A stretch of DNA of 64,000 nucleotides, taken from assembly GCA_951406725.2 (NCBI GenBank), contig OX597823.1, forward strand, positions 75,330,001 to 75,394,000. The letters are read 5' to 3'. Below, piece by piece: positions 1 to 64,000 of the stretch. Each line of letters begins with the position of its first letter. The first letter of the stretch is position 1. The DNA comes from Octopus vulgaris. Taxonomy: Eukaryota. The notes beneath the pieces were generated by a model. It was given only the letters and a program-made list of their open reading frames with translations, had not been told where the DNA came from and did not search any database. Made by a program: the position numbers and the translations under genes.

Positions 1-1606
1 TTGTACTATCATTCCTATCTACATATTGGCAGGTTTATTAAAAAATCTAGGATATGTGGATGGATTGAGAATTTATAGATATATAAATCATTAAAGATTT
101 ATATATCTATAAACGCAAACCAAACGGTATTGGTTTGCGTTTAGAAAGTGTCGCAAAAATGAACATCGGATTTAGAAAGACTAGCTGCTATATTTGTGGT
201 TGTGAACGAGATGTAAAGGCTACTTTTCCCTCCAGGTTAAACCAGGAAAGGCAACAGAAAGTCAGGCAAAAATGCAACAATAGCAATAGTTAATTCACCA
301 GGAAACGAATTCGCATCAAATTAATGGGATCGTAAATGAGAGAATGCTGAAGATGCCTTGCATATTTGGAGGAAATGCGTATAAAAGAATCAAGTAAATA
401 TTCTTCCTTGGCATTAAGGAAAAATATGTAAAGGGGATGCCAAACGGGAAAACTTGACATTTGGTTCCGGGGAAGAACTCGTCCACTTTAAAATGGAGTC
501 CATCTTCTGCAAGAGGAAATGTTACAAAAAAACACAATATTACAAAAACAACAGCGTTTTGTCATTTTAACTAGCATCTAATATGATATCTATATAATCT
601 ACTCTAGTATTTCATATACGAAGAATTTATAGGTTTGAGAAAGGAGCACTTATGTAACAGCACGAAAGAGACTGAATATCTATAAATTATAAGGAGATAT
701 TACGTTAATGTATATAATCATACTTATTGTAAACTGCATGAAAACTTCCCTGGCTGCTGTAAAGCAAATTTTCTTCGTCAAAGACTCTGGAATCTCTTGC
801 TATGAATAACGTAAGAAGTAAATGATATCGCATGCTTATATGATTATTTGCTCTATAAGTGTTTTAATTGTTTTCACTATAATTTAATATAATCCTTCAC
901 ATAAGTCCGTAACTGGAAAATATGTCTGAACCATACACATTTTTGAGCTTCTCTGTAGATAACACATTTTTCGTAATAGTCTTCTACGAGCTCGCTATCT
1001 CAGAAGTGAAAAACGAAATTTACTGCTATTAGTTCATCTGTTGAGTAATTATATCATTATTCACGATTACTATCCATAATACAACTTAGCTTCAAATAGA
1101 ATTTGACAAGGATTTCTATATTGTTTCAGATTTTCTGTCATTTTTCTTTTAAGTCGTCGCTTGTATGCAGATATGACTTAATATTTGAAACACACACATT
1201 TATATTATTTCATGATAACTATGTACGTCCCTCACATGGAGAGAAATTTTTACGCCATATACACACTCATTCATATAGATAGTAAAGGCCTGACATCTAA
1301 ATGTAAACACAGGAATTAAGATGAATATCATTAGAGAAATAAGCTGAGAATTTCGATTATCACAAATCGATGGAAACATGTTCAAAAATTTGGCACTTTA
1401 AAATAGGGTTTACATGCCTAAAAGGCGTGTCCTATGTCCCAAGCAAATGCGTGGCTTATCACCCATGATTATATTTTACACTTCTAAATGTTCTCGACCT
1501 TCAATACACCAAATTTGAATTATCACATTTAATTTCTTTTTTGTATCGAGTAATATAAGAAAATCATTAGTACTTTTATGTGTATTCGTTTATCAAATTT
1601 ATACAT

Positions 1607-2472
<866 letters not shown>

Positions 2473-2789
2473 TTGTTACCTCGTTACTACTTTCCACATG
2501 GCCTTAGAGTTAAATCTGCAGACTACATTTTGGGTCCTGAAAACAATTGTTAAGATCTGGATAGACAGCGTATGCAATGCAAGGACATATGTGCTGCAGT
2601 AACACTATGCACTATCACACATGGCTCTAGTAACACAGGAATGGAAGGCAGATATCAACTGCCAAAAAGCACCGGATAACTGAAAAGCAGACGAAACTAG
2701 TCAGCCCGTAGGTGAAAGGTAATTACTGATACCGATATTTCGCTGTTATTTCAGCTCATTCGCAACGTATGAGCGAATCACTGCGAAGC

Positions 2790-3110
2790 GAGTTAGAATC
2801 TCTGGTCTGAGGTACTTTTCTTCCTAACAACATGCTTCTGGATTCAGTTCCACTGCATGTAATCTAGAGCAAGTGTCTTCAGTTATAGCTTCGAGCTGAC
2901 CAAAGCCTTGAGTAGGGATTTCATAGATGGATTCCCACTAGCGCCGGATAACCGCTGTAGGTGTGTTTACGTTCCCTGTAAGTTACTAAGTTCCCATAAA
3001 GAGACCGATACAATAAGCACCAGACTTAAGAAGGAATTACTGGTGTCGATTCTTCTAGACAGTACTTCATCATGGCTGCAGTCTGATGACAGAAATAAGT
3101 AAAGGATAAA
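2790..3110 (+). mobile_element. Diverged tRNA-derived SINE (family B)
   Basis: B-box-like GGATTCAGTTCC, then GCAAGTGTCTTC...GACCAAAGCCTTG and tail CATGGCTGCAGTC...GAAATAAGTAAAGGATAAA; homologous to reverse complement of 20884-21290 and 45575-45975. Confidence 0.75.
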
Positions 3111-3887
3111 ACTTGTGTATATGTGTTTGTTCAATGTATACAAATAACATGGAATAAATAAATAAATAGTTACTAGAGTAGAAAAAATCTGCATAAGTTC
3201 CAAAGACATTGCAGCTTATAAAGGTAGCAATTCCAAGTTAAGTGAAATGTTTTTGTATGACATAGATAAATTAAGAAGTAGAGTCAAACGCAAGTGTTAC
3301 ACAACTCTGAATACTTCCGATATATATTTCGAAGAAAAACATTCATATTATTCAGGAGGGTATAAAATGATGTAAAGCAATGTAATCATATCGTCAGGGA
3401 AAAAGAGAGAAACAAAACACATTCATAAGCCATTTTAACCGAATATGATTACCGCATATATGATGAAAGGGAACGCAGGCGTTTTTTTTTTCTTATTAAA
3501 CTGCTAATAGATTTAACGTCACAGGTAATTTAAAGAAAGAGAAAGAAAGAAAATAACAGAAAATTAAGATAGGAGAAATATAGTGTGAAAGATGAAGGGG
3601 GAAAAAGCGAGATACCTGAATGGGAAAAAAGCTTAAAAGCATGGAAATAGATATATGTAGTGGAAATGAAACGTAAGAAGACATTTATTGGTCGAATTTA
3701 TAGATCGGTAGAAATTACTTAGAGGAACTAGAGGCATGTTTTTGACAATGCTTACGATATACACGTTATGTAAACGTGTTTTCAAGAATATTCTCCGAGA
3801 ATATGATAAGAAATTGTTCTTCGGTACAGAGAGGAGAAAAAGATTTACCTTTATCATATGAAAGTGATTCAAATTATATTCAAACAG

Positions 3888-5014
3888 TATTGGGTGATCC
3901 TATGAAATAATGCGGTTTTTACAAGTGCATGAACTAAAACTCGGAGTGGGACGGGATAAATTCTCTGCATCAACTCGCTGTAAAATTGGTTAGTAATTGT
4001 ACCTTTTACTTATTCTTAGTGTAAGTTTGGAAGAGTGCAGTTCGATTTTAATAGCTATTTTTTTTAAAGCTATAATGAAAGTGACAAAGGAGCATATTCG
4101 GCATATTTTGCTTTATGAGTTCCATAAAGGCAACAATGCAACAGAAAATGCAAAGAATATTAATGCAGTATATGGGGATCGGACAATAAGCGTACGCCAA
4201 TGTCAACGGCAGTTCCAGAAATTCCAAGCCAGAGACGACAACCTAGAAGATGAACTTCGTCCCGAAAATTTTGTAAAGCGCAACGAGTACGTCCTGCAAA
4301 CCCTGGTGGAACAAAATCCCATCATAAATGTTGAGGAACTAGGAGAGACGCGTTGATTTGGACATTCATCGACATCTGCGTGCCATTGAAAAAGTCGACA
4401 AATTGTGTCAATGTGTTCCTCACAAACTTACCAAGTCTAACCATGAGAAGACAGTGAATGTGTGCTCTTATTTGGTGTCATGTTTCACGAATGAACCATT
4501 TTTGGACCGATAGTGACTGATGACGAGCAATGGGTTTTCTATAAATATGTCAAGCGAAGAAGGCAGAGGATAGGGGAAGGAGTAACCTAGGCGGAAGAAG
4601 GTTTTCACCCACGTAAGTTGTTGGTATCTGCTTGGTGGCATATGAAAGGTTTAGACAGCTTTCAATAAATGAGATCTACTGCGAGCAGCTTCAACGGCTT
4701 AGGACAGCTTATATAGCATGGATGACATTCCAAGCGTTAGAGCAATGTGAATGGGAAACGATTCCCCACCCACCATATTCGCCGGAAAAAATATAAGTTT
4801 TGTAAACGGGGTCAGGAGAATAATGGAGGAGTATTTTTCGTAACGGTCAAAGGAATTTTAGAAGAAGTGTCTGGAAAGTCTACCAGATAGATGGAGAAGC
4901 ATTGTAGAAAATAAGATGAGTATATTTTATATTAAAAATGAACTCTGTTAATCCTAATTTTGAAAAATAAAAGATGTTTAAAAACTGCATTATTTTTGGG
5001 ATGTCCATGTATAA

Positions 5015-5016
<2 letters not shown>
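3888..5016 (+). mobile_element. Mariner (Tc1/mariner) DNA transposon, decayed, with terminal inverted repeats
   Basis: Left end TATTGGGTGATCCTATGAAATAATGCGGTTTTT (3888) matches right end AAAAACTGCATTATTTTTGGGATGTCCATGTATAATA (4980-5016) in inverted orientation; internal transposase remnants. Confidence 0.9.
4075..4935 (+). pseudogene. Mariner transposase pseudogene (stops, frameshifts, deletions)
   Basis: MKVTKEHIRHILLYEFHKG N-terminus, LEDELR, CVPHKL (WVPHEL motif), IVTDDEQWV (TGDEKW motif), PHPPYSP motif. Confidence 0.9.
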
Positions 5017-5067
<51 letters not shown>

Positions 5068-5374
5068 GGGTTGAGGAGGAATAATTCATGTGCGTATTTT
5101 CTAAATTTGAAAATGTACGCAGAAATAAAACGCATTGTCAAAATGTTTTATATTAGTTAAAAAACGAAAGATTTTTGCTCTACAGGGCAGTGCGTTTTTA
5201 TTGATTTTAGTGAATTTTCAGATCATTAAAATGGCATGTCAAGGGGACAAATCTTAGCATCTTCGACACGATTTGCTCTTTGCATTCATCGATATCACGT
5301 TGGAAAGAGCAGCCAAAACCTCACTCTAAAACCATATTAAATGTTCTTACAGCAACAGAAGGGAAGACAACAGA

Positions 5375-5406
<32 letters not shown>

Positions 5407-5499
5407 TTAGAGACAGAACCACTATTATGCAAATCAAACAAAGAAATACTTAATCCGATACATAAAAAAATTTATATAAATTAAGTAAAATTAAGTTAT

Positions 5500-5545
5500 C
5501 CACTACAATTGTTTCTTGTCACTTCTAAGGACATTCATCATGTGG
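5500..5545 (-). ncRNA. Inverted hammerhead copy with core mutation (ATGATGA)
   Basis: Reverse complement of 5612-5657 with the first core C changed to A. Confidence 0.6.
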
Positions 5546-5611
5546 TTTACAGACCTTCTATTCAATTTTAAATTGACTTCATAATTTAAAATTGAATAGA
5601 AGGTCTGAAAA

Positions 5612-5657
5612 CCACCTGATGAATGTCCTTAGAAGTGACAAGAAACAATTGTAGTGG
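5612..5657 (+). ncRNA. Minimal type I hammerhead ribozyme
   Basis: CCAC-CTGATGA-a-TGTC[cttagaagt]GACA-a-GAAAC-AATT-GTA-GTGG: stem I CCAC/GTGG, intact core, palindromic stem III ACAATTGT, GUA cleavage triplet. Confidence 0.8.
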
Positions 5658-5856
5658 ATAACTTAATTTTATTTAATTTATATAAAAATTTTTATGTATT
5701 GGATTAAATCTTTCTTTGTTTGATTTGCATAATAGTGGTTTTGTCTCTAATTAATATTATATAATATTTTATTATAAAATTGGATTCAATCCTAAATCTG
5801 ATTTTTCCCTATAAATTTGGATTTATTCCCTAATATTTATTATTATGTATATATAT

Positions 5857-5930
<74 letters not shown>

Positions 5931-6255
5931 GTAAGGAGTGTAGGTATCGGAAATCAAGTGGTTAGGGCTCATGAAGCTGCTTTTGAGATTCATGCTCTTA
6001 AGACACATATAGAGAGGGAGCAATGCTTCAAAACACCGCTCGCTGTTAGTTTTCGTGCTGCAAAAATAGGAATTTTGTATTTAAAGTCGGATCACATACC
6101 GGTGGATCAACTAAGTTCCATGAAGCAAAATTGAATCAAATTTTTCGCAAAAATCCGTGTCAAACGGACAAAGAAATGGCGGAAAAATCGATTTGTTATG
6201 AAACAACTCTGGTGAACCACCTTCAATCAATGGCCAAGGTTCAGAAACTTGGGGC

Positions 6256-6903
6256 TTGGGAGCCACACACACTGAGCAAAAACGACAAAAGTTAACACTC
6301 CACAATCACCACGAGCTTGCCTACTCGCCATCGCCCAACACATGGTCACAAACAACGTTTGTTTTTTACCGCGATGAAAAATGGCGCTTTTACGTCAATA
6401 TGAAGCTACGAAAAGAATGGCTCGGCCCGACAAACGAGCGACTCAGCGAGCAAAAAGACCTTCATCGTCAAATGACCATGTTGTGTGTATGGTTTGGACT
6501 GTTTAAACGCAACCAAACACTCACTGCAGAGCTTTACGTTCATCAACTGCACCGTTACAACAAAGCAGTTCAACGAAAAATACCGAATAGGCGACGTTCG
6601 TCTGGAAGGCCAATACGAACTTACATCGCCAATATGACCAAAGCCGCAATTCAAGAACACGAATGGGAAGTGTTGCCTCATCCCCCATACTCTCCAGACT
6701 TCGCACTGGACGATTTTCATCTCTTTGGACCGCTTTCGAACGCTTTGCGCAGTGTATCGTTCAATAATGACGTAGAATTGAGAGCTTGGTGGGACAAATT
6801 CTTTGAGTCAAGACCGGGGGATTTCAATCGACGAGGCATCGAAAAATGTACTGAACGTTGGGAGGACGTCGTAAACAACAATGGAGAGTGTATCAATGAT
6901 TAA
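6256..6903 (+). pseudogene. Mariner transposase C-terminal remnant
   Basis: ORF track: RDEKWRFYVNMKLRKEWL, MLCVWF, WEVLPHPPYSPDFALDDFHLF, GIEKCTERWEDVVNNNGE; HDNARPH motif lost. Confidence 0.9.
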
Positions 6904-7810
6904 TTTTTTTGTATTTTAATTGTTTAAAATAAATTTGAAAAAAAAAACGTGCATGAATTATTCCCCAACCCAATACACGAGACAGAGAGAAAAAAAGGAG
7001 AGAAAGTGGGGGAAGAGAAAAACGTACACTTAAGTGTATATCTGCTTCAGATAAACAAATTCTAAATCCTATCTTGTCATAAATTCTCGTATTTCGATGA
7101 GAATTGCAAATATGCATGAACTCATATGTACGTTGTGAACCTCACCACATAAAATGTGCACATCTGTCAGGAAAGTATTATGTCATATTGAATACATGAA
7201 CTGAATTCGTTGAATGATTCTGATTAATTACCCATACTTATTTTGTTCTGTTATGTTATCAGTGCTTAGTCTTTTTCAATCATTTTGTATTGCATCAACG
7301 TAAGCATTGTTCCGGTATATTTAGTTACAAATTGATATATATCGCTATTCAAAATACTGAATTTGCATTAATAAGAATTTACAGTGTATCTGATACACCT
7401 ATATAAATGCATTTTGTTGACTTCTTTGCATCTTCATTGTAGAATTTCTAATGTATTGAAAGCACTATTTGTTTTTAACTTCTTTCCAAACTTTCTACTT
7501 CTTCCTATTGTTACAATCGTCTCAAATATTTTACAGGATTATTTTATTAAACCGAGAAACATATAAAAGATCTTATCACTTGGATATACATTGCCACAGA
7601 TATACAGACTCACACACAAACACATACAGCAAGCTGTAATATTCTTCTCAAAGCAATAGTAAGATTTAGCTAAAGGGAATGCTTTTTCTTAAATAGAATA
7701 CTGACTAATAGAAAGCTTGCTGATACTGTCGCTTGGGCCAATGTGACCATATTTATTTATATATATGTGCGTCTATGTGTGTGCGTGTGTGTGTATGTAT
7801 GTGTACACAA

Positions 7811-7871
<61 letters not shown>

Positions 7872-7987
7872 TGTATAAGATCGTTATTTAAATACCGATC
7901 TTATCAGGTAGCCAGCATGGGAATAAAAACCTTCAAAGTTAATAATTATCATGAAAATTATAATTTAGGGTCTCTAAGAGATACCAC

Positions 7988-8064
7988 CACGCTGGAAATA
8001 GCAGCCAAAACCTCACTCTAAAAACACATTAAATGTTCTTACACCAACAGAAGGGAAGACAATA

Positions 8065-8105
<41 letters not shown>

Positions 8106-8121
8106 CATACATACACACACA

Positions 8122-8196
<75 letters not shown>

Positions 8197-8213
8197 AGTG
8201 TAGGTATCGGAAA
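7988..8213 (+). repeat. Likely source of the local duplication inserted into mariner 2
   Basis: CACGCTGGAAATAGCAGCCAAAACCTCACTCT...AGAATA-(TA)n(CATA)n(CA)n(TA)n-TAAGGAGTGTAGGTATCGGAAA matches 5296-5375 plus 5847-5953. Confidence 0.85.
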
Positions 8214-10622
8214 ATGGAGTTCATAAGATTATGATTCCTCACATCGATTATTCCGACTTATCTGGCATCGATCACTTACAGGTATCTAGTTTTAAAGCAA
8301 GATATATGACGAGACATCTACACCGGACGATGGAGCACACCCTGTTGTACAGTATCCCACCCGCAAGGGACAAATGGAAGATGGGTTGACACGGTCGATG
8401 TGACGAATAACGATTCTCGTGAATTCCTTGTTTTGTATTCCTCATTGATTAGACACTCAATGGACAATGTGGCATTCCGGTAGACAATTATATCAAAACC
8501 TTTGATAATATATGGTAGCTTAGACAGTCAAACTTGCTTTAATCGGTCTACTACTAACTGTATGCCGAAAATCCAAGTAATTAATTACATATGTGTGTGT
8601 ATGTGCGTGTGTGTTTGTGTATGCATTTATAATATGTATGTATATCCTCCTCATCTTCATTGCGTAGAAATTTTTATACAGTGAGCAAGTTATTTATTCT
8701 TAGATATGATATATCATGAAACAAAAATAACGATATAATTACCGCATGCGAAAAATAAAACGAACTTGTTTAGTCTGTTCAACTTGGCGCATTCTCAGTG
8801 AAGTTATTCTTTGTATTTTATTCTATGTACAGAAACATCAATACAGATAAGATCAAAAGATCATTTTGCTATAAAACAACCCATTGAGGAAAGTATATAT
8901 TCCTTGCAGTGAAAGGGTACATGATAGTAAATAGACATCAAACCTATTACATTAATACCGCATTGTAAAATCATTGGCAAGGAAATTATAAAATTTAATT
9001 AGGAAAAATCTTAACCAAACAACCTGGTGTCAGCAAAGCGTTTCAAAATTAGAAAGTATAATCTAAAACAATGTAAATAAAATATGGAAAAAGAATTCAC
9101 AAGGTGCATGTGCAAAGCAATGGCATGAATTAATTTGATCATTGAGAATGAGTGTAGGTCAAGCCAGTAAATTCTAGGTGAGTAAATTGGATTTCAGTAC
9201 TATTTTTCATATATGCAAATCGGAAAATAAAGTATAGCATTTAGTTGTATATAGCATTTGCGCTATTACGCGTTAACTATCACCCACCCGTTAATCTTTT
9301 ATAAGGCAGGAACAAATATTCTGTCGTGAAAATCATGGTTTAATTTTCTCGTAATTGTCATGAAGTAAGTTCAACGAACTGTTACTACGAAATAGTTTCT
9401 TCGTTTCACTAAGACTAATATAATTGCTAATCTTCTTGCTATTGGAATATTCAGTGTTCATGTTGCAAGGAATGAACATAGTTAATGATCCCGTTATTCC
9501 AGATTTAGTTGAAATATATGTTATATGATGTGGAATTAACACATTTTGAGTTCAGGAATCACAGTATTTCTTAAAGTATTTGCATACATTCACATGATTA
9601 TTTGGGGGAATTTACTGCATTAATTATTCCTTTAGACTGTAAACAATAGCGTAAATAAAAGCGTTTAAATAGCGTTTAAACGTAAGATGAAAAGGTCGAA
9701 GTCTACCTTCGAAGTTTAAAATTTTTTTAACCTGTTATTTGACGCTATCATTTATACCGTATCTCTACAAGTTTAAAAACTTTGCTGACGTCAGTAATAT
9801 ATTCTCATGCTTTGGTATAGTTTGTGTGTACACGTGTATATATCATCCTTTCAGTATAGTTAAATTTATGTGTGTGTGTGTGTGTGTGTAGATCTAGAAA
9901 GATAGATAAATAGACAGACAAATAGATAGAAAGATAGATAGACATATAGTTAGATAGATAGATAGATAGATAGATTCGTATTTGTGCCTTTATTTTGTTT
10001 ACGATATTCGTTATATGAAACCATGTGTTGAAAGATATGCCGTATCTTGAATGTATCGTTTTACCAACAGAATCTCACCCACAGTCTCTGCTTCAATTCA
10101 TCTTATGTTCTTATCGTACAACTAAATATAGAAATAAATATAAATATTGTAACATGAAATTCTAAGATAAACCGCACCAGTAATATAGTATACTGAATGC
10201 CGCGTAAGGAGTGCTAAGACAAAAATATAACTACATCGTTATTGGAAAAAAAACAACATATTTGCACGTTCTGTTGCGGGAGATCGTGGAATATCATAAA
10301 CAAATTTGTAAGTCGGGTAAGTCAAAAGTAAAATTCCAACATGTAAATGATAAAAATGACATCAGTGTTAACACTTTTGAATTAGAAATATTCAAATTAA
10401 TTTATGCAGATGCAACACGATGTCATACGCACACATATAAAGTGATATGAACAAATTTGTTGCCGTCTGAATTGTAACGATACAATAATAAAACACAGTA
10501 GACTGTATTTATTGGTAACTGAGCAGATTTTCAGCAATATGTGTACATCATAGCTGCAGTTGTCATAGCGACAGTGGTCTGTGGATATATTAGCTAATAC
10601 TATATGCACTCATATATATGCA

Positions 10623-10665
<43 letters not shown>

Positions 10666-10824
10666 TACGAAAGAGGAAGAGTTTAATCATTCACCTTAAA
10701 TCTGACTCTACCTTTTCAAGAGATCGCAAGATAATAACTGACCATTGGCGAGAAATGAGGCATAGCAATTACTTTGATAAGATTCTATAATTATATACAT
10801 GCTTACAAATATAACTGAAAGTAA

Positions 10825-10869
<45 letters not shown>

Positions 10870-11292
10870 AGTGGGTGGGCATGTGTGTATAACGAGAAAG
10901 GGAGAGAGATATAAATAGATATGCAAAAACATATATATATTCCCGTACATGTGTGTGCAATAATAACAAGGTATTAATACATATTTACGAAGTAGTCATT
11001 ATATTAATCATTTTGGTTCTCGTTCCAATATGTGAAAGCATGATTTTCTATGCAATGGCGGCAGAAAGAGGTCAAAGATTCAAGGCAGGTTTCATTTCGC
11101 GAAAGATGACTTATCTGCAGATATAAGTAAGGATATATTTCCATGCAGTGGAAATGAAATATTGCAATATAATTGAATGTTGACCAATTTGTAAGAAATT
11201 TTGTAATGATTTTACTGCAGAAAATGTTAGTTAGATGAGAACATTTCAACTCACTATTCCTAGATACTGTCCTCAGTTACAATTTACTTTTA

Positions 11293-11325
<33 letters not shown>

Positions 11326-11529
11326 CTCCCTTATACTCCCTAATGCTTCTCAGCACAGCTTGATTTTTCGATTTCTCCTTAGCACCAATCGAACCGACTT
11401 CCATTGTTATCATATCGTTCCAGAACGTAGTTCCCACATCTTCCTTGGTGTTCCATCCTGTCTTTTTCCACCTTCTGACGTCCGGCGGGTAACTTGTGAA
11501 TTATCAGTTCCAGTTATTTTAAGCACAAC

Positions 11530-11760
11530 GAGGTCGGCATGCTGGCAGAATCGATAATGCGCCTGACAAATTACTTAGTAGCATTTCGTTCGTCTTTACG
11601 TTCTGAATTCAAAATTCACCGAGGTCAACTTTCACTTTCTTACCTTCGGCTTATATTCAATAATTACCAGTCCAGCCATTGTGGTAGTGCCAGAGTTGCG
11701 ATGTAATCAACTTATCCCCACGTGGTAGATATAAAACTAAATTCCAGTTGAGCACTGGGA
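11530..11760 (+). mobile_element. Diverged tRNA-derived SINE (family A, Meta-domain-like)
   Basis: GCTGGCAGAATCG...GTTCTGAATTCAAAATTCACCGAGGTCAACTTTC, homologous to 43294-43527. Confidence 0.7.
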
Positions 11761-12239
11761 CAGATGAAATAGGTTTCAGTTTATCATTATGATCGACATA
11801 ATGGACACAACTCCTGCCACGTAATTGTTGCCCGTCTTCCCAAGTGTGAACACAATATTTTATAGCCAATGAAAATCGATATGAAATTTAACATCAATTC
11901 CTCCATTGCCCTCATATATTCCTTACAGATCACAATTATTATCATCTTTTATTTTATATTGGAGATATCCTCGTAGTAAAGATTGTAGTAACGATTAGTT
12001 GTATTGTATCATGGTGTTACTATGTCATTCAACATAAGAATTGTAGTGATGTTGAAATTAAGTTATAAAAACGAAAGTGATTCCAAAGATGAGATTTTTT
12101 GGTTTTGTTTTGATGTTTTATTGGGAATCACTGGAAGAAATCATTTCTATCCACTATTTGATGCAGGTAATTCATACTATGTGTGTATTGAAAACATCTA
12201 GAACATTTTAATTGTTTCCTTTTAGTTTTCTAAAGCCAA

Positions 12240-12460
12240 ACACAGGTTTCAAATATGTATATATATATTTTTTTTTGGTGCGGTGGATTGTTATTCGATT
12301 ACATCGACCCCGTTGCTCAACGGGTATTTGTTGCATCGACACTGCAGAAATGAAAGGTAAAATCGACATCGGCTGAAGTTGAATGCAGAACGTAAAGGTA
12401 GACGAAATGCAGCTTAGTATTTTACCTGATGTGCTAACAATGCTACCAGGTCACTGCCTT
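12240..12460 (-). mobile_element. Diverged family A SINE
   Basis: CGATTACATCGACCCC...ATGAAAGGTAAAATCGACATCGGC...CAGAACGTAAAGGTAGACGAAATGC is the reverse of the family A body. Confidence 0.7.
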
Positions 12461-12724
12461 TGTAATACATAATATAGCGTAGATAAAATTTGCCTTTCGC
12501 CCTTGCCCTGTTTATAACTAAACGTGATCTTGTGACGTCCACCTTGTCGTCTATACACCTGAAATTAAATAGATAATTTTCTGCTGATGTACATAAATCA
12601 ACACGCATTTATGGGGATTTAACTTTCAAAACGTAATTTTAAAAATAACATGCTCTTCTAAAATTTACTAGTATATATAAACATGAAATACATTAACAAT
12701 TGTCACCTTCTGCTATATTCAGAA

Positions 12725-12910
12725 GGCCTGAAATATTGTTGTAGGGGACTATTCGAGTATATATACCCTATTGTTCAAGTGGTACTTATTCAATCGTCAC
12801 TGACAGAACGGAAAACTACGTTGACATCGGTAGCACTGGAACGCAGAGCGTAAATTCTTAAGGATTGCAGCGAAGCGTTTTTGTGCGATGTCGTAACATT
12901 TCTGATGTCT
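12725..12910 (-). mobile_element. Highly diverged family A SINE
   Basis: AAGGCCTGAAAT...GGGGACTATTCGA...GGTACTTATT...CAGAGCGTAAA collinear with the family A reverse strand. Confidence 0.5.
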
Positions 12911-12930
12911 TGCAACATTTAATTCATTAA

Positions 12931-13925
12931 TAAAACCCTAGTATACCAGAGAAAATGTATGTCACTAATTACCAAGTGGGTCCAATGGACCCAGTATATT
13001 TCTTTTAATGAAAGTTTATTCAAGCTACTGCTATTTCTTAGCTACATTATATATCAGGTAAATAAAGAATAACTGTTTCTCACGAATTTTAATAAAAAAA
13101 TACGGCTTATAGAATATATTATAATTTTTTATTAAAAATTACAAAAATACAGAATTACAGCTCTTCATGGCAGTGAATGCAGATGACATTGGAATGTTCT
13201 TGGCAAACATAGATATTACAATTCTTACATGTAGCACGAGTTTTCCTGTCTTTTGTTAAGCCAGACAAAACACTTCTTCGTTTTTTCTTTGGCTGAGGTA
13301 TCTTAAATGAGGTTGAAGATCATCTTATTATTTTGGTTAGTTGAGAAATGTTAGTAGAAGTAGAAGATTGTTTGTGATGTTCTTGTTTAGCATTAACTCC
13401 AAGAATTTCCTTTCCTAACTGAATTCGACACTGCTTTCTTTTATCCGTGAAACTTTGCAAGTGAAGGTGTTTAGCAATAATGAAAGCATTCACTGCACTT
13501 ACATCACATCAGCCACGTTGTAGAATATAACCACAGGCCACCTTCAAGTCATTTTTGTGAACGTGAACGTCCTTACCATCTTATCTAAAGTGTCTACTCG
13601 TCCTCTTTGCTTTATAATGACTTCTGGTTTCATTTCAGCACTTCTTGAATAAAATGAAAGCTGAGAGTGCATTGTACGGATAAGTGTGATTGGACATATT
13701 TTCTTGAGACAACAAGATAGAATCATAGAAGCCTTTGAAATCTAAACTTGTACTGTTGAGTTCTCTTCTTTTCCATTTGCGAGAGGACTTGGAAGCTCCA
13801 CACCGTTCTTTCTAATTGTTCCAATGAAATTAGTGTTTTGGCTATGCATCTTTCGAACCGATCCTAGATTTTAAAATATTATCATAAGTTATACTGCGAC
13901 CAGTATTTTTTATTTCTTTCACCAA
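12931..13925 (-). mobile_element. piggyBac transposon 3' remnant (transposase pseudogene 13155-13925)
   Basis: Minus-strand translation gives TGRSITYDN, FIGTIRKNGVELP, KPEVII..GRVDTLDKMVRTF..RWPVVIFYN and a Cys-rich tail KDRKTRATCKNCNIYVCQEHSNVICIHC; terminus CCCTAG...TACCAAGTGGGTCC near 12936. Confidence 0.88.
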
Positions 13926-15300
13926 GGTCTTTTCCCGTTTAGCTGCCAGTTGTGATAGACGGCTGACAAGATGTCACAAATTAGCTCTGTCTATATCCAT
14001 AAATCTCATAGAGTAGACTATCCAAACCGCGCTAATTGTCCTTTGCGTAACCATTCCATACTTTTTTTTAATTCAGTTGTTGTTATTGGCCTTTCTCAGC
14101 GAATATTATCTTCTTCCGAGAGATGCTATAGTTTCTGAAGAGAGGTAATTAAGTCCATAATTCTCAATGACCGATCGCTTTCATCAAGGATTGGACAAAT
14201 TGCTGCTGGTAGGCGTGCAACTTTACTTGGAACCGTGCATTGTCTGCATATTCTAAGCATACACAGACTGAATTGTGATTTTCCGTCACATCGCGGCTAC
14301 TAACCACCCGAAAAAATCAAGCGGCTTGCATTTCCTCTTTTTTTAGCTGCCGAGTTCTTGCCTTGTTAACGTAAGGAATCCTTGTTGTTGGCATTAAAGT
14401 AATGGTCGATGGCTATTCTTGTCAGCAGCACGACGATCGGAACACAACTTCTAATTGCTTCTTCTAGTTTACTAGCTAAATGTTCTTCTAATGCATTTCT
14501 CTCTATCACTTTGCCGTTAGTAAATGCTATCGTTAATTTCACTTTGCAGTGCTTTCTATCACCTGTTATTCGCTATTGTACCTATCAATTGTCTCTTAAC
14601 CAGCTCGCTAATGTGGTTTCGGTGGTCTTTTCAGGTCATAAATCACGCGTCTGTCTCCCAATAGCTAGTTTCCTGCCTAAGAGTTCTATCTAAGGTGACC
14701 GTGGATACCAAAAATTACCAACCTGCGAATTCGAATACATTGAATTGAGGACACCCTAATCTACCTTAGTCGTTTAACCTATCAAAATACTACAACTACC
14801 ATCTGGAAGACACATCGCGGTAGCTCCTAGTTCAGATCGCACATTCGGGAAATCCAGTCGATACCTGTTTCACAGTTGTAAAAGTCTGCGGATCGTTTCT
14901 AGGTTTCTGTATTGCCCTCATTGGGTAACCCTACACAATCCCATCATAATCCCAAATAATCTCCATTTCACTACCAGTACTAAAAACACGAATCTTTCTT
15001 GCAAATTGACTGCCTCTAGTCTGAAGTCATTGCCTTTACTGTCACTCACATTTAGTATGACCAATTTACCTGGTCGAATCGAGGATGATCACATGAATAT
15101 CTAAGCCCCAAACTTTCCGACCATAAGACGAGTACGTTTTATAATTGTCAAACATCGAGCTGAATGCCTCCGTCCCAGAAATTCTGGCTTCCATACCAAT
15201 GGCTACCATATCAAGGCCAGAGTATCTACGGTCGTTTAACAAGTGAACATGCTTCCAAGCACACTACATATCATCGACATTGATACATCTTATTCTATTA
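13926..15300 (-). mobile_element. Tx1/L1-clade LINE ORF2 remnant (AP endonuclease to pre-RT region), heavily decayed
   Basis: Minus-strand fragments CINV..AWKHVHLLND..GLDMVAI, LDRTLRQETSYW (GPGYWKLN motif), HLSEEDNIR*ERPITTTEL, RGLDSLLYEIY (SPGLDGLPYE motif), ILSAVYHNWQLNG. Confidence 0.75.
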
Positions 15301-18300
15301 TTGGAAAAATTAAAGGAAGAATTCATTCACCTACGTCACTTTGAGGCATTTAGAGTGGCGGATGGTCTGTGATCTATCGAGGTGGATGTTCCTTGAAAGG
15401 TTCTTGGAATAAAATTGTATTTAAAGATTTTGCGAAAAACCCCACACTCTGTTTCCAGCTCATCTTTAAAAGCTATACTTATCGTGTTTTACTCAGTCCA
15501 TGATTCAATGAAAATATTAGATATTATCTCTGTGAGGATTACCGTCCAGTGTGCTTTGTATGACAAAAGAGCCTTAGGATATCCTACATAGCATTGAACT
15601 TCATGTGCAGGTTTCGTATCTTCTCTATGACCTGTGTGATAGTTTCAAGTAGGATAAATCACAACCAACTAAACTTTATTAAACTGTTGTGCAAGACACA
15701 TATTCGGAATTTAATGATCGATAAGAAATGATTAAATTGAAAATTGTGCTGTTATTTTCCAAGTTTTCTTTTATTTGTCCACATGTTCCTTTCCATTAGT
15801 AGATATCTGTTTATTTCTATTTTTTTGCTAATATATAACAGGAAGGAAATCGATAATTTGGAAAGAACTGTCAAAACGGATACGTTCAAGATTTTCTTAA
15901 TTTTGTTGCTTCGATGTAGTTATTCTTTTTGTTTCTCTTCCATTTGTTTTATTATTTGAAAATCATTTGCTAAAATAATCAATATCTCCCTATTTGCATT
16001 GTGTTCAGATTTATTTAAAATTATTGTTTATCAAGTTACTTTCAGTTCGGGTCATTCCCAATGGGAATGTTCCAGGTTTCTGCCTGCATACATTCAATTT
16101 CGATTTATATCAGATAGGTTCTTAGTTTTGTTCAGAAAGGAAATAATGGTTTATAATAAAAGCAATATTTCATAGCGTAATATTTTACTGGGCGGATAAT
16201 TATTTTCCGATTTTATCGTGACTTCGTTATGCAGTTTTAGAGTTTATCTCTTGCTGTTCGTTATGTAGAAATGTTGGGAAGAAGATCGATTTAGTAGCAG
16301 ATATATAATGAATGTCTGTATTTAGACAGGTGCAGAAGATGTTCTGAGCTCTATGACAAAAAATTGTGTCGATATCGGCGATTGCGTGACTAACCTCCTT
16401 CGCCAAAGTATTTGCGGCCTAATATATTTTATGAATACATTTTTCTACGGATACTCAAACAAAACATTCGTTGCACCACATGATACAAATCATAAACTTT
16501 CCGTGACTTATATACGGCAGATTATGATACGTTAGTGCTCAAATATCCGATCTAATAGAGAAGTGTGTTTCGGAAAGAAAAAAGAGAACAGGAGATAAAT
16601 GAAAAGACAAAATTAAAAAAAAAGTACAGTGAGTTATGAAGTTTTTTAAAGAAATTCACTAAGAACATTTTCCACGTTTCTAAATTTAGACCAACGTCTG
16701 ATTGTTGATTCTGTACTGAAATATGCTAAATTAACTCAAAATCCCAATACATCTGTATTTGCAACAAATATTTTTGAATCATAGTTAGACCAAAATGGAA
16801 GTCTTCCAGTATAAAATTATATAACATAACATAATATAATATGATATAATCTAATAAAACGTGATATATGTAAAGTTATCCGAAATGTACTATGACATGT
16901 ATGATGAATTAATAAGACTCTTTGTGGTATAATGCTAAAGCTGTTGGTAAAACATGTTTGCAACTCATTAAATACAGAATGGCTTAATTCTATTTTTTCT
17001 ATGCTGCAGTTTTACGTAATGCTATAGCAGAATATCGTTATTTTCATTTACTTTATGATTTAACTAATTTCACCAAATATAAACAAATTAACCAAATAGA
17101 AACATCTATATAAGCAGCTTTTTAACAGCAAATGCCACAAGATGATCTTAGCGTTATGAGGAATTCCAACCACGTTAGAATTAAAAGTGAAATAATAAGA
17201 GTGAAATAATAAAAGTGAAACTATACAACCTTATCACATTAGAATTAGATGTGAAAGAATATTATATCACATTACAATATATATGTTATTCTTTCACTTT
17301 TGATATGTAATACCGAATAAGTGCAATATTATATTATTTTAATCTAAATGACAAAAATTACTTGTTGTCACTCAGGGTGTCTGATACCATGACCTTGTAA
17401 AATGTGATTTGATTTGGTCGGGCCGTTTGAGAATGCATAAAGATCAGACAGAATGAGACAAAGTATTATATATATATATACATATATATATATGCAGAGA
17501 GAGAGAAAGAGGGGGCGTCAGAGAGAGGGAGAGAAAGAAAGAGAGTACCATTAGCTACGATGTATTATACTTGTAAGCTGCTAGCAATCCATTTATATAC
17601 TGTAAGTATATTAAAATATTTCTGATGGAGATTCCGTCTTTCGTAACGCAAAATAATAGCTTCTTTGGAATGTGAGAATATTTTTTTATAAATAAATAAT
17701 GAAGTGCCTGAGTTAGAATTTTTGAAACGAAGGAAATCTCAAGGATGACGTAGCCCAATGATACAGAGTTCTCAGCTGGGATCTGAGAGGTATAGATTTG
17801 AGACCACTAGAGGTGTTTGCTGGCCAACTGTTTTTTTTTTTGTTGTTTGTTTTTACAGCTACAATTGTACTTTACCTGATGCTCTAAGGCCGAGAATACA
17901 GAATTCAGTTTTCTAACAAGTTGGAAATTAAAACTACCTTTTGATATTAACACTGCTTCAGTTGCATATATTTTGTTTTAAATATGGTTCCTTATATGCC
18001 ATATCAGTGTCCGGAAATCTGCTGCTATTCTATATTTCGTTGCAGTGATATTTGACTCGTTTCCTGTAGAGTTAAAGCACGTGATATAGAAATTTCGGCT
18101 CTCAGGATACGCAATTTAATTCTGCTACAATCTATGTGTGTGGGCTTCTAGGAACCAATCGCCTATATAACAGAATCTCACAAAGCTAATAACGCGTGAT
18201 TCGATAGGGACAAAGAGTGGGGATAGGGAGAGGGGAGAGAGAGACAGACAGACAGAGAAAGAGAGAGAATGAGATGGAGGGTGAGACAGAGACAGAGAGA

Positions 18301-18751
18301 TAGAGATAGAATGAGGGAGAGAGGCAGGTACAGAGAGAAAGACAGAGAGTGAGGTAGTTGGAAGAGGAGAGAGAGACGACATTTTCCAGTATTTAACGTA
18401 TATGCGTTCACAAGTGCCGCTGATTATTAATATCTGTACAGTACAAACAGAGCGCCTTATGATGTTTCGTTTGAATAAGAGTGCTTTGCGAAGCGGCTTA
18501 TACGTGTTCTACAATACTGCATATTGATCCGTGCATTTGTGTAACATAAGACCCATTGATTTCTTGAGAACATTTGAGTCTTTCCCACATAAACCGTGTA
18601 TATTCTGCAATAGTCTGGTTTATCTTCGCGGATGAGTAAAGAAACAGTTATTTGGTTGTAAATTTGTCTCTATGCAAATAAGTGTATGAGTATCTTACAT
18701 ATAACTGTGAGTCATAAACATTCCTGATTGACTGTCAGAATTCATATTCTC

Positions 18752-19075
18752 TTATTATTTTACTTGTTTCTGTCATCTAAGTGTGGCCACGCTGGAACAC
18801 GGCGTTGAAGTGGTTTAGCTGAACAAATCGACCCCAGGTCTTATTTTTTAAGCCTGGTACATATTCTGTCGGTCTGTTTTGCCGAACGACGAAGTTACGG
18901 GGACGTAAATACACCAGCACGGGTTTTTAAGTGGTGAAGGGGAGAAAACGTAGACACAAGGACACACACACAAACATATGGCGAGTTTCTACCAGTTTCC
19001 ATCTACCAAATCCTCTGGCAAAGCTTTAAATGGAGTGACCGAGGTTAGATTAGAAGACAGTTGCTTCAGGATAGC
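18752..19075 (-). mobile_element. Family B SINE
   Basis: GTGGCCACGCTGGAACAC...AAATCGACCCCAGG...TTGCCGAACG...GTTACGGGGACGTAAATACACCAGCA; homologous to 20884-21290. Confidence 0.8.
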
Positions 19076-20576
19076 CAAAGCCTAGTGAATGGATTTGGTA
19101 GAGAGAAACTGAACGATCCACTCAGTATAAGTGTGCGACTGCATGGTACACCCCATTAGTATATTTTTGAGAGAGATGTGTTGTATTCTGTTGAAAAATT
19201 CTATTCATTGGCAATAATGGTTTCAATTGTACAAGAATTAGAATAATGAATTAAAATACATTTATAATTCAGAGCTTTAGAAGAAATGAATTCCGTTAAA
19301 GATACATCATTAAAAAGGAGAATGAAAAATCGTAATCCCACAAAACTATTCAGCCGTAAAAAATTAGGAATAAGCTTCAGCGGCTTCAAGGAATTTCCAT
19401 TTCATATATCTAGTAAAGTAATTATGTTACTTGCAAGTAATATGCTTTCACATAGGCAAGTATATGTCGATCTCGGGAGAACTGAAATGTATTGGTATGT
19501 TTTAAGTTAGAAAAATCTTCAATGCTTCCTGACACAGTTTTTACATTGTTAAGTCATACTTAATAAATTTTGCGCCATCTTAGTTTCTTTAAGTTAAGAA
19601 TCTTTACACACAGACGGAAATATAAGTATTCATACATACATGGGCGCGCGCACGTACACAAACTCACACAAACACACAAACACTCACACATACACTCACA
19701 CACACACATGCACACGCACGCACACGCACAAACATTTGTATATAAGCGAGAAGGCCAACAGAAGAAAGAGTGAGAGAAAGTTGCGGCGCAAGAGTACATC
19801 GTGTCCGCTGACTTAACCACTTGGCCATTGTGCCTCCAGACATTTCCATATATACGAATATTTAATTTATTCTGAAATATGTTTTGGGAAGCAACCACTA
19901 TTATGAAATATAACAACACCTGCTTTCGAGAGAGAATAAAGTTGGTAGAATAGTCAGTGACACTGAACTGCATCGACTAGAAACACAATCTCACATAGAC
20001 ATTTGTTTTTCTATCTTTGAACATAATCTATTAAATGTACTATTTTGCAGTTATAATTGTTATAGATTTAAGTTTTATTTTCATCAGTAATATTTTCTGA
20101 AAAGTTATCCCTGAGTAAATAATTTATTTTGGCTACAGAATGTGTAATAATTTAAGCAGAAACTTTCTTTTAGTGTGGCATTGTGAAAAACTGAATTGAT
20201 CAATGTAAGAGGGTTACTTCAAATATCCAATTATATTATTACTATTAACTAAATTCTATGATGCACAATGTGTGAAATATTTCAACAATCCATTCGATAG
20301 ATCAGCGACTAGATGGCATGAATTGATTCACAGCCTTTATTGAATGCAGAAATGTTATTTAGAAGGATATAGCTTGATGGAAAGCATCCCGTTATTGACA
20401 TTTAAATATGCATACAATCTAAACAGGTATAACTATCACTTTAATCCTGCCGGTAGTAGTAAATTTGATTGCATATCAATATATTCCTTTCAACGTATCA
20501 TAATACGCTTGAGGAAATTGTTGTATGTAAAAGGATAGAATTTAAGGTGTAGTTTTCGTTCAACTTGTTAGCAATT

Positions 20577-20620
20577 GACAGCACCATTTATGCGATAGTT
20601 ATCGCATAAATGGTGCTGTC
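20577..20620. repeat. Perfect 44-bp palindrome (21-bp arms, 2-nt loop)
   Basis: GACAGCACCATTTATGCGATA-GT-TATCGCATAAATGGTGCTGTC. Confidence 0.95.
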
Positions 20621-20883
20621 TTTCTATCCTTCGACATCTGACTCATTTCATTTCATCCGGTAACTGAGTCTGAGATAAAGCTTAGAAAATGTGATTACAT
20701 TCTCTAACGAAATGCACAGTTAGAATACACACTTACAGATTGTGTGATTTTATTTACCTGGCAAGTTATTTTGATCAACATGAAATTGGGCTATTTATAT
20801 ATTTTTTCTTATATAAAGTTGAAAAATATTACTGATATTCATTTTACATTATAGCCAATTGCAGAGATTATACTTCAGATATA

Positions 20884-21059
20884 CTCTTTTACTTGTGATT
20901 TGGGCCATGCTGGAGCACCGCCTTTAGTTGAGCAAATCGACCCCAGGACTTATTCTTTGTAAGCCTAGTACTTATACTATCGGTCTCTTTTGCCGAACCG
21001 CAAAGTTATGGGGACGTAAACACTCCAGCATCGGTTGTCAAGCGATGTTCGGGTGACAA

Positions 21060-21090
<31 letters not shown>

Positions 21091-21290
21091 TACTCACACA
21101 CACACACACGCACATATATATATATATTCATATACATATATACGACGTGCTTCTTTCAGTTTCCGTTTACCAAATACACTCACAAGGTTTTGGTCAGCCC
21201 GAGGCTATAGTAGAAGACACTTGCCCAAGATGCCACGCATCGGGACTGAACCCGGAACCATGTGGTTTTGTAAGCGAGCTACGTACCACG
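20884..21290 (-). mobile_element. Family B tRNA-derived SINE, near full length
   Basis: Minus-strand head CGTGGTACG...GGTTCCGGGTTCAGTCCC (A/B boxes), internal (CA)n, tail GGCGGTGCTCCAGCATGGCC...AGTAAAAGAGT. Confidence 0.88.
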
Positions 21291-23351
21291 TAGTCGCTCA
21301 GTTATTGTTTCAGAAGTTCGACATTAAATTATGTATGCAAAAAAGCATGAAATAATTAAACTGGCCTCAGATGTAGTTTGATATGGAATGTAAAAGAGAG
21401 ATAACTGTGTATATAGGGAGAATACAGTCATTTGTGTGTATGGCTAAGTGGTAACATAAATTTAGCACGTGTGTAGCACTTACTACACAAACCTCTACTA
21501 GATAAAATATATAACGATAATATGGACAAATTATAAATTTTGAATGATAAATCTCACGAGAAATGCCGTACGATGATATAATGATTCTGCAAATTGCTGA
21601 ATGTACTTGATTAACATTGAGATGCATTAGGATTTGGGTTAGGATTCTGTGTCCAGGCAAGCTTTGGAATGGACACGATAGGTTTTATTTCATTCTGATA
21701 TTCACTACGTTGACAACTTATTATCCGGAGACAAATGGAGCGTTCATCTACAGTTGATTTACAGTTCGCCGTGTCAAAACATGCATTCGAAAGAATTATC
21801 CCTATTATGAATTTACTAAAACGTGTTTCATAACACGAAAACTAAAATTCCCAGTGAATTAATTATAATTTATAAATGTTGCTTCGAAGACCGCTCGAAT
21901 ATATTTTACCGTATTATTAAGATAGAAAACAACAGCTTGTGGAGATAACAGCTACAGTGTTATCAGAAAAAATTCTATTAGAATTTGTGATGAAAATATA
22001 TGTTATTAGAAATTGCTTTTTTTTTCAGTCGAATTCTTTTAAATACAATAAAAAAATATATCAATAAATTATATTGACAATAGATACTAGTCAATACCAG
22101 ACTGTGTATTTACTTTATACTTCCTTCGATTTATTGTTATATGTCTGATGCATATATCTTTGAATGAATATTGCAAGAGTATTACGCAGATGGTGAAAAC
22201 ATGTAACTGAATATGGACACGTCGCTCGGCACTTTTCCAGAACTGACATTCCTATAAAAGCAATCGGTCCAAATGACTGAATAAACTGCAAACCATCTGT
22301 GCTGTGACCAATACTCTTTTCCTGTAATACTGTTCGCAGTTCTTCAGAAAGTAATGTTCTAAAGAAAACAATGTAGGTTTAAATCTTCAAATATGTATGT
22401 AGATTTAATAATTCCTGTAGAAATAAAAGTGAATGGAGACGTAAGGATACGACCGGTTTATGAGAAATGAACATTTGTTCTGAATTTCTCTTTCAGATGT
22501 TTCATCTTAATGCTCAGTAAAATAAGGAGAATCCATGTGTTACATCTGTTTGTGCACAACTAATTTAAATTCCAAATAAACTGCAGGTTTAAAGTGCAAG
22601 TTGCACTGTGATCGATGCAGCTTTCTTTTAAGTTTGTGCTTACTGGTGAAAATGCTTTTCTTTTAGGCATTTATCGATTCTACACTTCAAATGTATTTTA
22701 CCCTATTTCGCAATTTTTCTTTTTTTGTTTTGATATTATATATGAAATATATTACATATGAATTTACTCCGTATAATATATTTGAAATTTGGAAACAGAA
22801 GCACAAAAACTCGATAACACTAAAGTGGTAAGCAATTTTGTCAGTTGCTGGGATGGATCAATCGAGTGAAGTACCTCTCGTTAGCTCGTAGAACAAAATA
22901 TGTAGTTAATACATGTGTTTATAGATGTAGATACGCAACAAACGGGGAGACAACATCGAATCAATAGGAATTTTATTCTATAAATCTACGTTATCGCTGT
23001 AGGTATTAATATTCAGTAGTATACATAGGGAAAAAAATATGGTTTTAATATTAGTAGAAAATGCAATTTTGAAAAATTGCATTCCACGATCGAATGAAAT
23101 TATAAATCAGTGTTAAGGGATGTACTATCTGGAAATGGTGTAATAAAATTGATATATCAAACTTTATGACCAGAGTGTAAACATATCGCAATGATGAAAA
23201 TAGAAAACTGCTGAACGTGAAATGTAGTGGGTGTAGTCTTAATCCAATAAAGGAATCTCCTTCCTGACGGCTAAAACATATTATCACTAACAACATGCTG
23301 CATTAAAACCGATTGAAACAAAGGTTATTTAACGGGATACTCCTTATAAAA

Positions 23352-23455
23352 TCACCTTAGGAGATGCGTCTGCAACTAGGGCTGTACCACAACCAGACGT
23401 ATAGTATTGCAATCACGAGCGACCGATGCCAGGTGCGTCGAAACGATCGTTATGA
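23352..23455 (+). ncRNA. Decayed type I hammerhead ribozyme with long stem II (family 2), upstream of AATAAA and (TA)n
   Basis: TCAC-CTTAGGA (CTGAGGA with one change)-GATGCGTCTG...CAGGTGCGTC (10-bp stem II, 3 G.U)-GAAAC-GATC-GTT-ATGA; palindromic stem III ACGATCGT. Confidence 0.55.
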
Positions 23456-23500
23456 GCAATAAAAGTTCTCGTATATTCCATTTTCTGTCTCCATTATTCG

Positions 23501-23550
<50 letters not shown>

Positions 23551-23554
23551 CATT

Positions 23555-24690
23555 GTGTGTGTGTGTATGTGTGTGCGTGTTTCCTTTATGCACGGCCAAA
23601 CCGCTGGATCGATCTGTACCAAATTTGGCTTCAAGAATTTTCATAACTCAGGGAAAGTTCTAGAGGCGGGGGCAAATTTTGGCCCTTGCCTATATAGAGG
23701 GGATGTGGACCCTCTATACGAACCTTACGATTTTTTTGGCAGCGGTAAAATAGTTTCACTTTTATTATTTCACTTTTCACAAGACTATAATATTGTTTTA
23801 CTTTTCATTTACTAGTTGTTTCACTTTTATTCTTATTGGCTGTCTGTGTGTATGTGTGTTTTATCTAGGCACGGGTAAACCAACTTTGGCTGTCTGGAAA
23901 GATTCTGAAACGCTATTTAATTGTAATAATGAAACAAGAGGTTTAAAGAAAAAGAAGCGGTAAGATTTATAAATAACGAAAGTTCTTCATTTCGACAGAC
24001 ATTTATACACTGTAGGAACAATAAACTTTATAAATTTTGAAGTTCAATACGTCCGTGATATCGACATAGGTTATTCAAATAATTATTCGTGGAATGGACC
24101 TAATAAAATTAGTTAGAGAGCACTCGACGTTTCATAATTACATCTGATGTGACTATTTCTACTTAGATATTGGTCTTACCTCAGACTCGAAATCGAATCT
24201 ACATTTTCTCCCTAGCCATACGGCCTATTGTTCTGGACGGCCAAGCCTCTGGATCAATCTGTACCAAATTTGGCACGGAGATTGTTTCCTTACTCGAAGA
24301 ATCTTCTAGGGGTGGGCGGATGTTACTAAATGTTTAACTCTTTCAAAAACATAAATATGTTTTGCATACTTGCCGTTTACGTCGGTTTTAATTTTTCGCC
24401 TTAATGGTAAACGATTCTGACAGAAGCAAACGCGGCATTGCGTAATTATCCGTCATACGTCTACGACCCCACCTCTTTTTGTTTAAAGTAAAGATAAAAA
24501 CTTTGTTTGTTGTGATAATGAAAGAAGAGGTTTAGTCCTTACCGCCAAAATTCATCTCTCTAGGAAATTATAAGGGTGACGATGTCTTCATTCCACGGAT
24601 CCCATTAATCCTATGCGACATCCCTATGAATATAAAAGGCTCCAGTTCCCAGCGAAACAAAGTTTCGCATGGTACATAAAAAGTCTCAGG
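23555..24690 (+). mobile_element. Possible non-autonomous Helitron-like relic with internal repeats
   Basis: (TG)n followed by GCACGGCCAAACCGCTGGATCGATCTGTACCAAATTTGG (23590) and diverged copies at ~23870 and ~24236; the motif resembles the 5' region of invertebrate non-autonomous Helitrons; termini not resolved. Confidence 0.45.
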
Positions 24691-24990
24691 TATAATCTCT
24701 CAACATTATTGGACTTAACCTTGCTTCTCCTTGCTTCTCTAATGGGCGATTATATGTAGTATAAGTCCCAAAACTATTTTTCTTCGTACACGAAATAAAG
24801 GAAACACTGAAAATATTGTATATTTAGAAGTTCTGTGGAACTGGGATTCATTTCAGGATTTGATTTAATAACTTTGTTTCTACTCACGTCATGTGATAGA
24901 ATTTTTCAGAAAATATATTTTCTATCAGAATAAAGAAATTCATTTCCTTTAACATTCTTTCAGCTTCCGAGCAACATCGGGTACTTTGGC

Positions 24991-25031
24991 GTGTGTGTGT
25001 GTGTGTGTGTGTGTTTGTGTATGTGTGTTTT

Positions 25032-25071
<40 letters not shown>

Positions 25072-25155
25072 TGTGTGTGTGTGTGTATGTGTGTGTGTGT
25101 GTGTGTGTGTGTCTGTGTGTCTGTTTGTCTGTGTGTCTGTGTCTGTGTGTCTGTG
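24991..25155. repeat. (GT)n microsatellite
   Basis: Directly visible. Confidence 0.97.
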
Positions 25156-26249
25156 ACTGCCTACATGTCTTTGTTTCTGTTTGCAATGTATATAAACCAG
25201 TTTTGGAAATAAACACTTTTATTAGAGTCATTAACAAACGTTCTGTGACAATGTTATACAGCACAAACATTATCATCCGATGGGATACGACAGTTGGTAA
25301 CGTCCTTGTGTGTGTAATTATTGTTAATGTTGGTCTCCACGTCGTTGCTCTTGTTGCTACTTCTTCTGTTGTTTTTTTTCAAAGCTGTACATAGTCCAAA
25401 CTCATTGATCTGATGTTGTTGCTACTGTTATTCGGATTTTCTTTCTTACTGGCGTTGATCTCTTCTTCGATGCTTCTGCGGCTATAGTTTATATTGTAAT
25501 CTGCTAACGTTCTTGGAGATGTGATATTGGCAGTAGTTGGAAAATCAACTCCATTCAATTAGGCAAGCGTATAAATTATGTTATCTTTTCCATGTCCTCT
25601 AGTTTGAACGCCCCTAATGTGAACTTACACCAAAATGATGCTTTCATTTGATGCAGGTAAGTGATTCATTGCCGACCGATGAGAATCAAACCAACAGACA
25701 TCAGATGTCCAAACTAGGTGAATCAGTTTTCATGTTGAAAAAACAGACACTTATACCGCTATATGTTGGGCGTATGGTTAATTATAGTTTGCAAATGGGA
25801 ATTACATAGAGTTTCAGCGCACGGGCTTCGATTTTGAAGAAGATTTGTACAATACCGAACGTAATATTTATGTATTAAACTCGATGACTTAATTTATTTT
25901 TATTCTCATTTTGAAGACTCATATTTTATAGATAATAGTTTATCTTAGTTTGTATTCTTTGCTTTGTTTCCTTTTGTAAATAGAAGGACGATCATTTAGA
26001 TTTCAAATTTTTGTTAATGTCATTTCTGGAGGACAAGTACTATTATTGTTTCCGGTAGAGAATGGTATTTTCCGCTGACATTCAAAATAATTTTCCCCGG
26101 TAATTCCTTTTTTCCTTTTAATATAACTGTTTTTCCGGTTATTAAGTTTTCCGTTTCGTTTGCTAACCTTGGACTAATTGAAAAATATTTCCTTTCTTGC
26201 CAATAAAGCTATGCTACACATTGTAAACTTAAACCTTCCGACTACATGA

Positions 26250-26299
<50 letters not shown>

Positions 26300-26354
26300 C
26301 TATATATATATAGATAGATAAATAGACAGATAGATAGGTAGATAGATAGATATA

Positions 26355-26510
26355 TGCAGGAGTACCTATGTGGTAAGAAGCATGGTTCTCAATTACGTGG
26401 TTGCCAGTTTAATCACACTACGTGGTGTCATGGGCAAGTTTGTTTATTTTGGTCGCCAAAAAACATTTGAGGGGACTTGGTTAACAGAAAGGGAAAGGAG
26501 CCGGTGGTGT
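26355..26510 (+). mobile_element. Family B SINE 5' part, diverged
   Basis: GCAGGAGTACCTATGTGGTAAGAAGC...CACTACGTGGTGTCATGGGCAAG followed by microsatellite. Confidence 0.6.
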
Positions 26511-26535
26511 ATATATCTATCTATATATCTATGTA

Positions 26536-26648
<113 letters not shown>

Positions 26649-26693
26649 ATGCATATATGTATATATATGTGTGTATGTATATGTATGCATGCC

Positions 26694-26724
<31 letters not shown>

Positions 26725-26872
26725 TACGTTATATTTCTATATGTATGTGTGAGAGAAATTTTTGTCTCATAATGTTGTAGGAAGAATTCGGCCACATGGT
26801 AATAAGAGTGCTGTTCCTTTGTGTCGTTGCGTGCCTCTCCACATGTGCGTAGAGAAATGGTCAGTAGAAAGT

Positions 26873-26925
<53 letters not shown>

Positions 26926-26940
26926 TTATTATATAGAAGG

Positions 26941-26991
26941 AGCTTCTACAGGACTAGAACTGTTTCATTCAAGAGAAATCTTCAGGAAGCT
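26941..26991 (-). ncRNA. Type I hammerhead ribozyme, inverted identical copy
   Basis: Exact reverse complement of 29341-29391. Confidence 0.85.
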
Positions 26992-27508
26992 AGTTAACAA
27001 GAATTGTATTGGCATTTATACATTTAGGCAGGTTTAAAGGGGTGTTGGTGGGGGACTTTTTGGGGGTAGGCATAGCGCAAAGTATCATACTTGGGGGAGT
27101 GGTCAAGGAGTCAGGGTTAAATTAGATAGAAGAATAAATAAAAAAATAAATAAATACATAAAAAAATAAAAAAATAAAAAATAAAATATATATATATAAA
27201 AAAAGGGGAAATAGAGTTTTAGGTAAATAAGGAGATTCTCACTTATACCTATGCACATATGTATACATATATACACACACATACAAACATATATACATAT
27301 ACATACACACATACATACACACACACATATATATACACTTACACATACATATACATATCTACACATACACATATATGTATACATATACACACAGAAAAAT
27401 TTATATACACATACACACACATATATCCACACACACACATGCACACACAGCAGCACATTAGTCCCTATATACACATATATACACATACACACATATATAC
27501 ACACACAT

Positions 27509-27565
<57 letters not shown>

Positions 27566-27982
27566 TATATACACATGTGTACCTATGCTTACCTCCACAT
27601 ACACAGATACAAATACAGACCCATTCCCTAATTTTAATTTTATTATCTTCGGTTTATTACTTTTGTTATCTTTGGCCGCTCGGTCACAAACATCTTGGCT
27701 ATGACAGCCTGTCCATTTATCTGTCTACTGGAAAACAAGCCCTCATTCACTCACGCGCACTTTTTAGCACGTACACTCACTCATTCGTACACTCATACAC
27801 ATACACGTACGCACGCGTTATATTCATACATACATACATCTACATACATTCACGTATATACACATACGTACGCGTACCTACAGATTCATGTCTACACTCT
27901 TAGAAGGCTAGTCTATACATATACACCAATAAATATAAATACACGCACATATATATACACCTACATACAAATACATACATGT

Positions 27983-28025
<43 letters not shown>

Positions 28026-28219
28026 CATATATATACACATATATACACACACACATATATACATATATATACACACATACACACATATACATATATATAT
28101 ACACACACATACACATACATACATATACACACATACACATACATACGTATACATACATCCATACATCCATACATACATACATTTATACACATACACACAC
28201 CCACATACATACATATATA

Positions 28220-28259
<40 letters not shown>

Positions 28260-28713
28260 TACACACACATACATATACATACATACATATACAAATATAC
28301 GCACACACTTACATATATACTCATATACACATACACGCACATACACATGTACATGCGTACCCAAACACACACACACACACGCGCGCATCCATATATACAC
28401 ATAAGTACACACATGCGTAAAAGTATACATATATCTATGCTTACACATACACACACACACACGCGCCTCCTTATATCCATACTTACATGCATACTCAAAA
28501 AATAAGTAAATAGTAAAATATATATACGCGCAGTTATTCATACATGCATACTCAAAATTTAATAATAAATATTAAGTATATGTACGTGCAGTTACCTATT
28601 ATATAGACATAATAAAATAAAGATAATAAAGATAATAAAATTAAAATTAGGGAATGGGTCTGTATTTGTATGTGTATATATATATGTGTGTATGTGGAGG
28701 TAAGCATAGGTAC

Positions 28714-28815
<102 letters not shown>

Positions 28816-29340
28816 GTGTATATATGTGTGTATGTGTATATATGTGTATATAGGGACTAATGTGCTGCTGTGTGTGGATATATGTGTGTGTATGCGTGTA
28901 TGTTTGTGTATGTGTATATAAATTTTTCTGTGTGTATATGTATACATATATGTGTATGTGTAGATATGTATATGTATGTGTAAGTGTATATATATGTATA
29001 TATATATGTGTGTGTATGTATGTGTGTATGTATATGTATATATGTTTGTATGTGTGTGTATATATGTATACATATGTGCATAGGTATAAGTGAGAATCTC
29101 CTTATTTACCTAAAACTCTATTTCCCCCTTTTTTATATATATATATTTTATTTTTTATTTTTTTATTTTTTTATTTATTTATTTATTTTTTTATTTATTC
29201 TTCTATCTAATTTAACCCTGACTCCTTGACCACTCCCCCAAGTATGATACTTTGCGCTATGCCTACCCCCAAAAAGTCCCCCACCAACACCCCTTTAAAC
29301 CTGCCTAAATGTATAAATGCCAATACAATTCTTGTTAACT

Positions 29341-29391
29341 AGCTTCCTGAAGATTTCTCTTGAATGAAACAGTTCTAGTCCTGTAGAAGCT
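29341..29391 (+). ncRNA. Type I hammerhead ribozyme, intact core
   Basis: AGCTTC-CTGAAGA-t-TTC[tctt]GAA-t-GAAAC-AG[ttctagtc]CT-GTA-GAAGCT: perfect 6-bp stem I, 4-bp stem III, GUA triplet. Confidence 0.85.
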
Positions 29392-29477
29392 CCTTCTATA
29401 TAATAAATTAATTTTACTCTGCTATGTATTGAGTACCTTATTTACTGTGGTTAACCCCGAATCAACCCGGGACCTAC

Positions 29478-29536
<59 letters not shown>

Positions 29537-30089
29537 GAAGAAAAAGCATATTTACTAGTAGGAAGTTTGCTTTTAAACTAAAGTTTTCCTTACTTAGCGT
29601 TTTTACTTCAATATATCGCTCTACGGAAATTCTTTACTCTTTTGTAGCATGAAATATGGGAGATGTTTCACATTTAAAAACTACTGGTTTCAAATTTTTA
29701 GCCACATAATTCAAATTAGAGGCACATAGAAGTATTCACTGACATACGACAGTACATATTATATAAATATAGCTTTAAAATTCTAACACCTTAATTATTG
29801 TTCATTAATGCGTTTGAATATCTAACATGGTTAATCTTATTTATATTTGGCATGATTTATATTAAATGATAAGTGCTATAGAAAGATGTTCAATAAATTA
29901 GATTGTGATGGGTACGACTATTGATAAAACATCTACAATATTAATAGTTACTACTTAAGGCACAAGGTCTAAACTTTGTGGGGAGGGGACTAGTCGATTA
30001 CATAGACTCCAGGATTTAATTTATCGACACCGACATTTTGAAAGTCAAAGCCGATCTGAGAACGTAGAGACGGGTGAATTACCTATTAC

Positions 30090-30505
30090 TTTACTACGCA
30101 CAAGGGGCTAACCACAGAGAGGACAAACGGATTAAGTCACTTATATCGACCCCAGTGCGTAACTGGTTCTTATTTAATCGAGCTCGAAAGAATGAAAGGC
30201 AGAGTCGACCTCGGCGGAATTTAAACTCAGAACGTAGCAACAGACGAAATGCCTACTTCTATTTCTTTACTACCCACAAGGGGTTGAACACAGAGGAGAC
30301 AAACAAGGACAGACAGACATATTAAGTCGATTATATGGAACCAGTGAGTAACTGGTACTTATTTAATCGACCCCGAAAGGATGAAAGGCAAAGTCGACCT
30401 CGGCGGAATTTGAACCAAATACATTGAAAAAACAAGAGTGCTTATAACGGCAGACGAAATACCGCTGAGCATTTCGCCCAGCGCGCTTACGATTCTGCCA
30501 GCACG
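30090..30505 (-). mobile_element. Family A SINE dimer (full copy 30505-30258 plus headless body 30255-30090)
   Basis: Two copies of GAAAG[G/A]ATGAAAGGCA[A/G]AGTCGACCTCGGCGGAATTT and of the tail; head CTGGCAGAATCGTAAGCGCGCTGGGCGAAATGC on the minus strand. Confidence 0.85.
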
Positions 30506-31613
30506 CTGCTTTAACATCTACATTAACATTAAATACATCCTTATTTCATCTTATGGTCACATATTTGCTTATTTATGTTTTATGCTGTTTAAACAGGCTT
30601 CTAAATATGCGTTTAGGGAGAAACCTAAGACATACATAACTTAACCATATACATTTAAATACTCAATTCTATTATCTTTTCCTTTTGACCATATCGTGTA
30701 ATATCGCCGATTTTCTTTTTTCTCTCGTGTGTGTATCGTTATTTATTCTATGTATTTCCCATTTGATATTTCTTTGTTCAATACCACCAAGGACTGCGAT
30801 ACATCAATTTTCTGTTAGAGAACCACTTTTGAAAAGATCTACTTTCTACAACAGTAGAAGCAGTCCAATTAAGATATGAAACCAGTCTGGCTACAAGCGT
30901 ACATTGAAATCCTTTTCATGCATCCGTACCAAATCTTTTCTATTTAATTCATCTCCCTTTGGTCCTTTATTTATGACACTGTTGTACCATAATATCCTTG
31001 ACATTTTTCTTTGTAAGTAAGAACCTCTTTGAATATACGAAACAACAGCAAATCCCCGCTGTCTCTGCTTTATTTTGTATGAATGATAGGAACAAATCCT
31101 ATCTATTATAGTTACCGTTACCTTTAATACAGATCGAATAAATTGCACTGCAGTAATTTTTGCAGTGCTCTGCGGCCGATTTCAAACCTGGTTTACCTAT
31201 ATTTAATTTTCCCTTTCAGGAGGCCGATAGATACGCTGTCAGTTTTAGCGTTGTCTCATCTCTTTGTCGAAATGATTGTTTATTTTTCAGATCTATCAAA
31301 CCTTCTTGAAGGATTCATTTTCTTTCTTAGAGGATTTATTTTGCTCGGGACAACATGATGACATTTATATCACAAAGGCGCCACCGTGATTCCCTCAATC
31401 ATATAATATGAAGAAACTTCGTTGATATTCAAAACAATAATAGGCAACAAATAACATTAAAATCCTAGACAAAAGTAGCCAGAGCAGTTTTTCATATCGC
31501 AAATGGAGTAGATTCGAGGAACTGCTAATAGGGATTTTCATAGTCTGTGTTATTATTTAATATCAGATGATTGTCAACGTACAAACATATGTTCGCATAT
31601 ATTAATATATGCA

Positions 31614-31694
<81 letters not shown>

Positions 31695-31816
31695 GTGTAT
31701 CTGTGTATCTGTCTGTATATCTATGCACACACACATAGATCTTTGTTATCTTTATTATTTGCGATTCTCTGCGTCATATTTCAAACCTAGCTTAGTGATG
31801 TTTCGCATTTTCTTTT

Positions 31817-32872
31817 AGGAGACAGATAGATACACTGTGAGTATCAGCGTTGGCACAATTCTTTGTCGAAGTTATAGCTTTTGTTATCATTATCGTCACA
31901 CTGCCTTACGCGCATACGTGCTCATAGTTGGCACTATTATGGTCTTTCTGGTTTCACAGTAAAAGCATGGCCGCTGCACTAGCGTTGTGCACTAAATAAG
32001 AACAAAGAGCAGGGATCCGGTTTCTCTGGTCGGAAGGTGTGTCAGGTGCTGAAATTGATCCACGATGAGCTAGGCTTCCATGGAATCAGTGCAAGATTGG
32101 TGCAAAGAGAGCTTACTGCAGAGCAGAAGTGCAAACGTCTTAAGGTCTGCCAACTTTTACTCGATTGCTACAATAATTAGTGTGAGGAATATTTTAGCAG
32201 AATAGTCACATGGGATGTAGAATCCAGATGACAAATAGAAAATCCATTAAGATGTAACATCCAGACAACAGATATATAGAGTGGAAAAAACTGGCTCGCG
32301 AGCGACGAAGATATTCAAGATTCAGTCTTCCGCGTGTAAAGTGATGCTAACCCTTTTTGGGACTCAAAAGGTTCTATTCAGGGAGACTGCCTTGAAAATA
32401 AGTGTACGATCAACAGTGTAAGATACAATGCTTTACTGGCCAAAAAACTGAAGCCAGCAATTCGCTCCAAACGTTGAGGTCTGCTGCACGTATGCGCAGA
32501 AGTCGGTGTGGCAATAATGGCATCAAGAGCTATGACTTCGACAAACAATTGTGTCAACGCTAATTCTCACAGCGTATCTATCTGTCTCTACATTGAAGCC
32601 ATTAACCAATTGCGTTTTGAGGTGCTAGAACTCCCTGCCTAGAGCCCACATTTCACCCCTTCCGATTATTATATCATTTGACCACTGGAAGAAGGCTTAC
32701 AAGGTAATCGATTTTCCTACGGACGAAGTGGTGCATAATAATAACCGAATAACCCCCTTCTTGAACCAAATGCATCGAAAAGATAGGAGAATATAAGTCC
32801 TCCTTTATCCCCTGATTTCGTGCAAATACATTGAAAAAACAAGAGTGCTTATAATATTTGACTCTCCTTCGT
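31817..32872 (+). mobile_element. Third mariner element, decayed and internally rearranged
   Basis: MAAALALCTK*EQRAGIRFLWSEGVSGAEI (31967), LGFHGISARLVQRELT, SRIVT, KVMLT, LKPAIRSKR*GLL, PA*SPHFTPSDY; TIR-like end TTATAATATTTGACTCTCCTTCGTA; left terminus not resolved. Confidence 0.82.
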
Positions 32873-32899
32873 ATATATGAAATATGCATAAATATGTTT

Positions 32900-33105
32900 A
32901 TGCGTGTGTGTCTTTGTGCTTGTGTTTGTCCCTTCACCATCGCTTGAAAACCGATGTTTGCGTGTTAAGGTCACCTAAAAGAGACAGGGAGAATAAGTAG
33001 TACGCTTATATAAAGTAAGTTCTGTGGTCAATTTTTTCGACTAAAACCTTTAGAGGCAGTGCTCCAGAATGGCTGCAGTCAAATGACTGAAATATAGAAT
33101 CAAAG
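32900..33105 (+). mobile_element. Family B SINE 3' half
   Basis: CATCGCTTGAAAACCGATG...GGCAGTGCTCCAGAATGGCTGCAGTCAAATGACTGAAA. Confidence 0.75.
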
Positions 33106-35719
33106 AATACACACACACATATTCACACATATATGCATACATACATACATACATACATACATACATACATACATGCATGCATGCATGCATGCATGCATGC
33201 ATGCATGCATGAGTATATAGCGATAAAATATCCAAGGGGTAGGGCACAATCTGCCACATAAAATTTGGGTTGCTGCTATCCGCGTTAAGTAGTAAGTCGC
33301 TCCTAGGATAACTTGGAATCCATCCGATGGGTGAATCACGGGCTTGCTTCACTGGATGTGGCATATCTTCGAGAATGTAAATCCCAAGACAATTACAATG
33401 AATATGGAGATTAGTACATATGCATATTTATAAAATTTAATTTTTTTATTTTACAGATAATTATACAGTACATCTTGTTTTTATATGATCAACAGACGTT
33501 ACTAGAGCATAAAGAATTAGCAATGGTACTTGCATCCTGTTTTTTTCTCGACTATTCACCTCTATTCACGTTTGTCCACATATAAGTTTCGAACCGAACT
33601 GAGTATATCTATGCGTGGCTAACGTATTTTGAAAGGTTACAATGCTTGTAGATAGAACAAAAAGTGATGGCCGAGGTAGATTTAGGAACTTGATATAGCT
33701 ATCAAAATGATAGCGCGGATGGCTTCATCCCGACATTAATTCAAAAATTAGAATCTTAGACCTTTAAGTAGGTCAGAGTGTATTTCTAGTTGGTTTATGA
33801 GTTTGTTATAACTTAATGCTTTCTACAACGGCTAGGTGCTAAATGAGATTAAAGTCTCTAAATTCTCTTCCATTCAGTTATATATATATATGGAATGAGG
33901 AACTTATTTATGAGTGCAATTTGAACGTTCCTCAGAATAATGGAATTTTAGATTATATGAGGACATTATATGCAGATTTAACGTTCTATAGGAGTTGCTA
34001 TGATTTATGAAAAAGATATTTCAATTCAATGAAAATATCTATTGCTACTTGAATATCAAACTGGAAATTACCTTTAAATTTACCCTGTAAATTCAGGCTC
34101 CTCCTAGTTGTGTCGAGATACTAATGTATTCATAGTTTGCATGGATGTAATTAAAGGTATTCCTATATAAGTCTGAACATCTTATGACTTGTTCTTGTCT
34201 ACTGTCATGTGCGTCAATTTAAAACTTTGGGAAAGTGCCCCTATGCACGAAATACCTTTTTCCTCCTCTTAACGAGATTTAGCTATAATAATTTCCCCCC
34301 ATTCTATATTAGATGCATGGCTTGTGTCTTTCAGGAATCATGCAAACTTTGTGCACTTACTCCCTATTCGAACTAAAATGGTTTGCCAGATGTGTCTTGA
34401 ATTTTATTGAGCATGCATTGGTATAGAAGTGCGAGTTCCTTTCTGACATAATCTTCCATCGGTAGACTCCAATTTTACTTCATGCATTGAACAGAGAGAC
34501 ATTTTTTTTTCCGCAACTACAGATGTTTTTCTGGATCAAAACTCGACGCTCTCATTATTTACACATCTATTGAACTACTATTGTCTTAAGTTTACATGTT
34601 ATTATGTCAAACTATTTCTGTACTCGGTCAAGTTTCTGTAGGAATCGTAACAGTTTTCCCCTTACAAAACATATCAACATTTGGGTGTTCATTTTCCAGC
34701 CATTGCATTTATCCGTGGTATTCCGTTTCGTTCAAGGTATCGCTTGTTTCATTCATTCATATTCATTCATTCATATAAAACAGAAAGGTTTTCCTTTTGT
34801 AATTATGACTATAGCATATCTTTACAACATATAATTCAATACATATGAAGATATCCATATTATATTCATACTGAGATGTGCAAATAAAAGTACGATATAA
34901 AATCTAATTTACAATATTGAATAGACGTTTTACCTATACTACTTTACTATAGAAGTATTTGCGTGGATCATTTTTAGCTGTGATACATTTTAGCTACAAT
35001 TCAGCGTACATAGCTGAAAAGAAAATTCTGGTAACTTCGTCAATCGATTACATCAGTGGAGAAATTTTCTAAAACAAATCACAAGTGGATAGCGACAAAA
35101 ATCAAATAGTAAAGAAGAGAAAGAACAGAAAATGTTGCTGATTCTTCTTCTCAAACTCCAGTTCGATTGTCTGCTATACCTCAATACATTTAAGCATATC
35201 TATAATGCTGTTGGAAATATCGTATATAAGAACACATAAAAGGCATTATAGTTTATAATAAAACTAAAAATATAATTTCAGATATGTATGTGAGAAATCG
35301 ATATTTACGAACGAAGATTTAGCATATATAGGACACAGATAGACATAGGGAAGAAACTGATATCGATCATCACTTCCTGAAAGATATCAGCAAAAATATT
35401 TATCAATCGAATAACACCATCATGGATGAATGAACTAAGATTTATACTGAAATTTATTCGTAACGTAACTGGTTTGTTTCATACATCTAGCATAGAAAAA
35501 GCCAAAATATTGCATATCAACATCATATATGATTCCTAATAAATTCAACTCAATGCTACAAAACTGAGACACAGGTTATATACGATCTATTGACAAGAAT
35601 TCCGCGTTAAATATGTTTTATATCCCTGCGGGTATTAAAAGTTGCAAATGCTGTAAGGTGTATATTGCGATATACTTGCGATATACAAATTCATTCGTAG
35701 ACATATGCATATATATATA

Positions 35720-36310
35720 TAACGAAATGTTAGCGATAAGCAGTGTTTAGGCATAGAGCAAAATTTAGGTTAATTAAAATCTGCTTCCGACATATTTGAA
35801 CAGCTAAAAGGCAAATACACTACAGTTATTGTGGAGAAAATTTTTATCATATGGCAAAAAGTGTGAAAACACCCGGTGTATTCAGTGTCACCATCTATCA
35901 GCAATGCCAAACATCGATATTGCGAGTTTATTGACCCTTCTCAATGGGCTGTACCTAAGAGATGTAGCTCTAAACAATACTTATCAAGCAACAACTATGT
36001 ATAATTCAGTTAACGAAGTTGACTGATTTGCGATGGTTTTTCGCCAGAGCGAGGAAAATAACGACATTTTATCGCCGAGCTGTGTTTAGGTATAATAAAA
36101 CTTTATGTTAGTTAAAATACATTTTTGATATGGCCCAATTGTTCAAGATAAATACACTGCAGCTACCGGGAAGAAAATAACTTTCTTATGGCAAAAGGTG
36201 GGAAAACACCCGGTCTGTTCCGTATTGCCACTAATCAGGAATCCCAAACAGAGATATTTCAAGTTTATTGATTTTTGTCAATAGAATGTATCTAAGAGAG
36301 GAAACTCTCA
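35720..36310. repeat. Diverged tandem duplication, ~340-bp period
   Basis: GTGTTTAGG..., AAATACACT.CAG, TATGGCAAAA.GTG.GAAAACACCCGGT, AGTTTATTGA, CTAAGAGA all recur ~340 bp apart. Confidence 0.75.
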
Positions 36311-36916
36311 TATATTTATTGCTCTTTAATGCAGCTGAAATTGAAAGCATGTCTCTCAACTCATGTCTTACGTAAATGCAGTATTTCGTTGAGAAATTGT
36401 GCAGCTTTATTTTGATAAGTTGTTTTGGTAACATCTTACGTATGTTCATTGGTTAGATATATTTATTCATTTATTTTATTTATTTTTTTGTATCTTATAA
36501 ATATTTTCCCTTATATCTACTTCTTGAACCTTTAGGTGGGAACGTGTTGTGTTACTTTCTTCCTCCAAAGTTATGGACTATGAGAAGTTGACATATATTG
36601 GACCACTCGCACATGAACTGATTACTTGAAATCAACGAGTTGAAACGATACCATGACACGAAGAAGGAGAAAATGGCTGTAGTATCCAATTCAAAGAAAA
36701 AGTAGGCGAAATGCTGTCAAATTGTGTTGGCATGAAGTAAGCACAGTAATACAGTGGGGGGGAAAACAGTTTTTTGCAAAAAGCACGATAGAAACAAAAC
36801 CTCTATTATCACAGCCAATCAGAGTAGAATCAGATATATATATGTAGACATGTACCTGTTTGTGTGTATATATGTATATATATATATGTGTGTGTGTGTG
36901 TGTATGTGTGTTTGTA

Positions 36917-36962
<46 letters not shown>

Positions 36963-38477
36963 CCTCTAAATTACTTAGAATAGGTTACTTTTGTAATGTG
37001 CTACAAAATATTACCACAACATAAGGTAGCAAAACATTAGTAAAACACAGCACTTCATATCTATATAAACTTTCTATATAAAATGATAATTTTAAAACAT
37101 AGGGCAAAGTTTAAGAAAATGAATAACTCTGAATTAGCCAGCCACATAAAAAGATATGTCGTATCTGACAATGCATGACATAAACTCTCACACATTCATA
37201 TTTCGGAGGTAGCATTAAAATTTGTTATATTGATATTGCCTGGATTAAAACTTAAGCAATATACGTCAAATCACGTTTATCCAGAAGGCCCCGAATTTAT
37301 AGTAGCTTTTCCTTTCTAGTTATTCAAGAACGTGGACTATGAAAAAGAAAAAAAAATATTTTCAACTGATGAAACAATAACACAGCTGTTTTATCAATAA
37401 AATCTCCTTCAAAAGTAAGTTGTGCCAATTTCGTATAGTTTTAATCCTGCTCTTTAAACACGAAAATATTTAAACTGTAAGAATCCCTTTTGATAAACTG
37501 TTTGAACATGTACTGGACATTATAGCTCTGATTAATAGTTAATGTATGCTGTTCTTATCATGTTAATGAAATATATTCACAGTCATTACGAAATAATTGC
37601 CATGTAAAATGTAATTATAAAATCTCTCGAAAATGCCTTTAAAAACAGGTTATGCATATCATTATATAAATGTGCTTTATATAAATATGCTTGTTCTAAT
37701 TATTCAATAAAGAAATATCTGACCATACAGATATACGGGTTATTTAGATTAAATTTTACGCTCCAAACTCATATTTAGCTGGTGCTTACACGTGAAATAT
37801 AGCCATAAATGGATATAATATCTTTCACTACAGAAACTTAGATATCGAGAAATGCATAAATATGAACCACTAACTTAGAGGAACACTTTCTGGTGAAGGT
37901 ATGCTTCAGAGACATATATTAATAAGCATATATTTCACTTTAAACGTAGAAAATCTGCATGATGTATAAACTATCGGTAACACAAAATACAGAATTGAAA
38001 ACATGCTTGTGTTTAACATTGCATAAGTAAAAAAAAAATTAAAATGGAAGGAAAAATATTTACAAGGTCTCAGAAACTCAGAGCCACCCACGTTAATATA
38101 GAAACTGTCGGTAAAAAAAACAAATATGCGATCACGAATATTTCCCATATTAAGTGTGAATGTACTCTGCTGTAAATATCCATGCAAATTTAAACATACA
38201 CACACGAAGTACACTGCTACCAACTCAGTGTTCTTATATTAAAAACACTGATTTGAAATGCCACCGTAAATTAAACACTAAAAATAACTATAAAGCAGAG
38301 AGATTGACTATATTACTTCTATTACTGATGATGCTGTTGATACTACTGCTAACACTGGTACTGAATTTACTGATGTGAGTACCTGAACTGTATACAATAT
38401 ACATGATCCCATTGGAAAGAATAGCAATGTTGACAGTTCGTGGTTTCAAATTTACAGCTTTCACGAGGAAACTATCG

Positions 38478-38528
<51 letters not shown>

Positions 38529-39154
38529 CAATTATGTACTTATTTTGTTATATTTCCTCTGACGAAAGCAAATTATTTTATTACTAAGCCATTATTTTAT
38601 AACTGAGAACCGTGAATGAAGGATTCACTATTATTTTTTTTTACTAATTTCTGTGTTCATTTCTCATTTCACATGTGCTAAATGAATACATGATGTGGTT
38701 TTAGAATCAGGTTTGACTGTCATATCTACCATGAAAGTACCTTTCCAGTTCCCTTAATTATAATTATATTTATATAATTATATATCTATAGTAATTATCA
38801 CCTACACGAATCTTTCCTTTCTGTCCACTTTATATAATCGTTATTATAATTGATGGTCTTGTACTATTTATATATGATTCTATATATAAAGATATAAAAA
38901 ATTATATATTCTATATAATTATATAAACACATGTATGTTCTATATAATTTTCGTTTATAATATTTATTATGCACTACAGGTAATGCATGCACAGTGATAT
39001 ACTGGCGCCTGCCTGAAGCAAATGTTCAGAAAACAACTCAATTTTAAACGAATACACAAATAAAAGTACCTGTCATAGAACTTCTCTGTCAGATTATGTT
39101 GCAGTGCCTGATTTTCAGTTAATATACTTTAATTATTGAAAGCAAATTATTAAT

Positions 39155-39330
39155 ACGCCGGGCATAAATGCTAAGCGGCATTTCGTCCGTCTTGAGAGTT
39201 TGACTTCAGATTCCGTCAAGGTAGATTTTGCTTTTCATCTTTTGGGAACCGATAAATCAAACGCTAGTTGACCACACGGGTCCATGTAATCGACTTATTC
39301 ACCCCTAAGAATTTCTTAGCCAAAATGTTA
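39155..39330 (+). mobile_element. Diverged family A SINE
   Basis: ACGCCGGGCATAAATGCTAAGCGGCATTTCGTCCGTC...TTTCATCTTTTGGGAACCGATAAA...ATGTAATCGACTT. Confidence 0.7.
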
Positions 39331-40498
39331 AACCAAAATTTGTCGTTTATTTATCAGTGAGTTTTTCCTTGTATTAAATGCCCGTTCTGGTAACTTCTAC
39401 TTTGCAATATTTCATCTTATATCAACATGATATAAATTTTACATTTTCAGATTTTCCTTGTTTCAGCAGAATCTACTGAGTATTAATATATCATTGTCTG
39501 GCATACCTACGTATTTGTGCCCCACAGAAACTCTTTCCCCACAACTTCCAAAGGCAAAATACGTGTTTTTTAATGAAATAGTCTACAAATACGTTTTAGA
39601 TAATGTACATTACGCGTATATTAAAATTTATTGTGGAAACATTATTCCAGTATGTAGGGAGGGGAGTTTCGGAATTTTCATACGTCTCGGATTTTCTGCC
39701 ACATAACTTTCAGAATAAAGTGGATTTTTTTAATGAATGTTTTTACAAATATCTTTCACCATGTATAGAACATGATTATAAAGGTATAAATACAAAAAAT
39801 AAAAATGATGATCTTGCACATAAACATATTGACTTACATCGCATATATCTACCAAATGAATGTAAAACTTCGAAATAGATTGTGATGCATATCATTATGT
39901 ATGCGTGTTCACTAGTTATCTTTTCATATCAATTCGGATATATTCGTAATTTACAGAATATGAAAGGTATTTGTAGTAAATTTCATTAAAAAATTCCTAT
40001 TTTCCGACAGTTATTAGGAAATAAAATCCGTTTCATGTGAATTTTATGTAACTCCCCTCTCCATCCGCTGGAAAAGGTTTTAAAAACAAAATCCTCTTAC
40101 AATTGGAATCTACATCATCTGAAGCAAATTTGTAGAACATCTGATTAAAAATTGTTCATTTTTTTCTGGAAGTTGTGAGGAAGAAACTAAGGTGGGATGC
40201 ATATGTGTAGGTATGACAATTACTATAATACAACTAACATTAAGATTACCATGCTAATATATATCCACGTATCAGCTTGCCTCGCTTTCTTTCCTTTTTG
40301 TCTTGTATGTATAAACATTCGATTATGTACCTGTACGTTATGTATAAAACGTACAGGATTCGTTTGATTTAAATCAAATGGGTGACAATAATGTGAATAT
40401 GATGGGCTCATATAAGATAACGGTTTTCACGATGATGTGTACCATAACGAATACTAACTATATTGAAAATGCATGTTGGTATATATACATTCATACAT

Positions 40499-40555
<57 letters not shown>

Positions 40556-41489
40556 TTGGGGAAGCAGTTCTGTGCTAATTTCTCCTTACTTTATACATGC
40601 AGTGTATATATATATTTGCAACGTTATCGTTGTAATATCGAATTAAATTTTGTATACAACATCATTTCTTATCTTTTTGGCATAGTTGAATAATTATTTA
40701 CTTAATAATATCTATTCATTTTCAATAATAAATTTAGAAATAATAGATTTCAAGTATTATTTTTGTTTATGATGAAAAAAATAGCAAACGTGTGATTATT
40801 TCTGTAGCTTCAAATTATTGAAAACAGTTTATTTTCATACCCTATCACGAAATGTATTCGGTCCATAATTTTAATTATTCAGTTATAGATAATTCAACTT
40901 AAATCTATTCAAGCTATTCGTATCTATCAATAAAACATAAATACTACACAGTTCGCGCTATACAAAGTAAGGTTCCTTTGAAAAAGAATTTGAGACTAAA
41001 GCTAATTTTCAAATTTGCTTTTAACACATCATTGCTTTATCTTTGTGTTCCTTTCAGTTTTTATGGAAATGCTAGATCAGTATATAGAAGTACAATACTG
41101 ACCCAATTCTTCATTTTTCCTGGTATAAGGGATTATTTCTGAAAACAAGGCAACGTTAATTATTAATATATTGTATTTGGAAGAGAGATATGTTTTCGAC
41201 GATTGGAAGGGGATAGTAAAATGTGAGAAAATTATTTTATCATATATCTCTGCGCAGTATTTTTTTTTTCATGCGCGCATAGATACAAGGAAGCACAACC
41301 AATTAGGGATGATTTGAACAACGAAAATGTGAATAGAGATATTGCTAAAATAGGGTTACAATAATCGACAGTAAGCCACCAAAACCTACGTCACTGAAGA
41401 ATTTGGCAAGAAAGACACGTATACAACACTCTCTAAAATACAAACGCAAACACACGCACTTCCAACACAAATTCATAACCGTATATATA

Positions 41490-41745
41490 AACTCTTTTAT
41501 TTTCCAGTCGAATGAATTGATCCTAGTATTTATTTTTTATAGCTTGGTTCTTATTGTATCGGGGACGTAAACACAACAACAGCAATTGTCAAGTAGTGAC
41601 AAATGCTCGCGCGCATGCACGCATACATTTATATACAGATAGACTTATTTCTGCTTCCGTCTAGCAAATCCACCCATAATGCCGCGGAGAGGTACTGAAC
41701 ACGGCGCCATGTGGTAGGGACGCAAACTAATTACCACATAGGCAC
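41490..41745 (-). mobile_element. Diverged, deleted family B SINE
   Basis: GGGGACGTAAACAC...TTGTCAAG...TTCCGTCTAGCAAATCCAC...ACTGAAC..GCCATGTGGT. Confidence 0.6.
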
Positions 41746-42648
41746 ACACGTATGAAAAACAAAACATACTTACATATAATTTCAACTTACGATGAAAGTA
41801 AACAAAGTATGCTTTAGAAGTGTTAACATACACTGAAAGATTCAGAAATAATATATTCTCAAACGCATGATAATGCTAATACGATGGTATGAACAGGATA
41901 AACTATCCATATATGGCAGAAAAATTCGTTACCGGCAAGCCATACACTCATACCAAATGAAAACATATACCCGCCATTTCATGCAGATATGCACCCACCT
42001 CATTTCTGCATACAAATTCAAATATAGAGAAGTTGCTTCTATTGAAGCATATCAAACATACTCATAAACACGCACTTGCAAATACGCTAACATCCACACG
42101 CTCACATTTATGAGGGTACAGGCACACAAACATTTGTTATACTCTCACACCCGCTTGTACTCACGTCCAAGCACACCAGTGCACACACACTAAAGGGCTA
42201 ATACCGTCCACTGTCATGCACACGCATGCAAATACACGCACAGGAAACACACACGCGTAAACACCAGATACGCACACTCACGTACTTATGAAGAAATAAC
42301 TCCAAGCCCACCTACACAAGCAGATACAAATCTATAAAGAATCTCACCCCATTACGTAGACAGCGTGGCGCCAATAATTTGTCCAACCATGAGGTCCGAG
42401 TTATACACATTTCGATTTTTATTTCATGTAGCTCATATTTCATTATCTCAATAATGAAATAGGAACCGAACCGAGTGGACCGCATTGTCCATCACCAGCT
42501 CAATCTCCAGTAGCCATCTTGAACTTGTATCCTCTCTCCATTCGGTCGCCTAAGCTTGGCGAACTGGTTTCTTAGATGAGTCTATGAAACTTTAATTTGC
42601 ATGGAGCTGAATCAAACTGTTGTTAATTAAGTAATAATTAAAACAAAC

Positions 42649-42822
42649 CAAATGTTTCGAGTGTCGCTTTCCTTCGTCCACTCACTCTTACTACTGCTAA
42701 AGACTCTGCTAATTTCCATCTTTAAATGTCTGATAGATTGTTCGTAACGAGGGTCCATTGGCACGCTCTCTGATAGATATCCACATACTACTTCAACTGA
42801 TCCCACAGCACTCGGATAAATC
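42649..42822 (-). CDS. Candidate coding exon of an unidentified host gene
   Basis: TTTCAG|G acceptor, TG|GTTTGT donor, 174 nt (multiple of 3), stop-free: IYPSAVGSVEVVCGYLSESVPMDPRYEQSIRHLKMEISRVFSSSKSEWTKESDTRNI; GC higher than flanks; no homolog recognised. Confidence 0.3.
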
Positions 42823-43293
42823 CTGAAACAGCATCTGATCAAAATTTCTCAAAATTACAAATTAATGTCGGGAAAATGAATAAAATTCAGACTGCAAATT
42901 CTTAATCACCGACGATGATGCCGTCTGATATAAACATCGCCAGATTGCACATATTCTCAACCCCCTTATTTCTCTTAATATTGTATGTATTTGCGTCTTA
43001 TTAGATTTGTATTATTATAGATATATTTATATGTGTTCAGTACATACCTCGACAAAAAAAAACAAACAATCTATTTAGACCCACTGTGCATTGGATGTCT
43101 GTGCTAGTTTATTTAAGATCCTATATTCTCCGTTTGTGTATGCATTTCACAAACTTCAACTTGTAAAAACTGCGAAAAATATATAGAATACTATGCACAA
43201 ATCGGGAACAGGAATGAATTTCAGTCGAGCTAAAGTAATCAACATATTTTGACGTGAATTTTCCTGCATTATATTAATGATATTACAAATGAG

Positions 43294-43527
43294 AAGGCGG
43301 CGAGCTGGCAGAAACGTTAGAATGCATGACGAAATGCGTAGCCGTATTTCGTCTGCCGCTACGTTCTGAGTTCAAATTCCGCCGAGGTCGACTTTGCCTT
43401 GCATCCTTTCGGGGTCAATAAAATGAAGTACCAGTTATGCACTGGGGTTGATGTAATCGACTTAATCCGTTTGTCTGTCTTTGTATGTCCTCTCTGTGTT
43501 TAGCCCCTTGTGTGTAGTAAAGAAATA
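43294..43527 (+). mobile_element. Family A tRNA-derived SINE, full length
   Basis: AAGGCGGCGAGCTGGCAGAAACGTTAG (A box)...GAGTTCAAATTCC (B box)-GCCGAGGTCGACTTTGCCTTGCATCCTTTCGGGGTC (Meta-like domain)...AGTAAAGAAATA. Confidence 0.9.
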
Positions 43528-44917
43528 GATATTACGAATGTGAATACTTCGTATTCACAGGATTTTGTGGTTCCTGTAAATATTTTATATATTTATTAAG
43601 ATTGTCTCATACACATTCTGTCTCATTTATTTATACACACAGATATATTTCTGCATTCTCATGTCAGTTTGGACATTCTTCGTTCCATATCATACAAGTA
43701 TGAGTATGTTTGAAAGGATACTAAATCACGCTGTCGCCTTATAATTTCTATGTAAAATCTTGCAAACAGTATCATCACATGTTGAAATTCATTGAGGAAA
43801 CTCTTTTTGATTTTGCGGCGGTGAAACGTTAGGTGGCCCTGTAGTAAATATTTATGAATTTATAGATGCATAATCATAAGCTCGCACGCTTTTGTGTGTG
43901 TGTGTGCGCGCGCGTATGTACGCGTGTGTGTACGCGCGCGCGTGTGCTTACGTTTGTGTGCGTGCGCTGAGAAAAAAATTATATTTTACAAGATCCTTTT
44001 AAAATATTACTACTAGATGTAACAACTCCGCATTACTGATCCTCTTAAATCATCCATCATTACCTCACAAATCATCCATTAACTCACAAAACCAATTAGA
44101 GCTAATCCTCTCAAAGATGTTGCTTCCGTTTACAAACTAAATCTTGTCATTCGTGTGAATTAAATTAAGCCTTCTATTGAACAGGTTATTGCTAAAATAT
44201 TGTAAACTGCGAAAACGTAACTCGTTAATTCCCTTAGAAAACATACTGCTTATTAATACATTGCCCATTTATATACATGGCTTGCTGTAGGCATAAAACT
44301 TTTATTCCTCTGTGAAAATAAATGTTTTAATTGATTATTCGATCTGGTGGAATTTGAAGCTAGAATATTTGGTGACTTGCAGTTGTTCCAACAAATGTTC
44401 TGGAGCAATACTGGAAAGACAATGCATCGATTGACTTGATCCGAGAGACGAAATGAATAAAATTGAGTCAGCGATGAAATTTGGTAAAATATATTCCAAG
44501 AGGTGCATTGAGTAACATATAAAACAACTGAGATACGAGGTGAAATTAGTATTTGATTTCGAATAAAATTAAATCAAAAATGCAATTTGCTAGAATATGT
44601 GCCAAGAGCCTTGTATCATTGGATTGCTGCTTCATGTCATTTTTTTCTTGCTTCACTTTTCCATAAGCATACACATATTTTGTTGCATGTATGGATGGAT
44701 AACTGTACCATAAAATATCTTTGGATATAAATCATTAATTACAAAGGGTTTAAAATATCTGGGAATTTTGTAGATGTGCATAATTTGCATCTTTGTATTA
44801 GTCAAGCAACAAATCAAGTCTGCGTCCAAGTAACACCAAAGAAATGCCATATACTGTGTATGTCGACGCCTTTGAAGCAGTTACCGGCAACCATATCTCT
44901 CTTTCGATATATACATA

Positions 44918-45545
44918 TCCAAAAATTTCGGCCCTTGTGCCTAAAGAAAAAAAGAATATTTATATATCCTTAAGGCAGAGAGCTGGCAGAAACGTTGGCA
45001 CGGCGGGCGAAAAGTTTAGCGATGTTTTGTCTGTCTGAGTTTAAACTCCTGCGAGGTCGACTTTGCCTTTTATATTTTCGGGGTCGATAAATGAGGTACC
45101 GGTGCTGTAGTGGGGTCGATCTAATCAACCTGGCCCCTACCACCAAAATTCGGGCCTTGTGCCAAAAGTAGAAAAGAATATGAAGATATCCTTAAAGCAG
45201 CGAGCTGGCAGAAACGTTAGCATGACGGGCGGAATGCGTAGCCGTATTTCGTCTGCCGTTACGTTCTGAGTTCAAATTACGCCGAGGTGGACTTTGCCTT
45301 TCATCCTTTCGGGGTCGATAAATTAAGTACCAGTTACGCACTGGGATCGATGTAATCGACTTATCCGTTTGTCTGTCCTTGTTTGTCCTCTCTGTGTTTA
45401 GCCCCTTGTGGGTAGTAAAGAAATAGGTATTTCGTGTCTTTATGTACCTAGCCGAGGTCAAACTTGTCTTTCATCCTTTGGGAGTCGATAAAGTAAGAAA
45501 CAGTTAATAACTGGGGTCGATACTATTGACTTAAACCGTCCCACA
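44918..45545 (+). mobile_element. Head-to-tail cluster of family A SINEs (tail, 44971-45180, 45194-45428, headless body to 45545)
   Basis: Repeated GAGCTGGCAGAAACGTT heads and GGGGTCGATAAA bodies. Confidence 0.88.
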
Positions 45546-45574
45546 GAATACTTATGTATCTCTTTTCTTTTTAT

Positions 45575-45975
45575 TTTTCTTCTTTTAAAATGTCTCAATC
45601 ATGTGACTGCGGCCATGCTGGAGCGCCGCCTTTAGTCGAGTAAATCGCTCCCAGAGCTTATTCTTTGTAAGCCTAGTACTTATTCAATCGGAATCTTTTT
45701 GCTGAACCGCTAAGTTACGGGGACACCAGCATCTGTTGTCAAGCGATGTTGGCGGGGGGGGGGGGGGGGTAGTCACACATATACACGGACATACACACAC
45801 ACATATGTATACATATACGACGGGCTTCTTCCAGTTTCCGACTACCAAATACACTCACACGGCTTTCGTCGGCCCGAGGCTATAGTAGAAGTTACTTGCT
45901 CAAGGTGTCACGCAGTGGGACTGAATCCGGAACCATGTGGTTGGTAAGCAAGCTATTTTCAACACAGCCACTCTG
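45575..45975 (-). mobile_element. Family B SINE, near full length
   Basis: Minus-strand head GAGTGGCTGTGTTG...GGTTCCGGATTCAGTCCCACTGCG; collinear with 20884-21290. Confidence 0.88.
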
Positions 45976-46274
45976 GAAATCATTTTCCGATTTCTTCATA
46001 ATCTGTCTTTTATTCCCTTTCACTCTGTTACACTAGGTAAAACGGGTTTGTTATAAGTCATTCGTTCACAACTTGTCTCAAATTCTTTTTCTAGCTTAAC
46101 CTGAGCTGCGAACTGATTCTCAATTTCTATTTACTAAAATATCAGCACATACACACAGAAACAAATACCGCGTACGTACACACTCTCATAGACACTCACA
46201 CTCACACACACATACACACACAAACACAGACACACACAGACACACACACACACACACACATGTATATATAGCGC

Positions 46275-46520
46275 GACCTTTTAAATCTTAGCCACGGGCA
46301 TTGGCTCGGTTTCCACATTTTAATTGGCGTATGTGTTTCCCAGCTGGTCGGGACGCCACTTCATCGCAGCGTAACTCATTTTTGCCAGCTGAGTGGACTG
46401 GAGCAACGTGAAATAAAGTGTCTTGCTCAAGAACACAACTCGTCGTGCGGTCCAGGAATCGAAACCACAATCTTACGACCATGGTGCTGACACCCTAACC
46501 ACTAAGCCACGCACCTCCAC
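46275..46520 (-). mobile_element. tRNA-derived SINE family C (V-domain-like)
   Basis: Minus strand GGAGGTGCGTGGCTTAGTGGTTAGGG (A box)...GGTTTCGATTCC (B box)...TTGAGCAAGACACTTTATTTCAC...CTGCGATGAAGTGGCGTCCCGACCAG. Confidence 0.8.
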
Positions 46521-46527
46521 ACACATA

Positions 46528-46584
<57 letters not shown>

Positions 46585-49269
46585 GCATGTATGTCAATAT
46601 ATGTGTGTATGTATATATGTATCTATGTATGTATCCGTGCTCGACAATGGTAAACTTAAATAAGCAGATACATATATGATTAGCAACGATACGATATCAT
46701 ATTTGCGCTTAAAAAACATTATACTTGCTTTATCATCTTGTGTCGTAGTAACTTTCAGAATTTTAAGCAGTTTAATACGGTATGTATTATGTTTTCATTC
46801 TTTTCTATATGTATGTATTGGTGTGTTCGTATGAAACAAAACTGTGATTCTATATTCCAGCAGACAATCAGAATACAACACATAAATTGAATGTTTTACT
46901 CGGAGCTACATATAAGCTAGAAAACCACACATAATTGCTATATTATATATCTAACAGTATTTGCTTTATATCTTTAAAGGTTTTTCTTTTAGTGTTGATT
47001 TGAAGGACTTTGTTCTGATTGCTGGGTTAAAATACTAATTCTATATATTGTGTCTGTTGTTATTTTGCCAATCAACTCATTTGTCTGGTATTTGAGAGTT
47101 GGATCATGACCAATAGGACTTCATTTCGTATCTTGAGGTAATATATACAAATTATTTCCAGTAAAACCCGTCAACAAATTATGGCAAATGGTAGTTTTCA
47201 ATAGCAATATATCGATTTCTTACGGAAACTAAAGTAACAAATAAATCAATTATGAAATCTACAATTAGAATCTGTTATTATTCGAAGAATGATATATAAA
47301 ATATATTTAACCGGAAACCATTTAGATTAAACTAACATAAATATGTTGCTATCAGTCTAACACATATATAAAAACACTCATAAACACAATATGGACTGGT
47401 TTGTAAAAACAGTTGAAATAATACTCAATCAGATGAAGTAACTCATAAATATTTCTTCGTTATTTAGCCGTAGAACATCATGAGACTTACGGGTACATTT
47501 TTGGCATATAGTTATTGTTAATAAAAGTTGTATATCACAGCGATTTTTATATAGTAGAAAGCATGATTGTTTCATACAGTTTTATTTGAATGAAGGTGAG
47601 GGAAATGTGAGAAAGTAATACATTCATAATCATACAATTAGGCCGCATTCAAGCACGAAAAATACAATGAAACAAAAAATATAATGTAATCATAAGGACT
47701 AGCAATAACGATATTCCTACACAGCCACACACTGAAATACAAACAAACACAGACACACGCACGCACACATACACACACATACACACACATAGATATAAAG
47801 AAAACAATTGGCAGGTTTGCTTATCAGATATATAGTACTGACATACGAAAATTACAATATTGTAAGAGAATTATGTGTTTTTTCTAAACATCGTTTCAAT
47901 CCTTTTTTACTGCATCTTCTATATTCGTACACAATTATTTAAAACCCTATATTCATATGCCAAAGTTGAACTTGCGTGAGACCTTGTATATCGATACATT
48001 AAGTTGGTATAATATGGTGAAGTGTAGCGTTTCATCGTAGACCTAATATTTATCAGTACATTTTCCCATCTAATAGGAGAATATTTCGATCTCTCCAAAT
48101 ATTTTGTGCCATATTTTACATAATTTGAAACATATCTAAACGGCTGTTTTTATTATATTCCAGGCCAACCACGGGAATGTTATGAAACTTGAAAACCATC
48201 ACTTTAAATTGATCATGGATTTCTAGTAGATGGAACCAATCATTTTTTATATTTTACTTAGCAAATCAAATTGAGATATGGAAACAAATATCGAAACAAA
48301 CGCGGATTCAAAGCCCTATAATATCTACAAATCATATATTCCTAAATATACTTGATAACATAAGTAATTAAAAGTTCGGGGCAATAACTTCACAATAATA
48401 TTTTCTCTACAAGTAGAATAGAAATATCAAAAACCGTTATTTTGTTTTGCATTAATCAAAGGTAAAATACACACCGATACAAAAATAGTTACGTGCATTT
48501 ACATCTAAATCTATAAATACCGAAGTATATGGCCACGTTTCTAAACACGGAATATGTTCAAAAGTCAAATGAGGAAGTAAAAAGTAAAGGAGGAAATCGA
48601 AAGATCAGCAAGAGAAAAATGCATCACATAACATCAACAATTTGAGTGAAAAGGGCAAATTTCAAAACCAAATTTTCCATCAGGTCGCAAATTGAATAGA
48701 ATCAAACTATACATCGCATTTAAAGTTTGCAGAAGGCTCTGAATTCCATTTTGTTGAGTGGCGTACAAATATATTAGACAAAACTTTTACTAAATATTGT
48801 AAGAACCTAAACTTATCTTTTACGTCTGGCAAGCTAATATGGATAAACTAGATTTTACAACTTCGTTCGTTATTTATATTGCCTCCACAACCTCGGTAAT
48901 GAGAGGGGGTCATAGGCGGCAGATAAAACAAGTACATTTTGATGTATTTTCAATATATTGACATAAACACTCGAGCCTTGAGCATCACATCTATGATTTA
49001 GGGTGTTTGATAGACTCCTACACAATGTAACCAAGCATTGCATAATTAGAGGGACGTCTGCTTACTATTTCTGTGTCCGCGAAGGAATCTCATCGTACCT
49101 TGCCAGAAAAGTGACTTTGAGCAATGAACCGACTCCATCTGCGCTGCCTTCATTTCTTCTCATATCTGAAAAACAACTTAACACATTTTAGAAAGAACAA
49201 ATAGGTTAACAATGTCATGTAAAAACTTGCACATGCAAGTGCTACTAGTCAAAAGCTTCGTAGACCGGA

Positions 49270-49497
49270 AGCCAGCAAGTGTATGGAGTCATCAGGTGAG
49301 AATGCGCGCCGTTTCGGGGCCTACCTATCGACGGCATCAATGCGCACCGGCCCCCCTCACAGATATGAGACCCCGCTTGCTAGATCAGCTGGTTGTGAAG
49401 TTAAACTCATTAACCTTCTAGCCATCGCTCATCGTCTTTTTTAACCACATCAAGTGGCTAGCCTTCTCCACTGTAGATTGGATATCAGTCATGGTGG
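49270..49497 (-). mobile_element. 3' end of a HERO-like (restriction-like endonuclease) non-LTR retrotransposon
   Basis: Minus strand MTDIQSTVEKASHLMWLK(R)DDERWLE (one frameshift) resembles the EKAS.W.WLKR...W C-terminus of HERO-clade ORFs (recognised from memory); GC-rich 3' UTR follows. Confidence 0.55.
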
Positions 49498-49839
49498 TAT
49501 AATAACGTGGAAATATTATAAAGTATTGTAGTATACATAATAAAAAATACTTTTCAACTTTCCAACTGAGATTTCTGTTTGGTTATTTATCTTGATAATT
49601 TTCTGAGACTGGAGAAAACATATTTTTCTGGTGTTGGGTATTCAAGAACATAAAGAGACTAATGTGAATAAACTCTATGCGAAGTTGATTCGGTACCAAA
49701 TTCGATATAATTCAAAACGGCAAGAAATTATTAAAATACTCTATTTTAAACACAATATTCTAAGGTGCAATGAAGTTGAGTTCTTTGTTCACAATTTACA
49801 CAGTAAAATACAGTGTCTTGTATGTATGGCTATACATAC

Positions 49840-50226
<387 letters not shown>

Positions 50227-51350
50227 TCAAAGACAATATACATCTTATTCAAAGACAATAATTCTTTGAATCAAAGAAGTGAGTTAATGAACTTATGTAG
50301 GCACGCGGCTAAATTAAAAATGTCGAATATAAATATACCATATGGATAGAGTATATATTTTGTATTTTTGATTTTTGATTTTGATTTTGACTCTTGAGCG
50401 CTACGACGAATTTATAGCAAAGTCTTATGTTCCCACATATATATTAGGAAAAACCTACAAACTTTGTTTTCATGTTATTGTATTGCATAGGATTACCTTG
50501 ATTATTTATATTACCTTGATTATTTATAAATGACCCAAAATAGGATGTTATATTTTATTTTATAGGTCTTTCGTATATTTTTATTAATGCACCCATTTTT
50601 TAAAAGCAATGTTTTTTTATAAAAAAAGCAATGTTGTCAAATTTAGAATGTTTATATAAGTTTGTGTATAGCAAAGCATATGTATTTGTAAGCATGCGTA
50701 TCTGTGTATGTGTGAGTGAAAGTATGCTTGTGCTTAAGCACACATATACACGACGGTATGTATATGTATCAATTCAAACTTGTGTATGTATACAGGCCTC
50801 TATAGATGCCAAATAACATAGCTACAAGTTTTCCCCCCACCCCTCCTCCGTTCCTTTTTCTCTCTTTCCCTTTCTTTCGTTCCCCCTCCTTGCTCAGTAT
50901 ATGAGAATTGCTACATAGATGAATTTTAGCTTGCGTGCGAGACGGTTTGCGTGAATATATGTACACATGCTTTTATGTGTATAATTTAGATTCATATTCA
51001 TACGTCTGTATGTGTATGTATGGCGTTTACGCGCATCCTTTTGTGTATGTTGATATATATATGTGGATTTTAATATAAATATGTATTGCAGTATTTATAA
51101 CAGGTTTAATTTCTATGCATTAATTTGTACTGTCTTCATTAACGGCAACAGGTTTTTTCCTCGGTATTTTCCTCGGATTTTATAATTTTTATAAGTTTTT
51201 ATATATATATACATATATTTTTGACCTTTTTGTTTATCGCTCGAAGATTGACCGTTTTTTCTAAAGGGCCAATCAAACAAGTCCATTTCTTTTTAAAGGT
51301 GTAGCGTTTGTAAGAGTATAGATTGAATTAATATATATGTTCCATTCTAG

Positions 51351-51400
51351 CAAAAACTGTCTGATGAACGGCAACGAGAAACTCAGAGTAACAGATTTTG
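51351..51400 (+). ncRNA. Minimal type I hammerhead ribozyme (family 4), ~28 nt upstream of the 4-kb (TA)n
   Basis: CAAAAACTGT-CTGATGA-a-CG[gcaa]CG-a-GAAAC-TCAGA-GTA-ACAGATTTTG: stem I 9 of 10 paired, GNRA-capped stem II, near-palindromic stem III ACTCAGAGT, GUA triplet; AATAAA follows at ~51421. Confidence 0.82.
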
Positions 51401-51427
51401 TTGAATTTTCTGCTGCTTAAAATAAAG

Positions 51428-55560
<4,133 letters not shown>

Positions 55561-55565
<5 letters not shown>

Positions 55566-57750
55566 TTGGCAGATCTTTGTAGACACCGTCACAGACATAT
55601 GTGCAAAACACTCCCCACCAAGACCTGTGAACAAAAAGTGCAGAATCCCCCAAAACAGAAAAACCATTATCAGAAAAATAAAAAGAACAAACAAAAAAAT
55701 TAACAAACTAAAGTACTGCCAACAGCAACACACACATTCGACGGCTATCGCACTGCTTGAATCCAAAAAATATAACCTCCAACAATGCATGAAGTCCCTC
55801 ATCAATAACCAAAGATCAGCTGAGGAGAAGTGGGCCATTGAAAAAATCAAACTCAACCCCAAAGTGTTCTTTTCATTTGCGAGGAAACGCAGGGTCACTG
55901 TCTCCACTGTAGGCCCTCTAATTGACGAAACTGGCACTCTCCAAGATAATGCCAAATCCATGGCCGAGATACTGCAGAAACAATACTGCTCTGTTTTCAG
56001 CAATCCTGATATGGCCGATCTGGGCTGTATCAGTGATGTCAACCCCCAACACACTATATCGGACATAACGTTTAGTGCCCCTGATGTCTTAGCGGCGATA
56101 AACGAAATAAAACACAATTCAGCAGTAGGCCCCGATAGGTTCCCTGCTTGTGTCCTGAAGGTGTGTCGACACCAACTTGCATCTCCCTTGCTAATCTGTG
56201 GAGAAACTCACTGGATGCTGGCTATATTCCAAAAAACCTTCTGTCCCAGTCTGTTGTCCCAGTTTTCAAAAAGGGAAACAAGTCCCTTGCAGTGAATTAC
56301 CGTCCGATCTCACTCACCTCTCATATCATCAAGGTATTTGAGAGGGTGGTGAGATCTCAAAATAACCCAATTTCTGGAAAGCAACAGACGGCTGATCTCC
56401 AACCAACATGGGTTCCGTAATGGAAGGGACTGCCTAACGCAGCTCCTGCATCACTTTGAGGACATTTTGAGAGCTTTGGGAGAGGGCTCCAACACCGATG
56501 TCATCTACCTTGATTTCAGTAAGGCCTTCGACAGGGTCGATCACAAGATCCTATTGAAAAAACTATCCAACATTGGTGTCTCTGGAAAGTTACTGAAATG
56601 GATTAAGTGTTTCCTGACAGACAGATCTCAACATGTTGTAGTTGAAGGGGTAAAATCAAGCCCAGCCAAAGTCAGTAGTGGCGTTCCGCAAGGCACTGTG
56701 CTGGGCCCACTTCTTTTCATCATTTACATTAATGACATTAATGACATCATCAAGCACAGCAACATAAAAATCTTTGCAGATGACTCCAAGCTACAGAAGG
56801 TCATAAATGAGGCGAGTGACCGGACATGCCTTCAGTCAGATCTACTGGCTGTTATCCAATGGGCAGAAAAAAACAATATGCTGCTGAACGAGGATAAATT
56901 TGAGCTAATCCACTTTGGAAAAGAGGATGCCCTGAAACTCCCATACTCCCTTCCTTCAGGTGAAACTCTCGCGGCGTCCAACAACATCAGAGACTTGGGA
57001 GTAATTGTGGACAACAACGTAAGCTGGGCCACTCATATAAACACCAAAGTTGACATGGCCCGCAGAATGTGTTCCTGGATTCTCAGAACTTTCCAGTCGA
57101 GAGATATCCACACCATTATCCTTCTCTTCTCCACTTTTGCCCGACCCCACCTTGAATACTGTTGTCCACTGTGGTCTCCCCACACAATACAAGGTATCAA
57201 AAAAGTCGAAGCACCTCAAAGGGCAATCACAAAAAAGATAGATGGCATGACAGGCCTCGACTATTGGGGTCGACTAGAAAAGCTAAAACTCTATTCTCTC
57301 CAACGTCGTCGTGAGCGCTACATCATCTGCATGATGTGGAAAATATTCCATCAGCATTGCCCAAATGATGTTGGCATCACCTTTAAGGTACATCCAAGGC
57401 TTGGGCCCCGTGCCATCCGCCCAAAACAAAAATCGCACTCTCATCTCATAACAACAATACGGCACAATTATTTCACCTCAATTGGCCCCGCTCTCTTTAA
57501 CATTACACCAAAACACATTAAAACAGAAACTGACCCTATAGGGTTCAAGAAGTCTTTGGACAGATTCCTTCAAGAAATCCCGGATAAACCCCCTACACCC
57601 GGATATGTCTCTGTAAACAATAACTCCCTACTTGAGTGGGCCATAGTGCCCAAATTCTGACTTGAAAGACTTCACCAGGTGGTGCTATTAAGTTAGACAT
57701 GGCCTGGGCCAATAATGGCCGAAACCTATCAAAGTATCAAAGTATCAAAG
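55561..57750 (+). mobile_element. 5'-truncated CR1-group (CR1/L2/Crack-like) LINE inserted in (TA)n
   Basis: RT ORF, short 3' UTR and terminal (TATCAAAG)3 tandem tail; TA repeats on both sides; no endonuclease domain present. Confidence 0.92.
55627..57660 (+). pseudogene. LINE ORF2 reverse transcriptase with two frameshifts (~56195, ~56360)
   Basis: [115 protein letters not shown]. Confidence 0.93.
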
Positions 57751-57759
57751 TATATATAT

Positions 57760-57859
57760 NNNNNNNNNNNNNNNNNNNNNNNNNNNNNNNNNNNNNNNNN
57801 NNNNNNNNNNNNNNNNNNNNNNNNNNNNNNNNNNNNNNNNNNNNNNNNNNNNNNNNNNN
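57760..57859. other. Assembly gap (100 N)
   Basis: Run of N. Confidence 1.
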
Positions 57860-57917
57860 TATATATACCCGCATATACATACACACACACATATATACTC
57901 CTACATACAGATACATA

Positions 57918-57968
<51 letters not shown>

Positions 57969-58147
57969 AAATACATACACATACACACATACATATACAC
58001 ACACATACATACACATATATATACATACACAAACATATATACACACATATATATATACATACACACATACACACATACATACGTATACATACATACATAC
58101 ATACATACATCCATACTTACATGCATTTATACGCATACACACACCCA

Positions 58148-58190
<43 letters not shown>

Positions 58191-58590
58191 TCACACATAC
58201 ATATACAAATCTACGCACACACATACATACATACACGTATACACATACACGCACATACACATATACATGCGTACCCATACACGTGCACATATATATCCAT
58301 ATATATACACACATATATATATATATATGTGCAAGTATATATATATATATACGCGCACACATATATATATATATATATGTAAGTATATATATATATATAT
58401 ATATACATATATATAGATGGGTGTGTGTATGCGTATAAATGCATGTAAGTATGGATGTATGGATGTATGTATGTATGTATACGTATGTATGTGTGTATGT
58501 GTGTATGTATATATATATGTGTGTATATATGTTTGTGTATGTATATATATGTGTATGTATGTGTGTGTATATGTATGTGTGTATGTGTAT

Positions 58591-58655
<65 letters not shown>

Positions 58656-59527
58656 TATGTATCTGTATGTAGGAGTATATATGTGTGTGTGTGTATGTAT
58701 ATGCGGGTATATATATATATATATATGTATATTTATTGGTGTATATGTATAGACTAGCCTCCTAAAGTGTAGACACGAATCTGTAGGTACGAGTACGTAT
58801 GTGTATATACGTGAACGTATGTAGATGTTTGTATGTATGAATATAACGCGTGCGTACGTGTATGTGTATGAGTGTACGAATGAGTGAATGTACGTGCTAA
58901 TGAGTGTGCGTGCGGGAATGAGTACTTGCCTTCTAGTAGACAGACAAATGGACATGCAGCCATTGCCAGGATTCTTAGCCCTAGCGATCAAAGATAACAA
59001 AAGTAATAAATGAAGATAATAAAATTAAAATTAGGGAATGGGCCTGTATTGGATTGTATATATATATATGTATATGTATATTTGTATGTATGTATGTGTG
59101 TATGTGTAGGTATGTATAGGTACACATGTGTATGTGTATGTGTATGTATATATGTGTGTATGTATGTATGTGCACACATGTATATATATGTATGCGTGTA
59201 TATGTTTATATATATATATGTGTACATAGGTGTATGTGGGTGTATGTATATATAGGTGTAAATATGTGTATATAGGGAACTAGGTGTGTTGTGTGTGCAT
59301 GAGTGTATGTGCGTATGAATATATATTTTTATGTGTATATATGTATGTGTGGTCGTGGGTATATATATATATATATATACATGTGTGTATGCGTGCATGC
59401 ATGGGAGTGAGTGTATGCATATATACGTGTGTGTATGTGTAGACAGGTATAGGCATGTGCATGTGTATAAATTTGTATATGTGGGCGGGGGTATGTATGT
59501 GTGTATGTAGATATGTATGTATGTGTG

Positions 59528-59578
<51 letters not shown>

Positions 59579-59905
59579 GTGTGTGTATATATATGTGTAT
59601 GTATGTATGTGTGTGTAGATACGTATACATGTGTGTATAGGTATAAGTGAGAATCTCCTTATTTACCTATAACTCTATCCCCCCTTTTTTTATAAATATA
59701 TTTTTTTATATATATATTTTATATATATTTTTTATATATATATATTTATATATATTTTTTATTTTTTTATTTTTTTATTTTATTTTTTTATTTTTTTATT
59801 TTTTTATTTTTTTATTTTTTTATTTATCTATTCTTTCATCTAACTTACCACTGACTCCTTGACCACTCCCCCAAGTATGATATTTTGCGCTATGCCTACC
59901 CCCAA

Positions 59906-59908
<3 letters not shown>
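57860..59908 (+). mobile_element. Second copy of family 3 element, also head-to-head inverted
   Basis: 58730-59050 is homologous to reverse complement of 27610-27935; 59638-59908 is homologous to 29081-29275; 57860-58170 is inverted relative to 58400-58720; the plus arm stops ~65 nt before the hammerhead. Confidence 0.85.
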
Positions 59909-59960
<52 letters not shown>

Positions 59961-60030
59961 CTATATATTTACAAGTGTGTAAATGCATATATATCAACAT
60001 ATATTTCTATATGCATAACATAGAGATGTA

Positions 60031-60074
<44 letters not shown>

Positions 60075-61094
60075 TATTTATAGAGAAAGGAAAAGTAATG
60101 TAGAGAGAGAGAGAGGAAGGAGGAAATAAATAAAGAAAGAAAGAAAGAGAAATGTAGGTGTGAAAGATAGAGAAAAAGAGAGAGTGAGCAGAAACTGGGG
60201 GTAGAAGACATATATACATAAGAGAGAATTCAGAAACCGTTAAGCGGAGTCTCCTTCAGGAACTCTTGGAATATTAGCTCACTTTTGCGCGGGTTTTATA
60301 AGCAACAGTAATAATCATTTGAGATATGTTTAAATGAATAAATAATGTAGATTTATACATTTTGAAAATTGATGGGATCATTCCCCTTCTAATGTAATGA
60401 TGTGCTGTATCTAGATGAAAAATTGAGTGAAAATCGTCTTGGGTTCTGTCAGGGGACAAAATATGCGTTACAATTTAGAGTCAAATAATCACGTGAAATG
60501 ACAAGACAATCTTAACAAGAGCAGGAGAGAATAAATAGAGAAATAAAAATATAAATAGATAAATAAAAAAAAAATATAAATAATTTGTTATATGATATGG
60601 CTGTAAAAATGAAGTAAAATGCGAACAATATATTTCTTTTTTACGAAAAATGGATGGAATAAAATATGCTAGAAATTGTTTGGGAGTGTTCTTGAGAAAA
60701 ACACACCTCGATATAGGCCATCGGTAATAAACAGGATGTGAGTAAAATATGTAAAGAAATGGTGCAAGAACGGTCGGAAAATATGACATACAAATAGGTA
60801 AACGTGTCGGTGGAAGTCCAGAGACTTCGGTTTGTACCATATGGGTAGAGAACACATGTGTGCAGTTAGAAAGTCAATTTTTGCAAAATCTGGAAATGTG
60901 TATGGGGAGAAAATCGAACATATACACAATAACCGATTTACATTTGAGAGAAAGAACTCGATTACCAAAAGTAAAACAGCGAATGACAAAATTCCTGGAA
61001 CTAAAGACACACAAATTGAATCAAAGAACTTATATTCTTCTCTAAAATTATGGGAAAGTACAAACATATATTCACGCGCACCCACTCATTGATA

Positions 61095-61149
<55 letters not shown>

Positions 61150-61254
61150 ACACACACACATATGTATATAACACAGTAACGATAGAAATAAATGTTAATA
61201 TTGTATTGAAGATAAAATCCCTACGTACGCAAATATCAAAGTGTTCCTATAATG

Positions 61255-61470
61255 GTTTCAAATTGTTTTGCTACTAAGACAACTTGTGGGAGGGGATTAA
61301 TTCGATTACATTGACCAAAGTGTGTAGCAAGTATGTATTTAATCGGTCCCGAAAGGATGAAACGGGTAAAGTCGACCTCGGTGGAATTTGAAGACAGGAC
61401 ATACAGACGGACGGAATTCCGCTAAGTATTTCGTCCGGCGTGCTAACTATTCTGCCATCTCACCGCCTTG
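61255..61470 (-). mobile_element. Family A SINE
   Basis: CCCGAAAGGATGAAA...GTCGACCTCGGTGGAATTTGAA...TTCTGCCATCTCACCGCCTT. Confidence 0.82.
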
Positions 61471-62388
61471 TACCAAGTGTTCCGATAATGTAATGCACCA
61501 ACATTTTTGAAACAATAAAACTTGTGGTGTAGACAAATTAAGCTGCTGATTATCCGTTTATTACAAGAGGCCTTGATCAATGAACTTTAGGAAATACCCG
61601 CATCAATTCAAAATAGAATTATCCATTTTAATCTGTTTAGGCGTGAAACAGATTGAAATGGTTCCTAGAAAAAGCTATCAGACATATCAAAAAGCCTTTT
61701 AGGAAGTGTTATATTTGTAAGAGTTTTTCCCCACTGTATTGTGGCTTCTTTTTATTCATATTTCCATTAGAGTCCAATCTCTTTTGCATACATTTCTTGT
61801 GGCAGAAGTTATGTTTATATTAATTATATATCTTTATCGAAATGTATAATTCCGTTTATTTAGCTTTAATGCATTTATAAACTCTGTATCATATTCGCCA
61901 ATGACCAACATCATCATCATCATTCAATGGTTTCAATCACAAATATATAATAGGATATTAATATTTCTGAGAGCATTGGCTAAAAGTAATAAAGAAAACA
62001 TATGAACGATGGGAATGATATAAATATAAAAAAGAGGATTATGAATATTTTTTTAAAAATTTATACTGAAGACATTCAAAATTTTACGTTACACTGCTGT
62101 GAGATTCAGCTCGTACATTTCTCAACATTTTAAAATTAGTACGTGTGCTTAATTGTCAATCGCCTTAACTTTGGAAAATATATATGTTGATGATATTCAA
62201 CTTCAATATATATATATATATAATATATAAGAGAGCTTATATATTAGAGAGAGCTTATATATAAGAGAGCTTATATAAAAAACACACATTCATATTTATA
62301 GACATATAGTAATATATCTCTATATTTCTGCCAGTCTCTGTCTGTCTGTCTCCCTATATATATATATATATATATATGTATACATATA

Positions 62389-62727
62389 TTGGTAAAAATG
62401 GTAAGAATACAAAAGAATGAAAGAGACCTCGATATTATGTAAATAGAGGAATTTATCTGTAAATGTAATACGTGACAATTATTTGGATGCCGGGGTGGAA
62501 ACCCACACCGCCATCTCCTCAGTTATCCGGCCATCGTAAAAATGCTATGAAAATAACTGAATAACGGATAACTGAATAAATTGCGGCGTGGACTTCCACC
62601 TCGGCATCAGAAATTCGGAGTTGTATCATGGTTACCGAATAATTGTCACATATTGCATTTACAGATATATATGGTGCCCCAGCATGGCTGCGGCCTTCGG
62701 GCTAAAACATTTTTAAAGGATTTTAAG

Positions 62728-62770
<43 letters not shown>

Positions 62771-62983
62771 TTAAAATCCTTTTAAAATGTTTCAGCCCGA
62801 AGGCCGCAGCCATGCTGGGCACCATATATATCTGTAAATGCAATATGTGACAATTATTCGGTAACCATGATAAAACTCCGAATTTCGGATGCCGAGGTGG
62901 AAATCCACGCCGCCATTTATTCAGTTATCCGTTATTCAGTTATTTTCATAGCATTTTTACGATGGCCGGATAACTGAAGAGAT
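62389..62983 (-). mobile_element. Nested inverted-repeat element with degenerate hammerheads (family 5) and captured SINE tail
   Basis: Inner IR 62455-62529 / 62565-62666; outer IR 62513-62730 / 62767-62983 around (TA)n; cores CTGAGGA (62516-62522, -), CTGAATA (62572) and CTGAAGA (62974); GAAATTCGG...CCGAATA stem III; tail 62389-62454. Confidence 0.75.
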
Positions 62984-63056
62984 ATATATACGTATGTATG
63001 TATGTATGTATGTATGTATGTATGTATGTATGTATGTATGTATGTATGTATGTATA

Positions 63057-63122
<66 letters not shown>

Positions 63123-63934
63123 AATACAGTGGGAGAGAGAGAGAAAATATAGACATAGTAATATAACTATTTATTACTCTCTGTCTATGTATGTGTATAA
63201 ATGTGCATATGTATTAACTAAAACAAATGCAATCAAGAAGCTGCTGTATTCGTCTCTTGACATCCGTACGTAAAGCTATCTCAGAATGCATTGCTTCTGT
63301 TGTGTATAATAGTGTGTTCTTCAAGATGGCAGCAGTGGGCATTCACCATAACAGTAAATGTGTCATTCACTGCCTCCTATGGAGCCAGGGTGACAAATGT
63401 CGTCCAAGTATGTAACTACATGACGTTGTTGAAATTCAGCTACTTCGAGATATAATTAGCATGATCGCAAACAATTATTGCCATGTTTCTAGACTTCTTC
63501 CAATATATATAATGGTTCATAAAAACAATACCCTCATAAGGGATATTATTTCTGTACGAATGCCGCAGGAAATTGCTCTTCAACGATGTACTGTCTTGAG
63601 TATGATGCATGCACCTCTCTCCCTCTTCCAGACAGTCGCTTCCCTACACTGCATCTTCTATTATATGTGTGTGTTCGCGTTTGTGCACGTGTATTTCACG
63701 TACACACACGTACACACTGATACAGACATACATAAAGGCGTATGTACGTATGTCTACATTATTGTGTGTATGTTTATGTCTGGTGATTTGTATTAGAATA
63801 GCCGATAACTTATTCATTTAGATTCATCAGTCTTAAAAATAATAAGCTTTTTAATGTTGCATCACTCATTGTTAGGTTCCATTGATATATTTAGTTATAT
63901 ATATATACACATATGAATATGTATATATGTGTAT

Positions 63935-63970
<36 letters not shown>

Positions 63971-64000
63971 TTATACTGTATATATGTGTATATATACACA

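Follow-up and report, generated by a model that had tools for sequence, protein, structure and literature searches.

A tailed inverted repeat in a (TA)n tract of Octopus vulgaris, probably the decayed end of a hammerhead-bearing Penelope-like retrotransposon

Insertions of Penelope-like retrotransposons (PLEs) are described, in the accessible parts of PMC8557442 and PMC8969392, as having an inverted 5′-truncated copy, a tail at one end and a bias towards microsatellites. The tail is given as 30–40 bp and is found at one end only (accessible text of PMC8557442), and PLEs tend to insert beside existing copies (accessible text of PMC6765202). Minimal hammerhead ribozymes, as far as the available portion of PMC4209133 describes them, have an extra nucleotide after position 9, a palindromic stem III and weak cleavage as dimers; the same source reports dual minimal hammerheads that lie 100–700 bp apart on opposite strands and are probably truncated PLEs. 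Dimer cleavage of minimal hammerheads is also among the subjects reviewed in the accessible part of PMC6765202. An anole element, described in the available text of PMC11167929, cuts and extends both strands, and its tail is the stretch between two sites at which reverse transcription starts.

We analysed a 64,000-nucleotide stretch of O. vulgaris DNA (the window, from whose first letter all positions below are counted unless another locus is named), in which positions 5393–5846 form a hairpin inside a (TA)n tract. We consider it probable that this hairpin is a dead insertion, the decayed and truncated end of a hammerhead-bearing PLE. A preliminary description of the same DNA had read the anatomy well and had recognised the ribozyme as dimer-type; it had not named the class of element, and the structure is less unusual than it implied, because all parts of the hairpin match PLE insertions described in the accessible text of PMC8557442 and PMC4209133.

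With the hammerhead-bearing EN+ PLEs (Neptune, Nematis, Penelope/Poseidon and Hydra clades; accessible parts of PMC8557442 and PMC11167929), the insertion shares an inverted truncated copy, a one-sided tail, two 3′ ends, an AT-rich or (TA)n target without a readable duplication, and a hammerhead near the 3′ end. It differs from them in that no reverse transcriptase or GIY-YIG endonuclease frame was seen here, and in a tail of 83 nt rather than 30–40 bp. Two smaller features recall the anole element PAc, as described in the available text of PMC11167929: an ATG opens stem II of the hammerhead both there and at position 5623, although here the frame ends after 12 codons, and the loop of a stem in the tail (5776–5805) recalls the AC-rich loop at which reverse transcription of the anole element starts. 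With the minimal or atypical type I hammerheads of metazoan PLEs (accessible text of PMC4209133), the family shares a 4-bp stem I, an extra nucleotide after position 9, a short palindromic stem III, dispersed single copies and opposite-strand pairs, whereas it differs from them in the absence of a G10.1–C11.1 pair, in a stem II of 4–6 bp against the usual 7–8, and in lying below Rfam detection. Naiad PLEs also show a (TA)n bias, inverted copies and a tail; however, according to the accessible part of PMC8557442 they lack canonical hammerheads, and this hairpin family has one.

Anatomy and nesting of the insertion

The two arms of the hairpin (5394–5574 and 5583–5763) are 181 nt each, lie 8 nt apart and are 95% complementary, with nine mismatches between them. 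The right arm, on the plus strand, is the 3′ region of the element, pseudo-LTR-like, up to an inner 3′ end; the left arm, on the minus strand, is an inverted copy of that region, which ends at the same inner 3′ end and there merges with (TA)n. At the head-to-head junction of the arms, the 8-nt spacer (5575–5582, plus strand) probably consists of the 5′-most bases of the right copy, to judge from contigs of other copies, which contain these bases. Beyond the right arm only, a tail of 83 nt (5764–5846, plus strand) runs to the outer 3′ end; it includes a short internal direct repeat and, at 5776–5805, a stem of 11 bp whose 8-nt loop is rich in A and C, and it has no counterpart beside the left arm. 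The near-perfect hairpin plus tail of the preliminary description is thereby borne out. The computed folding energy of the hairpin is about −259 kcal/mol, and a read-through RNA from 5394–5763 would be expected to form a 181-bp duplex.

Measured against the family majority, the private departures are concentrated in the left arm, which holds eight of the nine arm differences (about six to seven events on the left and one on the right), but the imbalance is not significant (binomial p 0.07–0.13). ADAR editing was considered as the origin of these differences and rejected, since three of the eight left-arm changes fit, which is too few.

The target is recognisable on both sides of the insertion, as (TA)12 at 5376–5399, the last 6 nt of which are common to the element end, and as (TA)6 at 5848–5859. 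It belongs to a segment that is present twice on the plus strand of the window, once filled (5294–5953) and once empty (7986–8213). Positions 5296–5399 match 7988–8091 at 94%, homology resumes past the insert to 5953/8213, and outside the insert the two segments are about 94% alike from 5294/7986 to 5953/8213. Alignment of 5296–5953 with 7988–8213, which the preliminary description had proposed, defines the insert, with homology on both flanks. It had also claimed that 7988–8213 preserves the empty (TA)n target, and this copy does contain an unbroken (TA)17 (8068–8101), as against (TA)12 plus (TA)6 around the insert. No third copy of the segment was found in the 64-kb window.

The filled segment lies inside a decayed mariner (5064–6975, plus strand) with terminal inverted repeats at about 5064–5100 and 6942–6975 and a transposase remnant at 6202–6903 (PF01359, E 2.4e-5). 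To the left of the segment, a mariner piece weakly resembles the N-terminus of the neighbouring mariner (E 0.018); the piece to the right of the insert gave no significant match in searches, and the transposase frame could be followed past the insertion by eye only. All three of the nested layers recognised earlier are supported: the hairpin in (TA)n, the (TA)n in the duplicated segment, and the segment between the mariner terminal repeats. Because the filled copy interrupts the mariner, it is plausible that 7988–8213 is the source of the duplicated segment and not a sister copy, a reasonable reading of direction; the two segments (7986–8213 and 5294–5953) could instead belong to a dispersed repeat family. 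We infer that the mariner came first, then the segment, then the PLE.

The window contains several other repeats. A separate decayed mariner at about 3900–5010 (HTH_48, E 5e-19), whose inverted repeats lie near 3905 and 4995, is found directly upstream of the host mariner, with (TA)n between the two. Self-comparison of the window also brought out an older inverted repeat at 39499–40218 (64%) and a large microsatellite-rich inverted duplication at 26920–29412 (88%). A second near-perfect palindrome (62513–62983, 96%) is centred on (TA)n, and its arms carry a degenerate hammerhead-like motif; in the surrounding region (62400–62983) there is also a third, partial copy in minus orientation, which is extended by a further tail of about 65 nt until (TA)n is reached. 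This palindrome is unrelated in sequence to the hairpin at 5393–5846 and has the same core-plus-tail layout.

The hammerhead motif and its partner

The right arm contains a type I hammerhead (5612–5657, plus strand) in which the CUGAnGA core, GAAA, UH and stems I and II are all present. Stem I is 4 bp (5612–5615/5654–5657), the intact core occupies 5616–5622, GAA lies at 5642–5644, and stem II (5624–5627/5637–5640) is 4 bp, or 6 with a bulge. Stem III is the 8-nt palindrome ACAATTGT at 5645–5652, in agreement with the palindromic stem III reported earlier, and cleavage is predicted after 5653. Between the motif and the common 3′ end (5763) there are 106 nt. An extra unpaired A (5623) follows position 9, before the 4-bp stem II, and the G10.1–C11.1 pair is absent, with A at 5623 and A at 5641; position 5641, A at this locus, is C in a subfamily. 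Judged from the sequence, the missing pair may lower the activity of the hammerhead.

In the left-arm copy (5500–5545, minus strand), core C3 (5541) is replaced by A, as the preliminary description had noted, and this copy is predicted to be inactive. C3 is required for hammerhead cleavage, according to a C3G mutant in the accessible part of PMC11167929. The replacement is one of the nine arm differences and looks like neutral decay.

We searched for comparable motifs with a hammerhead descriptor that was written after the motif had been seen and that required a stem II of at least 3 bp. It matched once in the 64-kb window, against 0.065 matches per simulated window, and with a palindromic stem III it gave no match in 200 simulated windows. 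Rfam at its gathering threshold matched no hammerhead family in the whole window, and at E ≤ 10 on 5300–5950 it returned no hammerhead family, just generic sub-threshold hairpin matches.

Variation among family copies bears on whether the motif functions. Five of the 22 listed family variants fall in the hammerhead motif (5629, 5636, 5641, 5647 and 5650). None of the 29 core and stem I/II positions is among the listed variants, as against five of the 17 other motif positions (Fisher p 0.0045); outside the motif 17 of 189 positions vary, and from this level the 29 positions do not differ significantly (p 0.14). Two of the variants, 5647 A>G and 5650 T>C, match each other in depth and in number of contigs in all four runs that we aligned (see below), at about 20–36% of depth. 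The two changes are linked and amount to a compensatory replacement of A-U by G-C inside the palindrome, which is kept. In the monomer this pair closes just a 2-nt loop, and the change therefore points to pairing between two ribozyme copies. It may be a single subfamily event, and for that reason we count it as one observation.

Folding was in line with this reading. The minimum-energy fold of the homodimer is a double hammerhead (−18.8 kcal/mol), and the best fold of the monomer (−4.3 kcal/mol) is not the hammerhead fold (−3.8 kcal/mol). Given the compensatory change, the 29 variant-free positions and the double-hammerhead co-fold, we consider that the ribozyme of the family is probably real and dimer-type, and we predict that it cleaves. 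The dimer-type reading of the preliminary description is thus upheld for the family, by the compensatory change and the homodimer fold, but not for this locus, where the two hammerheads lie on opposite strands and the hairpin sequesters both. With hammerheads on opposite strands, one transcript has one sense copy only, and within the full hairpin five sampled hammerhead pairs had computed probabilities below 1e-14. The locus cannot supply the dimer, because its hammerheads face opposite ways and the hairpin buries both. From these models we infer that the ribozyme at this locus is inert and that this copy could not cut itself.

Another part of the window contains a second type I hammerhead-like motif (51357–51393, plus strand), with a 4-bp stem I, a 2-bp stem II flanked by A on both sides, and a near-palindromic stem III. 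A (TA)n-rich array of 4 kb follows it after about 40 nt; the homodimer of this motif gave no double-hammerhead fold. A LINE-type reverse transcriptase remnant (55590–57660; RVT_1, E 3.8e-24) starts directly after that array. At 50230–50349 (plus strand), directly after a long (TA)n, lies the 39-aa end of a frame, which we take to resemble the C-terminus of a Neptune-type endonuclease; a search of 1.84 billion proteins gave no match, and neither did Pfam.

A looser hammerhead pattern identified 22 loci in metagenome contigs, none of which belongs to the family of this hairpin. Three of the 22 (L008, L016 and L019) passed the hammerhead descriptor, L019 in another register; L014 was similar by eye and was rejected since it failed the descriptor. 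L008, which is unrelated, has a hammerhead with the same G-C form of the palindrome, downstream of a reverse transcriptase with bdelloid rotifer relatives. At 970–1951 of this locus (minus strand), four hammerheads in the same orientation lie downstream of the broken reverse transcriptase, three of them with a palindromic stem III (6–8 nt), and the L016 motif is closely similar to that of L008. We presume the L008 reverse transcriptase to be PLE-like because of its motifs and its relatives in rotifers; searches of Pfam and PDB did not label it as a PLE enzyme.

Copies of the element in public sequencing runs

Public sequencing data offered a view of the element beyond this locus. Twenty-four runs were listed, 20 of which contained some of the stretch, from 10 studies; none of these was listed as an RNA run. 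Four runs, with three organism labels and from three studies, were aligned, and these were compared with 5555–5850 only, at 80% likeness. Matching contigs numbered 5409, 1883, 2156 and 170 in the four runs and were mostly 90–99% alike, so the homologous copies elsewhere on which the preliminary description had staked its reading are found in all four (170–5409 matching contigs per run). The element is a dispersed, multi-copy family. The family pattern had no match in viral contigs and none in genome contigs, and no tandem copies of the element occur in the 64-kb window. Direct head-to-tail joints were absent among the joints listed for 5555–5850, a range in which longer units would be missed. 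We found no published description of this hairpin family; the supplements of PMC4209133 and PMC8557442 could contain one.

The contigs also delimit the 3′ side of the element. In the four runs, at least 55, at least 40, at least 37 and at least 7 contigs have (TA)n behind 5763 and agree poorly beyond it. The end of the tail is followed by (TA)n in at least four contigs, in one run. Since (TA)n follows both 5763 and the tail end, the family has two 3′ ends. The left arm of the hairpin stops exactly at the inner one, which is the common one, and the 83-nt tail is common to family contigs.

Towards the 5′ side, coverage falls. Summed contig depth, which is no copy number, was 26–57 times higher at 5725–5734 than at 5615–5624 in all four runs. 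At 5555–5564, a stretch expected to be covered just by contigs that run across the centre of the hairpin, it was 0.0004–0.003 of the level at the hammerhead in the three DNA-type or unlabelled runs with cover; run X9, guessed to be RNA, had no cover there and was used neither for nor against. Because contig depth is no copy number, we treat 5′ truncation and rarity of the exact hairpin as hints only.

Among the contigs listed, three further junctions were found, 5583/5648, 5588/5713 and 5578/5634, in one contig each, and all three, like the junction at this locus, have one side within 5575–5588. Opposite-strand joints occurred in two further contigs among those listed, and one contig runs on for 87 nt with different sequence before 5570. 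The recurring 5′ boundary, seen in few contigs, could be a transcript start or a favoured fold-back site.

Origin of the insertion

Several traits of PLE insertions are found together at this locus: a type I hammerhead lies near the 3′ end of a pseudo-LTR-like region, an inverted truncated copy adjoins the 5′ end, and dispersed copies show a bias towards microsatellites or (TA)n. The tail is one-sided and family-wide, but has 83 nt as against the described 30–40 bp, and no reverse transcriptase or GIY-YIG endonuclease frame was found in the insert or linked to it within the 64-kb window. By these structural tests, the element appears to work like a PLE pseudo-LTR insertion.

We propose the following mechanism. 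The GIY-YIG endonuclease of a PLE would nick the (TA)n target, and reverse transcription would start at two sites close to each other within the RNA of the element, an inner one near 5763 and an outer one near 5846. Both copies would stop about 30–40 nt upstream of the hammerhead and would be joined head to head. They could be two cDNAs, each primed from a different target strand, or a single cDNA that folded back; in both cases the outcome would be an inverted repeat that has a tail at one end only. The two-site start and the both-strand priming are suggested because the anole element does likewise (accessible text of PMC11167929). Cleavage by the hammerhead of the parent element would take place in a dimer, with the 8-nt palindrome pairing one copy to another on the same strand.

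The alternative that survives best, although we consider it unlikely, is a short non-autonomous hammerhead retroelement, retrozyme-like or SINE-like, of 190–270 nt with a fixed 5′ end near 5575–5588, which would borrow PLE enzymes and insert into (TA)n as monomers or inverted pairs, and would not be a truncated autonomous PLE. The junction at this locus and the three other listed junctions, each with one side within 5575–5588, are consistent with such a unit, as is the absence of a coding partner from the window and from the viral, genome and metagenome contigs searched. Non-LTR retrozymes are moreover described as PLE derivatives with monomer copies, and share with this family shortness, AT-richness, absence of coding, a type I hammerhead and high copy number (accessible parts of PMC7229834 and bioRxiv 10.64898/2026.07.22.740005). 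However, no head-to-tail array is found at this locus or among the listed joints, the window holds no tandem copy, and the layout here is inverted. The contig that extends 87 nt with other sequence before 5570 also argues against a fixed 5′ end, such an end would equally come from run-off at a PLE transcript start, and the junction contigs are few and were matched at 80% likeness. A more elaborate form of this idea, which we regard as a long shot, is that the family is a short non-coding hammerhead unit with a fixed 5′ end near 5575–5588, internally primed near the 5′ end of a PLE-type RNA, spreading into (TA)n to reach a very high copy number and routinely forming head-to-head hairpins, and that its ribozyme, without the G10.1–C11.1 pair, cleaves between RNA molecules through a palindrome under selection.

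Returning to a single insertion of a truncated PLE, we reasoned that the left arm, with eight of the nine private differences, leaves room for a history in two steps: the family could have inserted twice into the same (TA)n, each time independently, or a single copy could later have been duplicated locally by fold-back. The uneven distribution of private changes (about six to seven on the left against one on the right) fits such a history, as does the tendency of PLEs to insert beside existing copies (accessible text of PMC6765202). Nevertheless, there is no TA between the arms, both 5′ ends fall within 8 nt, the arms agree in state at all five variable hammerhead positions, and the left arm ends exactly at the common 3′ end of the family; we consider a two-step origin very unlikely.

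Similarly improbable, and to our minds still harder to sustain, is a foldback or MITE-like DNA element, in which the whole hairpin would be mobile through a TA-targeting Tc1/mariner transposase and the hammerhead would be a passenger. The long inverted arms, the TA flanks and the two mariner remnants nearby favour it, and Tc1/mariner MITEs share the shortness, inverted arms and TA flanks (accessible text of PMC8969392). Such elements differ from the present one, which has a one-sided tail, a rare hairpin centre, variable junctions and a hammerhead. The tail is found on one side only, the other listed junctions are asymmetric, self-comparison of the window showed no match between the ends of the arms and those of the local mariners, and depth at 5555–5564, beside the centre, is low, which is a hint, as depth is no copy number and hairpins assemble poorly. 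Finally, palindromes can be sequencing artefacts and no listed contig spans the whole 5555–5850 stretch, but an assembly artefact (a fold-back read) or a chance motif is scarcely credible when the arms differ at nine places, the junction region has contig cover in three of the four runs, the motif had no match in 200 simulated windows, and its variation preserves the structure.

Taken as a decayed PLE end of an already described layout, the single locus matters little. The filled and empty paralogues, though, show a (TA)n clearly both before and after an inverted, tailed insertion of PLE type, the mechanism of which is still open according to the accessible text of PMC8557442 and PMC11167929, and the 5647/5650 change supports the dimer model from natural variation. 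If the family were instead a non-coding unit with a fixed 5′ end, double-stranded RNA directed against the family would be supplied from within, by its own hairpin copies; and if that unit were of fixed length, with its non-standard base in stem II, it would form a bridge between retrozymes and the pseudo-LTRs of PLEs.
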